A stretch of DNA of 64,000 nucleotides from the NCBI GenBank assembly GCA_054600435.1, contig BAAIJX010000018.1, forward strand, positions 124,001-188,000, given 5' to 3'. The notes beneath the pieces are model-generated. The model did not search any database and had not been told where the DNA came from. It saw only the letters and a list, made by a program, of their open reading frames with translations. Position numbers and translations under genes: made by a program. This document shows, one piece after another, positions 1-64,000 of the stretch (positions are counted from its first letter, which is position 1; each line of letters starts with the position of its first letter). Source of the stretch: Neophaeotheca triangularis. Taxonomy: Eukaryota.

Positions 1-969
1 GGCCTGATATCGCCTGAGAAGCATCTTCCTTGAGATGTATTGTATGAACACTTCTCAAAAACTGACAGATTTCGCTACTCTGGCGTGATGGGTGACTTCA
101 GCAAAGCAATAGGGGCTGAAGGCTTAAAACTGGTAAATAACCTTTTCCCCTTATAATCGTTTGCTCTCCATGGTGATCCTCTCACGAAACATTCCCGGAG
201 CTAGCTCCAATCACCCAACTTACCGACTTTGGAGACTGATCTGCGTGACTGCGTCCGCGCAGCCCGGCCATATCTCAGGAACGCGACATAATGTAGGGGT
301 GGAGGCCGGACGGCACGCAATCGCGATCGCGTGTTGCTTGTGCTCCTCGAGGTTGCACGCAACTAAGCGCTCACAGCGATTGCCAGGTACTAGACCAATT
401 GATCGTCGAGCCTGGATGTGGTCTATTTTCCAAGCGAGATTTCGTACGACGCGGCGACGACGCTCCTTGCTACTTTTGACACAGACGGCAAATGTTCATG
501 CTGAGTGGAATGCGGGTGGATGCTCCCTAGGGTTAGAGTTTGGGTTGGAATGCACCTTTTTGATATGTATCCAGCAGGTGTTGTGGCCATGGATCTATCA
601 TGTGGGAATAGCTCTTCGTGCTGGGAATAGCTAATGAGTATCTTCTCGCGTTTATAGGCGGAATGAAGGTGATGATGTCTGATCTGAGGCATTCAAGGTG
701 GTCGAATACCTACAGGCATGCACCGTAGTAGTTCTAGGCGCTCACACAATATTTTCACGCGGCAATGGAGCAATGAGACTTGAAAGGAACCAAACACGTT
801 CGTACTGTATGCCGTTGCTAAGTAGATTACGACGTGGCAGCACGCTGTACCGCTGCCTTGCAATCAATCCACGACACTAATCCTACAGTCGCACATTTTC
901 AGCAGAAACAAACCCTCTTAGCTAAACGCCCAATATACTCTTCAATCCGGTAGGGTATCACAGAGAACA

Positions 970-3900
970 CTAGCCGACATCACCGTCAATGACGGCAAGC
1001 CTTTGTTTAACCGTCTTCGCCTTCTTGCTCATACCACCAGCACCCCCCTTCTTCTTCTTCGAAGGTGGCCCGTCGCCAGCGTCGACCGGGGTGGCGGCAC
1101 CTGAAGGTTCATGAGAAGCGTCTGCGAAGTTGCCCTCGCCTATGGGAGAAGAGTCAGTATCAGAGTCCAGTCGAGTTACATGGAGACCTTTGTCCAGCTG
1201 TGACTCACCTTCATGGTACATGTCATCCATGGACATTTCTTTACGCTTGCTGGCCCCACCCGGAGCTTTCCGTTTCTTTCCCTTGCCGCCTTCCTTTGCC
1301 TCTTGCTCCACAACTTCCGCCTCGCGCTTCTCAATCTTCTCCGCCTCATCTTCGTCTGCGAGCCACATGGCAATCTCTTTGGTACGGTTGTTCTCCCTGC
1401 TCCTCGAGTTGAAATCGACGACGTTGCCTTCGCGTGCGGCCTGACCGGATATGACGACACGTTGCACCTCCTCCTTCTGGAGCGCCCGCTTCCGAATGCG
1501 TTCCTCGATGGTACCCCGAGTGATGAGCCTGTAGACGGTAACCTGACGAGTTTGGCCGAGACGATGAGCGCGGTCCATGGCTTGAGAATCGATGGTAGGG
1601 TTCCAGTCCGAGTCGTAGAAGATGACGGTGTCAGCAGAAGTCAAGTTGATGCCCAGACCACCGGCTCGCGTGGATAGTAGGAAGACGAAGATGTCTGGCG
1701 AGCTTTGGAATGCGGCGACGGTGTCGCGACGGTCCTCTAGCTTTGTTGAACCATCCAAGCGACAGTATTTGTAATTACGGTACGTCAAGTACTCCTCCAT
1801 GAGGTCGATCATGCGTGTCATCTGGAAGTAGAGGAGTACGCGATGTCCGCCCTCCTTAAGCTGTCGCAGGAGCTGATCGAGTTTGGCAAGCTTGCCAGAG
1901 TCCGTGACGAAACGACGCATGCTCGGAACTTGTATCTGGGTGTAGCGCTGCTTAGTGGACTCTGGAGCCGGGAGAAGATTCGTCACCGGGTACTTGGAAG
2001 GGGGAATCTTGGACTCGAGGATAGCAGCCTCAGTGGGCAGGTTGATGGGGAAGAGCGCGCGCCGAAGCGGTACGTTGAAATAGATAGTTTCCATCTCTTG
2101 CAACGCGTGAGCACTTGGGCACACCAGCTCAATAGGTGGAGCTGCCGCGGGCTGTTGGAAACAGGTCTCAATGACCCCATACCCGGTTGACTTGAGACTT
2201 TGCTGGGAAACATTGAAAAGGCCGTGAAGGCGACCGGTCTCCATAATCTCTGCGAGTGGCTTTCTATCATGGCGATCCACTATGTTCAGCATGTCGTGCA
2301 GAGGCGTGTAACCGGCATTCTCACGCTCATCATTGTCATCGTAAGCAACCTGAAGTCTCGGCAAATGGCTTTCGGGCTGCTTTGCAAGGTCGATGGCGCG
2401 TTCGATCAAAGATTGGCGCGCAGTGTTGGCAATGTCGCTGCCACTCTTGCCGATGAATCTCAGCCAGGAGAAGGCGCCGCTCCCGGCCGAGTTGTTGGTG
2501 ATGTGTCTTTCGTCCCAGATACTGAGATCAGTGCCTGTGGCCTTGGCGAACCATCCAGCCTTGGAGTTCTGAGGCCCAGCAACGCTGAGATTACCTCCGT
2601 CTTCGGCGAGCATCCTGGGCAACCAGTACTCAATCTGGTTCCGGACCGAGTAACTGACATTGACACTGTGGCCCTCGCGCATGAAGCTCGCCGTCTCAGC
2701 AAAAGCTGTCAGCGAGAGCGGACTCCGAATCTCCGCGCGCTCGAACAAATCCGGGTGATTGCAGACCTTTCTGAATTGCATGACGAGGTTCATCAGCGTG
2801 GCGGTGTCCTGGTCATCACCAACTGCAGCCTTCTCGATAAGATCCATGATGCTAATCTTATTTCGAAGGTTGTTGTAGTAAGCACGTTGCCGGTAGGTAA
2901 GATCGCAGAAGACATCTTCTTCGATCTTGTCGCCGAGTTCCTTCTGAACGTGTTTCTTCACTCGCCGCAGCATGAAGGGCTTCAAGATCATGTGCAAACG
3001 ACGGAGTTGATCCTCGTTGAGCTTTGTGTTGGATTGCGCATGGTTCTCAATGTCCTTTGAGAACCACTCCGAGAACTCATCGTGGCTGTCGAAGAGAGAG
3101 GGCATGATGAAATGCAGCAGAGCCCACAACTCTTGCATGTTGTTTTGGATGGGGGTTCCGGTAAGCAAGAGGCGATTCCGGCAATGAAAGCCGAGCAAAG
3201 ACTTCCAACGGCTCGATTGCGAGGATTTGATTGCTTGCGCTTCATCCAGGATCATGTATTGCCATTTCACCTTCTGGAAGTACGCAGTGTCTTGCACCAC
3301 CAGCTGGTAAGACGTGACGAGCACATGGAAAGGAGAATCGCGGTTGTAAGTAATGTGTTTGCGATCCCAGAACTTCCGCAGCACTTTGCGGTCTTTCGCA
3401 GAGCCCCAGTATGGAAGCACCTTGATATTGGGTACGAAACGGGTAATCTCCTGCTGCCAGTTGTGCAAAGTCGAAGCGGGAGCAATGACGAGAAAAGGCC
3501 CCCATATGTCGTGCACCTCGGCAAGGTAGGCCATGACTGAGATAGACTGCACGGTTTTGCCCAGTCCCATCTCGTCGGCAAGGATGCCGTTGATGCCCTG
3601 CTCGTACAGGTTGACCAGCCAGTTGAGACCTTTGAGCTGATATTCTTTGAGCTGACAATCCAGCATCTTTGGCTGAGGAATGTCCATGCTCTGCAAGGAA
3701 GTGGGGTTCTGGAAGTTGAGTTCGCCTTCTTCGTCCATGGCTTGCTGTGCGCTAGACATGTCTGCATCTTCGTTACCCTGCTTGTCAAATGCGCGGGCGC
3801 GGTCTTGCGCTTCCTGAACGGCGTGTTGTGCGTTTGCCATTGCAGCTTCCTGGAGAGCCGTTTCGTCCTCGGCGTCAAAGTCCAGATCTTCGAAGTTGGT

Positions 3901-6399
3901 GACTTTTGTACCAAGGTTGCCAACACTCTTTCCGACGTCGACGGTGTGCTCCGCGCTCTTGTTCTCCTTGGTAGTCTGTCCACTTGCGTGCACATCACCG
4001 TCAACGCCGTGCTTCTCGATTTCGTCAGTCTTGACTTTCTTCCCAATAAAATGGGAGTAGAGTTCCGTCTGAGAAATCAGAAAGTTGAGCTTTCTCTTTT
4101 GTCTGTTGGCCTCACGCTCGGCTTCTTGTTTGCGAGCCTTGTCGAGTTCCTGGCGCTCGGCAACCTTGCGGCCTTCACGCTCATCACGCTCGTTGCGTTT
4201 CCAGAAGCCCAGCATCTCTCGCATTGCCCTCTTGGCCCTAGCAGCGACGTCCTTGGTGCTCTTGTTGGTCCGCAACTGCCACCTTCTGGCTTCTTTGGCA
4301 GCTAGCTGCGCAGTCTTACGGGCATTGGAATGCTTCGTGTCGAGACTGTTATTCTTGATACGCACGACCTTGGGAATTTGCTTTGCCAAATCGCGCGTGA
4401 TCTGCTCGTAGATCTGGTTGTAGCCCTTGCTCTCGAACTTGGCCATGCCGCTGAGACCAGCAGTAGGCTGAGTGTCGAACTGAGCGGGTGTCATCTCGCT
4501 CAAAGGTTCGGAGTCTTCACGTTCGCGGAGAACTTTGTCCTGAGTACCTGCGTAGCCTTGTAGCCTTTCCTCTTCTTTCGGCGCAAGGGGGGGTAGGTCC
4601 TGCCCAGCATCCATCATGAGCTGACCGCGCATCGCGGCATCCTTTTCGGCCTGCTTTTGCTCTTTACTCTTCCTAGCCCTCCCTGCACCGGCACCAGCGC
4701 CACCTCGTCCACCGCGGCCGCCGCGACCTGCTTTGCCACCAGCGGGAAGCTCCGGGGTTTGCTCTTCAAGCTCGCGCTCTCGCTCCATGAAGCCGCGGCT
4801 ACTGCCTCCGTAAGGGTGGTTGTTGTTACTGTAGAACGAGGTCATCAGGCCACCGTCCATGTTCACCTCCCTTTCGCGCCTGCCAAGTGCAGGGTTCACC
4901 GGCGACTCGCGCAGCGCCTCCTTAGTAGGTATGTTCCCAGTAAGACGGTCCTCGGTATCACGAATCTTCTTATCGTGGCGTTGCAACTCCTTCTCCAGGC
5001 GCACCTTCTCCTCATAGTCGGTGGCATTCCGGAGCTGTTGAACAGCCTGATCGCGCTTCTCTTTCTCATCCGCCAGTGCCTTTTCACGTCGTCTCTTTCG
5101 TTGCTGGTCCTTCTTGCGCTCCTTATCTTCTTCGATTTCTCTCTGGCGAACTTCTTCGGCGACCTCGCTTTCATGTGTATCAATATATGCTGCTCTCTCG
5201 GCCTGAGCCGCGCCGTCGAAGTGGTCGTGCATCTTTTGCATGATGGCAGTTCGTCTACGTTTGCGCTTCATGCTTTCCTGTATGCCGAGTTCTAGCGAAC
5301 GCTTGAGCGATCTGGCAGCCCACTCTGCCTTGGGCACTTCGAGGCCTGGCACATCTTGCTCGACATCGGACAGATCCTTGGCTTGAATCTCGGCATACGC
5401 GGCTTCTGTGTCACGAACAGTGAGACCTGGAGGGCCAGTGGGCGCCTGGACAGACGGACGTCTAGCGTGCCCCGCGGCCTGACGTTGTGTTGGCGTTTGT
5501 GGCGGCAACTTGTGCTCTTTTTCCCCATTTGCTGATTGGTGCGCGGAGCTTCGGCGCTCGACTGGCTCCTCTTTGACACGTGAATTGGATACGCTCGAGG
5601 TGCGGCTCGCCTGGCGGCTATTTGACTTTCGCGGAGGAGCCTGGGGGGGAGTTGCTGCTTTCGCGGGAGGCGGAGGTGGAGGTGGGGGAGCTGAAGTGGT
5701 CTCTGGTACAGTGGAGTCCGAGAGCATGTTCATTACGGACATGGGATTGCTCGCTCGGGTTGGTGGAGGAGGTGGTGGTGGTGGCAGGGCAGACTCCTGA
5801 CTTGCATTGTGCGAATGTGTACCATTGCTTCTACCCTGGTCCATGTAACCGGATGAAGGTCGAGGGTCTGCCGATACTGAAGGGTGAGCATGTGATGGTA
5901 GAGACGGTGATGACTGGCTCGGATGACGACTGATGCCTTGGCGAGGATGTTGTGAGCCGTTCTGGTAGGACTGAGTCGGATGGTTGTATTCAAAGGAGGT
6001 ACGGCCCTGCGAACGGGGAAGGTCAGCGTTTCGGGGAACATTACTTGCGCCGTAAAAGGGCCAAGATACCTGCGCCGGAGAACCAGGCTGGTAAGTTGTG
6101 CCGTTCATGCCTGCGTGCTCATTGGCCGCAGATGTTCTGGCTTCACTCGTGGGATCGTAGTATCCATATGTTGGTCGGTCCCTTACACCGAGTCCGGAGG
6201 AAGAGCGCAGATCACGAGTCGAGTTGGGTGAAGGTGGTTGACTGTGATACTGGTAGTGGTGGCTGGGCGATTGCGGTACGCCGGCGTGTTGGTTGTAGGT
6301 ACCGGAGCCACTTCTGGCATGGCGGTTCTCGATTGGGGTGTAGGTGTAAGAATGACCAGGAGGGCGGCTAGGCGAGTGGTGTTGAGGGTGTCCGTCCAT
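970..6399 (-). CDS. INO80: Chromatin-remodelling ATPase Ino80 (Snf2 family)
   Basis: Has the DBINO region ([19 protein letters not shown]), [12 protein letters not shown], a DEAQ box, a split ATPase with a long insertion and helicase-C ([11 protein letters not shown]). Probable in-frame introns at 6007-6069 and 1140-1208. The ATG at 6399 is a best guess for the start. Confidence 0.96.
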
Positions 6400-7431
6400 T
6401 GTCGTTGTTTGCTGGAGGTTGCGCGGCGAGGCGACGTCGGCAGTCTCGTTCGTCCGGCCAGGAACTCCCAATCACGTTCTTATCTAGGGGAGCTCAAGCA
6501 TCGCCGACTCTTTTCGCGTAGTAGGATTATCAGCGGCCTGGACGACGGGGACGACGCTAGGAAGGTTGGTGTGCAGCTCAGTCGGCGAGTGACTACTAGA
6601 CACTGAGACGTGACGGCGCATACAGCGGTGGTCCCGTCGCGACAGATTGCGGCGAAGGGGTGTCTTGGCGAAGTTGCTGCGGAGGAGGATTCGTCGATTG
6701 GGCGATATTGATGAAGTCGATATCACGGGCGGACGACGAGGTGGTGTTGATGGAAAAGTGCGGGATGGAGGGATGGGAAGATGTCGATGTTGGGTGGTGA
6801 TAGTTCTGTTTTTGGAGGGGAAGTAGTGCCGTCTCTCCAGCTGACATGATGATTGCGATTTGGCGAGCCTTGACGGTCGAGGGCTGCTGCTGTTGCGGAG
6901 CTACTAGTAACCAACGTTGCTGGCTGTGCCTTTGCTTCATTCCGTTGCTACTACTAGTACTGCTCCTCCTACTACTGTTCAGCCTACTCCTCCCACTTTA
7001 CGCGTCTAGCTACCAATGCGGGTTAATTCGAGCTGTAATAGTAACTGTAATCAAAATAACAATTCAGTATCACATTATTGTATTGAATGATATTGACTAA
7101 ACGGTAGTGGATGTAACGTTATGTATCGAGTGAGTCCGTCTTGCCCCGGGCGCGCGAACACATGGACAATAATTCCCGTGGCGCGCCGTGTTCCATCGAT
7201 AATTGCAGCCAACAGCCTTCCCCTTCCGGCAGCCAGCCCGCCAGCTCTTTCGCTTTAAAGCACGGGACAAGCCGACTCCCGTCGCCCACCTCACTCTCCA
7301 ATTGGCTAGCCGCAACTTTTCAGGCACGTGAAGCTTTCGAGACTACTCTGAATCTTTTCTACCCACCTGCCAATCCATCGTCTTTGACACACCACATTGC
7401 CTCGTTACTTGCCTCGCCGTGCTGTTTCGCC

Positions 7432-8429
7432 ATGGCTTCCGTATACAAGTCTATGTCCAAGTCCAAGGTCAACGGCTCCGAAAAAAACGTCGCGCAAAAT
7501 GGCCAAGACGTCCGATCTAAGAACCGCCAGCGAGTGCTCATGCTTACTTCCAGAGGCGTCACATACAGGTACTAACTATACGTGCGGCTTGACCAAGACA
7601 ACTTGTCCCATGCTGATCAATCTGTAGACATCGTCACCTTCTCACCGACCTCCACCAGCTTCTTCCGCATTCCCGCAAGGACGCCAAACTCGACACCAAG
7701 ACCCAGCTCTCACAATTGAACGAACTTGCCGATCTCTACAATACAAACAATATCCTCTTCCTCGAAGCACGCAAAGGCAAAGACCTCTACCTCTGGCTCT
7801 CCAAACCGCCCAATGGCCCCACCATCAAATTCCACGCGCAAAACATTCACACGATGGAGGAGCTGAACTTCCCCGGCAATTGCCTGAAAGGTTCGAGACC
7901 GGTATTGAGCTTCGACGGCAGTTTCGAACAGAGTGCGAGCCTACGTCTATGCCGGGAAGTGTTGAGCCAGACTTTTGGCGTACCGCCCGGCGAGAGAAAG
8001 AGGAAGCCATTCGTGGATCATGTCATGAGCTTCACGGTGATTGAGGACAAGATTTGGATTAGATGCTACCAGATCTCCGAGACCGAGGCGGTGGCTGCAA
8101 AGCCTGTCGGAGAAGCTGCTGCTGAGGGAGCGAAGTCGAAGAAGACTGGTGAGACCAGCATCACTTTGTCGGAGATTGGACCGCGCTTCGTTCTCACGCC
8201 AATTGTCATGCTCGAGGGCTCTTTCGGCGGTCCTGTCATCTATGAAAATAAGGAGTTCGTCTCGCCCAACCAGGTGCGATCTGAGCTGCGCAGGGCGAAG
8301 GCAGGGAAGTACAACAGAAGAGCCGAGGGCATGGTGGAACGCAAGGCTAGGCACAGGGATCTTGGCTTGAACACTGGAGAGGGAACGAGGCAGCGAGATG
8401 CCCTGGACGAGAGGGAGCTTTTTGCTTGA
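7432..8429 (+). CDS. BRX1: Ribosome biogenesis protein Brx1 (Brix domain)
   Basis: Exon 1 MASVYKS...QRVLMLTSRGVTYR, intron 7569-7627, then HRHLLTDLHQLLPHSRKD...EIGPRFVLTPI..LEGSFGGPVIYENKEFVSPN. Confidence 0.95.
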
Positions 8430-9175
8430 TTCGCTCACGTTGACGAGAGCGACTAGTCTTCACACGGCTTTCGCCAAGAGTAAGGCACCAGTCTCACGGC
8501 ATTCGAACGAGGTAGCGATGGCGTTTGGAGTTATTCTGGAAGTGGTGGAGTTCCAAGGGCGGAACAGCGGAGCGTTCGCGCTATTGCAACAATCTCAAGC
8601 GGAAACTCCAGCAAGCCCACGGGGGTGGCGCGAAGGATGACGAGGACGGGGTATTTGGGTTAGCGATCCAAGACCAGCCTCATCTCATGCATAGTGCTGA
8701 GGTACCAGGGTGGCTATGCCGACATGAGAGCGTGTTCCCGCGCTGCTCAACAAGCTACGCGGCGTCGCTTGGCTTTGTAGCTGCAGAAGCAACGCCATCA
8801 TTTAATCTGATGTAGTCGTGCTGCATGTATAAAAGCTCAATGAAGCGGCGCTCGGACCATCGGGATTATCCGCACTTTTCACCTGCCCTTCGGTGAGCGG
8901 GCAGGCTTTTGTGAAGCGCGTCACGTCGCAAGATCTTGCCTTCAGTCCGCCACCAACAAACCATCAAAACAGTCGCTCAAAATTCACCAAATTCATACTG
9001 ACATCAAAACACGACTCGACAATACTTTCCATACTAATATTGACGATATTATGTCGTCGTAAAGGCGTGTTGTGATGGAGTCCAAGTTTTGTTGACTTCC
9101 GACCGTCGCCGGCTGAAATCGGGCTTGCTGCCTTAAGGCATCGACGGGCTTCACGCTTGCATACATAAAATAATA

Positions 9176-11071
9176 ATGGCGACACGTGCAAACACTGCTC
9201 GCCATGTGCGGCAACGCAAACTCAACACAAAACAGGGCCTTCGCGTCCTCGATGAAGAAGAGGTCGACGAAATACCCGATGAAGATGCACAGCCCAACAT
9301 TCCCCAAGTCGAGACCGGCGTCGAAAAAGGAGAGGAAGTGGTATGCATCCTTCCTGCACCTGCACGAACATGAGCCGCGCAATACTAACCCGCGCCAGGA
9401 ATATCATCTTCAAGCTATCCTCAACGCATCCACAGCCGCTGCTCTCGGCGCCAAAACCGAGAAGGTAGCAATCCCGACCCCTCACGCCGACGAGGCTCGA
9501 GATGTCCAGTACACGAATGTGTACACCAGGCTATTCGCCAAACCAACCACGTACATCCGCTTCAGCTCTACTGTCGAAGATTGCATAAGCGTACATTACT
9601 GCGCTGACGATCAGGACCTTACGTTCCTTGCCAAACTCAATGATGGCAAAGACGTAGAGGGCCGCAGTCGTAAAGACAAGCTCGGTCAATGCTCTGAGGA
9701 GTTGTTCGAAGAGGTCATGAATTTCTTCGAAGAAACAAGCCAGCGTGTGCAGCCATTTGCCACGGTCGACAATGCGCCAATATTGCCATTGGACGAGCTC
9801 GAGCGGCACATTGATGACACCGTGTCGCTTGTGGCGCAGAAATGGTTCGACTTGATTTACCAGTACTGGGTCACGCGAAAAGGCAGTCGTCCGCTTATGC
9901 CCACCATCAAGGTCAAGGTGCTCGACACAACTTCAGAAGCAGACGACGCTGATCCATATGTCTGTTTCCGGCGTCGCGAAGGCCGCCAGACGCGCAAGAC
10001 GAGAGGTCGCGATAACCAAGTGGCCGACAAGCTCAAGAAGTTGCGATTGGAGCTAGAAGAGGCCAGGAATATCCTGCGTCTTGTTGTGACCAGAGAACAA
10101 GTCAACAAGCAACAGCTAGAGGTCGAGCGCAAGGTTTTCGAAGATAGAGGCAAGCTCAAGAAGGTCAAGGTCGAGAAGCAAATCGTCGGCGAGAAGGACG
10201 AGGACTTGCTTGTCAACCAAAAAGTGAGACACACCTCTGCGCTAGATCTTCCCATGCCATTTACTGACTTCTACAGCCGGCGCCAAAGAAGAGCAGGCAG
10301 GACAATGGACAACGTCCACCGACGATCCGCATTCGCTCAGGAGGCGAAAAGCAGGCACCGGAAAACGACCTCGTTACGCTCGAGGATGTTCATGGCGAGG
10401 CGAGGGCGGCAATCGACCAGAGCGTGGAGCAGCGCAAGGAACAACACAAGCGTTGGAACCAGTCCTGGGTGGACAGAACGTGGCATCCCATCACGCCACC
10501 GCCAGACGCGGATGCAGTTCCTCAGAAGTGGGGTCCACTATTCAAAGATGGGGCGTCATACCCCTCCCCACCTCCCACGATACCATCCGAAGGCTCGCAA
10601 GAGGCCGAGGATACCGAAATGCCAGAGGCACCCCCAGCAGACGAAGATGCTACCACGGGTGCCGAGCAAGACTTTAGGATCTTCAGCGTTCCTGGCGCAT
10701 ACCCAGAATCCGATGTTGAAGAGGCACCGAAGCGAGATCCAAATCCAGCTTGCCGCCTGCGCTACGGCCGTGGGGGCCGTTGCTTCCTCGAAAGCCGAAA
10801 TAAGAGGCGCAAACTGGCGTCTTTTGACCGCGGTGTCGTGTCCGATTCCGACAGTGACGAGGAAGACGGCAGTGTTGGTTTCTTCGGCGTGCCAGACCGA
10901 ATCACCTTTGATTATCGAGTGGCGTTGACCAGCCGGGCCAGGACAGACTCTGGCATGGGAGGTGGACGTCAGCATACCAGCAATGAGACCGGAACCGGTG
11001 GCCATGGCCAGTCCAATCACCAGGCGGTGGCCGTGACGGTGCAGCGGTCTACACCAAACGGTTCGAGTTGA
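9176..11071 (+). CDS. EPL1: Enhancer of polycomb-like protein, NuA4 subunit
   Basis: RHVRQRKL, IPQVETGVEKGEE-EYHLQ, YIRFSSTVEDC, DPYVCFRRRE..QTRKTR and RLRYGRGGR motifs. Introns 9341-9398 and 10224-10276 join three ORF-track frames. Confidence 0.93.
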
Positions 11072-11209
11072 ATATGTCGTCGGCAGGCGACCAGATCGTT
11101 TGTGAGAGGTGACACACGGGACCCAGAAATTGCTCGTTCGGGGTGCCGCTTGAAAACTCCCAAGCGGTGTATTGTAGTGTACAACAAGATACGAGCTTCA
11201 GATACCCCT

Positions 11210-12663
11210 TTAACCAATCTTGCGTCTTTTGCCGCCTCGTTCGTCACCAGCATCTTTAGTAGCCTCGTGCGTGGCCCTGCGCAAGATATCCTTCCGCCCT
11301 TCGTTCCCTTCCGCATAGAAGCCGGCAAGCTCTGTCAAGGCTGTTTTCTCGCCCTGGACGACTTGGACAGCCATGTTGCGTCGGTATGCGGCCTGCGACT
11401 CATCCTCGCTTTCACTCAGCTCGCTATCGACCGGGTACTCGGCCAATCTGTTCAATAAAACATCGAACAACAATTGTTTAGATTCCTCCAATGGCTCGGG
11501 CTTGGGTAGCTTATCCTTCTTGCGCAATTTCTCGAAATCCTCCTTCGACATGCTCAGTGCATTGAGCAAGATGGCGAGCTCTTCCGGCACGGGACCATCC
11601 TCGCTGTCCAGACGATAAACATCGTACTCCTCATCCGCTACTCCCTGCTCTTCCAAGTAGGCGTGCCTCTTCTTCAATGCCTCGACTTGTTGACTTCCTG
11701 CACGCTGCGCCGCGACTTCCAAAATCAACTGCGCCGAAATCTCGCACACATCGTACTTGGCGTAATTCCCGGTGACATAGCCGTATCTCCTCAAAACGTC
11801 TGCACGCGGCAATGACCCGTAATCGTTGAAGATTTCTTCTTCCCTGGAAATAGGCACGATAGACTTCATCACAACGGCCTCGTCCTCGTAAAAAAGCTTT
11901 GCATTGTTCCGATCGGCGTCCGCATTGAGCATGTCGGCTAGCGGGACCATACCCTTCGAGGCGGGTGCTCCTGCGTCCGAGTCTTCTTCCCAACCATCTT
12001 CTTGCTCTTTCTGCTGTTCGGAAGTGGGTTCGAGGTCGAAGGCGTATGCCATGATTGTCGAAGCCAGGCGGTGGCAGAGTTTGAGTAGATCCTCGTCCGT
12101 GAGGCCGGTCGCATTAAAGATCTCTTGGTGGTTCCGCACCACTGGAAGAATCTGATCGCGGAAAGTGGCATCGGCGCTCTGCTTGCCTATCTTGTTCGGA
12201 AGGGCGCTGCCTTTGAGGTACCGCAGCTCGTCCTCCGTCCAGAATATCGGGGTGTCGAACTCAGCGGGCAAGACTTCGAGGTATGGCGACCATGCTGAGT
12301 TCCCGCCTTGCTGGTATTCGTACAGCATGGCGAGTATCGTCGATAGCCATGAGTCCTCAAAGGTAGTCTTGAGATGGGATGGTAGACCAGAAGTTTCAGC
12401 GGTGAGGATCGATTTGCGAGGAATGGTGAAGAGCGTCTCATCTTCGGCGATGTCAGACAGGGCAACTGTGAGGTGGTCAATATCAATCTGCGATCACGAT
12501 TATACCGGTAGACAAGGACCATACCGACACCTCGTCCTGCTTTGCGGCCTCTCAGATCGGCCAGTTGGATTTTCTCGGAAATCGTGGTGCCATTTCGCTT
12601 CAACCAGGCGAGAAAGTGATTCGAAGCTGATCTGAACGAGTCGTCTAGGTCCATGCTGCCCAT
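11210..12663 (-). CDS. SET-domain protein-lysine N-methyltransferase (Rkm4/SETD6-like) with Rubisco-LSMT substrate domain
   Basis: LADLRGRKAGRGVVA, IMAYAFD, GMVPLADMLNAD, EIFNDYG..P..D.LRRYGYV; intron 12466-12524. Confidence 0.88.
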
Positions 12664-12877
12664 TGTACTTTCGTTCACCGAGTTGATTCACTTGGAAAGG
12701 AACGTGAATAGATCATAAATGTAATTGGCGGTGTTATAAGTGCCAATCGATAAGCCTCTCGTCCTCGTTGGTCCAAGCTTTAGTTTCCCGACGACTGTCG
12801 TTGTGCTCACGACTTTACATATGTCTCCCTCGTGGATGGAATACACAGGCCACTCTTTAACGACGACCCTATCCTCA

Positions 12878-13993
12878 ATGCTCTGCTGCAGACATGGTTC
12901 TGCACCGCTCAACATCTTTGGATTGGAGAGATCGTCCGCCTTGACGTTGCGGTCTGCGAGTTCCAAAGCAGGGCCTCACTCGAAAGTCATCTTCTCTGGC
13001 ATTCAACCTACAGGTGTACCGCATCTTGGAAACTACCTGGGTGCACTACGACAATGGAAGAGACTGCAAGATGAAGCCTCGCCTCAGACAACTTTGATCT
13101 ATTCATTAGTCGACTTGCACGCCATCACCATCCGCCAGGACCCATCACAACTACGACAATGGAAAGGGGAGAGCTTGGCCATGCTGCTAGCCATTGGCCT
13201 GGACCCCAAGCGCAGCACAATCTTCCACCAGAGCGATGTCCCTGCCCATGCCGAATTGATGTGGATCCTGTCATGTCAGGCGAGCACTGGCTACCTTTCG
13301 CGCATGACACAATGGAAGGATAAGACGGCCGGGGAGAAAGAGAACAGCGAGAAGCTGAAGCTGGGTCTGTTCTCTTACCCAGTATTGCAAGCTGCCGATA
13401 TCCTGGTTCACGGCACAACGCATGTACCTGTGGGTCATGATCAGGCGCAACATCTCGAGTTTGCGCGTGAGATTGCGAACGGCTTCAACCACAGTTTCCA
13501 GACAGAGTGCCTTGTCCCCCCAGAGACAATGATAAGTCCTGCCAAGAGAGTCATGTCCCTCACCGACCCGGAAGCAAAGATGTCAAAGTCGGCTTCTAAT
13601 CCAAAGTCCCGCATCTTGCTTACCGATTCCAAGGAGGCGATCGCAGCAAAGCTGAAGACGGCTGTGACCGACTCCGTCAAGGGTATTTCCTACTCCCCCG
13701 AGACAAGACCCGGCGTTAGTAACCTTCTCGACATACTGTACCACTCGCGCTCGAGAGACGTAAAAGACCAAATGGAATTAGCGCAGGGGCTGGGGGATAT
13801 CAGCATGCGGGTATTCAAGGAAGAGGTGGCTGCTGCTGTGGAAGAGACTGTAGGCCCGGTAAGGGAGCGATATCAAAACTTTATACAAGACGAAGCGATG
13901 CTCGATGATGTTGCCAGTGAGGGAGCGGAAAAAGCTCGGGCTAGCGCTGAAGAGACGATGTTGGAGGTGCGCAAAGCTGTAGGGCTACGATGA
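12878..13993 (+). CDS. MSW1: Mitochondrial tryptophanyl-tRNA synthetase
   Basis: FSGIQPTG.PHLGNYLGA (HIGH-like), YPVLQAADIL, VPVGHDQAQHLE and KMSKS, giving a bacterial-type TrpRS. The start is uncertain. Confidence 0.93.
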   Translation: MLCCRHGSAPLNIFGLERSSALTLRSASSKAGPHSKVIFSGIQPTGVPHLGNYLGALRQWKRLQDEASPQTTLIYSLVDLHAITIRQDPSQLRQWKGESLAMLLAIGLDPKRSTIFHQSDVPAHAELMWILSCQASTGYLSRMTQWKDKTAGEKENSEKLKLGLFSYPVLQAADILVHGTTHVPVGHDQAQHLEFAREIANGFNHSFQTECLVPPETMISPAKRVMSLTDPEAKMSKSASNPKSRILLTDSKEAIAAKLKTAVTDSVKGISYSPETRPGVSNLLDILYHSRSRDVKDQMELAQGLGDISMRVFKEEVAAAVEETVGPVRERYQNFIQDEAMLDDVASEGAEKARASAEETMLEVRKAVGLR

Positions 13994-15231
13994 TCAAGCG
14001 GCAGTTCGCACGGAATAGTCGTTATCTGGAAGAACGACCTCTGGCCGCCTGTCTCTGCCGTCGTCCCGAGTCACCTCGCCTCAACCCATCGTGGGCTCCC
14101 CTTTGCCTTCACTGGAGCGAAATCCAACGAAACTCCTTATGCCCCAACATAGACCACCTTCCCCTCGATCAAGTCGAAACAATGTTCGTGACGTGGTCCG
14201 AAACCCTGACAGGGATGTCGGTCATCAAGGCCATCAATTCAATTCAGCACACAGATCGCAAAGCGTAGCGCAACCGTCAGCGAGCATGAAGCATCCAGGT
14301 GCAAATCAGTGGGTGGAATGGCGAGAGGTAAACGCCAGTGATTCGGGTTTGAGGAGCATAGGCCTGTAAGTTCAGGGCTGCGTCCGGAGTCAGCAACCGA
14401 CCGGATGGCAAAGGCACGAAAACGTGCGACTCCACCGTGACTGTATACAGCGTAGACGCAGCTTGCCGGCTATGGAGTGGCGCAAGTCACGATAGGTCCG
14501 GCGTGTCGAGTAAGGAGATGGCTGATCACATCAGCTGTCCCCCTATCCCAGAAACTTTTCAGAGACAAAACAACGCGAGCGCGTAAACACATGTTCAAAT
14601 TGCTTGCCTCGAAACTCAACCTTGTTGCTCAGTACGTCTAGGACACCTACGCTGACTGATCTAAGTCACACCGATGATCTCGCGTCTAGGTCGAGTCCTC
14701 TATGGTCTCTTCTCTGTCCCAGCTAACCTGGACACAAGTCTACGAGCTGAAAGATCTCCCAGGCCTATGGTCACATAGACGACAAGTTGGTAAAGTAGGG
14801 ATTCGCTGGACAAGACATAGTAATGAACTTTCACTAAGAAGGCAAGCCATCGGGAGTTGGGGAATTCATGGTTTGAGAGGGCTTTCATTTTCGCATTGCC
14901 TAATGCTCGCTTCCGTGGCGGATCGTACCATGGCACACGCCTTACGCTGACCTGCAACTCTAGCCCATTCGCTCCTCTGTTCACCCACCGGGGTTTTGTG
15001 GTCTTCCTCGTCCTCCAGATCTAGCTAAGATCGGCATCCGTAGAGTGGTCTGCCTGGGCGGACAATCTACTGCGATTCGCTGCTCTTGCGCCATCTGGCG
15101 TCTTCGCCACTGCCATCGAGAAGCGGAGAAAGCATGGTGCATATCTCGTCGCTGGAGAAACGCATGCGAAGGCGGCGTCCTCGACCCTAAGGGCCGGCGT
15201 AGCGTATTTCCTAATCATCAGCGCAAACCGT

Positions 15232-17104
15232 TCATCCGTCTTCCGAAGTTGGTTTGTACATGATTGTCGTGAGGAACTGCCCAGAATGTCAGCTGCAGTT
15301 GATGCAAGACGGGTCACGAATGGGGAACATGGACACTCACCTTCCGCTTATACCTGGTAGTACCGCTGGTGGCCAGTACTCCGTTCTTGATGCTGCTCGT
15401 CGCCAAATGGTTCAGAACAGTATGATTCGGCATGATCAGCACGCTCGCGTCGTCCTTGTGAGGCGTGGCGCCGTTGAGAATGCTCTTGCTCAGAAACATT
15501 GGCAGCGAAGGCGGCTGTGGAAGAGCGTTTATAACTTTGGATGCGCGTGAGAATGCTGGATCGTTGGGGATGCTGTAACGATCGAGATCGGCTAGGAAAG
15601 AGGGAATCTCTGAGGTGTATTTCGGGCGAGGGGCTTGTGGTTTTGGTTTCGGTGTTGATGGCTTCGGCCCGGTTGACTGCTGAGGTGTCTGTGACGCCCT
15701 AGTGCGTGGCGAGGGTGAGGAAATGGGTGATCGGATTGATTGCTGTTGTGCCTGCTGCTGCTGGCCTGGAACTTGGTGGTGTGCTCTTTTTCCTGCAGCC
15801 ACGTCTTCGAGCGTGCTGGGCAGATCGGCCTCTGTCTCGGGTGCGTGCGCCTTCGTTCTGATATCCAACGGCCTGGCCGCGGGCTCAGACGTCCCCGTAG
15901 CCTGTCCAGCCGTGAGCGCGGCGCCGGGTATCGGCATGGGAACCGCTGGTGCCGGCTTCCCTGCCTCCTTCGGTAGTGGTGCAATGACCTCGATGTAATT
16001 CACCAAAATGTTCGTGTAGTCCACTGTAGTAGGCAAATCATTGGAAGTCTGCATATCACCGTCTACCAAGAATTTCAGGTGGTGCGTTCCGGGCCTGAGC
16101 GGCAGCGTCGCCGAGAAGCGATTGCGGTCCTTGTCCCTGTGCAGCTTGAATTTGCGCTCCCACTGCACGAACGTGCCTGTCACGTACACCTTGTCCCCTA
16201 CGCCTTTCCACTCCAAGACTGTAGGCACGTGAGGTGCCAGCGACTGCGCCGGGTCTACCGGGAAGTCGGCGTCTCCACCGTCGTCGTCATCGGCAGTCGT
16301 CGAGCTGAGAACGCTTGTGCGACGCGGTAGGGCGCCGTCCACTTCGTCATGATCCAATGGCGTGTTGAAATCGTGCGGGGAGATGATGGGAGATCCCGGG
16401 GTGTGTACCTCTTGTTCTATGGGCAAGGGCAGTCTAGGCGGCTTGTTATAGTTGCCGGGCGCATACTGGTAGGGAGAGTCTGATGGCGGGGGAGCCGAAG
16501 GCGCAAAAGAGCGCGTCTGAAACTGCTGAGCCGTTTGCTGAGGCACCTCGAGCGGGTGTGCGGAAGGGGATGCTTCTGGCTGGGTCTCGGGCGCAGCGTG
16601 GGTAGTGGCGGGTGTAGGCAGGGTGGCATCTTGCGGGAGTGTCTTGGATCTCGAAGGCCGCCTCGGCGTCTCGCGCGACTGTTCGTTGCCCATTTGCGAC
16701 GAGGGTTGCTTGCTCAGCGGTTCGTTGAATGGTTGGCTAGTTGCTGCTATTCCTCCTCCTTGGCCGCCTACGGATCTGGCGCGTGAATGGGAACCCTGTG
16801 TGGCGCTGCTTTGGCCTTGTTGACTGTGTGAGGAGGGGAAAGTGTGGGGGGAGGCACGGGAGAACTCACCAGTCGAGTGGTGGACAAGTGTCGTGGCTGG
16901 TGGTGTCGGCTTCCCGGCGGCGTGAGAAAGCGCAAGGGCACCGACTGCAATGCTCTCGCGTCGGCCTTGTCTTGCACCCTGACCTACACCTTCCGAGGGA
17001 GTTGTCCTTCTCGAGTCCGCTCCGCCGCGGGAGTGGTGAGGGGGACGGGCGGTGGTGGGCGACTGCGGGTTGGAGGGTGAGCCGTTGGAATGCGAGTTGC
17101 CCAT
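15232..17104 (-). CDS. GAL83: SNF1/AMPK beta subunit (Gal83/Sip2-like)
   Basis: MGNSHS myristoylation-type N-terminus, CBM48 (VYVTGTF..W...GTHHLKFLVDG) and ASC domain (PNHTVLNHLATSSIKNGVLA..TTRYKRK). Intron 15277-15340 is followed by the final exon FLTTIMYKPTSEDG*. Confidence 0.93.
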
Positions 17105-17613
17105 GATGATGCTCTGATGCCCTGATGCTGCCCTTTCCTTGCGGGATTACCTATGGAATGGCAGGAGGAAGGAGCATTACGTAGAGCGTACCACGAACGG
17201 ACGGGGGGCGAGGAGGAATAGCAATAGGAAATAGGACAGACACAGTATGATGCAGTGTAGTACCTTATCTAAGGTAAGGTAGGTAATAGTAAGGGAGTAT
17301 TGAGTGAGTTGATAATAACCATCGTCACCTCAGGCAACATTACTACCGCCCACTTTGAGGTGCCCACTGTGCCCACTGCCCACTACCCACTGCCCAGTCC
17401 CACCCCACCTGCCCGCTTACCACCTGCACGGGCTGACATGATGCATCTCCCGAGCTCACTTTACGGCCACCGAGCCACCATCTTCGCTTGTGTCGCTGCA
17501 TGCCATGTGTGGATAAGGTAGCCTCCGTTCGGATCCGCACTCTTGCATGAACATCCATGGAATTATATTATTATTATTCATTTCCGGCAGGCGCCGAACC
17601 ATTGACCTGAGCC

Positions 17614-17692
17614 ATCTTACCTTATCTTATTTTATTCTATCTTACCTTATCTTATCTCATCTTATCGTATCATATCGTATCATACCTATCGT
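17614..17692. repeat. Degenerate (TCTTA/TCGTA)n pentamer repeat
   Basis: atcttaccttatcttatttt...cttatcttatctcatcttatcgtatcatatcgtatc in the GAL83-TRM6 divergent intergenic region. Confidence 0.6.
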
Positions 17693-17852
17693 ATCTGATC
17701 CTTTCAGCAAAAAGTCCGATCCGATTATTGAAAGGTACCTTACTCCACTGTAACCTTGGAAGCTAAGGTATCGGATGAAGCAAGATGTGTTAGAGCACCT
17801 ACGGTTCAGTCAAATGAGAAAGTAGTGCCTACACACAGTGGCAATGGCAAAT

Positions 17853-19714
17853 ATGGACTCATCCCGCTCCGTCGTCCACCCCGACAGCTGGCTCTTCCTG
17901 CGCTTGCCCAACGAGCTCCTCAAACTCATCGAAATAAAAGCCAACACGTACGTATCACGAGCCTAGGGAACGAGCACGCCAACACGCCTATTCCCCTTTG
18001 CAGTCGCACGACGTCTCCTGCTGTCCCATACTGAGAATGGCGCAGGATCGTCGACCTAGGCAGGTTCGGCACGATTCCCACAAACCTCCTCCTTGGCCGG
18101 CCCTACTACTACACCTACGAAGTGCTCGACAGACGCGACAATGAAGCCCACTCGCGTCTACGGGTTGTACCACCAAGCGAACTCAATGCCGACATCGTCG
18201 CAGAAGAGGCTGCAGCTTCGGAAAATCGCGAAACTCCAACTGCAAGTGGAGGCGACACCAGCTCAGAGCCCATCGACCTGGTAGCCGACGATGGCACCGT
18301 GCTCGTCAAGAACAATCGCTTGACCATTGACGACGCCAGCCGACAAGCTCTTTCGCAAGCTGAGATTGAAGAGCTCAAAAAATCTGCGGGCGGCAAGGAG
18401 ATCATCGAGAGGATCCTCGCAAACCATGCCGGCTTGGCGGAGAAGACGAATTTTAGCAAGGCAAAGTACACTCTGCGCAAGACCAAAAAGTACTTGAAGA
18501 GATTCATGGTGCTGCCCATGGAGCTTGGGACGCTGCTGAAGTATGTCGCCGAGAAGGAAGTCGGTAGGGTAATGGAGATGAGGGAGGAGACGCTCGGTTT
18601 CATCACAGCCATGAGCAATGCGCACTATTCCGGCTTTGATGCCGAGCTTGGCAAGAGTATGGAGGCAGTCGATAATGAGGCCGAGACAAATCAGGAGAAA
18701 GTTGGTGGTGGGCGATGGCTGGTTGTTGACGATGTCAGTGGACTGTTGGTCGCGAGCCTAGCCGAGAAAATGGGCATTCTGCATGCGCCGGCGAAGGGGA
18801 AAGCAGACGATGAAACCACGGACGAGCCCGAGACAAACAGCGAAGCACTGGATGTGAACCAGGAGCACGCCCACCCCGTGCTAGATGAAAATCAAGACAC
18901 CACCATGGCAGACGATCAAGAGAACCCGGGCAAACCCCCGGTCCCCCGAGCAGTAAAACCATCCTTCGCCGCCGACTTCCCCATCCCAGCCGACTCCAAC
19001 ACCATCACCCTCCTCCACCCAGCCGCTCAACCCAACCTCTCTCTCCTCAAACACTTCGGTTACGACACCAACCAACCCAACGCCGCCCACCCCCTGCATC
19101 GACACCTAAAACCCCTCTCCTGGCTACAGCTCCTCCACCCCTCAGAAGACCCAACCTACAACGAACCCGCCACGCTCTCCGAAGAGACCCTCAATGCCAT
19201 GAAGAGCGGCAAACGCGGCACCTACCACAAAAAGCACCGCCGCTGGGCCCGATGCAAAGCCATCGTCGACGAGACGCGGCAGGGCAATTTCGACGGCCTG
19301 GTGGTAGCCTCATACATGGACCCTGCAACCATTCTCCCGCACCTCGTGCCTCTAGTGCGCGGCGGCGGGCACGTGGTCATCTACTCGCCGACGGTAAAGC
19401 CCCTGGCCGAAGTCGTCGACTTGTACTCGCGGGAGCGACGGACCGCTTACTTGCAACTGCTTTCCAACCAGCCGGCCGAGGCTATTGATAAGAAGGATTT
19501 CCCGGTCGATCCAAGACTGTTGCTCGCGCCCACGGTGCAGACGACTAGAGTCAGGGATTGGCAGGTTCTACCCGGCAGGAGCCATCCGAAGATGACGAGC
19601 AAGGGCGGGGCAGAGGGTTATGTTTTGAGTGCTAGGAGAGTGTTGCCGTTGGAGGGTGCTGTGGAGGCCAGGGGGAACTTTGGTGGGCAAAAGAGGAAGA
19701 AGCCGGCGACGTGA
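17853..19714 (+). CDS. TRM6: tRNA (adenine58-N1)-methyltransferase non-catalytic subunit Trm6/Gcd10
   Basis: LGRFGT.P...LLGRPYYYTYEV, DDASRQALSQAEIEELKK, KTNFSKAKY.LRK.KKY and R.WQVLPGRSHP.MTSKGG.EGY; intron 17948-18045. Confidence 0.92.
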
Positions 19715-19945
19715 TCGTGAGGAGCATGTGGTAGTCGCGGGAAGATTATACTTTTTAGATCTACCAACGAAACCCTAAGAAACCTGCAATCTACTCATTC
19801 AAATATGATACCTATGTTGCCTACCAAAATATCGTTTTTACAAACCAAAAGTTCTAAAACGACAGGAAAAAAAAACGTTTGTTGAGACAGCCCCAACCCT
19901 GAGAGAAAAAAGAGTTTTGTGCATAGGTTGGACCTATCGTCGGGG

Positions 19946-20031
19946 TGCGGGTGCCAGGATTCGAACCTGGGCTTCCTCGGAATCATCTTAAAGACCACAA
20001 CGAGACGTATTAACCCCTTTACCACACCCGC
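19946..20031 (-). tRNA. tRNA-His(GTG) with 14-nt intron
   Basis: Acceptor stem GCGGGTG/CACCCGC-A, anticodon arm TCTCG-TT-GTG-G[intron 19981-19994]C-CGAGG, T-arm CCAGG-TTCGAAT-CCTGG. Confidence 0.93.
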
Positions 20032-20855
20032 CAGCGTGAATTAGATCTACCGAGTAATCGGCCTTATTGTCTATATTGAGTTGTCAAGCAGAAAGGGCTG
20101 AGAGAAAAACGACAAAACTATGGGCGGGGGAATGCATTGTTGATCTCGCGCAGTTTTTCTTTCTCTTTTTCTTTTTGTCTTTTTTTGTTTTCAATATTTT
20201 GACGCTTGACTTAACGAGGTGGCACCTGTGGGCTCTTGCCTGCCGGTTCTGACTAGCGTAGTTGCCCATTTCATCCGCTTCCTGGTCCGTGGGTCCAATT
20301 CTCCCTTCACGTGGAATCTCCCGATTTGTCCACCTCCGTTCAATCAATCAATACTGCCACATTATTGCTCCCGAACATCTCATTCCCTCGTCACGGCATC
20401 AGGTGCTGCATTCTCAACATACGCCTGCTCGCCTTCCCGGCGAGCTTCCATTTCGAGTTCATGCAACTTGCATCATCTCTAACCCCCGTGTGCCCTTCTG
20501 TCACGGCGTCTCGTTCCCATGCGGGGACAAGACCAGCAATTGAGCCCTGCGACCCTGTTTCAATGACTGTGGGCCACAAATCTAGGATCGCCGGTTGACC
20601 AAGAGCAGCAGCCTTTGCCGAATGGCCACTTGCTTGCATTCCATGCTCAGGTGTGCGATGACCGCAGATATCCGCTGTTGCCATGCCCGCCCAAGCAAAG
20701 GGAAAGAGAGAGGCGCGCTCTCGGACTGACGTCTGTCGCTTGACGCGCCGTCTCGAAGGTCCTCAACCACACTCTCCTGCCCGAACGAGGCAGCCTCCTA
20801 CGCTTTTGAAAGCGTACCTTGTTGTGTATGATATTCCTTTCCCGATTTCCCCTTT

Positions 20856-21938
20856 TCACCCTCCGCTAGATCGTGACCCGCTAGACTCCCCTTGCTTTGC
20901 CAAGCTCCCGCTCCTCCTCCCCATCCTCAAAGCCGCATGCAAATCCAAGTGTTCCGGGTCGCCACTCTTGCTCCAATCCCGGTGCAGAGTGCCGTGATCT
21001 TGCAGTCGCATGTTCTGCGCCGTGATGAAGTCATCCTCAGCCCTCTGTCTCTGAGCCTGCCGCACATCCACAAAATCACCGCGGAAGCCGTCCGACCCGA
21101 GTGTCCCCATACGCTCTAGCTTGTGTTGCTTTAACTTGTCAAGTGCCGTCTTGAAATCGTCAAGGATGATGGTGTCTGTGAGGCACTTGAAGACGAAGGC
21201 AAGCTTCCAAAAAGGATTGACGCCATTTGGGAGATCGGGGTTGGAGAAGGCGTGGGTAACGGCGCAGATGTCAACGATGATGAATCCGAAGCTTACGATC
21301 ATGGACCCCAAAAGTACACCAAACCGCGGTGACACGCGCATGAGCTCCAGAAACCCAAATTCATAACGGGTCTTGATGTTGTACAGTAGATTGCAAATGG
21401 TGAAGATCCACCACGGATCGCGAAACAATGCTTCGTAGGGCCTCGTGTAGCGGAAGAGGTCCGATTTGCCAGAAAAGTAAAGAAAGTTGGCGACTATCTC
21501 CAGGACCCAGTATGGCTGGACGAGCGCCACGGTGGTGATATAGAAGATGCTGGTTTTCCTGCCCAAGAACGGTTTGTTCTTGATCCAGGCAATAACGTTG
21601 TGCAAGCTCCAACTAATGTTGAGCAGAATGGCGGTGGTAGATAGATACCAGTTGTAAACGGGTGGATCAGTGAAGATGAAAGTGCCGTGAAAACAGCCAA
21701 AAAGCAGCTCGACGAGAATCAATTTATGCAAGAGCACGCCACGGCGCATGTTTGCCAGAGTCAGGACGGCCATGATGATCAGGCTCCCGATCATGTAGCC
21801 CTGTGCCCAAGCCTCGATGATTGCGCCGTCGACGGTGTTTGGTTTTCCAACGTCGAAGACATGCCCGCTGCCGCTTTGGCGCGGCTCCAGCGTGACATGT
21901 TCTGGCAGTCCGGCGGAATACAGGGAAGGGGGCGGCAT
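20856..21938 (-). CDS. Fungal multi-pass integral membrane protein of unknown function
   Basis: Uninterrupted ORF from MPPPSLYS with about 6-7 hydrophobic segments (GYMIGSLIIMAVLTLA, LLFGCFHGTFIF, PWWIFTICNLLY, FWKLAFVFKCLTD) and a polar tail. Confidence 0.8.
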   Translation of the reverse strand: MPPPSLYSAGLPEHVTLEPRQSGSGHVFDVGKPNTVDGAIIEAWAQGYMIGSLIIMAVLTLANMRRGVLLHKLILVELLFGCFHGTFIFTDPPVYNWYLSTTAILLNISWSLHNVIAWIKNKPFLGRKTSIFYITTVALVQPYWVLEIVANFLYFSGKSDLFRYTRPYEALFRDPWWIFTICNLLYNIKTRYEFGFLELMRVSPRFGVLLGSMIVSFGFIIVDICAVTHAFSNPDLPNGVNPFWKLAFVFKCLTDTIILDDFKTALDKLKQHKLERMGTLGSDGFRGDFVDVRQAQRQRAEDDFITAQNMRLQDHGTLHRDWSKSGDPEHLDLHAALRMGRRSGSLAKQGESSGSRSSGG

Positions 21939-22270
21939 GGCTGCTTGGGGGCAGCCTGGAGAGGTCTTGACTCGGCCAGATTTACTGGCTGACTGCCGAG
22001 ACACCCTGTAGCATCGCGATTCCAATGTCGCGAGCGCAAGGGAGAGAGGGAGCGAGATGGAAGGTGGTAGTGACAGATTATTAGTAGTAGCAAGTACTGT
22101 AGTTAACGAGAATGAAAACGACCTCGGGAGAGCACGAGGCAAAAGATTGAAGAAAGTGATGAGAGCATGAAATGATGATGATAATAATAAGGGCTAATAA
22201 GGGCCTGTTCGCAAGGTCACCCGTCGACGCCTTCTTCCTCCGACCTTTGCTCGCCCACGCCCCACCCCAT

Positions 22271-22285
22271 TACTACTACTAGTAG

Positions 22286-22317
<32 letters not shown>

Positions 22318-22318
22318 G
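22271..22318. repeat. (TAC)n/(TAG) microsatellite
   Basis: tactactactagtagtactactactactac... Confidence 0.8.
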
Positions 22319-22840
22319 CCTAGCCCGAGCCTTCTTTCCGCAGGCCATCATGGCAGGCCCACGCGGTGCACGCCGTCCCGCCGTCCATATGTGCCCGTTT
22401 AGCCGTGCGGTCAAGTAATAACAACAAAACGTCGACGTCGACCTGGGTTAAATTAACAAATTGGCAGCTTTGGTGGATGCTCGGTGGATGCTAGTGGCAA
22501 TTTGGCCCACGGGGCTTTTAACCGTCTTAGTACTAGCACTGTAGCCGTGCGGCCCGGCTTGTTCCTCCGGCAGATGCTACCTACAGTACTACTAGTAGTA
22601 CTACTAGTAGTACCTAGGTATCTTTCTTCCTCCGTCACGTGCTCAGTCTGATCATTACTCAGCAGCAGCACCGTGTGAGGTCGTTCTATCAACCATTTCT
22701 TCCTGCCCGTCCTCTCCCTTCCCCCTTCCCCTCTCCACGCTCCCATTCTCTCTCATCCACAGCGGGGGGAGGCACGGCCGTGTCAAATTGTCCAGTTGCG
22801 CCAACAGTCCAACACGGCCCACGGGTTCTTAGCAGTGGCA

Positions 22841-22855
22841 TCTATCAAGGTGCTC
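22841..22855 (+). promoter_or_regulatory. Putative ZafA/Zap1 zinc-response motif 1 (TCTATCAAGGTGCTC)
   Basis: 15/15 match to the A. fumigatus ZafA consensus DYYVYCARGGTVYYY (consensus quoted from memory), about 200 bp upstream of the rps29 variant ATG. Confidence 0.7.
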
Positions 22856-22912
22856 CGTTTGCCTCCTTCATACACGTGACCATGGTTGTAGAACAAATGA
22901 GGTGCCTGGCCA

Positions 22913-22927
22913 GCCATCAAGGTGCTG
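22913..22927 (+). promoter_or_regulatory. Putative ZafA/Zap1 zinc-response motif 2 (GCCATCAAGGTGCTG)
   Basis: 14/15 match to the same consensus. It shares the 11-mer ATCAAGGTGCT with motif 1, and a TATATA follows at 22939-22944. Confidence 0.65.
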
Positions 22928-23045
22928 CCAAAGGTGTGTATATACACACACGGTAAGGATTCTTTTCTGGACACCCCCCCCTCTTCCCTCCCACATCCAC
23001 GACACCGACAAGTAAAAACATCACGCCCAAGCAAGACTCTCCACC

Positions 23046-23330
23046 ATGTCGCATGAAAATGTCTGGTACTCGCATCCACGCACATACGGCAAAGGCTCCC
23101 GGGGCTGGTAAGGCGGCCAGGATATTCGGTCACCAGGAAAGACACAGACTTACATCGCCCTAGCCGAGTGACGGGAGACAAGAAGAAAGCTGGTGTGATC
23201 CGCAAGTACGGCTTGAACATGTCGCGCCAGGCGTTCCGAGAGAAGGCTGAGGATATCGGATTCAAGAAGGTAGGATGCAACCAGAGCGTTTCCTACGGTA
23301 CGCGACTGACAGCCCATGAAGTTGCGATAG
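23046..23330 (+). CDS. RPS29: 40S ribosomal protein uS14/S29, Cys-depleted (putative zinc-independent) variant
   Basis: Exons 23046-23107, 23164-23269 and 23322-23330 (an alternative in-frame acceptor would start exon 3 at 23313). Translation: [58 protein letters not shown]. It has a CCACC-ATG context and GTAAGG/GTAGGA donors, and is absent from the ORF track. Confidence 0.92.
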
Positions 23331-24527
23331 ATGATGATTAGTAGAGCCAATCGATACATGGAATGAATGGTCTTTCGACAAGGAACATCGGGGTCGCCGA
23401 TCCTACTCGAACATGGAAGTGCCATGTGCTTTTGTGAGATTGCGTATCTTGCACAGAATTTGGTCAGCAGGAGGCACGTACAGGATGTCGACGTGGCTGG
23501 GCTGTTTGCTTGAATGCAGTCAGCAGATACCTACAGTAGGCATCTGAATGCCAAGGGAGATGCATACGTACCTTAGTGACTTTATCCTGTCACGCTTTTC
23601 CACCCATTCATCCATTGTTTCTGTGCTCATGTCGTTCGGCTCGGCTTGCCAGTCACGCTCAATAGGTAAGGTAATGTACCTACTCCATGTCCTGTATGCG
23701 AATGTGACGAGAATAGTTCATTTTGGCATGCGAGTGTGACGATGATCTTCAACACCACCCGTTGCCGGAACCTTGTAATACGGCATTAATATCATTATCA
23801 TTATCATATAACAAGGCGGCAACAGCCACCACAATCACAACCACAACCTAGTCTACAAGTACCTAACGCTGTCACTAACAGTCAACTTGCTCACGCTTGA
23901 GTCTAGACTCTAGACGCCTCCAGGGCTGTCTAAAGGACGTTGGTCGTTCTTTAACACCTCAATACAGCCACCTCGTATCGCCAGCTCTATTATAAGCAGA
24001 CTATAGCACGGCAAAATATTTCTTCCATTCGTTGACCTCCAAAGCCTGGCGAACGGCTCTCTTCTTTTCCACTTTCTGCAGACCCAGGCACAGGCAGGCC
24101 GACGCCGACGTAGATCAGCCTCGTTTTAACCTCCCAGGACACCCGCCGCTTACTGCATGTATGCACCGGAACTTCTGTCTAAAGCACGTCTGATGGACCA
24201 TCAGCATTGTGGCCGTCTGCTGGCACGGGTCCTTGTTACGCTCAGACCTGGTTTGCGTGAAGCGGCAAAACGACCACATCGAGGTCAATCATACAAGTGG
24301 GCACGCTATCGGAATGCAGTTATCATGGCCGTGCTCGATGCCGTCAGGTAGGCTTGCGTGAAACTCGTATTGGAGTTTTATTTGGCTTTTTCTTGCCTGG
24401 TTGCTACTCTTCCAAGGTTGTATATTAACCGCAATGGCTACCACAAAGATTCAAACATTCATTGACTCGAACCGCATTGGCCTAAACCGACACAATTCAT
24501 ACTCTCTTTTGGATCACCTGCATCGCT

Positions 24528-25646
24528 ATGGTCGTCTTCAAATCCCTGTTCGCTGTCCTCAGCCTGTTACTACAGCATATCGTTGCGAGCCCAGTCGCTA
24601 TACCAGAAGTTGAAATCGTCGCAAACTCCCTCACCAAACGATCAATCGGAGGACCGAAGCTAGGAGGCGTCAATTTCCCTGACCCAAGCATCATCAAGGT
24701 TGGGAACGCGTGGTATGCCTTCGCCACCAGGACCAAAGGCAGCAGTGTTCACATACAGGTAGCCAAGAGCACCGATTTCGAGAGGTGGACCTTGATCAAG
24801 GACCCTGCCGGCAACCAATACGATGCTCTCCCAGACCTGCGGCAAGCTCCTTGGGTCTACCAAGAGAACCCCGGCACATGGGCACCAGATGTCAACAGAC
24901 TAGCCGACGGGACTTTTGTAATGTAACCACCACCTCTGTGAAACTTGTGCTCAAGAGCTACAACAGCTTCGAGTACCAGGGATTGACTTCGTGGGCATCA
25001 CAGGTACTACAGCGCTAGAGTCAACTCAGACAACTCCAAACACTGCATCGGCGCCGCGACCTCAACATCAGTACTGGGACCGTACATACCCCAAGGCGAC
25101 AAACCTCTCCTCTGCCCTCTGGCTCGCGGCGGCGCAATCGACGCCTCCGGCTTCAAAGACAGCAACGGCCAGCGCTACATCGCTTACAAAGCCGACGGCA
25201 ACGCTCTCAGCAGCGGCGGTCCCTGCAACGCCGTGGCCCCGTACAAACCCACGCCGTTGATCCTGCAACCCGTCGCCGCCGACGGAATCACTCTCACCGG
25301 AAGCCCGACGACACTTCTCGACAACAGCGGCGCTCCAGACCAAGGCATTGTCGAGGCACCTTCGATCGGCAAGTTTGGGGATACCTATGTCCTCTTCTTC
25401 TCTTCCGGGTGTTTTGCGACTGGCGGCTATACCGTTAATTATGCTACTTCGTCTTCTGTCACGGGTCCTTATAGGCGTGCGGCACGGCCACTGTTTCAAA
25501 CCGGCGACTACGGGTTGAAAGCGCCGGGAGGCATGGATATTGCTGCTGATGGCGGCGATCATCTGCTTTTTCACGCCAACAACAACGGCGTGAGGAGTCT
25601 GTACCAGGCTGTCATTAGTGTCAAGGGGAATGTGGTAACTGCGTGA
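24528..25646 (+). CDS. Secreted glycoside hydrolase family 43 (arabinanase/xylosidase-like five-bladed propeller)
   Basis: Signal peptide and a KR site, then NFPDPSII, WAPDV, YYSA, HCIGAATS, GGAIDASGF and VEAPSI...YVLFFSSGC; intron 24923-25003. Confidence 0.9.
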
Positions 25647-25939
25647 TGGGAGCAGAGTATTGGAGGGTGTGGCAGCGGCTTGGCTGTGGCTTGTTTCATA
25701 AATGCTTTGAAGACGAGTTCTTTTTTTTTTACCCTTCTTTTACCCCGTTTTGTTCCCCGTCTCGCCGGGACTGCAATGTTTGAGATGGACAAGAGCGAAA
25801 GATACCCCTGAAAGTTGACAAAGACTGTCCCCTTTGAATCTTTGAATAGAGACAATTGATCAGACATTTCTCATTTATCCATCTCTCCTCGCCGCAATCT
25901 CTTCGATCGCTATTGCCCCTGTCGCAAGGTCCATTCTTC

Positions 25940-28180
25940 TCAATCCCAAGCTTCAAGAGTCTTGAGCACACATCCCTCGTCCACGCGATCGACGAGCTTT
26001 CCGACTTTGTTTACTTTCTCGCCACCAGCCCTCAGCACCTCCATCGCCTTCTCCACCTTGCTCTCCTCAACCACAATCACCATACCGAGGCCGGTATTCC
26101 ACGTACGCGCAAACTCCCGGCTAGTCATACCGGCCTTGTTCTTGAGCCATCGTTGAACTTCGGGGATTTCCCAAGCCGCCACGTCCATCTCTCCTGCCAG
26201 GTGTTTCGGCAGCATCCTCGGCACGTTGTCCTCGAGTCCTCCGCCCGTGATGTGCGCCATGCCGAGCAGCAGGTCCTGTTGAATGGCTGGGAGCAGCGGC
26301 TTGACGTATATTCTCGTGGGTGTGAGTAGGCTCTTTCCGACCGTGGTGCCGTCCTTTGCCCATGGGGCCTTGTCCTGGAAAGATAAGCCAGCCTTCTCGA
26401 TGACCTTGCGCACGAGTGAGTAGCCGTTGGAGTGTAGCCCGTTGCTGCCGAGACCCAGCAGGACGTTCCCAGCTCGCATTGCTTCCTTATCAGGCAGGAC
26501 TTTCTGGCCTCTGGCAATGGCACCTGTCGCGGCGCCACCTGCGTCGAACTCCTTGTCTTGATACATGCCAGGCATCTCCGCCGTTTCGCCACCAACGAGG
26601 GCGCAGTTGGACTGTTTGCAGCCCTCCGCGACCCCTTGGACAAAGCGAACAGCATCTTGCACATTGAGCTTCGAGCATGCGTAGTAATCCATAAAGGTCA
26701 AGGGTTCAGCACCCTGAACGATCAGGTCGTTGACATTCATAGCCACGAGATCGATACCAACAGTCGAATAGTCGTCCATGGCGAAGGCAATCTTGAGTTT
26801 GGTGCCGATACCATCAATGGCTTGCACGATGATCGGGGGTTCCGAGTATCCAGCAGCTGCGAGATCCAGTGCACCGCCGAAACCGCCAATCTCGGCATCA
26901 GCACCAGGTCTCCTCGTCGACTTGACTGCTGCTTTGATAGACTGTACAAGCTCGTTCCCGGCGTCTATCGAGACACCGGCGTCTGCGTAGGTCATGCCGC
27001 TGGCGGGGGTTTTCTCCGCAGACTCCGAGACAGTGAGCCCGTCGTAAGCAGGCTCGAGGAGCTTCCACTGGCAGGTGATGTTCTCTTTCTTGAATTGATC
27101 AATAAGATGCTGAGCGATATGTTCGAAGTTTTCCGTTGCCAGAGCGAGAACGGTCGGCCCGGCTCCTGACAGACAGATACCCAACAAACCCGGGTGGGAG
27201 GTTGGCGTTACAGATTGTAGTATCTCCGTCAACCCGGGTATCAAGGTCTTTCTATACGGTTGGTGCACTCTGTCTTGCATACCATCGTAAATCATGTCGG
27301 GGTTTGGGGGGCTCTGGCCGAGGGCGGTGGTCAGTAGAGCCACTCTCTGCAGGTTGTAGATGAGATCTTTCTTCTCGTATGAAGTCGGCAAGACTTCTCG
27401 TGCTTTGGCGGTCGACACCTCGAAATCCGGGATGATGGCGATGCATTTGATTTCCTTGGCCCACGGGAAGCGAATGTGCTTGCCAATGTCAAGCGGTGGC
27501 ACTGGAGGCCGGAGACCTGTGTCTTCACCACCTTGAGGTGCGGGTAAGACCTCCGCGAGTGGGATTTCCCGACGCTTCATATCTTCCGGGTTGAGCTCCT
27601 TCAGGTACGACCCGACAAAGCCACCAAATAAAGCGGCAGCGACGTTGTCTGGATGACGCTCAATCATCAAGCAAAAGTCCAGAATGCGGTCCTTGGACAG
27701 GCCTAGCTTCCCAGCCTCATTTGCGAGCGAGACACCGGCAACTACTGCGGCGCCCGATGACCCGAGTCCTCGACCAAGTGGGATTGGGTTGACAATGTGT
27801 ACGTGCGTGTTTGGTGGGAATGCTCGTTGGTCATGACACCTCAAGACATAGAGTGCCGTTTGAGTGATGAGATTTCGGTCTGCCACCAAGGGCACATCCT
27901 CCTTTCCCAGACCGTCGTACGTGATGCGACAATTGAAGGGGGAGGCTTGCGATCCGTCTGTATCCCGGGATATCTGCACTTCGAGCCATACGGAGAGCGC
28001 AAGACCAATCACGTCGAAGCCAGGGCCTTATACGAGGTCAGCTTTGGTCTCGTCTAAAGTGAGTAGTCTCGGGCTGGCCTTCATACCTATGTTGGCAGAG
28101 GAGCATGGAACCTCTTTTCATAGTTAGCATTCCGAAAAGGCGCAAGGAAGAATGTCGTTGTACTAACTAATGGTGATCAT
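25940..28180 (-). CDS. Fused homoserine kinase (Thr1, GHMP family) and AIR synthetase (Ade7/PurM)
   Basis: MITIKVPCSSANIGPGFDVIG across two short introns, PLGRGLGSSGAA, ERHPDN and CLSGAGPT. Then, in the same exon, MTYADAGVSIDAGN, DGIGTKL, DLVAMNVND, GGETAEMPG, SNGLHSNGYSLVR and AHITGGG. Confidence 0.93.
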
Positions 28181-28732
28181 CTTGAGTGGTTGAGAGGCCT
28201 GGAGCCTCACCGCTGTGAATGGAAAGCTCTATGATTCGGCCTCTGAGATTTGACAACTTGGGCAAAACCGATGTACACTTCCTTGCTCGGAATGTTAAGA
28301 TATCGCCAGCCAACAATAGAGTGCTGAAGCACGAAGTGAGCACAATTGCATTTCATGAAAAGCTCCGATCTACGGAGGTATGCTTCTTTTCTGGCCCCCA
28401 CACAATCTACCGAAGTCTCACCGTAGAGCACAGTCTTTGGTTCTGGGGGCGAGATGCCTTGTACGTGTGTATTATATTGATGCAATTGTTCAGGTCGTCT
28501 GTCATATATCCTACGGTGCAGTGTTGCCAACACGAAATCACGGTGCAAAGAACTCATCAAATCGCATTTTTCGACCGAGAAGGCTCTTCAGATCGCGGTC
28601 TGGAGCATACCGCATACCAACCCTTTCCTTTCGAAAAAAAGCGGGATATCATCTCATTTCGGTATATGTTCTTCTTTCGGTCGCTCTCGAGTTCCTTGCC
28701 AACTTCACTCACCCAATGTAGCCACCACCCTA

Positions 28733-30191
28733 CTACGACTTGACTGACAGTCCGCTCTTGGTGCCCACTATGCTCACAACATCCTCATCGTTCACCATAT
28801 GCGATAGCCCAACCCTTTGAGGGATATGCTTTGCACTTGCCCCCCACACCAAAGCATATTTGAAGCTGTCCTTGAGCGTCCTATGGATCTGGTCGCAGAC
28901 ATCTTCAATGGTGCTTTTGTTCCGCACAATGAGAGCTTCGCTGAAGTCAGGATCAATGCCCTTGCGCTTGGTGTAGATGCGAATCAGGCGAAGTTCATCC
29001 CAGCACCTGTCCACCACGTCCCGTATGCCGAGGTCAAGCTCGCAAGACATGACTTCGGTGTTTGGCTCCCTGGCTAGCTTGTCGAGATGCTCCAGTGAGA
29101 TGCTGTCGATTTTGTTGTAGGCGTAGAGACACTTGATGTAGGTGCGGTGATCTTTCATGATGACGTCGATGAATTGGTCGATGGTGGCTGTCGAGGTCAG
29201 TATGCAGAGCGGATTGCATGCGCATGAATACTTTCGCTGCAAACATACCATATTCGTCTCGAACGAGCACTTCACAATTCAGCATCTTGTAGTCGCGAAG
29301 AATGTTGTACAGCATCTTGTCATCCAGGTACTTCGGAGGCGACTGAAAAGTTATTTTCATGCCTCCTGCCTTCTTTTGCTTGAGGTAGATGTCGCTGTAC
29401 ATTTATCAGTAGATGCATTGGAGGAATGCAGGCCGACTCGTGCTTACGGTGGCTCCTGATTCAGCCGAATGCCCACAGCCTCCAATTCTGCCTCCAGCAA
29501 TGCTCGCTGCTCGGCTCTCTTTGTGGCGTCCAAGACCATTAGTACCATATCACTGGTCTTTGCAGCAGAAATGACTTGACGGCCTCGGCCTTTGCCTTCG
29601 GCAGCACCTTCGATGATACCTGGCAAATCAAGCACCTGGATTTCCGCGCCTCCATACTCCAACACTCCAGGAATGGCCGTGAGGGTGGTGAAAGAGTAAG
29701 CTGCGACCTCCGATTTGGTTTTTGTGATCTTCGAAAGGAATGTCGACTTTCCTACCGAGGGGAAACCGACCAGGGCTATCCTAGCATCACCCGATTTGGA
29801 GACATCGAAACCAGCTCCGGCAGCACCACCGGCGCCTGGTCCAGGCTCCAGGAGTTGGGCGCGCAGTCGTGCAAGCTTTCTAAAAGCCGTCAGTATCTGT
29901 GGGAATTTATCTCATGGACCGGCGCTGATACCCTTTTAAAAGACCGAGATGGTACTCTACTCCTCAGTTAGCGGCCATGTTGAACATCACTCTTGATGTC
30001 GAGCAGCGTACCCGTCGCCTTGTTTTCTGTGGCTTGTCAGTCGCTCAATTCTCCCAAGTAGTTGACAGCTAGACGTTATTACTTTGGGTCCTTTTCATCT
30101 CATCCTCGATCCTAGGTTCACCGTAAGAATTTGTGATTCTATTTTGGTGAAGGCACGCTTACTCCTTGATCTTGTCCGTGATGTTGACCAT
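28733..30191 (-). CDS. RBG2: Ribosome-interacting GTPase Rbg2 (DRG2 family)
   Basis: [32 protein letters not shown] spread over several very short exons, then [22 protein letters not shown] and a TGS domain (PQRVGLSH...DEDVVSI). Confidence 0.93.
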
Positions 30192-30622
30192 GGTGGCAAC
30201 AAAACGCTAGCCTCGAGGCCAGCAAGAGTGTCTTCGTGATGTCGAGTGACTTGAACTCTAGACTTTGTTTGTTAAAGATATGCCTTGCAAGCTGAATAAC
30301 TGAGAGGGAGAGAGAGGGCTTGAGATGTGGAGTTCCATGCTCCAGACTTAGTGGCCCGTGCTCAGAACATCGCTGGACGTCATGGAAACGGATGAGACAA
30401 ACGACAAGCAGAGATAGAAAAATCAACATACTCAAGTTTAATTGTTTAATAGTTATCACCCCTGGCTCGCAGCCTCCTGCCGCCCCAAAAGCCACTGCTG
30501 GTCAACGTACCAACCCTCTTCGCAATACCGGAACATACATACCATGTGAAGCACGCCACAGTGAAGGCATCACGGAAAGAATAGACATTTTTTGATCATT
30601 TGCGCAACGTCTGGCTTGTCTC

Positions 30623-32254
30623 ATGCTACCTTCAAACATCAACACGCCTCGGGAGGCCACTTTGTATTACGATGGCATTTACGACTCCCTAATCTCGACC
30701 GGCCAAGCCCAGCCTTTTATCTATCCTTGGGCCAGTGCCGGAGCCGGCATCGTTATACTCTACCTATTGATCGACCACCGGCGATCGAGATGGCTAGAGC
30801 TATTAAGGTTTCCCGTATTTGTCCTCCTGTTCGCCTTCTCAGCATGGTCTGTGGCAACCAACAGAGCTCGCAACCCAGCCGCTTCCTTTGGCGTTGGTCT
30901 CATCTCTTCCTGGGGCACACTGTGGGTTAGCACCTTCATGGTGATCCGGGACTGCCAGAAGGAGTTTAGGAGGATCGAGAAGTCCGAAGCCGTACCGCTA
31001 GAGCTCGACGAGTCCAACACCAATGGCCATACGACCAGCAGTCAGAAGCTCGATTCCCCTCAGAACGGCGCGATCAAACAAAGACACCCGCGCCGGACGA
31101 CTTCGCTTCAAAACGCAGATGCGCTCAAAGGCCCAGCCTCCCGTCGTGGACCCCTTTTCTGGCAAGCCTACCCGTCAGCCCCGTTCCGCGAGCGCCTCGA
31201 CTGGATAGCAGACATATTTTGCAGCTTCCGCGGTGTCGGCTGGTCCTGCCAGGTATCTGGCATCCCGCCAGCACCGAAGTGGGTACAGTCGCAACTCGAA
31301 GGACATCCCACGCCACAAGACCCTAGCGAAGGCACCCAGGGCAGCCACGTCGGCATCAAGCGCTACAACGACCGCTCAGAGCTCCTGCGAACAAGTCTCC
31401 AGCACGTGGCAACCGGCATCGTCGTCCTGGACATCTGCAAGACTATAATGGCCCACGACGCGTACTTCTGGGGCAACATGGCCGCCCAGCCACCGGCATA
31501 CCTGCCCGACTACATCAGCACCTCCTACACGCTGGTCAAAACCTACCGGCTCCTCGTCAGCCTCGCGTCGATCTACACGGCGCTCTTCACAATCTTCAAA
31601 CTCGGCCCGCTCTTCTTCTGCGGCGTGCTCGGACCCAAATGGATCGGTGTCCGGGGCGAGGCGTGGATGCAACCGGACAGCTTCGGCTCCTATCAACCGG
31701 TTTTCGACAAAGGCCTCGCGGGCTGGTGGGGCGGCTGGTGGCACCAGACTTTTCGCAGGGCTTTCGAGGCACCGGGCACGCGGATTCTGGAAGCTACGGG
31801 GATAGAGCCGCGCTCCGAGCTGGGCAAGTTCATCTCGCTCTGCGTGGCTTTCTTTCTGTCGGGCTGCTTGCACGCTTGTGGGAGCTACACTCAGCTTGGC
31901 GACACGAGGCCGCTTTGGGGGCCGATGAGGTTTTTCTTGTTGCAGATTCTTGGCATTATGGGACAGACGTATGCTAGTCAGTTGCTGGCTAAGGCGGGCG
32001 TGACGCAGATGATGCCAAAAATGGTCCGACAGCTTGCCAACTTCTTTTGTGTGCATGTTTGGCTCTACCACACGGCCCCGTTACTGATGGATGATTTTGC
32101 GAGGGGAGGCATCTGGCTATTCGAGCCGCTTCCTTTCAGCCCTTTGCGAGGCCTGGGTCTAGGTGCCAAAGACGATGGTTGGTATTGTTGGGGAGACGGA
32201 GTGGTATTTTGGAGAACGGGAAAGCATTTCTGGAATACTGGTCTAGCGTTCTAA
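30623..32254 (+). CDS. Membrane-bound O-acyltransferase (wax synthase/MBOAT_2-like)
   Basis: SFRGVGWS, GLAGWWGGWWHQTFR and VAFFLSGCLH (catalytic His region), with multiple hydrophobic segments. Confidence 0.87.
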   Translation: MLPSNINTPREATLYYDGIYDSLISTGQAQPFIYPWASAGAGIVILYLLIDHRRSRWLELLRFPVFVLLFAFSAWSVATNRARNPAASFGVGLISSWGTLWVSTFMVIRDCQKEFRRIEKSEAVPLELDESNTNGHTTSSQKLDSPQNGAIKQRHPRRTTSLQNADALKGPASRRGPLFWQAYPSAPFRERLDWIADIFCSFRGVGWSCQVSGIPPAPKWVQSQLEGHPTPQDPSEGTQGSHVGIKRYNDRSELLRTSLQHVATGIVVLDICKTIMAHDAYFWGNMAAQPPAYLPDYISTSYTLVKTYRLLVSLASIYTALFTIFKLGPLFFCGVLGPKWIGVRGEAWMQPDSFGSYQPVFDKGLAGWWGGWWHQTFRRAFEAPGTRILEATGIEPRSELGKFISLCVAFFLSGCLHACGSYTQLGDTRPLWGPMRFFLLQILGIMGQTYASQLLAKAGVTQMMPKMVRQLANFFCVHVWLYHTAPLLMDDFARGGIWLFEPLPFSPLRGLGLGAKDDGWYCWGDGVVFWRTGKHFWNTGLAF

Positions 32255-32425
32255 GCGTGCTGCATTTCCTAGATAGAACACTAGATGTGGAACTGAACCA
32301 TTGGTATTGACTATGGCATTATCGTCTTACTTGCATATAAATGCGCTGTATCTTTGCCACAGGTGCTGCTGCTCGCTTATCATACCTCATACCGCATACC
32401 ATCGTGTTGCTGCTATTTCGCTAGC

Positions 32426-33939
32426 TCAGGCCTTGGTGGCCATGTTGACAGAGCTTACGCTGCTGTCCTCGCGCGGCGCCAAATTCTTCTTACTGACCAG
32501 CCTAAAGCCACCGACTAGCATGATCAAGCTCTGAATGGCAAGAATCACGATGAGCGTCACTAACGCACCAATGACCCCGTTCACAGCAGGGCTCAAACCA
32601 TTACCGCCTGCACTACCTTGTTCTTCGGAAGATTGGAGGCTCCCCGTTGCGTCTGAGCCGTAAGCGGCACATGTGCCGGTGAAGTTGCCGCAGGCCGTGC
32701 ACCATTTCTCGGTATCGCCGAGGGCAAATTGGTTCATGCCGCTGCTGAAGTCTTTCCAGCTGAGCGAGTCGCTACCAGACCCGAAGAGCGGGTATTGAAC
32801 AGGCTCGGAGTAGTTGTCCGCGGTGCCGTTGTGGAAGAGGAATCTCACATTGATGTCTTCCACGTCAGGGTAGCTGCCCGAGCTTATGTCCGCAGTGGTG
32901 AAGAGCTCGAAAGACATGGAGCTGGCGTAGTCTGGAACTCCCATGAAGTCAGAGTTATCTTTCTGAAGATCCGCCAGGCCAAAAAAGCTCATGAATGTGC
33001 CGTAGCTCCCAAACTGTATGCCAATCTTCTGCTCGCCCTCACTCTCAATCGACTCCTTGAGGAATTGTACAATCTCCGCGGCCAAAGTCATCCCGGCGAC
33101 TGCACGCATGTTGTCGGAGGAGTTGTAGGCAAGGCCCCATTGTTGGGAGTCGGCAAGAGTACGCAGCTGAAGCATGACCTCCGGGGTCAAGAGATCCGAG
33201 GAAGAGATCGTCTCGTTGTGGATACTGGCAACGTGGATGTAATCCCAGACTGTGAAATTGTCAGATCCCCAACACATTTGGCTAGTTTACGATCTCCTTA
33301 CTTACTGCTGTAGGCATTATTGAAGTTGGATTCGCTCTCGTCAAACTCGGACTGAATGACCGGGAGCAAATTGTTGTAGAAGCCTTCGGTGCTCTCTAGC
33401 AAGCTCGTGTACTCCTCGCTTTCGAAGTAGTCGTCGGAGCTGGTGACGGCCTGAGCGCATCCAGTAGATTCTTGTAACCAGGTGTTGTCTTCGCTGCCAC
33501 TGCCAGACTCGATGAGAGTCACCGGGATCAGCTGGTACCCGTTCAGAGGCGAGCTAACGGTGCTGCCATTTCTCAACTCTTGCGAACCAAGGGTAGCGCC
33601 AACGGGAGGGTAGAGGCCCTGCAAAAAGCCGACGGCAGAGTTTTGCAGCACTGTCGATGCTGGGGACGTGATGCTGATTTGGCTCTGCTTGACTAGATCG
33701 CTGTTGATGCCATCGATGCGGTACTCGGCGTCAGAAGTAATGTAGCGGTTCCGGTAGTAGTCGCCGGATGTGTAGACCTGTCGATAGCCCAAGTCGGTGA
33801 GGTTTGATGGCGCTGTGACCTTTGCTGTCCTGTCTCCATGGCGGTGGAACAGGTAGGCACCCAGTATCGTCTCATCACCTTGAGCCAGCACTGAAGCTGC
33901 TGGCAAGGCCGCAAGCGCTAGGAGTGAGCGAGAGAACAT
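32426..33939 (-). CDS. Histidine (acid) phosphatase-family type I membrane protein
   Basis: Signal peptide, RHGDRT motif and a C-terminal TM helix (VIGALVTLIVILAIQSLIML); intron 33250-33305. Confidence 0.87.
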
Positions 33940-33986
33940 GGTCGGGGGCGGGTCGGTGGAGTTGGGGCGTGATGGAACTGAGACGA

Positions 33987-34017
<31 letters not shown>

Positions 34018-34018
34018 G
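33987..34018. repeat. (GTT)n/(AAC)n microsatellite
   Basis: About 10 perfect GTT units just upstream of the phosphatase ATG. Confidence 0.9.
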
Positions 34019-34703
34019 GACTGAAGCGGCAGACGACGGGTCTTTTGTCAATTGAGTAAGGTGATAGCAATCATGAGGTGCTCCCAGAGCTACTTCCCTA
34101 TCAGGCCTTAGCCTTTCCTGCCCTCACTGAAAGATAATCCGCTCGGCAAGCGCGAATGGCCATTGGCTTCCTGGCAACTGACCGAAAGCTTGGGTGGGGC
34201 TTGTTTTCCACCCGGACAGCTTAGACCGGCATCGGCGGCACTTTGACCAACATGCCCCGCTTGTGCCTGCGGAGGTCGCCGAGAAGCCGTTCGAACGGAA
34301 GCTCGCTGTCGATTTACTGCATGCGGAAAGATGGTCAATTCCTTGTGGGACGAGCCTGTCGCCCCTGTTACCGAGCTCCTCAGGGCGCTCGCCTAGCCCT
34401 GCCGCACAGCAACATGCTGTTCGTGTAATGTGTATCTCCGGTACCTCACCGCTGCACTTGGGACGTTCGAGACGATCCTCTGTGACAGCCGTGTCTTGCT
34501 TCCGGTGCTTCTCAAGTGAGGGTGGTATCTCCCTGGGCGTACATTCCACCAACAGAGGCCTCACATAGCATCATCATCAAGCGCTTCGTATGGCGCCAGA
34601 ATATCGGCAAACCGGTCGACTCCATTCGGCGCAGACAGTCCGGGTGACTTCCTACCCTTTAATCCGTCTGGCGATGCTCAAAGTGCGTCCTACGGGAGCC
34701 ATC

Positions 34704-36923
34704 TCAAGTTATCGTAGCAGTCCAGCCCCATTCTCTCATCAAGTCTTGAACACGCGCTTCCGTAGAGCATCCAGTGTCACTCTCAATAGCCCGTAGGAGC
34801 TCAACAACCACTCTCCGTTCGTCGTCGCTTTCGAGACACGATCCAGCAATGTAGAGAGGCAATAGCATCTCAACCCTAACAGCTGGCGCTGGCCTTCCTA
34901 GAGCTATACCACAAATCTCGTGTGCGTGTTTTATCGCTTCGTTCGATACCTCTCGATAAGCCGAAAGACGAGAGCCGGCTGCCACGTTTGGATCCACGGG
35001 CTTGTTGAGTAGCAGAATGATTCGTGCAAAGTGATACAGCTGGACAGACGCAGCGCAGACGTCTATGCTGAAGAACACTTCCATGAGCTGAGTGCCAATG
35101 GTCGGTTGTCCCTTGATCCGGATAGGATGTTTAATCTGTGCGCAGGGTTGAAATGTCTCCGGCAGCGTACTGTGCCATGCTTCGAGCTGGCTAGTCAGCG
35201 TATCCCATTGTTCCTGCCGAACATCAAAAGCAGAGGTGTCGGTGTTGCTTGCGTAGAAGTTCACCAGGCGCAGGACGATGTACAACAACGTATGAGCGAC
35301 CAGTTCCACGGTAGGGCGATGGAGGCCCGGGTCTTTGCTGACGTCCTTTGGATTGGTATACAGAGAGCCATCCTCTCCAAGCTCAAGGCCGCAGCTTTTC
35401 CACATATTGCGGTCCTCAGTATCCAACAAAGTTGGTGTCCGATTGATGTACGCGGCCTGGTAGTCAGCTCTGGCAAAGTTCCAGAAAGATGCCCGATGCC
35501 CACCGCTGACGGCTGGCGAAATTCCAAGCAACGATGACTGGCCCACAGCAACGGCACTCAGCAACGATTTGAGGCCCGACAGATGCCTTTAGTCAAGAGT
35601 CAGCAGAGAGCTAATAACCGTGGTAGCTTCTAAATGCCTACTGTAACCAACCGTGCTCAAGGTTGTCAAGAGACTCATACAGAGAAAAGATTGACACCGC
35701 TACGAGCAGATCGTCCGAATTTGCTGACGACAGGGTCATCTGGGTGTCTGGAGTCGAGGGTCCGTTTAGTGTGCCTGATAGTGCTTGCAGATACAACCGG
35801 GAGCAAGCAATGGCCTTGTCGTAGTAATTGGCCGCCTTGTAGAACCAGTCAACGTGCACTATATCGTCCATGGTCTCCATACTAGCCGGTCTTTGGCGTT
35901 GAGAAGGGCAGAAAGGCTTGTTGCCTTTCACTCTCCCCAATTGTTTGGCCGCAACAGCGGCGACGGCATTGCGGAGAAGGGCGTCTCGAAGAGCCTTCAA
36001 CGGAACAAGATGCCCACTACAGTTGTTAGTGCCAGATGGGTGATGTTGTCTTTTTGCAAAACTCACAAATGCTGGTCGATGTCGAAAAGGTCCATCCAAG
36101 GACCGATTGCCTCTGTGAAATGCCGTATCAAGAAGCTCATCTCATGCTCACGGTCATCTGTAAGCAGTTGGCTGGTCTGAAGTTGTGTCTCGCCTGCCCA
36201 CATGTTGAAATCGGTCAACGAAGGCAAGCCGAGGTCGGGGCTCATGTCACCCATGGAGTCTCGTTGCATGTCGCTTTTGTCGACTTCGTCCACGATGTTG
36301 GGCGCATTAGGTATAAAACCGCAAGAGTTGTTATTACGGCTGTAGAAGGCCGAAGGATCTATGTCGAATAGCTCAGGATCGAACGAGTCATCAAACCATT
36401 GGTCGAAGGTAGCATCGTTGTCTGCAAACTGCATGGGCGGGAACTCGGACATGCCACCCATGTTGACATTGGTACCTGACAACGGTTGTGGTCTGGTATG
36501 CCATTCGCTTTGCGTTTGAGTGGCAGCAGGACCTGAGGTAGGGTTGGCGAATCCATGCTGATAGTTTTGGGGAGTGGCGTGTGACGAGATGCCTCCTGAG
36601 AGTGTTGGTGAGCCAGCCAGCGACTGCGCCTGCAAGGAACCAAGGCGGCCACTTTCGTCAACGGATCTGGCCTCGCCATCTGCAGGTCCTTGAAACTTCT
36701 TCCGCAGTCCGACCCCTTCGTCTACAAACTTTCGCTTCTTGTCGTAGCCGGGACAAGGCTTTTGTAACTTTTCACAACGTAAGCAGCTGGGGATCAGCTT
36801 GTCACATCTGCTGATGGTCAATATGGGTCCCTGGATGCCGCAGACATGAACTTTTGAAAACACCTACTTGACACGCCTTTCTCTGCACCTATCGCAGGCG
36901 CGCTCCGAATACTCGCTGGCCAT
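34704..36923 (-). CDS. Zn(II)2Cys6 fungal transcription factor
   Basis: MASEYSERACDRCRERRVK, intron, CDKLIPSCLRCEKLQKPCPGY, then a fungal TF middle region (FLIRHF...GPWMDLFD, PLYIAGSCL). Further introns near 36017-36066 and 35590-35636. Confidence 0.9.
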
Positions 36924-37684
36924 TCAAGGCTTAGACTGATGGTTGTCGCAGAGCGGATAATAATGGAGCCAATGTCACCGCCACAAGCTCCGCGGTCTGG
37001 CATGAGCTGCCGGTTATTCAGACCGGCGTAAGTACCTTAGGCGTGTTAGGCGTGTTTGCGTTTAGGGAGCCTGAGTAAGATTTCGAAGCGTATCAGAGAC
37101 AGATGCTGGGCGCGAGATGTTGAACATTGTTCCAACAACGACGCTAACAAGATGAGATGAGGTTGCAAGGTGTAGGAGGTACCTAGGTAAGGTAGGTAAG
37201 TGGTAAGGTAGGTAGGTACGGTAGATAGGGTGTAATGAGTGCGCTAGCCGAAGCGGACGCATGGGAGGTACCTTACCTTAGGTATATGGGTATCATGTAA
37301 GCGAATCACAGACGGTGAAACGGTCAGGCTGAGCCAAAAAACCTGTTACTAATCCAGTTAGCCGAGACCGGCGCTGTCACCTGCAGATGAATAACAACAC
37401 AGTTAGCTACTACCTACTTCCGTACTAGTACTTGTGATACCTAAGGTACTGTAGGTACAGTAGACCGTAGACGCCGGCCCGTTAGAGTGGCGTGGCGTGC
37501 TGGCACATGCCGTCTCGATGTTATCTCACACTCGTAGAGATCTACCTAGATATCTTCCCATCAGCACGCTTTTGCTATGTGGTTTGTTTCAACAGAGAGT
37601 TGGACATCTTCGTAGCGAGCGACAACAAGACATGAAGTGCGACGGGCTTCGAATCATCACAGAACCTTTCGCTTCGTCCCCGCC

Positions 37685-38779
37685 ATGAAGATCCAGCGGG
37701 TACGCAACGCGCTTCAGATCTGGCAGGGAAACGGCAATTTGCTGACCTTACTATAGATCTTCGTATACCCCGTCAAGAGTCTGCGTCCCGTTGAAGTGAC
37801 CGCATCGGAAATCACAAACGAAGGCTTGCGCTTCGACCGACAATATGTCCTGGTCCGCCCGCCGAGCGAGGACAGCAATGGCTTGGCCGAACACATTACC
37901 ATAAAGTCCTACTTCCAGCTAGGGCTCTTCCACCAGGAGATTGATTCGTCCTGGTCTAAACTCACCATCAAGCATGTCAAAGCCACCGAGGATGCGACTT
38001 TGACGGTGCCCCTGACGCCCTCGCCGCTGAGCTTATTGAACTCCCCCACCTTCCAGGTCAGCATCTTTGGCACCAAGGCACCCGGAATCGACATGGGCGA
38101 TCGAGCAGCAGAGTACTTCAGTAAGCACATGCAAATGCCGCTGAGGCTGCTGTATATTGGAGGCAATGGGCAGCGGGAGATTCCAGGCGCGGCATACGTC
38201 CCTAAGCAGTTTAGAGCGCTGTCCATTTCTGTGAACGACAAGTTGCAACCGCAAAGAATACGATTCGCAGACGCGGCGCCATTGCTGATCACGTCGACGG
38301 CTTCTGAGGAAGATGCGAGAAGCCGGTTGCCTCCGTCAGCGAGAGGAGAGGATGTCATTATCAGATTCCGGCCTAATATCCACGTCGACGTTGGAGAAGA
38401 CCACGCGCCGTACGATGAAGACCATTGGAACATGCTGACAGTCCGGCCGCAAATCGACCGTGCTCAAGCAGTCTCTATTCGTTGTCTCTTCCGAACTGTC
38501 CGCTGCTTGAGCCTGAACGCAGATCTCGCGAAAGGGACCATGATATCTACCAATCGCCAGTTTTACGGACTACTTGCGAAGGATCGACGAGGTGTGAATG
38601 AGAAGTTTCCTCATAGGCCTGTGTTTGGTCAGTATGCTTGCGCGGGACCTAGCGGGGCGGTGCTGAGAGTTGGGGATGAAGTTGAGATTACGGATCGGCT
38701 GGACTCGCTCAGGTCGGTGGCTGAGATCTTGGAAGATAAGGAGCCTGTCGACCATGTTACACCGAGCGTTGCCGCGTGA
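37685..38779 (+). CDS. MOSC/mARC-family protein (MOSC_N + MOSC)
   Basis: MKIQR, intron 37700-37756, IFVYPVKSLR...GLRFDRQYVL, FADAAPLLITSTAS, RFRPNIHV, PYDEDHW, RC and FGQY...LRVGDEV. Confidence 0.88.
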
Positions 38780-39854
38780 GGCGATGACCTTGATGTCGAA
38801 ATTGCATCGAAAATTGCACGAAGGACACCCTACGAACTCCAGAGTGGTTTGGGCCGCTCAAATGCAGCTTCAATAGCTCTGTCCAGACTACGGACGCCTA
38901 GCTGAAGACACTTTTGGCCGAAACACAGATAAACGCGACCTGCATTTCTGGAATCCATGCGCTGGAAAGTCGATCCTTTGCGGCACGCCACTCTCATAAA
39001 TATATCGATCCCCGCAAGTCGCGGGTGTATTAGAGGGGACCTGTGAAGCCGACGACTCTTTCGGACAAGAAGTGCTAGAATCGGTTACGAGCCGAGGTTG
39101 AAGGTCCGAGCGGGTTGCGAACACTACAGGACGGCAGGACGGCAGGGTAGGAGGGGCTTTGTTGCTCATCGGACCATTCAAGACCAGTCCAGGCCGATAC
39201 ATGTAGATGTCCAGGCCGAAGGTCGGTGCTCTCGATGAGGAAGAGCAGGAGCAAGCTTGCTCCGGGACGAGCATAAGTTACAGAACATTGAGAGAGCCCA
39301 CGATGAGACGGTAGTTTCGTGACCACCTGAAGAAGTATAATTAAACTCGAGCCATGAGCACAACGGATTATCTACAGAAATGCAGACTTGACTTATACTG
39401 CCATAAAAAAGGTTCTCAGAGATTAATCAGCCTGCTCAGCTTAGACAGGATAGAAGATGCTTTTACTGAATGCTTACTTGATTTGATCAAAACACGAGAG
39501 CACCGTATGGGTCTGGAGCATTGCAGTGACAATATAAGGGATGACTTTCAGGTATCTCACTAGTACGTGGAATGCCCCTGGCCAACTATGCTGCTGCCCT
39601 TCATACTGTAATGTTACAAAGTGCGTTTGAGAAGAGGAGACGGTACCCTTCCTTACTGCGTAGCCAGAGCGTAGGACCTAACCTTGATAAATTCCGTCGG
39701 GGAGACGATATAATCAAGGTGGTTAAGCTGACTATAAGAGGGCAGCTATAAATCTCTATTAGTTCTAGACCCCAAGGTGGCCGCAGGGAGAGTCCTCATA
39801 CAGTATACTCCCTATGATTACTTCGATTAGTTGCTACAAGGTTTAAAAGGATGT

Positions 39855-39965
39855 TGGTTATTCGAAGCAGCTTGAGCACGACCTAACCCTAACCACCCAG
39901 CTCTGATCGCTAACACCTGACCCCTAACAGTAATTGGGTCGAGCTCAAGTTGCTTCGAATAACCA
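39855..39965. repeat. 29-bp imperfect inverted repeat with 53-nt spacer (MITE-like or RNA hairpin)
   Basis: TGGTTATTCGAAGCAGCTTGAGCACGACC (39855-39883) matches the reverse complement of GGTCGAGCTCAAGTTGCTTCGAATAACCA (39937-39965) at 27/29 positions. Confidence 0.85.
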
Positions 39966-40241
39966 CCACTAAAAATTCAAAGCCAATGTGACCTACATGC
40001 TAAGATGGCATTTTACGGTATGTGGAACGGCCATCCCCAAAAGCACAGAGGAAAGTCAAGGAGGAAGCAGGTTACTAAATGGGCCATGGTAGCCGCTAGA
40101 CGAAGAAGACCACCTGCAGTGTACAACCCATGTCTATTGTGAACTAAGGGGAAAAAAAAATGTGTGGAACGTACTCAGACTCAAAACGATGAAAAATTAT
40201 AGAGCAGATGTATCATTGACACCTCAGTAAAAGAAAAAAAT

Positions 40242-40329
40242 TGCGTCGTACGGGAGTCGAACCCATGGCCCTGCCTTGCAATAATAGCAATTATGGGAAG
40301 GCAATATGTTACCCCTACACCAACAACGC
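40242..40329 (-). tRNA. tRNA-Gly(CCC) with 17-nt intron
   Basis: Acceptor stem GCGTTGT/ACGACGC-A, anticodon arm TTGCC-TT-CCC-A[intron 40277-40293]A-GGCAG, T loop TTCGACT, and a T7 Pol III terminator just downstream. Confidence 0.92.
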
Positions 40330-41708
40330 TGGCCAATTCGGCATCAATTGATGACTACATGCAAAACTCGTTTGACGGTATATGCACTCTAAAATTAATT
40401 GCCCGCCTCGATTCGAAGTGTCCGGCTGGGCGGTTGTAGGTTTCTTTACGTGCTATCACCAGGCTTTGATACATGCCAGTACATAGTACCTTAAGTATTA
40501 AGTCGTCGCCACACCTACACCGCAATGTCTCAGAATATTGTACACCGATCTACGCTGCAGCAAAGTCAAATTTATCTGGGTGAATCGTCATGGCCGGCCA
40601 GCCGCCACGTTGACCATTCTCTGAGCCACTTTGGACCATCCAGATGCTAAGACACAGCGAAGATGCTACCCAGAAATGGAGGGCATTCCTTATAAAGAGA
40701 ATTTAGTGGAGGGTATGAACAAAGCAAGCACTTTGTATCCCTGATATCTGTTTTTTCAATGTCTCTGTAGGTAGGCAGTTCCCTAATATGTTTGTTGGTA
40801 AGCGGGCGTAGCTTGTTTACCTTAGAAGCCTTCCAAGGTTGTTTTTATGATGCACTGAATCTTCCTCCCTTGATCTGCACTTGAGATTTTTCTGGAGCCC
40901 GATTTTTTGCTTCTGCATCTTTCTTTTTACACATCTGTCGGCGGCAGCAGTGCATAGCTCGGCGCGACCGTTTTCGAGAGAATTCTCCAACGTGTGAATA
41001 GTTTCTGGGTTTGCGCCCATAGCCTCAGAGATGGATACCACATTGGCTAGCTTTTGACATAAGGCCGCAATGTGCTCTTCTTTGGACGGCTCCTCAAGCC
41101 CATCGACTTCACTACCCTCATGTCCCGTTCTCTCTTGGACTTTCGGCGCCTTGGTCGGTTTCCGAGTCGTGTGCCATCGGGGATAGTAGTGGGCGTGATT
41201 GCCGTGTCTGTGGTGGGAACTGCAGGAGGGATCTGAAGATGGCGAAGAGTCGTTGGAATGATGATTCTTTGGTCCGGGCCCATCTCTCTCCCCTACGAGA
41301 TAGCTCAGTGTTGGACTCAAGTTCGGAAGAGCAAAGTGTTCGAGGTAATGAGGTAAGTACAAATATCTCCGGTAAGTTTGTATACCTCTTGAACTCAAGA
41401 CCTAGCTACATAGATAGGGAAAATCCTATGCTGACGACTATTACTTGGTGTGGTTGTTTCAAAATGTGAAGGCATAGTTGTGGCCGAGAGGCTAACATAG
41501 CGCAGATCGGTCGGGGTTGACTTACTGATAAGGAGGCGCTGAAGAGAGGACTGGGTCTTTTCAGGTTTAAGCTACGACTCGCCTTGGATAAAGTATAGTA
41601 ATGACACATATAACCGATCTGCTCAGAACATTTGTAGATACTGTATAGCAAGGCGACCTGTACTCTCCTGCATCATCTATCGTGGAATTTCTGCGTCTAT
41701 ATCCTACT

Positions 41709-43314
41709 TTACGCCTTACCGTCGCAAAAGCTCACAACCGCCCACTTCCCAGACCACGCCCACTTCCTCGCCCCACTGTTACCCCCACCGCCCTCCATGC
41801 CCTTCAATCTCTCATCTTCGCCGTCAGGCAAATCAACAACGACGTCCGCTTTGCAAGTCCGCAAAGCCAGCACCCTAACCCCGGACCCCAAGCCCAAAGA
41901 CCCAACGGCCTCGCTAAAAGGGGTGCGAGGGTCCCACATGGCGTCTCCGGTCAATTTTCTATAATTCAAATCGCCCTTGAAAATCACCAGGGCGCTCTCC
42001 TGCAAGTCTTGATAGAGCGACGGTGCCGTCTTCGGAAGCCGCCAGTAGCTGCCCCCTTCTGTCCAGAAGTGGTTTGTGCGCATTGTGATTTTGCCTTCAG
42101 CGTACAGACCGCTCCAGTTGTCGAAGAGTGCTTTGATATTGCTGGTTTCGTTGTCCGAGAGTGGGGTGGGAGTGATGTTGTTGGCTTTGTCGTCGTCCGA
42201 GGGGGTTTCGTAGAAGCTCCTTGCGTCGGCGAGCAGATTGAGCAAGTCTTGAAAATCTTTGGGCACGACATCGGAGACGAACCAGGGAATGTTTTTGGGG
42301 TGGAGGACGATTTGCGTGGCGAGTCCGGCTTGGAGTAGGTACCCTGCGAGCACAAGGTCGACGAAGAGCTCGAAGCCGGCGTTGTCGAGGACGATGTCGA
42401 CTCTGCGGTCTTTTGAGGGGTTGGCTTTCTGCTCGGCTTTGAGGGATGCGAAGGCTTTTGCAAAGTCGTTGACGATGATATTCTTCTCGTTGGCTTTGCG
42501 CGCTTCGGAGCCTTGCAGCTTTTGGATGTCTTCATAGGAGAGGTTGGTGAGGAGAGAGAGGTCGGTGGCGTTTCCCCAGAGACAGATTTCGCACATTTCC
42601 ACAAAGAGCGCGTACTCGGCTTGTTCGCGCTGGGCCTCGGGGGCTTGGGCGAGGGCGGATTGTTGCCCTGAGGAGAGCTGCTTGGATAGGTCGTTGTAGC
42701 GGGCGGCGAGTTCTAGCACTGCTGGGCGCGAGGAGCGGAAGGTGGACATTTTCTGGCCGGAGAAGACGTCGTAGTTTTGCCAGTGCTTAGAGTTGCGGAA
42801 GAGGATTGCCATGCGTCGGTAGAGGTAGCATTCGGCGTAGAGCCAGGGCACGTTGAACCATTTGGGGTTGCCGAGTTGCTCCAGCTCTTTGTTGTAGCCG
42901 GCAATGTCAGGCCTGCCATCATCGTCGAGAGGACTGTATTCAATTAGCATGCTAAGGGTCTCTGTTGGAGGCACTAAACGCACGTCAACTGGCGATCATG
43001 CTGTAGCTCGTATTTGAGCTTGGCGAGGCCTTCGGTGATGCGCTTGCCCTCCTCATGTTTCTCTTGGTCTGTGGCCTTGGAGGTGGCTTTGTGGAGATCG
43101 TCAATGGCACCAGTCTGGCGATTTCATATCAGCATTGCGGAAACTGGTAGAAGTGCAAGTCGACCAACAAGAATCACTGGCCATCTGTCCCGTGCCGAGA
43201 TGGAGGCGAAAGAGCTTTTGTCGGATGTGTGGTAAGGTGCTGTGGTCTGCGTTAATACTGTACGGCGTAGATGCTCGGGGCTGTTGTCTTACGAGTCTTT
43301 GTATCGAATTCCAT
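41709..43314 (-). CDS. DUF89/ARMT1-like damage-control metal-dependent phosphatase
   Basis: SFA...RDRWPVIL, PWLYAECYLYRR, CLWGNATDLSLL, DIVLDNAGFELFVDL, PWFVSDV, FKGDLNYRKL and LRTCKADV; three introns in the 5' part. Confidence 0.93.
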
Positions 43315-43927
43315 GATTGTGATTTGTGTGACGGTGATGTTTCTCAACAGGAAGACGGGAGTTGCGCGGTTGGATTGGAAGATTTATGTATGAAGTCGGC
43401 GACTTCCTAATCGGAACACACCGCTTCGTTACGGTTCCGACGACAGCACTACTACAAGTTCCTCCTATGCCCTACCTATACCCTTTACTTTAGAACAAGT
43501 ACGGTCTACCTAGGTACTCCACCCACTGCTCTCGGAAACAACGCATCACACGCTCTCCAAGAGGTACCTAGCCTAAAATCATGCTTCATAAAGCAATAAT
43601 CTCGTTTTCTTCATCCAGCCGTCTTTGGCCGCTTGCCAAGGGTCTTTTACGCCGGCGAACATACATAGTTAAGGTAGCTGCCCAGAGGTAGGCTCGTCAG
43701 ATCTGGCAGTCTACCACGCTGAGAGACTATATACGCCGTATCTTTGCCTCGCTTCCGTCTTCACTACCCTGTTCATCCCTGGGGTTACCGGACTTTCTAT
43801 TTCACTTGCTATTTCGCTGGCTTTCACTGCGTGTTCGACTACATTCTTAGATAGTTCAGGATATCCAACGCCCAAGGAAGGGCCATTACGAGCGATTAAC
43901 GCCTCACTATCCACTGCAACCACTATC

Positions 43928-44983
43928 ATGACCTTCACGAAAACCCTCTCAATAGTAGGAGTCCACGCCGAAGGCGAGGTAGGCGACGTCGTGATCGGAG
44001 GCGTCCTGGACCCACCCAACTGCAATACTATGTACGAAAAAATGGTGCACTTCCGGGACCAAGACGACTCGATCCGGCAACTCGTCCTGAACGAGCCCCG
44101 TGGCAGATCTTCAATGAATTCGAACATGATTCTTCCGCCCTGCAACACGGAAGCGGACGCCGGCTTTATCATCATGGAAAGCATGGAGTATGCTCCCATG
44201 TCCGGCTCGAACGTCATCTGTGTCGCGACTGTCCTGCTGGAGACGGGGATGCTGGCCATGCGCTCGCCCGTGACCGAAGTCAATTTGGATGCGCCTGCCG
44301 GGCTCATCAAGGTGGAAGCCGAGTGCGAAGCTGGGAAATGCAAGTCTGTGGCTTTCACCAACGTCCCGGCTTTTGTCTACGAGCTCGACTACGCCGTGCA
44401 GGTGCCCGGGCTGGGCGAGATCAAGGTGGACATTGCATGGGGCGGTACCATGTTTGCGCTTGTCGACGCCGGGGCGGTGGGGTTGGCTATTGACGATGAA
44501 CATGGTCCTCAGCTTATCGATGTGGGCGAGCGCATTAAGAGAGCAATTCGAGCTGCTTACACGCCGGTGCACCCTGAGAACCCCGATATTCGGGGTGTTT
44601 CTGAGCTCGTATTTACGCATGCCTTGACTACTACGGCGGATAATGAGAAGGCTGCCACCAACACAGTCGTGGTTAGCCCTGGCCGCTTCGACAGATCGCC
44701 ATGTGGTACGGGGACATGTGCCCGATTGGCAGTCATGTACGCCCGGGGTCAGCTGGCAGTTGGCGAGAAATTTGTACATCGGAGCATCATCGGTAGTGAA
44801 TTTGAAAGTTGGATTCTGAGCACTACCAAGATAGGGGACTATGAGGCGGTGGTACCGAAAATCAGGGGCAGGGCTTGGATAACCGGACATAGGACTGCGT
44901 TGGTAGACAGTACCGACCCCTGGCCTGCTGGATTTAGGGTCGGGGACCAATGGCTCACTGGCAAGGGGGCGAAGGAGACATGA
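43928..44983 (+). CDS. Proline racemase / hydroxyproline epimerase-dehydratase family protein (Ser/Cys active-site pair)
   Basis: HAEGEVG, LNEPRG, PMSGSN, DIAWGG, DRSPCGTGT and HRSIIGSEF; intronless. Confidence 0.9.
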   Translation: MTFTKTLSIVGVHAEGEVGDVVIGGVLDPPNCNTMYEKMVHFRDQDDSIRQLVLNEPRGRSSMNSNMILPPCNTEADAGFIIMESMEYAPMSGSNVICVATVLLETGMLAMRSPVTEVNLDAPAGLIKVEAECEAGKCKSVAFTNVPAFVYELDYAVQVPGLGEIKVDIAWGGTMFALVDAGAVGLAIDDEHGPQLIDVGERIKRAIRAAYTPVHPENPDIRGVSELVFTHALTTTADNEKAATNTVVVSPGRFDRSPCGTGTCARLAVMYARGQLAVGEKFVHRSIIGSEFESWILSTTKIGDYEAVVPKIRGRAWITGHRTALVDSTDPWPAGFRVGDQWLTGKGAKET

Positions 44984-45159
44984 TATCGCAGTTTGATGTT
45001 ACAGACGACATGATCTGATGCTTTCTTTGCATTGGACCGGTCTCGTGATGTTCAGCTCCCAGCGAGCCAACGTACTAGTAGGCAATAAGGGTAGTATTAC
45101 ACATCGGCCAGTCCCCGTCCACGCTCTTCTCCACAACTACCACTGCCATCCTCTCGCGC

Positions 45160-46629
45160 CTACAAGTACAGACCTTCAGGCTCACCCTCGGTCTTGGTCT
45201 TCAGCACATTGTCCCTCGCAGATCTGAAGTCCGCCATGTTGACCCTCATCCTTCTCTCGCGCAGCGCCATCAAGCCAGCCTCAGAGCAGATAGCCCGGAT
45301 ATCCGCACCCGAAAGGTCGTCCTTCTGCCCGATGAACTCTTCAAGATCCACATCCTCCGCCAAACTCATCTTGCCCGTGTGCAGCGTGAAAATCTTGCGC
45401 TTGGTGATCTGATCTGGGTTCTCGAAGAGGATCTTGCGGTCGATACGGCCAGGCCGGATCAGGGCAGGGTCGAGTGTTTCGATCTTGTTGGTTGCCATAA
45501 CCACCTTCACGTCACCACGATCGTCAAAGCCATCGAGCTGGTTGAGAAGTTCGAGCATAGTCCTCTGGATCTCGCGCTCGCCTCCAGATTGTGACTCGTA
45601 ACGCTTTGTGCCGATGGCATCGATCTCGTCGATGAACACGATGGACGGTGCGTTCTCAGCAGCCGCTTGGAATAGCTGTCGTACGAGACGAGGGCCATCA
45701 CCAAGGTACTTCTGAATAAGTTCGGAACCGACAATACGGAGGAATGTGGCCGAGGTCTGGTTTGCAACGGCCTTCGCCAGTAGGGTCTTTCCTGTTCCAG
45801 GCGCACCGTAGAGGATAACACCTTTCGGCGGCTTGATACCCATCTCCTCGTAAAGCTCAGGATGCAGAAGTGGAAGCTCGACAGCTTCGCGCACTTCTTG
45901 TATTTGCGTCTCCAAACCACCAATGTCTGCGTATGACTCCGTGGGCGCTTTGTCGAGCTTCATCACGGAGACTGACGGATCGGCATCATCTGTAAGCACA
46001 CCCACCACCGACACGCTCTTGTGATGGAGAAGAATAGAAGCACCGGGTTCGAGAAGGTCCTTGTCGACAAAAGACATGATGGAGACGTAGTATTCGGGGC
46101 CTGTGGCGGAAGAGACAATCGCGTGGTCGTCGTCAATGAGCTCCTCCAAGTTTCCTACACCCATCGGACTTCCACGCATGTCGTCAACTCTGCTTCGCTC
46201 GTCCGCATTCCTGTCAAGCGCGTCGCTATCGCCACCAGCAGCAGCTGGCGCTGCGGTGTTGAGTGTCTTTGCCTTCCTTATCCTCTCCTGGTTCTCAACG
46301 AACTCCTCCTCCAGCAGCAAGTGATCATGCACACGCTGCATTCGCAGGTATCGAAGTTTGCATCGTGCGGTCGGATAGACGGGAGGGAGCTTCGCGGCGG
46401 CGTTGGGACCGGCTTGCTTCTTCTTCTTGCGGCCGATACGGGTGGTAGGTTGTGGTGGCGGCTCGTACTTTGGCTTATCCTTCTTGTCGCCCTTCTTGTC
46501 TTTGTTCTCGCCTGGTCCTCCCGGAGGACCGCCAGGCCCTCCCATGCCGGACTGGCCTTGACCCTATAGTGAATACGTCAGCTGGGGTCATGATGCGGTT
46601 ATCAGCTAATGAGAAGGGGAACGTACCAT
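45160..46629 (-). CDS. RPT2: 26S proteasome AAA-ATPase Rpt2 (subunit 4)
   Basis: ATG-only first coding exon, intron 46564-46626, MGQGQSG N-terminus, [21 protein letters not shown] and C-terminal EGLYL. Confidence 0.97.
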
Positions 46630-47388
46630 GTTGGCGGCTTTCGCTGGTACTTTGCACTATGTGATAGCAGTCACACGGGGTTAATGGTGAGCCTCGTGTA
46701 GCTATGAAGTGTTGAAAAGGGTGATGGCCGTGGATGATGTCGTTCGGTGTGGTGGTCGGAGGTGCTGGCGGGTGTTTGTAAGTGATGCAAGCTCACGCGC
46801 GGCGAACTGGAAGCTGCCTCGACTGGAGTTGATGCCTTACAAGGCACCCATAAATGTCCTCTCTCTTCACCTTGATAAGCCGCGATAAGCCCGACTCCAG
46901 CTCTACTCTTTCCCCCGCCTCGAGGCTTCATGCTTCATAGGTAGTTCGAGCCTTACGACTTCCTACCCTCCTCCCCCCGAAAGGAAAGGATTATTACGTA
47001 CTGTATGTTTTAGACGCAAACGCCGTACTATAGACAATTCGTATCGTACATGCATCTGACACTTGCTTTCCAGCATCAGCAAGCAAGACACAGACCTCAG
47101 TCTGCCCCCTCTTTCGAGACAGCTACCTTTACACCATTTCCGGACACTTCTTACGGTAGGAGAACTGCTGCTGGAACGAGCTCGACCGATCCCGCGGCGA
47201 TTCACGGAAGACCGTCATACTCATCAACAAGTGACCGCAACAAAGGCTCCAAACTTCGCGTGACTAGGGCATCGGGAGGCGCCCACCTCTCCATAATTTT
47301 CCAGCTATCGCTTCTCCATCCTCAGAAAGAGCTGCTTCCTCTGCCCGGTATCGTTCGACTGCCTTTTCCAGCGGTAGAAGGGATGAAA

Positions 47389-48171
47389 ATGGCAGCCAAC
47401 CGTAACCGACGTCTTCAGAAGGAGATTGCTGATATCCTCAACGACGCACCCTCTGGCGTTAACATCACCACCACCTCGGACGATCAAGACTTCAAGGACC
47501 TCACACACTTCAAAGGCCATTTCAGAGGCCCTCCCGATACTCCCTACGATGGTGGACACTTCGAGGTCGACATCGTCATCACCTCAGACTACCCTTTCAA
47601 GCCCCCTGTCATGCGCTTCATCACCAGGATCTGGCATCCCAACGTTTCTTCACAAACTGGCGCGATCTGTCTTGACACACTCAAAGATGCCTGGAGTCCG
47701 GTATTGACCCTGAAGAGCGCCTTGATCAGTCTACAAAGCTTGCTAAGCAGCCCGGAACCGAAAGATCCGCAGGATGCAGAAGTCGCTAGCATGCTCCTAT
47801 CCAAACCAGAAGAGTTTGCACACGTGGCAAGGCAATGGGCAATCAAGTATGCTGGCGCGCCAAAACCTGCCGCGGGCTCGCATCAGACAGGGGCTGGGGG
47901 TTCGACGGACGAGGCGATTGTGGAAGACAATGGAGCGGCTTGGAAGAAGGCGGATCGCGAGAAGCGCAAAGCGGAAGAGCGTGCGCAGCGAGAAGCGTAT
48001 CATGGGTACAACAAGAGGATGGTGGAGAAGTTCACACAAATGGGGTTTCAGGTCGACCAGGTCGTGGCGGCTTTCGAGTACGTGGGTATAGATCCGGCGG
48101 ACGGGGAGGAGTACGAGATGGAAGAGGAGTTCTACGGTGATGTTACTGCCCGGCTTTTTGGTGAAATGTAG
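47389..48171 (+). CDS. UBC1: Ubiquitin-conjugating enzyme Ubc1 (E2-25K type, C-terminal UBA-like domain)
   Basis: MAANRNRRLQKEI, GPPDTPY.GG, WHPNVSSQTGAICLDTLK, PEPKDPQDAEVA and a KFTQMGF UBA-like tail. Confidence 0.94.
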   Translation: MAANRNRRLQKEIADILNDAPSGVNITTTSDDQDFKDLTHFKGHFRGPPDTPYDGGHFEVDIVITSDYPFKPPVMRFITRIWHPNVSSQTGAICLDTLKDAWSPVLTLKSALISLQSLLSSPEPKDPQDAEVASMLLSKPEEFAHVARQWAIKYAGAPKPAAGSHQTGAGGSTDEAIVEDNGAAWKKADREKRKAEERAQREAYHGYNKRMVEKFTQMGFQVDQVVAAFEYVGIDPADGEEYEMEEEFYGDVTARLFGEM

Positions 48172-49369
48172 GCACGATCACCTAGGAAGTCAGGAGCAGA
48201 GTGTGGTGCAAGTGGGTTGGCAAGTGGGGATCGATGTGCATTTCCTACGGTTGCTGAATGATTGCATGGTAGGTGTTCGGCGGTATGGCTTCTGAACGGT
48301 ATAAGCGAAGGCGCTGAAAAAGGGGTCGGGTTTTGAGACGAGTGTAAAGACACAAACAGTCTTGCCGCTTTTGAGTTCTGCAATTTCTTCTTTGTCGTGT
48401 TTGTAGCGTTGGACTTTTAAATTGTGTCCTTGTCTGCAGTAAGCTCCCGTCGACAGTCTATGCCTCCAAGATACCTACCATACGCTTGCTGACAGTATAA
48501 AGATAGGATTACAGAAAAGTGCCGCAGTGTCCGCCAAGAACAGTAGAGCAGCTCTCCCCTGTGTCTCCCAGCACAACAGTTCTCGATTCCAGCCAGCAAG
48601 CAGGCTGCCGAGAGCCAGAGAAAAGGCTGTCGCGCCGTTGCACCCCAAGCGCCCTCTCATTCAGCAAAGGTGCTATCCGCCGAGAGGGGAACCCTATACG
48701 GCCTCATAGAGAGAGCATTCTCATACACTACGGCCTCTGAAAGAGAAAAACACAGCAAGCAGGCCGTCCGGGGCCAAGAAAGGGGCCGTTGCGCTCGAGT
48801 ACCTTGAGGGCCCTCTCGTCCAGCAACGATGCTGTCCGCCGAGAAAGACACGCCTATACGGCCCCTTAGTACGCAGACGCGCATTTGTGATAGCTCCAGT
48901 TGCTGCCTGGGTACCAGCTGCTTCACATGGCCCAGACTTCCTGCCCTGGCGAACAAGTCATTGTGTGGCACCAAAGCGTACCTGGGTCTTCTCGCCCACG
49001 CCTCAGGAGTATGCATGCTTCAGTAGACGGTGCAGAGGAAAAAGTGCCAAGAGATGAGGTTCAAGATTCTTGTCTGAGCTGAGACCATCTGAACCTGAAC
49101 CACCACTGGACCTCGAACGTATGTACCTAGGTAGGTAGGGGTGAGGTCGGGTGACTTACGGAAGATCCCGTTGCTGACGGGAAGTCGTGCCTTCCCTTTC
49201 TGAAAGGAGGCAGTCGCGTGAACGCGCTTGCAAGCCTAGACCGTGTCCCCGACCTCAAATTCAACTTCGAACAACGACCTCGCTCTCTCAACTCCAACCT
49301 CACACCGCCTGAAACTACGACGACATTGCGTTCTGGCTTGCGCCGCACTCAGAAATTCCACTTCCACTT

Positions 49370-51704
49370 AATGGCAGCGCCACGCAGAACTCACAGCCAC
49401 GCGCATCATTCGATACCTGCCACCGCCGGTCGAGAACAACAACTCGAAGCGCCTGGATTTTCCTCCACTACAAACGATACCGCTGCCGTCTTTCAGCAAT
49501 CCCCAATTTCGATGGAGAACAAAGGAGACACATTTGCTACAAGCTTGGCGGATCGCGTAAAAGGTCGACGACGAGGCGCAACAAAGACTCCTGACAAAGA
49601 AAGCGTCCAACACCCGCTCATCTCAACCTTCACCACCTCATGGCAGCGCCCAAAAACAGACACTGGTCAATTTCGCAAGCGAGTGAAGCATCCAACGCCA
49701 GTCGAGAATACCAAAGCTGCCGTCCAACCTCCTCAGAAGCCGAACACGCAAAAGAAACCCAATCGTCGTCGCTCTGCGGGTCAGGACAAACAACACTCAC
49801 CGATGAACACCAGTCCGGTTGAGGTCGTCGAGGGTAGGGACACCTCCCCAGCGACGTCAGAAGCATCGACCATTATTAACCCGGATGTAGCTCAGCACTT
49901 CGGCTTGTCGATAGACAGACACCATGGCAAGCGCACTGCTAGCGACATCTCGCTCTCCACAAACGCTGCTCCGCCACCTAAGAGAGCGAGGCTTGATTCC
50001 ATGCTCCCAAGCGAACAGTTTCCTGCTGCGGAAGACGAGACGCAGAACACAGAGCAAGAGGAACTGAGCGAGCCAGCCTCTTCCCCATTGAGCGAGCTTG
50101 CAGATGAGGAGTTTGCAGAGCTCGAGGAAGCGGAGCTTGCAAGGTCCGAAGAGACACTCGCGAGTGAGGATATGGCTAGGAACACGCTGGAACGCCACTC
50201 TTTCTCTATTCTGGCCGCGTTGGGACAACCGAGTAGGCCAAGCAACACAACGGACTACGTCAGCCCCGACTTCTCACCACTCACACCTGCTGTAGGCTTC
50301 TTTACGGATCCTCCTGCGAGCAGTACACCTGTTGCGCAGGATGCTCTCAATTCCGGGCCAACGCCGAGCTTTGAGGGGCCCCTTCCGAGTGATGCTGCGA
50401 TTCGCGACAGTGTCGCCGCGCTGTGTGCTCCGACTTCGCCGGAAGTGGCCACTGGCACAGAGTTCGAACTCAGAGGCCATTCCAAGCGCATTTTCGAGCT
50501 GAGGAGAAAGGAAGAGATTGAGAACTGGAAGCCAGGAAGCATGGCCGGTCATTCAGAGGTCTCGATCCGCCCGTATCACGATGTCGAGGGGGACACGACG
50601 TTCCGCGACAAGGTCATTGGAGAGCTAGAGCCACAGGCAGTCTCCGAGGTTTCTGACGTGCAGCGCCGCCAAGCGAGACGGATTCTGGAACTCTTGCAGG
50701 TTGCACGGCCACCTGCTGAAGGAGAAGCCAGCTTCTTGAGTGGGCCTGAAGCCTCAGACCGCCTACATCCCGGGGTATTCGACGACTTCCCTATTTTCAC
50801 TGAGTCGCAGCAGCCCAGTCGCTTGCAATCCATCTCCGACTTTCTAGACGAGTTCTACGACGACGATGCGCGAGTCTCGATCCAGGATCCGGCGGCGTAT
50901 GAGACCGACACCGACGAAGGCGCAAAGCGTGCTACTAAGCATGCCTCGAAGAAGAAGAAAGTGCATGCAGTGCGTGAGGTGGCGGTTCGAGAGCTCAAGA
51001 AGCGGTTCGCTTCTCCGCTCAGCGACGGCAAACCTTGGAACTGCTTAGAGCTTGCGACTCCTGCCGACGATGGATACCGCCCTCAGTTTCTCAGCACTGA
51101 GGACTGCCGTCTACTTACCAAGCTCAAGATCCCGGGAGATGGCAAGAAGACGAGCAGGCGAGACTATCACGACGGCTACAAGGAGGTAGAAAAGTGGGCC
51201 TTGCTAGGGCAGGCCGCTCTCACTGAGCCACACCAGGACAGCCACGGTTACTCCACGTACATTACCGTCAACGAGGGCCTCGTCGGCTTCGGTTGGCTGT
51301 CGAACCCAACGGAGCACGAACGTGCCGAATGGGCAGATGACCCTGCGGGTTTCGTTGGCGGTCGCTGGCGCTTCGTGATTGTGAAACCCGGGCAGACCGT
51401 CTACTTCCCCGCTGGTACCGTGCACTTCGTCTTTCGCATGCCGTCCGGAGGCAACACCCTATCATTCGGTGGGCACGTGCTTCGCTGCTCTAACCTCGTC
51501 CACTGGATGAAAGTGCTCCGCGCAGAGAAGGAGAACAGGTTTATCACGAACGAGGACATGGGTCTGCAGCTGGTGCGGAACTATCTGGCTCGCGTAGAGC
51601 GCTTTGTCAAGCAGGGGGAGAAGCAAGGCAAGCTCGACAAATGGGGTGGCGAGGTTGCGGTGCAGGAGTTTTTGGCTCTGAAGAAGGGTTTCATCAAGCG
51701 TTGA
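49370..51704 (+). CDS. JmjC-domain Fe(II)/2-oxoglutarate oxygenase-like protein with long disordered N-terminus
   Basis: PWNCLEL, ALTEPHQDSHG (HxD), PGQTVYFPAGTVHFVF (distal His) and SFGGHVL. The start is uncertain. Confidence 0.8.
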
Positions 51705-52297
51705 GCCTCTCTCTCCCTCCACGTACAGCATCAATCAGCTCAACGACTAATCTTGCAACAGGCTGGACGGGCGAACCGTGAAGGGCTGTACAGCGGCGGA
51801 CGATGAGTTACAGGCATCGCAAGCGTTTCGATGGCACCGACGGACTATGGAGGGTGGGTTTTCACATGAACTGAACAAGCAGGTGGCAGGCAAGTGCAAC
51901 GACAATGATAGCGATACTGAGCGAGGTGTTCGCGGAGCGTTGACATCGAACGTTTTCAGAACTTGAAGCAGGTAGTTTGTGCGTATGTTCAAAAGGAATC
52001 CTTTATAATCGGTGCATTTTCATCGCGACTTTCCACATGCTTCTGGGTGTCAGGTATATGCGACTTCAGACCTCACTACTGACGTTCTGTGCTAGGCACC
52101 CGGCGCTATTTTTGATAGAAGATGATGCATGAGAGTATAGATGGCATTGCTATACAGTATCTACATTCTTTCCGCGAGGCAAATCGTCGTTATATGTATC
52201 ATTACCATTCCCAAGGCGAGTCGTAGCTCAAGCCTGTCAAGTCCCAAGCAGCCCCAGCGCCTCACTATAAACAACCTATTCCCCACCTCCCCCCTAC

Positions 52298-53833
52298 CTA
52301 AAGCCTGAGATTCCCAATCGAGTCAATTGCAAGCTGCAATTCCCTCTGCATTTCCATCTTCTCCCTTTTCAAGACCAAATTCTCCCCCTTGAGCTGCTCA
52401 ACCACCGCCCAATCCTGGCTACCGGCCCCAGTAGTCCTAGCACTCACAGCGGGACCCTTCTCCTCCGGCCTCCGCACCGTCCCATGCCTCTGCACATCAC
52501 CCCCTCTGTACTCCGAAATAGTCATGGCCACCGCAGGCGGAGGTAAAGGAGTCTGCTGCCCACTGCCATTCGGACTCACGGCCCGGGAAGCAAGCGAAGC
52601 ATTATCGACATCGACATCCGACTCGAAGCCCGAATCGGACCCGTGATGCGAGCCCGCTGACGTCCGCTTCCTCCGGCGCGGCGTGTTATCATCGTCTTCG
52701 CCGTCACCAGCCGCACACTCACACCCCTGATCACGACAAGGGCTGACAGGGCGAATGGTGCGGCTCGCCTCGACGGCCTCCATGGCCCTCGCGCTCTTCT
52801 CCTTCTCCGTGGCAATCTGCGCCGCCATCTCCCGCATCGCCGTATCCTGCTCTTGACTGCGAAAGCTCATGGCATCGAGCTGTTCCTTCAGCAGGCGGGA
52901 TTGCGTGCGCGAGGCTTCGAGCACTTCGCGCTGCTCGTCGAGTTCGGGCTGCATGTTGGCTATGTACTCGCACTTCTCGCGGTAGGCGGATTGCGTGCGT
53001 TCGAGGAGCGCGGTTGCGTTGGTCAGGAGCTCGTTGAAGGCGGTCGGGGAGCAATTGTCTGCGGGCCCGTTGGGGAAGAGGGCAGTGGGGATGTTCATGT
53101 CGGTGATTTCGTCGCGTATGGGGCTTGCTGGGGCTGGACGTGGTTGCGGTTGTGGAGCCACGGAGGCTCGTTTGGGCCACCATGAGGTTTTGGACTCAGA
53201 TTTTGTGGGGGTGGTGGTGGTGGTGGTGGTGGTGTTGGCTGTCTGAGTCGTGCTTTGTCTCTTCAACCAGGCGGCGGGCCGCTCGGTGAAGGTGGGCTTG
53301 TACTCGGGCATGGAGAAAGGATCTTCTCTGTCTTCTTTGGTAGGCGAGGAGGGAGGGATACCCAGTCTCACGGGTGCTGACTCTCCGCTGAACAAGTCGC
53401 CAAATAGCCTGTTCTGGGGTCTTGTGTGCTGCTGCGGTGACTGTTGAGGAGCCTCTTCTGGAGCGTTGGCGTTGGCACTTGCTTTGGAGACGAAAGCAGC
53501 GAATGAAGACTTTGCCCTCGAGTGTAGGACGCTTTTTGATCGATTCAGCCCGGCGGCAGACGGTTGAGCATTGGAGACGGCAGAGAGTAAGCGCTGTCCG
53601 AGAGGTTGCCTTGTCGGCGTTGTTGAAGCAGAAGCTAGGGCACTATCCTCGAGGGAGTATCGTACTGCTTGCCCGTCGTCGACGATGTTACCTCCAGCTC
53701 CACGATAAGATGTGCTCGAGGGGGACGAGTCCGGGGAGTATAAGGATGGGGTGGTGGATTGAGTGCGGCCATGACGAGGGCGATGTAACAGTGCAGGTTG
53801 GATTTCCTGTATCATGGGGTGAGGTGCAGACAT
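52298..53833 (-). CDS. Hypothetical protein, Ser/Pro-rich with coiled-coil segments
   Basis: 511-codon ORF with Kozak-like ACC-ATG, containing LFPNGPAD..SPTAFNELL.NA..LL and SDSGFESD. No function recognised. Confidence 0.75.
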   Translation of the reverse strand: MSAPHPMIQEIQPALLHRPRHGRTQSTTPSLYSPDSSPSSTSYRGAGGNIVDDGQAVRYSLEDSALASASTTPTRQPLGQRLLSAVSNAQPSAAGLNRSKSVLHSRAKSSFAAFVSKASANANAPEEAPQQSPQQHTRPQNRLFGDLFSGESAPVRLGIPPSSPTKEDREDPFSMPEYKPTFTERPAAWLKRQSTTQTANTTTTTTTTPTKSESKTSWWPKRASVAPQPQPRPAPASPIRDEITDMNIPTALFPNGPADNCSPTAFNELLTNATALLERTQSAYREKCEYIANMQPELDEQREVLEASRTQSRLLKEQLDAMSFRSQEQDTAMREMAAQIATEKEKSARAMEAVEASRTIRPVSPCRDQGCECAAGDGEDDDNTPRRRKRTSAGSHHGSDSGFESDVDVDNASLASRAVSPNGSGQQTPLPPPAVAMTISEYRGGDVQRHGTVRRPEEKGPAVSARTTGAGSQDWAVVEQLKGENLVLKREKMEMQRELQLAIDSIGNLRL

Positions 53834-54946
53834 GGTGGGTACTTTTGCTGTCCGCCGGATATGCTTGGGGGGAATTGAGTTTGGGGTGCCCCTCTCGAGC
53901 TGTGCTAGGTAAAGGTGCTAAGTACTTGGTAGCTGTTCGTTGGACTTTGAGTGGGACAAGGTGGATGATGGTAGTAACAATAGGTGAGTGTCGAGAAAGG
54001 AATGTGAAGGAAACTAAAGATAATAATGAGATTGTGAACAAGTGCGTGTCAATGGACAGTTTCGTAACCGGTTTCAGGCCCTGCCACCGGAATTGACAGT
54101 GCAAGAATAATAATGGTAATATCATTATATGTGAGGCTGGAGTTGAGTCTGTGTGGCTGGCTGGCATGACGACTGCGCAATCTGACCAGACAGTGCACAT
54201 CTTCACCTTTTACGTCTACGACTTCTACATCTTTACCCATCGTGTCTTGCCATTTTACCGATTCGACAATAGTCGATTCCGATTTCACGCGTTGTGTCGT
54301 GACCATCTTGTAGCCGGTGATGAACATCCCACAAGGGTCAGTGTTGGAGTCCGACTTCACAATGTACCTACCTACTTCTGTCCACAGGGCATCCTGTGAC
54401 TTCACGGTTCTACTACTCGAGGGCCTTACATCCCTCAACGAGTTCCTCGAAGGGATGGTGCTATGTTGTTAGTAGCGAGTGCTTGCTTGAGCTCACTACA
54501 GTAGACAAGTGCCGAGAGAGAGATTGATAGAGATCGGGCATTTGTGAACGCGCTTCCGAAGCCAGCTGAATGAAAGTATGTAGAGCTAGCTAAGCAGGTA
54601 ATCTTCCTAGCCACTGCGAACTTCGCCAATCTAAAGCATGCAATTCGTATCCGTTTGGTCCAACGCTTGCCAAAGCACTGGTTCTCTGTCTCGATCCGAC
54701 CCGACCACTACACGAGGGTGACGACTGGACATTGTCCGGCCGTCACGCTTACTCTTTTCCTGCGATGGTCGGGCCGTGGGGTTAAACTCGAACCGACGCT
54801 AGACGGAGCAGGACTTGAATGCCGATGCGATGGAAGGGTTGACAGCACCACTGGGATGACGGCTTAGCTGGTAGAGCAAGGGTCGCGGCCTGAAATTGAG
54901 GGTCGCGATTCATCGTCACGGTGCGTTCCTTGCGGCGGTGCTCTGA

Positions 54947-55000
54947 CTTGGGGCATGTTAGTAGAAGGCTTGACGAGCTATGCAGAAGCATAATACTGAC
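54947..55000 (-). other. Putative 54-nt 3'UTR intron of eRF1
   Basis: On the minus strand GTCAGT...CTAAC ATGCCCCAAG, about 230 nt downstream of the eRF1 stop. Confidence 0.7.
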
Positions 55001-55231
55001 AGCAGAGCCCTTCTTCGAGGCGTAAGACGAGCCAGTAAGTGGAGTAGCCTGCAGTCTATGCTCCGGGCCAGCGTTCACCGTCACTGGCTCAATCAATGTA
55101 CGTTCTGTCTCTTCGGCTGCCGAAACAATAGCAGTCGCAGCATTCTCTTGCTGCGGCCGAAGCGCCGTCAAGTCGCTGTCTGAAGACAGGCCTGGGGTCG
55201 GCGCCTCGCTCTTTGCGAGGTTGCGAAATTG

Positions 55232-56590
55232 TCAATCTGAATTTCTATTGTTAGTAGTGTCGGGTGTCCAAGGAATGCCAATCATCATACCGTCGTAGAA
55301 CTCGTCATCGTCACTCAGCTCGGCCAGCTGCTCAAAGTTGAGCTTGTATCGCATAATGGCACCGATACCACCGAAGCCCTTGACGAACTGGTTGCCCTCG
55401 GAAGAACGGTCGGAAACGAACTCGAGGGTGGCGCCAAATTCGTGATAGTGCTCTGCAAGCCATTCGAGGAAAGGCATTTGGTCGACAATCTCCATCTCTT
55501 GGCCGGTTTCCTTGTCCATGAAGAGGCTGCGGTCGTTCTCTTGGATCTTGGTGGTGTGGAGGGTGATTTGCGAGCCTTCGCTGCTCTTGAGTTCCCAGCG
55601 GGTAATCTCCAAGTTCTCAAAGATGATGAGCGTCTCTGCGGCACCTGCCTCCATTGCCTTGAGGGTATCTTCGATACCGTAGCACACTTTACCACTGTCG
55701 ACACTGATCTCATCAAAGTACTTGTTGATGAGCTTCTTCTCCTGAATGAACTTGACGTTGCTCAGAGTCTCTGCAGACAACTCGATAGCCTGGTTGAAAC
55801 CGTTCTCTCCGCCGTAAGAGACGTCGACAATCTTGATGACCTTGGTCTGCAGACGAGGGTCGAACAAATCCGACTGGTTGAGGTCGTTCTTGAAGTCTGC
55901 ACTACCAGCCAGAATGAGACCAGCGCAGTTGCATTTGTCGTTGGTGATGAAGTTTTGCACCGCCAATTCGGCAACCTTTCGGACGTAGTTGTGACGCTTT
56001 TCCTCTCGCAGACGAGCGAAACGCAGAGCGGATTGACCACCACGGCCGTGCTTCTTGGGCAAGTCGACGGAGAACTTGTGAACAACATCGCGAGTGTTTC
56101 CGGAAAGCGTACCGAATAGAGCACCATTGCCGTCCATGATGATGAAGCCAAATTTTTGGTCAGACTCGAGCAACTCGCTCAGCGCTTCGGTGTGGAATTT
56201 GTTGTCACAGAGGTAGAGGGAGGTGTTGATGGGCTTGAAAGGCTCAAAGTCGATGTTTATCTTCCTCTCTTTTCCTTCGCTCGTGATAATTTCACCACAG
56301 TATACGACCAAGCCGTTCGGAGGGACCTTGCTGTACAGCTTGAGGCGCTGCTGTGTGGAGGTAATGGCCGAGAGGACGGAAAGACGGTTGACTCGGGACT
56401 TGATGTTGGAGGCGGTACCGAACTCTTCAGCCAACATTTTGGCGGCGCGAGAAACCTGGTCTTTGGGAGGAATAATGAGGGAAATCATGGAGGTTCCGTT
56501 GCCGCGCGCGGCTTCCAGACGCTTGATCAGCTTCTTGACCTTCCAGATCTCAATATTCTTTTCCGCATCGTTTGGTTGAGGGGCGGACAT
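55232..56590 (-). CDS. SUP45: Eukaryotic peptide chain release factor eRF1
   Basis: [29 protein letters not shown] and GFGGIG. A terminal intron at 55237-55290 gives ...DDDEFYDD*. Confidence 0.98.
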
Positions 56591-57276
56591 GGTGGCGGAA
56601 GGGGAGCGAAGTGTCGCTCACTGCAGGGGTTTGTCAGAAAGTCGGAGGTTGTAGGGGAGGAGGAAGTCGAGGTGAAGTGAAATCGGTGGGGAAAGATTTG
56701 TATCGGCTCTCAGCTCAACACGTGCCGTGGGGATACGCCTGCCAAGGCTAAGGGTATTAAACGATTGTTGGACGGGCAGCTAGGTACCTTATGAAGCGCA
56801 GGCGGTTACTCACAATAATGACTGTGCCTTTGGGTCACGAGGAGCAATCTGTCACACCGGACGTTGATCAATCCTCGCGCGGTCCATAGGTGGTCACGGA
56901 GGTAAAGTTCGAATTCGGTGTGTACAGTATGTACTTGTATGCATTCGTATCGTACTGCTCCAGGGCTGTGGAAAACACTGCGTCATTCGCTGCTCCCTGA
57001 GGTGTGCCTGAGGTGGGCTGTGCGGGCGGCTCAGGTGTTGAATGTTGTTGCCTTAAGGAATAAGGCAGCATTCCACGGAAAGCGAGGTCGGCCCCACCCG
57101 TCTCTTTGTTCCGTCCCGTCTCTACAGCTTTTTCTCCTTATCTTGGCGTTGGCGAGACAAGACATGATAGGTACATAAAGTAGTAGGTATGACTATCGTA
57201 TATTATTATTTATTGATTATCACCGTTAACTTACGTTGTTCACGTCGTTGAACCGTAACTTGACAGCTCTCGTGAT

Positions 57277-57335
57277 ATCTATCTATCTTTTTATCTATCT
57301 ATCTGTCTATCTATCTATCTATCTATCTATCTATC
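57277..57335. repeat. (CTAT)n microsatellite
   Basis: atctatctatct...ctatctatctatctatctatctatc in the eRF1-AVT1 divergent intergenic region. Confidence 0.85.
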
Positions 57336-57980
57336 CGCCTTTTTTGATACCGCCCCCAATCTATCTCAGTACCTTGTCCGTCTCCCGGCCGTCGTGACAG
57401 TGCGATATTATTGCAAGACCTTGCCAACACAAACTCGATCCCCGCGCCCGCCCACGGCTAACTTAACTACCAGGTACAGTACCTACAGGTACCTACCTAG
57501 TACTAGGGCAAGTCACCTTGTCTTGCGCTATCATGGCAATCACCCGCCGCGAGTCTTGGAAGGCGTGAAATTTCGCGGAGCAGCTCAGTAGCCCGTGCTA
57601 GTACCTCCTGCTGCTAGGTAGTAGGCCCGCGAATAGCCAGCCCAGCACTTTCTCGATAAGGCGCTCGTCTAAAACGAGGTAGGACGTACTTTCTTTCAAT
57701 GCTTGTCAACCCTACTACTACATACTAGTAGTACTCTAGGTAATATCTTTACCCTGCCCTGCTTAACCTTGCTGGATCCCTTTCTGTTTCAACGAATGTC
57801 TTCGCTGCCATCTTCGTTAACTACATGACTATGCTATTCCCCGCATGAACGAAAGCTTCAGGAGCTCGACTACCTTGAACTCTACCGAGTCTACGCCGAC
57901 CACAAGAGCCACGCTACCTTCTAACCTAGGGCACAGGACTGAAAACACACTCGGGCGTAGTGACATTCACCACAAGAGAA

Positions 57981-60023
57981 ATGCCCTCTGGAAGGCAGCA
58001 GTTGCCAGCCAGTTGGGCCGCCTACGAACGAGGTGGGAGAGACCATTCGTCCGACTCGGGTCTCTCCCACAACCGCATCCACTTCGACGATGACGGCCCA
58101 GACAATCAACCCGCCGCCCATCATGACCATTTACGGCCCTCCGCGGCTGCAAACGATGTCCAGGACAGAACGCACGACATGAGGCATAGAAGATCTTCCA
58201 TGGGCATGCGCATCAATTCTTTACGGCAGGCTGGTGGTGTGAATAGCGTGGATAACTTTGCCCGATCATGGCAGAGAGCAGCAGGCTTTTACGAGATCAC
58301 ACCGGCCAGGAGGAGCTTCATGTACGCCGACGAGGACAACGCCGATCCACAATACCAGAGAAACGAGGTGACGGGGACGTCTGGTCAAGACCAGTTGTCG
58401 CTCTTGAGAAAGGCTTTGACAGAGGAAGGCACAAGGAAAGGGACAGATGATGCTGTAGAGGATGGAGAGCCGGTAGGGTCTTCGCAGGCTGGTAGCTCTG
58501 GGGACGACACCGTTCGAGGCGAACGGCAACCTCTTCTGCAGGAGCGGATCGCACGTGCTCGAGACGACAGCATCTTCTCTATTGAGCCATCATTGGGATC
58601 GGTGTTTGGTGGCAGCTACGGAACCGCTTACGGATCACTCGCCTCTCGCGTCAACGAGCCCTCTATGCGACACGCAGGCCGCCTCTTCCGTCAACAGCAG
58701 ATGTCAGGTGTGACTGAGCCAGACAAGGAAAGGGAGCCATTGCTTGTGAAGAGAATCGAAGAAGACGATGGCAAAGTTGTCAGCGTGGTCGTGGGACAAT
58801 CTACCTTGCCACAAACCATCTTCAACGCGGTCAATGTACTCATTGGCATTGGCCTGCTTGCTCTACCCCTGGCCCTCAAATACAGCGGTTGGGTCCCCGG
58901 CTTGATATTTCTCACTTTCGCGGCCGCCATTACAAGCTACACGGCCAAGCTACTCGCCAAATGTCTCGATGTTGACAGTAGCCTTGTTACCTTTGCCGAC
59001 CTTGCATACGTTTCCTTCGGCCCAGGCGCACGGATAGCAACCTCGATCCTTTTCTCACTGGAACTACTGGCGACTTGCGTAGCGCTCGTGGTACTCTTCG
59101 CTGACAGCCTTGATGCTTTAATACCAGGCTGGGGCTTGACCGAATGGAAAATTGTCTGCGGCATCATTCTCATCCCACTCGCCTTCCTGCCTCTGCGGCT
59201 GCTATCCTTTACGAGTGTTCTCGGCATCATCTGCTGCTTCTCGATCGTGTTCGCAGTCTTTATCGACGGCCTGATCAAACCCCACCAACCAGGCTCCCTC
59301 ATCTCGCCCGCTCCAACCCACCTCTTCCCCTCAAACTGGCTCACCCTTCCCCTCTCCTTCGGCCTACTGATGTCCCCCTGGGGTGGCCACAGCGTCTTCC
59401 CAAACATCTATCGCGACATGCGCCACCCGCACAAATACCGCAAAAGCGTCGACATTACCTACAGCTTCACCTTCCTGCTCGACATGTTCATGGCCGTGGT
59501 AGGCCTGCTCATGTTCGGCGACGGCATCAAAGACGAGGTCACCCGCAACATCCTCGAGTCCAAGGAAGGCTACCCGGAATGGCTCTCCGTCTTCATCGTC
59601 ATCTGCGTCGCAATCATCCCACTGACCAAGGTCCCGCTCAACGCCCGCCCCATCGTCTCCACCCTCGAGCTCTTCCTCGGCCTTGACGCCCGCGCCATGT
59701 CACCCAATCAAACTCTCAACGGCTTAAGCGGTTTCACAAGGGGTATACTCAAGACCACTGTGCGCATAGGTTGCACGGTGCTCTTCGTCATTCTCGCCAT
59801 CTTGTTCCCGCAATTCGACACGATTATGAGCCTGTTGGGCGCGGTTGCGTGCTTTACCATTTGCATTATCCTGCCCCTAGCTTTCCACCTCAAGCTTTTT
59901 GGCGATCAGTTGAGCCGCTGGGAAAAGTTTCGCGACTGGACTATGATCGTCGTTAGCACGGTGTTGGCGGTTGTTGCCACTGCGGTCAATTTTGTGCCTA
60001 GGGAGAAGTTGGGGCTACAGTAG
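57981..60023 (+). CDS. AVT1: Vacuolar amino acid transporter (AAAP family, Avt1-like)
   Basis: GGVNSVDNFARSWQRAAGF N-terminus, GQSTLPQTIFNAVNVLIGIGLLALP, WGGHSVFPNIYRDMRHP and about 11 TM segments. Confidence 0.9.
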   Translation: MPSGRQQLPASWAAYERGGRDHSSDSGLSHNRIHFDDDGPDNQPAAHHDHLRPSAAANDVQDRTHDMRHRRSSMGMRINSLRQAGGVNSVDNFARSWQRAAGFYEITPARRSFMYADEDNADPQYQRNEVTGTSGQDQLSLLRKALTEEGTRKGTDDAVEDGEPVGSSQAGSSGDDTVRGERQPLLQERIARARDDSIFSIEPSLGSVFGGSYGTAYGSLASRVNEPSMRHAGRLFRQQQMSGVTEPDKEREPLLVKRIEEDDGKVVSVVVGQSTLPQTIFNAVNVLIGIGLLALPLALKYSGWVPGLIFLTFAAAITSYTAKLLAKCLDVDSSLVTFADLAYVSFGPGARIATSILFSLELLATCVALVVLFADSLDALIPGWGLTEWKIVCGIILIPLAFLPLRLLSFTSVLGIICCFSIVFAVFIDGLIKPHQPGSLISPAPTHLFPSNWLTLPLSFGLLMSPWGGHSVFPNIYRDMRHPHKYRKSVDITYSFTFLLDMFMAVVGLLMFGDGIKDEVTRNILESKEGYPEWLSVFIVICVAIIPLTKVPLNARPIVSTLELFLGLDARAMSPNQTLNGLSGFTRGILKTTVRIGCTVLFVILAILFPQFDTIMSLLGAVACFTICIILPLAFHLKLFGDQLSRWEKFRDWTMIVVSTVLAVVATAVNFVPREKLGLQ

Positions 60024-60482
60024 AGCATTTGATTGCGCTTTTTCCTTAATCGAGAAGTAGATGGGGTGCTGAGGGTGCTTGTTTTGTGTAGATGTGTATA
60101 GATGAGACTGTATATAATTGTTCTGTTGAGATGATATTAATATATCACCCCCGGCCGATATTCAAGATACTTACCTTGGTAACGAGTGCCGGAGGTTTCG
60201 TGGCAGGAAGGGGAGGGCCTTTCCTCCTGTACTGACCTCATATACGGGTAGCCACGACGGCGTGTTACTAGTAGTGCTGGGAGACTCACCGCCAGACTCA
60301 CCAAGGTACAGTAAGATATCCTCCGAAAGATACAAACCCACCTTACCCTGGACCCAACCATCTTTAGCACAGCGCAAACACCAATCCAAACGCAGCACCA
60401 CTCTCCAACACCCCCAACAGCCCACACAACCCGCCCAGACCCAAGCAACCCAACTCCGCCGCCCATACCCCCAACCAAAACA

Positions 60483-61163
60483 ATGCTCATCTACCTCCTC
60501 GCCCACCCTCTAGCCCTCTGGCTAAGCTACAGCTTCACCCACCTCTACTCCCGCCTCCCGACAAACAAACCCCAAACAACACCCACCTCACAGCTCGACC
60601 GCGCCACCAACAACTCAACCGACCCAACCACCGACCCCGAGCCCCAATCCCAAGCCCCAGCCTCAACCTCCCCTCACCGCTTCCCGAGCCTACCAACCCT
60701 CCCCGCCAACTCGGAAACAGTTCTGCGCGTTTTGGTCTTGCAAGCGGCTTTCGTTGTCGTCTGTTTCGTTTTCCGGCGTGGGAAGAGTGCTGCCTGGGGT
60801 TGGAGGAGACGAGTCGGTGTTCTTTACGTAAGTTGGTGGGGTGCTGTGCTGCTGCATTTGGTCTGGGTGATGGTGGTTGTGCCTGGGTTTGGGGGGTTGG
60901 GTGAGTTGTGGGGTATAGGAAAGTGGTTTGGGTGCGAGGCTGGGAGGGGGGAGGTGGGGGCTTTTGGCTTGCTCCCTGGGGGGATAGGTGAGGCTGAGGC
61001 GGTGCGCATGGTGCAAGCGCCGGTCGTGGAGGATATGGAGTGGGCGAGAGTGGCGCAGGTGGGGTGGGCGAGGGTGGCGGAGGGGTTGCAGAGGGGCCCC
61101 GGGTGCGGGAATTTTGGAGAGATTCTCGACTGTGCGTGGCATGGAGGGTTGCCCTGGTTGTAG
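60483..61163 (+). CDS. Hypothetical small membrane protein
   Basis: 226-codon ORF with 2-3 hydrophobic stretches and a C-rich-to-G-rich skew like neighbouring genes. No homology recognised. Confidence 0.4.
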   Translation: MLIYLLAHPLALWLSYSFTHLYSRLPTNKPQTTPTSQLDRATNNSTDPTTDPEPQSQAPASTSPHRFPSLPTLPANSETVLRVLVLQAAFVVVCFVFRRGKSAAWGWRRRVGVLYVSWWGAVLLHLVWVMVVVPGFGGLGELWGIGKWFGCEAGRGEVGAFGLLPGGIGEAEAVRMVQAPVVEDMEWARVAQVGWARVAEGLQRGPGCGNFGEILDCAWHGGLPWL

Positions 61164-61830
61164 AGAAGTTATGGTGTGGTCGGTTATTGGTATCAGTGGG
61201 TTTGGTGGGTTGGGGTCAGGCTTTCTTTGAGTGGATGCATGGCTTTAGGGAGGGGAGACGGAGCGAAGGGGTGAGCAGAGTGAGTAGAAGACGGAGTAGT
61301 AGACAGAGGTAAAGGGGCCACTACCACAGCAAGTTGGCCCTTATACATGCATTTCCCTGGAGCTGACGTCCCCTAGGCAATACTAGGTAGGAGGTAGTGT
61401 TGGGAGCGCAAGCTTTGTCAGGAGTGACTTTGGGATGTTAAACGTTACCCTACTACCAGCCTTGCCTCCATTGATTGCCATAACGCCTTCCTCTTCCTCT
61501 TCCTCGTGAACATGAGGTTGAAACGTAGAGGGAGTGTCTGCTCGAAATTGGAGCCTTGGCAGTTATGATCTCTACGAACGGACAACAGATGAGCGAATCG
61601 TCAAATCGACTTCCGCCTTCGCCCCGGCCTCGGCATCGTGAGTTCTGTGATAATACCGATAGTGGCCGATCACTACGGACTTCATCCCGAGAAGAATCAA
61701 ACAAGCTGTCACGATGAATGTCAATACCAAAATAATTCTCCTTAAGCGACCAAAATTCAAGTATTAGTTTTCGTAGCTGAGGCGAGGAACTGACGCTGGA
61801 CATTCACTTGCTGCATACAGCACATCCATC

Positions 61831-62926
61831 ATGCCAGATGGCCTTGACAGGCAGCGGGAAGCTGTAGCTTTCTTAGGCCCAAAGGCATCATATACACACC
61901 AGGTAAGAGATATCTATCGGGAGCAACAAAGCGACAGGTTGGCAAAACAAGCAACACCTACCCGAGTCCAACCCCGATAGTTCTATCCCATCCAACTAAC
62001 CCAACAACCAGGCAACCCGGCAAAGATTCCCCGAAGCCAATCACACCCTGTCACCGCAAACAACAATCGAAGACATCTTCGCCTCCGTCCAATCGCAAAC
62101 CACAAACTACGGCGTGGTACCCTTCGAGAACAGCTCCAACGGCTGCGTAGTCTTCACCCTCGACCTGCTCGCCGACCGCACCGACAAATACCCCGACGCC
62201 CTCGTCTGTGGCGAAATCTACCTACCCGTGCAACACTGCCTAGTCGGCCGACGTCGACCTCGACCAGCAACCTCAACCTCAACCCCGACATCAACCCCGA
62301 CATCAAACGCCAAAGAAGGCGACTTCAGCTATATCCGCAAACTCTACTCCCACCCGCAAGCCTGGGGCCAATGCACCAAATTCCTTCAATCGCAGCTCAA
62401 GCACGCCGAGCGGCAGGATGTATCGTCCACTTCCAAAGGCTGCGAGCTCGTGGCCATGGAAACAGGTAATGAGACCACGGCGGCCATTTCCTCCAAAATG
62501 GCGGCAGAGCTCTACGACGTCCCCGTGCTGGTCGAAGGAATCGAGGACCACCCGGGTGAAAACAGCACGCGCTTCTTCGTGCTTCGCAACCGCGGCGTTT
62601 CCGTTCCAGGTGCGGGACTTGCGGCGGAGAGGGAGGAGAAGAGACGGCACAAGTCTCTCGTCACTTTCACCGTTCCGCATATTAGTCCCGGGTCCTTGGC
62701 GGATGCGCTTTCGGTTTTCAAGAAGCATGGGTTGAATTTGACGAGTATTAATACTAGACCGAGTGGGGAGGAGACTTGGCATTATGTCTTTTTTGTTGAG
62801 TTTGTGGGGAGAAGGGAGGAGGGAGGGGAGGGTGGTGTTAATGAGGCGCTGCGGGAGCTGGATGGGGTCGTTCAAGGGTGGCGATGGCTGGGGAGCTGGG
62901 TTGATGCTCAGTCTGGGGGGAGCTAG
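61831..62926 (+). CDS. PHA2: Prephenate dehydratase
   Basis: VAFLGPKASYTHQ, intron 61903-62011, then GVVPFENSSNG.V, YSHPQAWGQC, NSTRFFVL and an ACT domain (LNLTSINTRPS...YVFFVEF). Confidence 0.94.
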
Positions 62927-63334
62927 TTGGGGGAAAGCACGATGCTCCTCAGCTGCTCGAAACAAGAAGCGGAGCTGTTTCGACTGGCCCGAACAAGATG
63001 ACCTCTATCCATGGGTGAACGAAAAGCAGGGCCAGGGAGTTCCACGCGCAACGAAAGGTGTTGTGCTCGACACAGGATAAAGGAAGCAATACACTCGGTT
63101 ACTGCTACAAAAGGGTCTGTCAAAACGAAGCCACACCGAACCCGCCCTTCTCCTTTAACGCCGCTTCCATCCATCCCATCGTCAATACGGCATCCCGACC
63201 CGCCGATAAAGAAGTGTCTCGTATGTCGTGTAGCGGTCCGCAGCGCTAGCAGCGAGCGAGCCTCGCCCACGTATCCGAAAGAAAACTGGTATCATAGCAT
63301 CTCCTCACAACCTCTCGCGACCCGTTTCAGATCC

Positions 63335-63948
63335 TCAAGCCTCGACAGCCTTCTTACCCTTCTTCTGCTCCACCTTCAACAACAGCGCGCGGTTGATGTG
63401 CGGCAAGACACCACCAAACGCGATCGTGGCCCGGATAAGCGTGTCCAGTTCTTCATCACCGCGAATCGCAAGCTGGAGATGGCGCGGCGTGATGCGCTTG
63501 ACCTTGAGGTCTTTAGCCGCGTTGCCGGCGAGTTCGAGCACTTCGGCGGTGAGGTATTCGAGGACTGCAGTGACGTAGACGGCGGCTTTGGCTCCTACGC
63601 GCATCTTGTTTTGGGTTTGCGACTTGAGGAAACGCTTGACACGACCGCATGGGAACTGTGTTTGAGCGTGTTAGTATGATTCGAATGCTAAAAGGAATCA
63701 TAGCGCGATTCCATGCCGCGCAAAGATAATTTCGAAGGGCCCTGTGGATGCCCGCGGCGTGTATTCGAACGCTTTGGTGGAGGAATGTGCTTTGCGACGC
63801 GCCCAGATTTGGTGTTTGGAGTGTAGCAAGCACTTTGCGACTGCTTGCGAGCATCTTACCTGAAGACCAGCTTTGGCAGAGTGACTCTTCTGCGTCTTGC
63901 CCGTCGTGTCCGCGCCCGCCTTGCCTCCGGTCTTGCCGCCAGTTTTGC
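63335..63948 (-). CDS. HTZ1: Histone H2A.Z (5' exon lies beyond the window)
   Basis: [14 protein letters not shown], intron 63656-63859, [11 protein letters not shown]...[49 protein letters not shown]. Confidence 0.96.
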
Positions 63949-64000
63949 CTAGATGAGAGTCAGACCCGGCTTGCAGCTGTGAATCCGCTGCGGAAGACGC

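Follow-up and report, generated by a model that had tools for sequence, protein, structure and literature searches.

The cysteine-poor rps29 gene of Neophaeotheca triangularis is preceded by two tandem copies of a 15-bp element that fits the binding consensus of the fungal zinc regulator ZafA, and an element of the same type stands at a comparable position upstream of most of the orthologous genes that could be compared. The gene encodes a uS14/RPS29 protein that has lost its zinc ligands save one, and in related species this protein is found side by side with the canonical, zinc-binding form. We consider it probable (at roughly 60%) that the elements are sites of a ZafA/Zap1 ortholog, through which the zinc-free uS14 paralog would be induced under zinc starvation. 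The conservation of both the motif and the zinc-free S29 copy over the class suggests that a part of the ribosome is swapped at zinc scarcity, as in bacteria. The DNA under study is a stretch of 64,000 nucleotides (hereafter, the window); its source organism is a Dothideomycete (order Neophaeothecales, by taxonomy look-up), and to its class belong important pathogens of crops as well as extremotolerant black yeasts. A Trm6 ORF in this DNA is 100% identical to a protein of Neophaeotheca triangularis at NCBI.

Zinc-response-type elements upstream of rps29

An earlier note on this DNA, made from the sequence alone, had claimed that an 11-mer occurs twice, 72 bp apart, upstream of rps29 and that the surrounding 15-mers match a ZafA consensus with CAAGGT core at 15/15 and 14/15 positions. 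A search for the 11-mer throughout the window located both copies of ATCAAGGTGCT exactly, at 22844-22854 and 22916-22926 (both on the forward strand, spacing 72 bp), so that they begin 202 and 130 nt upstream of the rps29 start codon (23046). That consensus agrees with the published one, DYYVYCARGGTVYYY, which was derived from DNase footprints in Aspergillus fumigatus (PMC6070888), and the scores were reproduced: the distal element, TCTATCAAGGTGCTC (22841..22855, forward strand, 205 nt upstream of the ATG), fits it in 15 of 15 positions, and the proximal one, GCCATCAAGGTGCTG (22913..22927, forward strand, 133 nt upstream), in 14, its sole mismatch being the last base of the 15-mer. The proximal element's form GCCATCAAGGTnCTG recurs in the promoters of orthologs.

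The work on A. fumigatus provides several yardsticks for such sites. Binding of ZafA in EMSA required the CARGGT core, and the mutation of three cores in the aspf2-zrfC promoter lowered reporter expression more than 500-fold (PMC6070888). The core of both window copies is CAAGGT, a version of this hexanucleotide, and both copies (at -205 and -133) fall within the stretch of about 1.2 kb before the start codon of a regulated ORF in which such sites are counted (PMC6070888). The distances resemble those of established ZafA targets, with sites at -75, -105 and -157 in zrfA and at -123 in sodC (the latter reading AGCATCAAGGTCCTC; PMC6070888). The 11-bp zinc-response element of yeast, written ACCYYNAAGGT in the same source (PMC6070888), is matched by the two copies in just 8/11 and 9/11 positions, with the AAGGT half alone intact; we therefore regard the window sites as being of the ZafA type and not of the yeast Zap1 type.

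A TATATA, placed by the earlier note at 22939 and about 105 nt before the ATG, is indeed present at 22939..22944 (forward strand), 107 nt upstream of the start codon and 3' of both elements, and is followed by a C/T-rich tract; it is a putative TATA box, with transcription probably starting in this region. Between the two elements lies a CACGTG E-box (22873..22878) that we do not count as a conserved part of the promoter, since it was found in 4 of 18 ortholog promoter groups (500 bp upstream). A weak ZR-like site with 2 mismatches (22207..22221, forward strand, 839 nt upstream of the rps29 ATG) is closer to the divergent membrane-protein gene and probably forms no part of the element. In a related assembly (X2), which differs from the window at 48 positions, none of the 40 differences listed falls inside either 15-mer, and the closest among those listed are at 22819, 22829 and 22896.

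The Cys-poor rps29 gene and its protein

Downstream of the elements we found what the earlier note had described as a Cys-depleted rps29, namely a three-exon gene that encodes a 58-aa uS14/RPS29 in which the first zinc cysteine alone is retained and the other three of the four are replaced. Exon 1 (23046..23107, forward strand) opens with the start codon, encodes an N-terminal peptide that fits the family and ends within the codon of the single retained cysteine. Exon 2 (23164..23269, forward strand) holds the altered zinc knuckle, in which cysteines 2, 3 and 4 have given way to Thr, Ser and Ala, together with a 2-residue insertion, and exon 3 (23322..23330, forward strand) consists of two codons and the stop, behind an intron whose position is common to canonical fungal RPS29.

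The membership of the protein in the uS14/S29e family is attested by PF00253 on its relatives and by a profile match, over the full length, to chains of uS14 in solved structures (E 1e-29, residues 1-58 against 1-56). Loss of the zinc ligands is not peculiar to the window: there and in all 12 aligned relatives three of the four are replaced (by Thr/Asn, Ser and Ala/Val), and across these 12 full-length proteins, which have a mean column identity of 87%, the first Cys is invariant while Cys is found at none of the others. An exon-2 pN/pS of 0.137/0.638 = 0.21 (136 pairs, 17 groups) shows that purifying selection acts on the gene.

A homology search with exon 2 (the query was a 43-aa window reference, with a few intron-coded residues included) recovered 92 proteins of the same Cys-poor type, in Ramularia, Zymoseptoria, Septoria, Hortaea, Alternaria, Pyrenophora, Parastagonospora, Bipolaris, Neofusicoccum and others; all the fungal names among these matches are, we take it, those of Dothideomycete genera. 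A search with a canonical fungal sequence located the four-Cys RPS29 (CRVCTH...CRQCF) in nine named species that have the Cys-poor protein too: Zopfia rhizophila, Pleomassaria siparia, Paraphaeosphaeria sporulosa, P. minitans, Bipolaris maydis, Hortaea werneckii, Pyrenophora tritici-repentis, Parastagonospora nodorum and Salinomyces thailandicus. Both forms were likewise present on separate contigs of one assembly (X4), one of them reading ...CRQCFREKS, as in the canonical protein, and the other keeping the Ser codon of the Cys-poor type. The window's own assembly (X1) returned no second RPS29 contig aligning to the exons, a gap that proves nothing. Judged by these comparisons, the Cys-poor protein is a true paralog of Dothideomycete-wide occurrence, its coexistence with the canonical form being seen in relatives and not in the window's genome. 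As to its origin, the introns of a canonical fungal RPS29 gene (L082, from a contig that contaminates the record of a bacterial MAG) sit at the same places as those of the Cys-poor gene, which points to a duplication at the DNA level.

Conservation of the element in ortholog promoters

Orthologous promoters were collected through a metagenome scan with the alignment above, which gave 80 loci, 38 of them encoding the Cys-poor type. The 32 loci with at least 300 bp of upstream DNA formed, together with the window, 20 distinct promoter groups; too little upstream DNA was available for L007 (100 bp), L023 (50 bp), L029 (186 bp), L030 (151 bp) and L021 (132 bp), and L040 was dropped from the promoter counts, no exon 1 having been found. 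The k-mer count used 18 groups, to which L006 and L031 were added to reach the 20 promoter groups.

The earlier note had proposed the promoters of C- rps29 orthologs as the place to look for conservation of the motif, and it is there: a CCATCAAGGTnCT-type site with at most 2 mismatches is present at -99 to -250, in either orientation, in 16 of the 20 groups, and sites with at most 1 mismatch in 13 of 20. The four remaining groups are L001 (no CARGGT core in 504 bp upstream), L006 (no core in 600 bp upstream), the group of L032 (no good site, with just a poor CAGGGT at -168) and L038, the sole site of which lies outside this zone, at -397/-401 (about -400). An unbiased k-mer count over 400 bp upstream, in which no motif was presupposed, returned ATCAAGGT as the top 8-mer (13/18 groups) and CATCAAGGT as the top 9-mer (11/18 groups). 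TTAGGG/CCCTAA, a box of ribosomal-protein promoters, was found in 0 of the 18 groups; we take the typical boxes of such promoters to be TTAGGG (Tbf1) and CACGTG (Cbf1), and draw no conclusion from their frequency here.

The clustering of the motif close to the gene is pronounced. Equal commonness in random intergenic DNA had been named beforehand as an outcome that would speak against the sites; what we found, at a tolerance of at most 1 mismatch, were 15 matches in 4.5 kb at -300 to -50 (3.33/kb) versus 7 in the remaining 67.9 kb of these loci (0.10/kb), i.e., a density about 32-fold lower outside the promoter zone. When matches within +/-1.5 kb were sorted into 250-bp bins, 15 of 20 fell in -250 to -1 and none in -1250 to -251. 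The binomial probability of 12 hits in 18 groups, calculated from the loci's own background with the groups treated as independent, is about 1e-15. Moreover, in 10 clusters whose flanks are less than 50% alike, the mean pairwise identity was 0.79 over the 15 motif columns versus 0.27 over 61 flank columns. The motif stands out as a conserved patch amid DNA that is otherwise randomised.

A tally of 20 ortholog sites reads D-C-C-A-T-C-A-A/G-G-G-T-[A/G/T]-C-T-N, with an invariant CARGGT core (16 CAAGGT and 4 CAGGGT), and departs from the ZafA consensus at two positions alone, namely 12, which is T in five sites, and 15, where non-pyrimidines occur. Where sites come in pairs, they are inverted in four lineages and tandem in the window; the varying strand speaks in favour of a site to which a protein binds, and not of a feature of RNA or coding sequence. 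Neighbouring genes differ by lineage (VASt, rhomboid, DUF7730, PIG-V, GST and lipin types) and the upstream gene is often co-oriented, from which we conclude that the element belongs to, and travels with, the Cys-poor rps29. In the lineage of L019/L020 a CXXC_Zn-b_euk gene lies downstream of the C- rps29, which we take as a coincidence.

Chance expectation and control promoters

Within the window, ATCAAGGTGCT has 3 matches (expected, 0.07; at least 3 in 0 of 100 shuffles), the third copy being at 3416-3426 on the reverse strand, inside an ORF of INO80-type SNF2. The 15-bp consensus is matched perfectly 3 times (0.41 expected) and with at most 1 mismatch 9 times (3.4 expected; 200 first-order Markov simulations), and the sole intergenic match besides the rps29 pair is at 48797-48811. 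Direct repeats of at least 11 nt within 100 bp are common, with about 13 separate cases in the window, and the 11-mer repeat was accordingly rejected as evidence by itself. What lifts the elements above chance is the conjunction of their fit to a pre-defined motif, their promoter position and their conservation across species.

Zinc-homeostasis genes (ZIP, CDF, COG0523 and aspf2/pra1 types) were absent from the 34 window ORFs scanned, and zinc-transporter, aspf2/pra1 and COG0523 genes near the C- rps29 from the 85 locus ORFs scanned (85 of 125, the 40 omitted ones overlapping rps29 or duplicating a covered group).

The canonical gene served as a control, absence of the motif at canonical RPS29 having been predicted in the earlier note. 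The prediction holds for the single canonical fungal locus examined, L082, with 0 CARGGT cores in 1000 bp upstream. Similarly, at 7 C+ loci of other eukaryotes, where as much as 600 bp of upstream DNA was scanned, no site came within 2 mismatches of the consensus. Eight Cys-poor RPS29 loci from outside Dothideomycetes (L012/13, L039, L047-50 and L052) were without a ZR-like site within 600 bp, which says nothing about the Dothideomycete case.

Identity of the regulator and direction of control

The conservation described above demonstrates just that some factor binds, and it is thus possible, if rather unlikely, that the conserved CCATCAAGGTnCT element is read by another transcription factor in response to another signal (oxidative stress, growth phase, salt or development), its likeness to the ZafA site then being a coincidence. 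The flanks are tighter than ZafA needs, the core being preceded by C-C-A-T and followed by C-T in 16-20 of the 20 sites, which could reflect the specificity of some other protein, and the CAAGGT core of a consensus so degenerate that it allows 3456 variants (PMC6070888) could be readable by another protein. Against this stands the fact that the tight flanks are all within the ZafA consensus, and that the sole fungal factors that we found to have a documented CARGGT-core site are ZafA, Zap1 and ZapA, a family backed by footprints, EMSA, reporter assays and ChIP-seq (PMC6070888, PMC13733205). A rationale unrelated to zinc would be at hand for a Cys-free paralog, given that CxxC ribosomal proteins have been linked to oxidation (PMC13090322); however, the protein has lost exactly its zinc ligands, which places it in the target class of bacterial zinc regulators (PMC13090322), and it stands beside a zinc-binding paralog, as in the arrangement that Zur controls in bacteria. 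It is on these two grounds, the documented core and the nature of the target, that we favour a member of the ZafA family as the factor and zinc as the probable signal. The reading of the earlier note, by which the gene would be a direct target of the zinc-starvation regulator and the ribosome would be remodelled under zinc control, is thereby supported in part.

That ZafA binds here without any swap in the ribosome, whether by repressing or fine-tuning the gene or because the Cys-poor protein has an extra-ribosomal role in zinc starvation, appears improbable to us. The idea draws on the fact that ZafA formally represses some ZR-motif genes, zrcA for instance (PMC6070888), for which reason we deduce the direction of control solely from the position of the sites upstream of the TATA, presumably the usual place of an activator. 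It agrees poorly with the full-length similarity of the protein to solved uS14 chains, with purifying selection along exon 2 and with the fact that a Cys-poor uS14 has been modelled in solved 40S structures. The notion that the 11-mer pair merely resembles a degenerate consensus by chance can call upon the frequency of direct repeats in the window, the 3456 sequences that the consensus allows and the coding location of other window matches, and is in our eyes already refuted: 16 of 20 distinct ortholog promoters carry this element at a matching position between flanks no more alike than random DNA, and the binomial probability for 12 of 18 groups is the one given above.

We reason that activation by a ZafA/Zap1 ortholog would operate as follows. 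When zinc is scarce, the regulator would bind the CAAGGT-core sites upstream of the TATA and switch on the Cys-poor uS14/RPS29 paralog, which would then enter new 40S subunits instead of the canonical four-Cys, zinc-binding uS14, so that the zinc demand of the ribosome would fall; such a system would correspond to the C+/C- S14 switch that Zur controls in bacteria, but would be driven by an activator and operate in a eukaryote. Extended to the class as a whole, the proposal is that Dothideomycetes run a C+/C- switch of the bacterial style, with a uS14 paralog kept since the base of the class, activated by Zap1/ZafA via CCATCAAGGTnCT and replacing the zinc-binding uS14 in the 40S subunit, in convergence with the Zur regulon; to this larger claim we would give even odds.

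Significance

If the proposal is true, ribosome remodelling in response to zinc would be described for the first time from a eukaryote, and the composition of the fungal ribosome would be responsive to metal supply. The bacterial C+/C- switch would have been rebuilt in a eukaryote under an activator, a convergent regulatory solution (a repressor in bacteria versus an activator in fungi), or, viewed from the regulator, ZafA would have an unexpected target of a new class, while the zinc regulon of a class with many plant pathogens would gain a marker gene and a defined motif. Should the zinc reading fail, a strongly conserved promoter element before a Cys-free ribosomal paralog would still need explaining.

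In our literature search, which did not extend to the supplementary tables of zinc transcriptomes, we found no fungal RPS29 that is zinc-regulated or Cys-poor, no ZafA study in Dothideomycetes and no report of a zinc-regulated C+/C- ribosomal-protein switch in a eukaryote. In the portion consulted, a 2026 paper names no eukaryotic counterpart of the zinc-free ribosomal paralogs that are controlled by zinc sensors, describes Zap1 as a regulator known chiefly from genes of uptake and homeostasis, and goes no further than a mild repression of two ribosomal-protein genes (PMC13090322).

Comparison with known systems

The closest match to the window sites is offered by the ZR motifs of A. fumigatus ZafA (zrfA, zrfB, zrfC/aspf2, zafA, sodC), which have the same CARGGT core and pyrimidine-rich flanks and are present one to four times, in both orientations and no more than a few hundred bp away from the start codon (PMC6070888). 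The host class differs, and the Dothideomycete element is less degenerate than the A. fumigatus consensus. The targets differ too, those known in A. fumigatus being genes for transporters, for metabolic and redox functions and for the regulator, with no ribosomal-protein gene in the consulted parts of that source, where 'ribosomal' is used once, as a functional category (PMC6070888). In Talaromyces marneffei, ChIP-seq of PmZapA showed CARGGT in 158 of 352 peaks (PMC13733205), and its central place in the peaks supports a core conserved across Pezizomycotina; the host is a Eurotiomycete, and the stem 'ribosom' is absent from the main text of that paper (PMC13733205). With the Zap1 ZRE of Saccharomyces cerevisiae the window sites have in common the AAGGT half-site and, as proposed, the logic of a zinc-starvation activator, whereas the full 11-bp palindrome of yeast is preserved to the limited extent given above.

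A Cys-poor uS14 that keeps one Cys has been modelled in the solved yeast 40S (3j80 chain d and 16 further entries), and these entries we presume to be Kluyveromyces lactis 40S complexes. In the alignment, 3j80 chain d is like the window protein in retaining the first Cys and having other residues in place of Cys 2 to 4, and unlike it in the replacement residues and in the absence of the 2-residue insertion; on account of these differences the cysteines were probably lost independently in the two groups. The 17 solved entries indicate that a zinc-free uS14 is compatible with the model of a eukaryotic 40S subunit, and they equally imply that zinc regulation does not follow from the mere loss of a zinc site, as a zinc-free uS14 can be a normal part of the ribosome with no known control by zinc. 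The 3j80-type protein is not known to us to be tied to zinc regulation or to have a paralog beside it, and a literature search for either found none.

Zinc-free ribosomal-protein paralogs under the control of a zinc sensor are a textbook adaptation of bacteria, the Zur-regulated C- examples presumably including S14, L31 and others, of the Bacillus subtilis type. There, Zur controls the C- paralogs via a site in the promoter of the C- gene (PMC13090322). Dothideomycetes have the same constellation of a C+/C- uS14 pair and a regulator-type site in the promoter, and depart from it in that their C- gene is monocistronic and has introns; in bacteria a repressor is released at low zinc, while here, as we propose, a zinc-finger activator would bind at low zinc.

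Zinc-response-like sites in the window and at ortholog promoters

The divergent upstream neighbour of the Cys-poor rps29 encodes a multi-pass membrane protein (20859-22193, minus strand; no Pfam match), and the start of its gene is separated by about 900 bp from the pair of ZafA-type zinc-response (ZR) elements (22841-22855 and 22913-22927). A weak ZR-like site (two mismatches) was found near the membrane-protein gene (22207-22221). In this species the two genes might conceivably be co-regulated from their common intergenic DNA. The rps29 upstream region additionally harbours two runs of TAC/TAG-type trinucleotide repeats (tactactactagtagtac..., 22270-22320 and 22585-22615). The second of these, which the source assembly also carries on several further contigs, reaches a depth of 850 (vs 128 in the surroundings) and has loose ends at both sides, is a short dispersed repeat.

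The third perfect match to the ZR consensus within the window (GCCCTCAAGGTACTC, 48797-48811, minus strand) is intergenic, being placed downstream of a ubiquitin-conjugating enzyme gene and about 350 bp ahead of an 849-aa ORF (49155-51701) for which no Pfam match was obtained; it could mark an additional candidate target.

Among the promoters of Cys-poor rps29 orthologs, CCATCACG was common to 6 of the 18 promoter groups (k-mer count). In two ortholog loci (L008 and L037) the element recurs in degenerate form (CCATCACGGTTCTC) 18 bp downstream of the main CCATCAAGGTTCTC site, at about -150 from the rps29 ATG; the core of this second copy (CACGGT) does not fit CARGGT. The ORF immediately downstream of the Cys-poor rps29 in L019 (2784-3395, minus strand) was assigned to CXXC_Zn-b_euk (PF05907, E = 8e-18), and it corresponds to an ORF in L020 (3592-4203, minus strand), for which the Pfam assignment comes from L019 only. 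Since a single promoter group has this zinc-binding protein gene beside rps29, its proximity is probably a coincidence.

Cysteine-depleted RPS29 beyond the Dothideomycete paralog

RPS29 variants that retain none or some of the four cysteines were recovered from eukaryotic metagenome contigs (L012/L013, L039, L047-L050 and L052), with all four missing from the aligned region in L012 (947-1108), L013 (3001-3162) and L039 (3001-3180). No ZR-like site was present within 600 bp upstream of these variants. It seems that the uS14 zinc knuckle was lost several times among eukaryotes.

Fungal RPS29 genes were also encountered in unexpected assemblies (genome contigs L081 and L082; entries P0276 and P0026/P0277). 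The bacterial-labelled records among these are a contig from a Gordonia isolate, a MAG assigned to Chloroflexota and a Rhodobacteraceae record; a eucalypt (Corymbia) assembly contained both fungal paralogs. All of these occurrences look like fungal contamination.

Solved 40S structures from yeast (17 PDB entries, e.g., 3j80 chain d), which we take to be Kluyveromyces lactis 40S complexes, likewise contain a Cys-poor uS14 chain. This uS14 retains the first cysteine and has the remaining three replaced by Ser, Asp and Ser, and would represent a separate loss of the zinc site in a second fungal lineage.

Follow-up and report, generated by a model that had tools for sequence, protein, structure and literature searches.

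A zinc-ligand-depleted uS14 (Rps29) gene of Neophaeotheca triangularis and its predicted ZafA/Zap1-type promoter motifs

The 64-kb stretch of DNA analyzed here (the window) comes from Neophaeotheca triangularis, a Dothideomycete of the order Neophaeothecales, and contains an RPS29 gene on its forward strand (Table 1). When the window is spliced by script, the three exons give a 177-nt coding sequence and a 58-residue uS14/Rps29 protein. Intron 2 carries a CTGAC branch-like site 13 nt 5' of its acceptor. Use of an alternative acceptor at position 23312 would yield a 61-residue protein, but this model is disfavored by the C-termini of orthologs, which read K-x-R; the 58-residue model is favored because these proteins stop two residues past the conserved Lys. 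An Rfam scan of window positions 20000-26000 gave no match. The full-length product is missing from a collection of 5.8 billion proteins, in which exon 2 is matched at 100% only by unspliced ORF fragments from read assemblies (P0003); the annotation of the deposited genome thus probably omits it. A neighboring 559-residue ORF of the Trm6/Gcd10 family is 100% identical to a named NCBI protein of N. triangularis, with the next best match at 61%. The divergent upstream ORF matches no Pfam family at E 1e-05.

Table 1. Features of the RPS29 locus and its surroundings, in window positions; the TATATA box was read from the sequence only.
Feature	Position	Strand	Description
RPS29 gene	23046..23330	+	three exons; uS14/Rps29
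Exon 1	23046..23107	+	from the start codon into the one remaining Cys codon, of which it holds two bases
Intron 1	23108..23163	+	56 nt, GT..AG; splits the Cys codon TG|C
Exon 2	23164..23269	+	degraded zinc knuckles C-R-V-T ... S-R-Q-A, Lys-rich loop, conserved uS14 core
Intron 2	23270..23321	+	52 nt, GT..AG
Exon 3	23322..23330	+	Leu-Arg-stop (TAG)
ZR motif 1	22841..22855	+	15/15 positions of the A. fumigatus ZafA consensus DYYVYCARGGTVYYY; CAAGGT core at -200 from the ATG
ZR motif 2	22913..22927	+	14/15 positions of the same consensus, mismatch at the last; CAAGGT core at -128 from the ATG
E-box CACGTG	22873..22878	.	between the two ZR motifs
TATATA box	22939..22944	+	-107 from the ATG, ahead of a pyrimidine-rich tract
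Divergent upstream ORF	20856..22193	-	445 aa
GHMP-kinase/AIR-synthase frame	25940..28027	-	one 695-aa frame; GHMP-kinase N-terminal domain, then AIR-synthase N- and C-terminal domains

Membership of the encoded protein in the uS14 family is supported by several comparisons. Exon 2 alone matches PF00253 (Ribosomal_S14) with 29.2 bits, above the cut-off of 27 (E 7.7e-07), and matches the uS14 chains of solved eukaryotic ribosomes with an E value of 3.5e-09. The ortholog P0012 is collinear over residues 1-58 with the 56-residue uS14 chains of solved ribosomes (E 2e-24), and the window protein occupies the same columns as P0012 in the alignment. When aligned to four-Cys Rps29, the four zinc-ligand columns of the window protein read C, T, S and A, which is not the canonical four-Cys zinc ribbon but the pattern of a paralog lacking the ligands, and the loop between the two knuckles is two residues longer and rich in Lys (GDKKK). 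The original prediction of a cleanly spliced three-exon gene for a 58-residue Rps29, in which three of the four Cys residues are replaced (CRVT...SRQA) and the loop is extended by about two residues, is thus borne out by the scripted splicing, the PF00253 match and the alignment. In Venturia inaequalis, the proteins P0059 and P0065 are intermediate in that they have the loop extension of the 58-residue form and keep the first and third ligand Cys.

Among solved fungal ribosomes are some whose uS14 likewise keeps the first Cys and has the other three ligands replaced: chains 3j80_d and 5it7_d read CRIS...DRQS, and chain 9axt_Aj reads CAHT...SRQS. We take the first two chains to be from Kluyveromyces lactis and the third from Schizosaccharomyces pombe, and the protein in each case is presumably the organism's ordinary Rps29, not a second, differently regulated copy. 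Because solved ribosomes contain such a uS14, a one-Cys uS14 can serve in the 40S subunit, and the window Rps29 would, by analogy, sit there as well, although the single-Cys chains are 56 residues long and have no loop extension. Given single-Cys uS14 in two yeasts, ligand loss alone is therefore no proof of zinc regulation. Nor is ligand-depleted uS14 in fungi new as such, since single-Cys uS14 is present in these structures; pairs of zinc-coordinating and zinc-free ribosomal protein genes are also in print for a microsporidian (PMC8807834).

A profile search based on six full-length relatives retrieved 564 proteins from 598 candidates. Among the best 120 of these 564 matches, 69 have a degraded second knuckle (reading S..A in 61 of them) and 51 have four Cys. 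The depleted 58-residue form is annotated as S29 or S14 in many Dothideomycetes, including Mycosphaerellales, Pleosporales, Botryosphaeriales, Venturia and others, and it occurs also in Diaporthe species, a Xylariales species and Exophiala spinifera; no depleted form from Aspergillus is found in the best 120 of the 564 matches. Substitution rates were estimated by NG86 over 53 codons in 19 lineages, comprising 18 metagenome loci and the window, with L032 and L044 left out for indels, L042 and L043 for an exon 2 truncated by the end of the contig, and L046 as a different type. Across the 154 usable pairs of 171 (the other 17 were saturated or failed), the median dN is 0.145, the median dS 1.289 and the median dN/dS 0.111, with a maximum of 0.333. 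The window RPS29 is under purifying selection, and a dN/dS of 0.11 at a dS above 1 speaks strongly against a pseudogene.

The depleted form and the canonical four-Cys 56-residue Rps29 are found together in at least eight named species: Salinomyces thailandicus, Paraphaeosphaeria minitans, P. sporulosa, Parastagonospora nodorum, Zopfia rhizophila, Pyrenophora tritici-repentis, Hortaea werneckii and Pseudocercospora musae, the last with two locus tags of the same prefix. This count is a lower bound because it was drawn from the best 120 of the 564 matches, and the absence of either form of a species from that sample does not mean that the species lacks it. For N. triangularis itself, the search covered the 64-kb window, in which tblastn with the spliced protein found no second RPS29 copy, four-Cys or otherwise; a Neophaeotheca four-Cys S29 is likewise missing among the at most 40 members listed per protein cluster, which says little. 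Across six of the eight species, four-Cys proteins share 94.4% identity on average in pairwise comparison and depleted ones 75.3%, and the two forms within one species are 65-74% identical.

A maximum-likelihood tree was built from 49 hand-picked rows, namely named matches plus the window (25 depleted, 21 four-Cys and 3 of unknown origin). One branch, with a length of 0.46 changes per column and support of 99/98, splits the 21 four-Cys rows from the other 28, in a tree of 56 columns only, where the ligand columns feed into the split and the bootstrap had yet to converge. Dothideomycete four-Cys proteins therefore cluster with their counterparts from other classes instead of with their own paralogs. 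Yeast-like rows of unknown origin form no stable grouping, and a neighbor-joining tree (Biopython), rooted on a ligand-depleted row, is uninformative about monophyly. Moreover, both intron positions are common to the window RPS29 and the four-Cys fungal RPS29 locus L081, which fits an old DNA-level duplication of RPS29. As part of the interpretation that we favor below, the depleted form probably arose long ago as a paralog of the canonical four-Cys Rps29 found in filamentous ascomycetes. The original prediction had read the losses as targeted at the ligands, not as random pseudogene decay, and had suggested dN/dS, a survey of orthologs and a tree as checks; the intact frame, a dN/dS far from 1, orthologs across the Dothideomycetes and the parting of all four-Cys from all depleted rows in the maximum-likelihood tree agree with that reading. 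A further type, represented by L046 (P0034, P0082, P0083, P0096), comes from an intronless, AT-rich eukaryotic locus and has the second knuckle ...MSRQAF..., a different N-terminus, a C-terminus ending in LD and a long branch in the maximum-likelihood tree (1.13); it could reflect either independent ligand loss or a much older origin.

Upstream of the window RPS29 lie two motifs that resemble fungal zinc-response elements and have the 11-mer ATCAAGGTGCT in common. ZafA of A. fumigatus is reported to bind the consensus DYYVYCARGGTVYYY, in which the CARGGT core is essential (PMC6070888), and further papers describe CAAGGT or CARGGT sites, two per target. This consensus, which stems from another class (Eurotiomycetes), is matched perfectly three times in the 64-kb window, where 0.53 matches are expected. 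The 8-mer ATCAAGGT is also over-represented, with 13 sites in the window, but the excess is not regulatory: the other sites examined are coding and correspond to Ile-Lys-Val/Gly codons, and raw genome-wide motif counts are therefore inflated by codon usage.

Orthologous promoters provide a more direct comparison. Metagenome contigs yielded 46 depleted-type loci, which were kept if they had at least 300 nt of upstream sequence (dropping L014, L023, L027, L030 and L031), and promoters at least 85% identical over 150 nt were merged, leaving 24 representatives including the window. In an unbiased 8-mer scan of these promoters, ATCAAGGT ranks first: it occurs in 14 of the 24, and 56 kb of flanking sequence give a background rate of 0.028 per 400 nt. 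The variant ATCACGGT, whose CACGGT falls outside the CARGGT core, is present in 9 of 24. Setting aside L046, with its different N-terminus, lack of introns and AT-rich promoter, leaves 23 fungal representatives, of which 14 contain ATCAAGGT and 20 contain ATCA[AC]GGT, with all of these sites between -96 and -247 from the ATG. The ZafA consensus is matched with at most one mismatch in 13 of the 23 promoters (background, 5 sites in 55,874 nt) and with at most two mismatches in 17 (background, 14 sites in 55,874 nt); the remaining six have no site within two mismatches, and the L015 lineage is devoid of sites. In the promoters of several lineages, sites form an inverted pair ~55-60 nt apart.

The positions of these sites are independent of the neighboring genes, which differ between lineages; with the motif kept while the neighbors change, the element therefore goes with RPS29. 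Service of the motifs to the divergent upstream ORF of the window is ruled out by their constant distance to the RPS29 ATG despite different neighbors. P values from the script, based on the binomial, are overstated because the representative promoters share ancestry, and the persistence of the element in promoters that are otherwise unalignable is a stronger argument. As a control, the 1500 nt upstream of L081, the one fungal four-Cys promoter obtained, contain none of these cores. L081 (fungal-like) came from a search of genome contigs that also gave 79 archaeal S14 loci; viral contigs gave no four-Cys control locus, and 34 four-Cys metagenome loci (L047-L080) were of animal type and were left out of the controls. 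Taken in silico, the window RPS29 promoter carries predicted ZafA/Zap1-type sites, with the motifs of a zinc-sensor site and of the ZafA/Zap1 regulon. An E-box, mostly in the form CACGTGA, recurs 5' of or between ZR-like motifs in the promoters of L032, L036, L038, L039, L041 and L044.

A second gene carries the same element in L044 and L045, which represent one divergent fungal lineage. There, a gene for a COG0523 GTPase lies ~600 nt downstream of the depleted RPS29 on the same strand (L044:1554-3392, with the same arrangement in L045). Its product combines the Pfam domains cobW and CobW_C with Walker motifs and a GCICC motif, and has YjiA as the nearest solved relative; the promoter of the gene contains the same extended motif, CCATCAAGGTA, ~156 nt before the ATG, followed by TATAAA. 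Members of the COG0523 family act as zinc chaperones. One of their genes, mchC of A. fumigatus, is reported to be ~2600-fold up without zinc, through direct induction by ZafA (PMC12584730). Bacterial Zur regulons are described as containing both zinc-independent ribosomal paralogs and COG0523 genes (PMC2770081), an arrangement that the linkage in this one fungal lineage resembles.

We propose, with a probability of about 0.6, that the window RPS29 encodes a zinc-starvation-induced alternative uS14 under the control of a ZafA/Zap1 ortholog. When zinc is low, a ZafA/Zap1-type activator would bind the two CAAGGT-core motifs ~130 and 200 nt 5' of the ATG, and this binding would induce the depleted RPS29. 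The product, having lost three of four zinc ligands and gained a two-residue Lys-rich loop extension, would be a zinc-independent uS14 that takes the place of uS14 in newly made 40S subunits. Ribosome synthesis would then have no need of zinc at the uS14 site, sparing the metal for other proteins, and the N. triangularis genome would contain a four-Cys partner. With respect to the original prediction, which foresaw a functional zinc-independent paralog for zinc limitation, the part that concerns the gene has stood, as a real gene under purifying selection, with a four-Cys partner in eight relatives and ZafA/Zap1-type motifs; the zinc response and the role in the 40S subunit still stand as predictions.

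Some observations pull in the other direction. A zinc-starvation proteome of Fonsecaea pedrosoi is reported to contain one S29, which is slightly down, at 0.82 (PMC10890210); this counts against the zinc-starvation reading, with a weight that hinges on the presence of a depleted paralog in that species. The reading is further weakened by the CACGGT variants outside the known core, by the promoters that have no site within two mismatches, by the lack of a zinc-related gene beside RPS29 in the window, by the use of a single control promoter and by the derivation of the consensus from another class.

One alternative is that the window gene encodes a constitutive, zinc-free housekeeping Rps29, either the sole one in its genome or co-expressed with a four-Cys form, with no zinc regulation. 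S. pombe is presumably a case of exactly this kind, and the single-Cys uS14 of solved ribosomes speaks for it. So does the GC3 of the window RPS29, which at 0.71 is similar to that of the other genes in the window, and the four-Cys partner of N. triangularis is one that we infer. Nevertheless, the eight related species keep both forms, and the protein sequence of the depleted form evolves ~4 times faster than that of the four-Cys form. Moreover, the promoter has a conserved pair of ZafA-like motifs together with a TATA box, whereas the single four-Cys control has none. On balance, we regard constitutive expression as unlikely, though far from negligible.

A different possibility is a paralog that serves a non-zinc condition, such as oxidative stress, dormancy or spore formation, with CATCA[A/C]GGT bound by a different factor. 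Under oxidative stress, a zinc-free uS14 has no oxidizable zinc thiolates. Many of the promoter sites have a CACGGT core, which is outside the ZafA core, and reports that Bacillus subtilis goes to zinc-independent ribosomal paralogs in sporulation (PMC11508205) and that ribosomal CxxC proteins are redox-sensitive (PMC13090322) lend this idea some precedent. However, CAAGGT itself is the most frequent core, its flanks agree with the ZafA consensus, and the same element stands before the COG0523 gene, whose family is tied to zinc starvation; a role outside zinc limitation thus seems quite improbable. Finally, a decaying duplicate or a by-eye splicing artefact, for which the presence of nothing but unspliced ORF fragments at 100% among public proteins might be cited, is hardly credible for a gene with an intact reading frame, two canonical introns, a dN/dS of 0.11 while dS exceeds 1, orthologs annotated as S29 in many genomes and conserved promoter elements.

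Zinc-free paralogs that are swapped for zinc-binding ribosomal proteins are a textbook bacterial response to zinc starvation. In the bacterial C-/C+ pairs under Zur (S14, L31, L33 and L36, and the mycobacterial AltRPs), as in these fungi, one paralog has CxxC...CxxC and the other is without the ligands. The zinc-free bacterial copy is under a zinc sensor, whereas such control is predicted here. In further contrast to the bacterial pairs, the fungal paralog is a eukaryotic nuclear gene with introns, its predicted regulator is an activator of the ZafA/Zap1 type and not a repressor like Zur, and the zinc-free form is only two residues longer. Bacterial C- S14 is much longer than C+ S14. The ZafA/Zap1 regulon of Aspergillus likewise features a CARGGT core, pyrimidine-rich flanks and often two sites per promoter, and it includes a COG0523 chaperone (PMC12584730); in the searched passages of a paper on the ZafA regulon (PMC6070888), 'ribosomal protein' has 0 occurrences.

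Among eukaryotes, Encephalitozoon cuniculi, which belongs to a different lineage, likewise has zinc-coordinating and zinc-free genes for one ribosomal protein (PMC8807834). Only the zinc-coordinating isoforms were seen in its map, and the relevant text of that paper leaves the proteins unnamed and regulation unmentioned. One methods sentence there, found also in a preprint, is the nearest statement in print, describing E. cuniculi ribosomal proteins as "encoded by two alternative genes" (PMC8807834). In full-text literature searches, no account emerged of a fungal ribosomal paralog that is both zinc-free and regulated by zinc. What is new here is the pair of predicted ZafA/Zap1-type promoter motifs, their conservation across orthologs and the linkage to COG0523.

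More broadly, filamentous ascomycetes may possess an ancient ribosome-remodeling module controlled by ZafA/Zap1, in which a zinc-free uS14 paralog has existed beside the four-Cys one since before the split of Dothideomycetes, Sordariomycetes and Eurotiomycetes. In such a module, the paralog would be induced by zinc starvation and, in some lineages, linked to COG0523, making it an independent, activator-driven eukaryotic counterpart of the Zur-regulated C- proteins of bacteria; we judge the chances of this wider proposal to be about even. If zinc starvation does govern the depleted form, ribosome composition would follow zinc supply in many molds, including black yeasts and plant-associated Dothideomycetes. 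The debate over 'specialized ribosomes' would also acquire a clean test case that has its rationale in chemistry, and the fungal zinc regulon would gain a ribosomal member.

Regarding other neighbors of the depleted gene, no zinc-related gene adjoins RPS29 in the window. In the lineage represented by L021 and L022, the convergent downstream neighbor (L021:2157-2765 and L022:2784-3395, both on the minus strand) is PF05907, a eukaryotic CXXC-motif zinc-binding protein, and its presence there may be due to chance. The 695-residue frame of the window that joins GHMP-kinase and AIR-synthase domains could be either one fused gene or two neighboring genes that share a frame.
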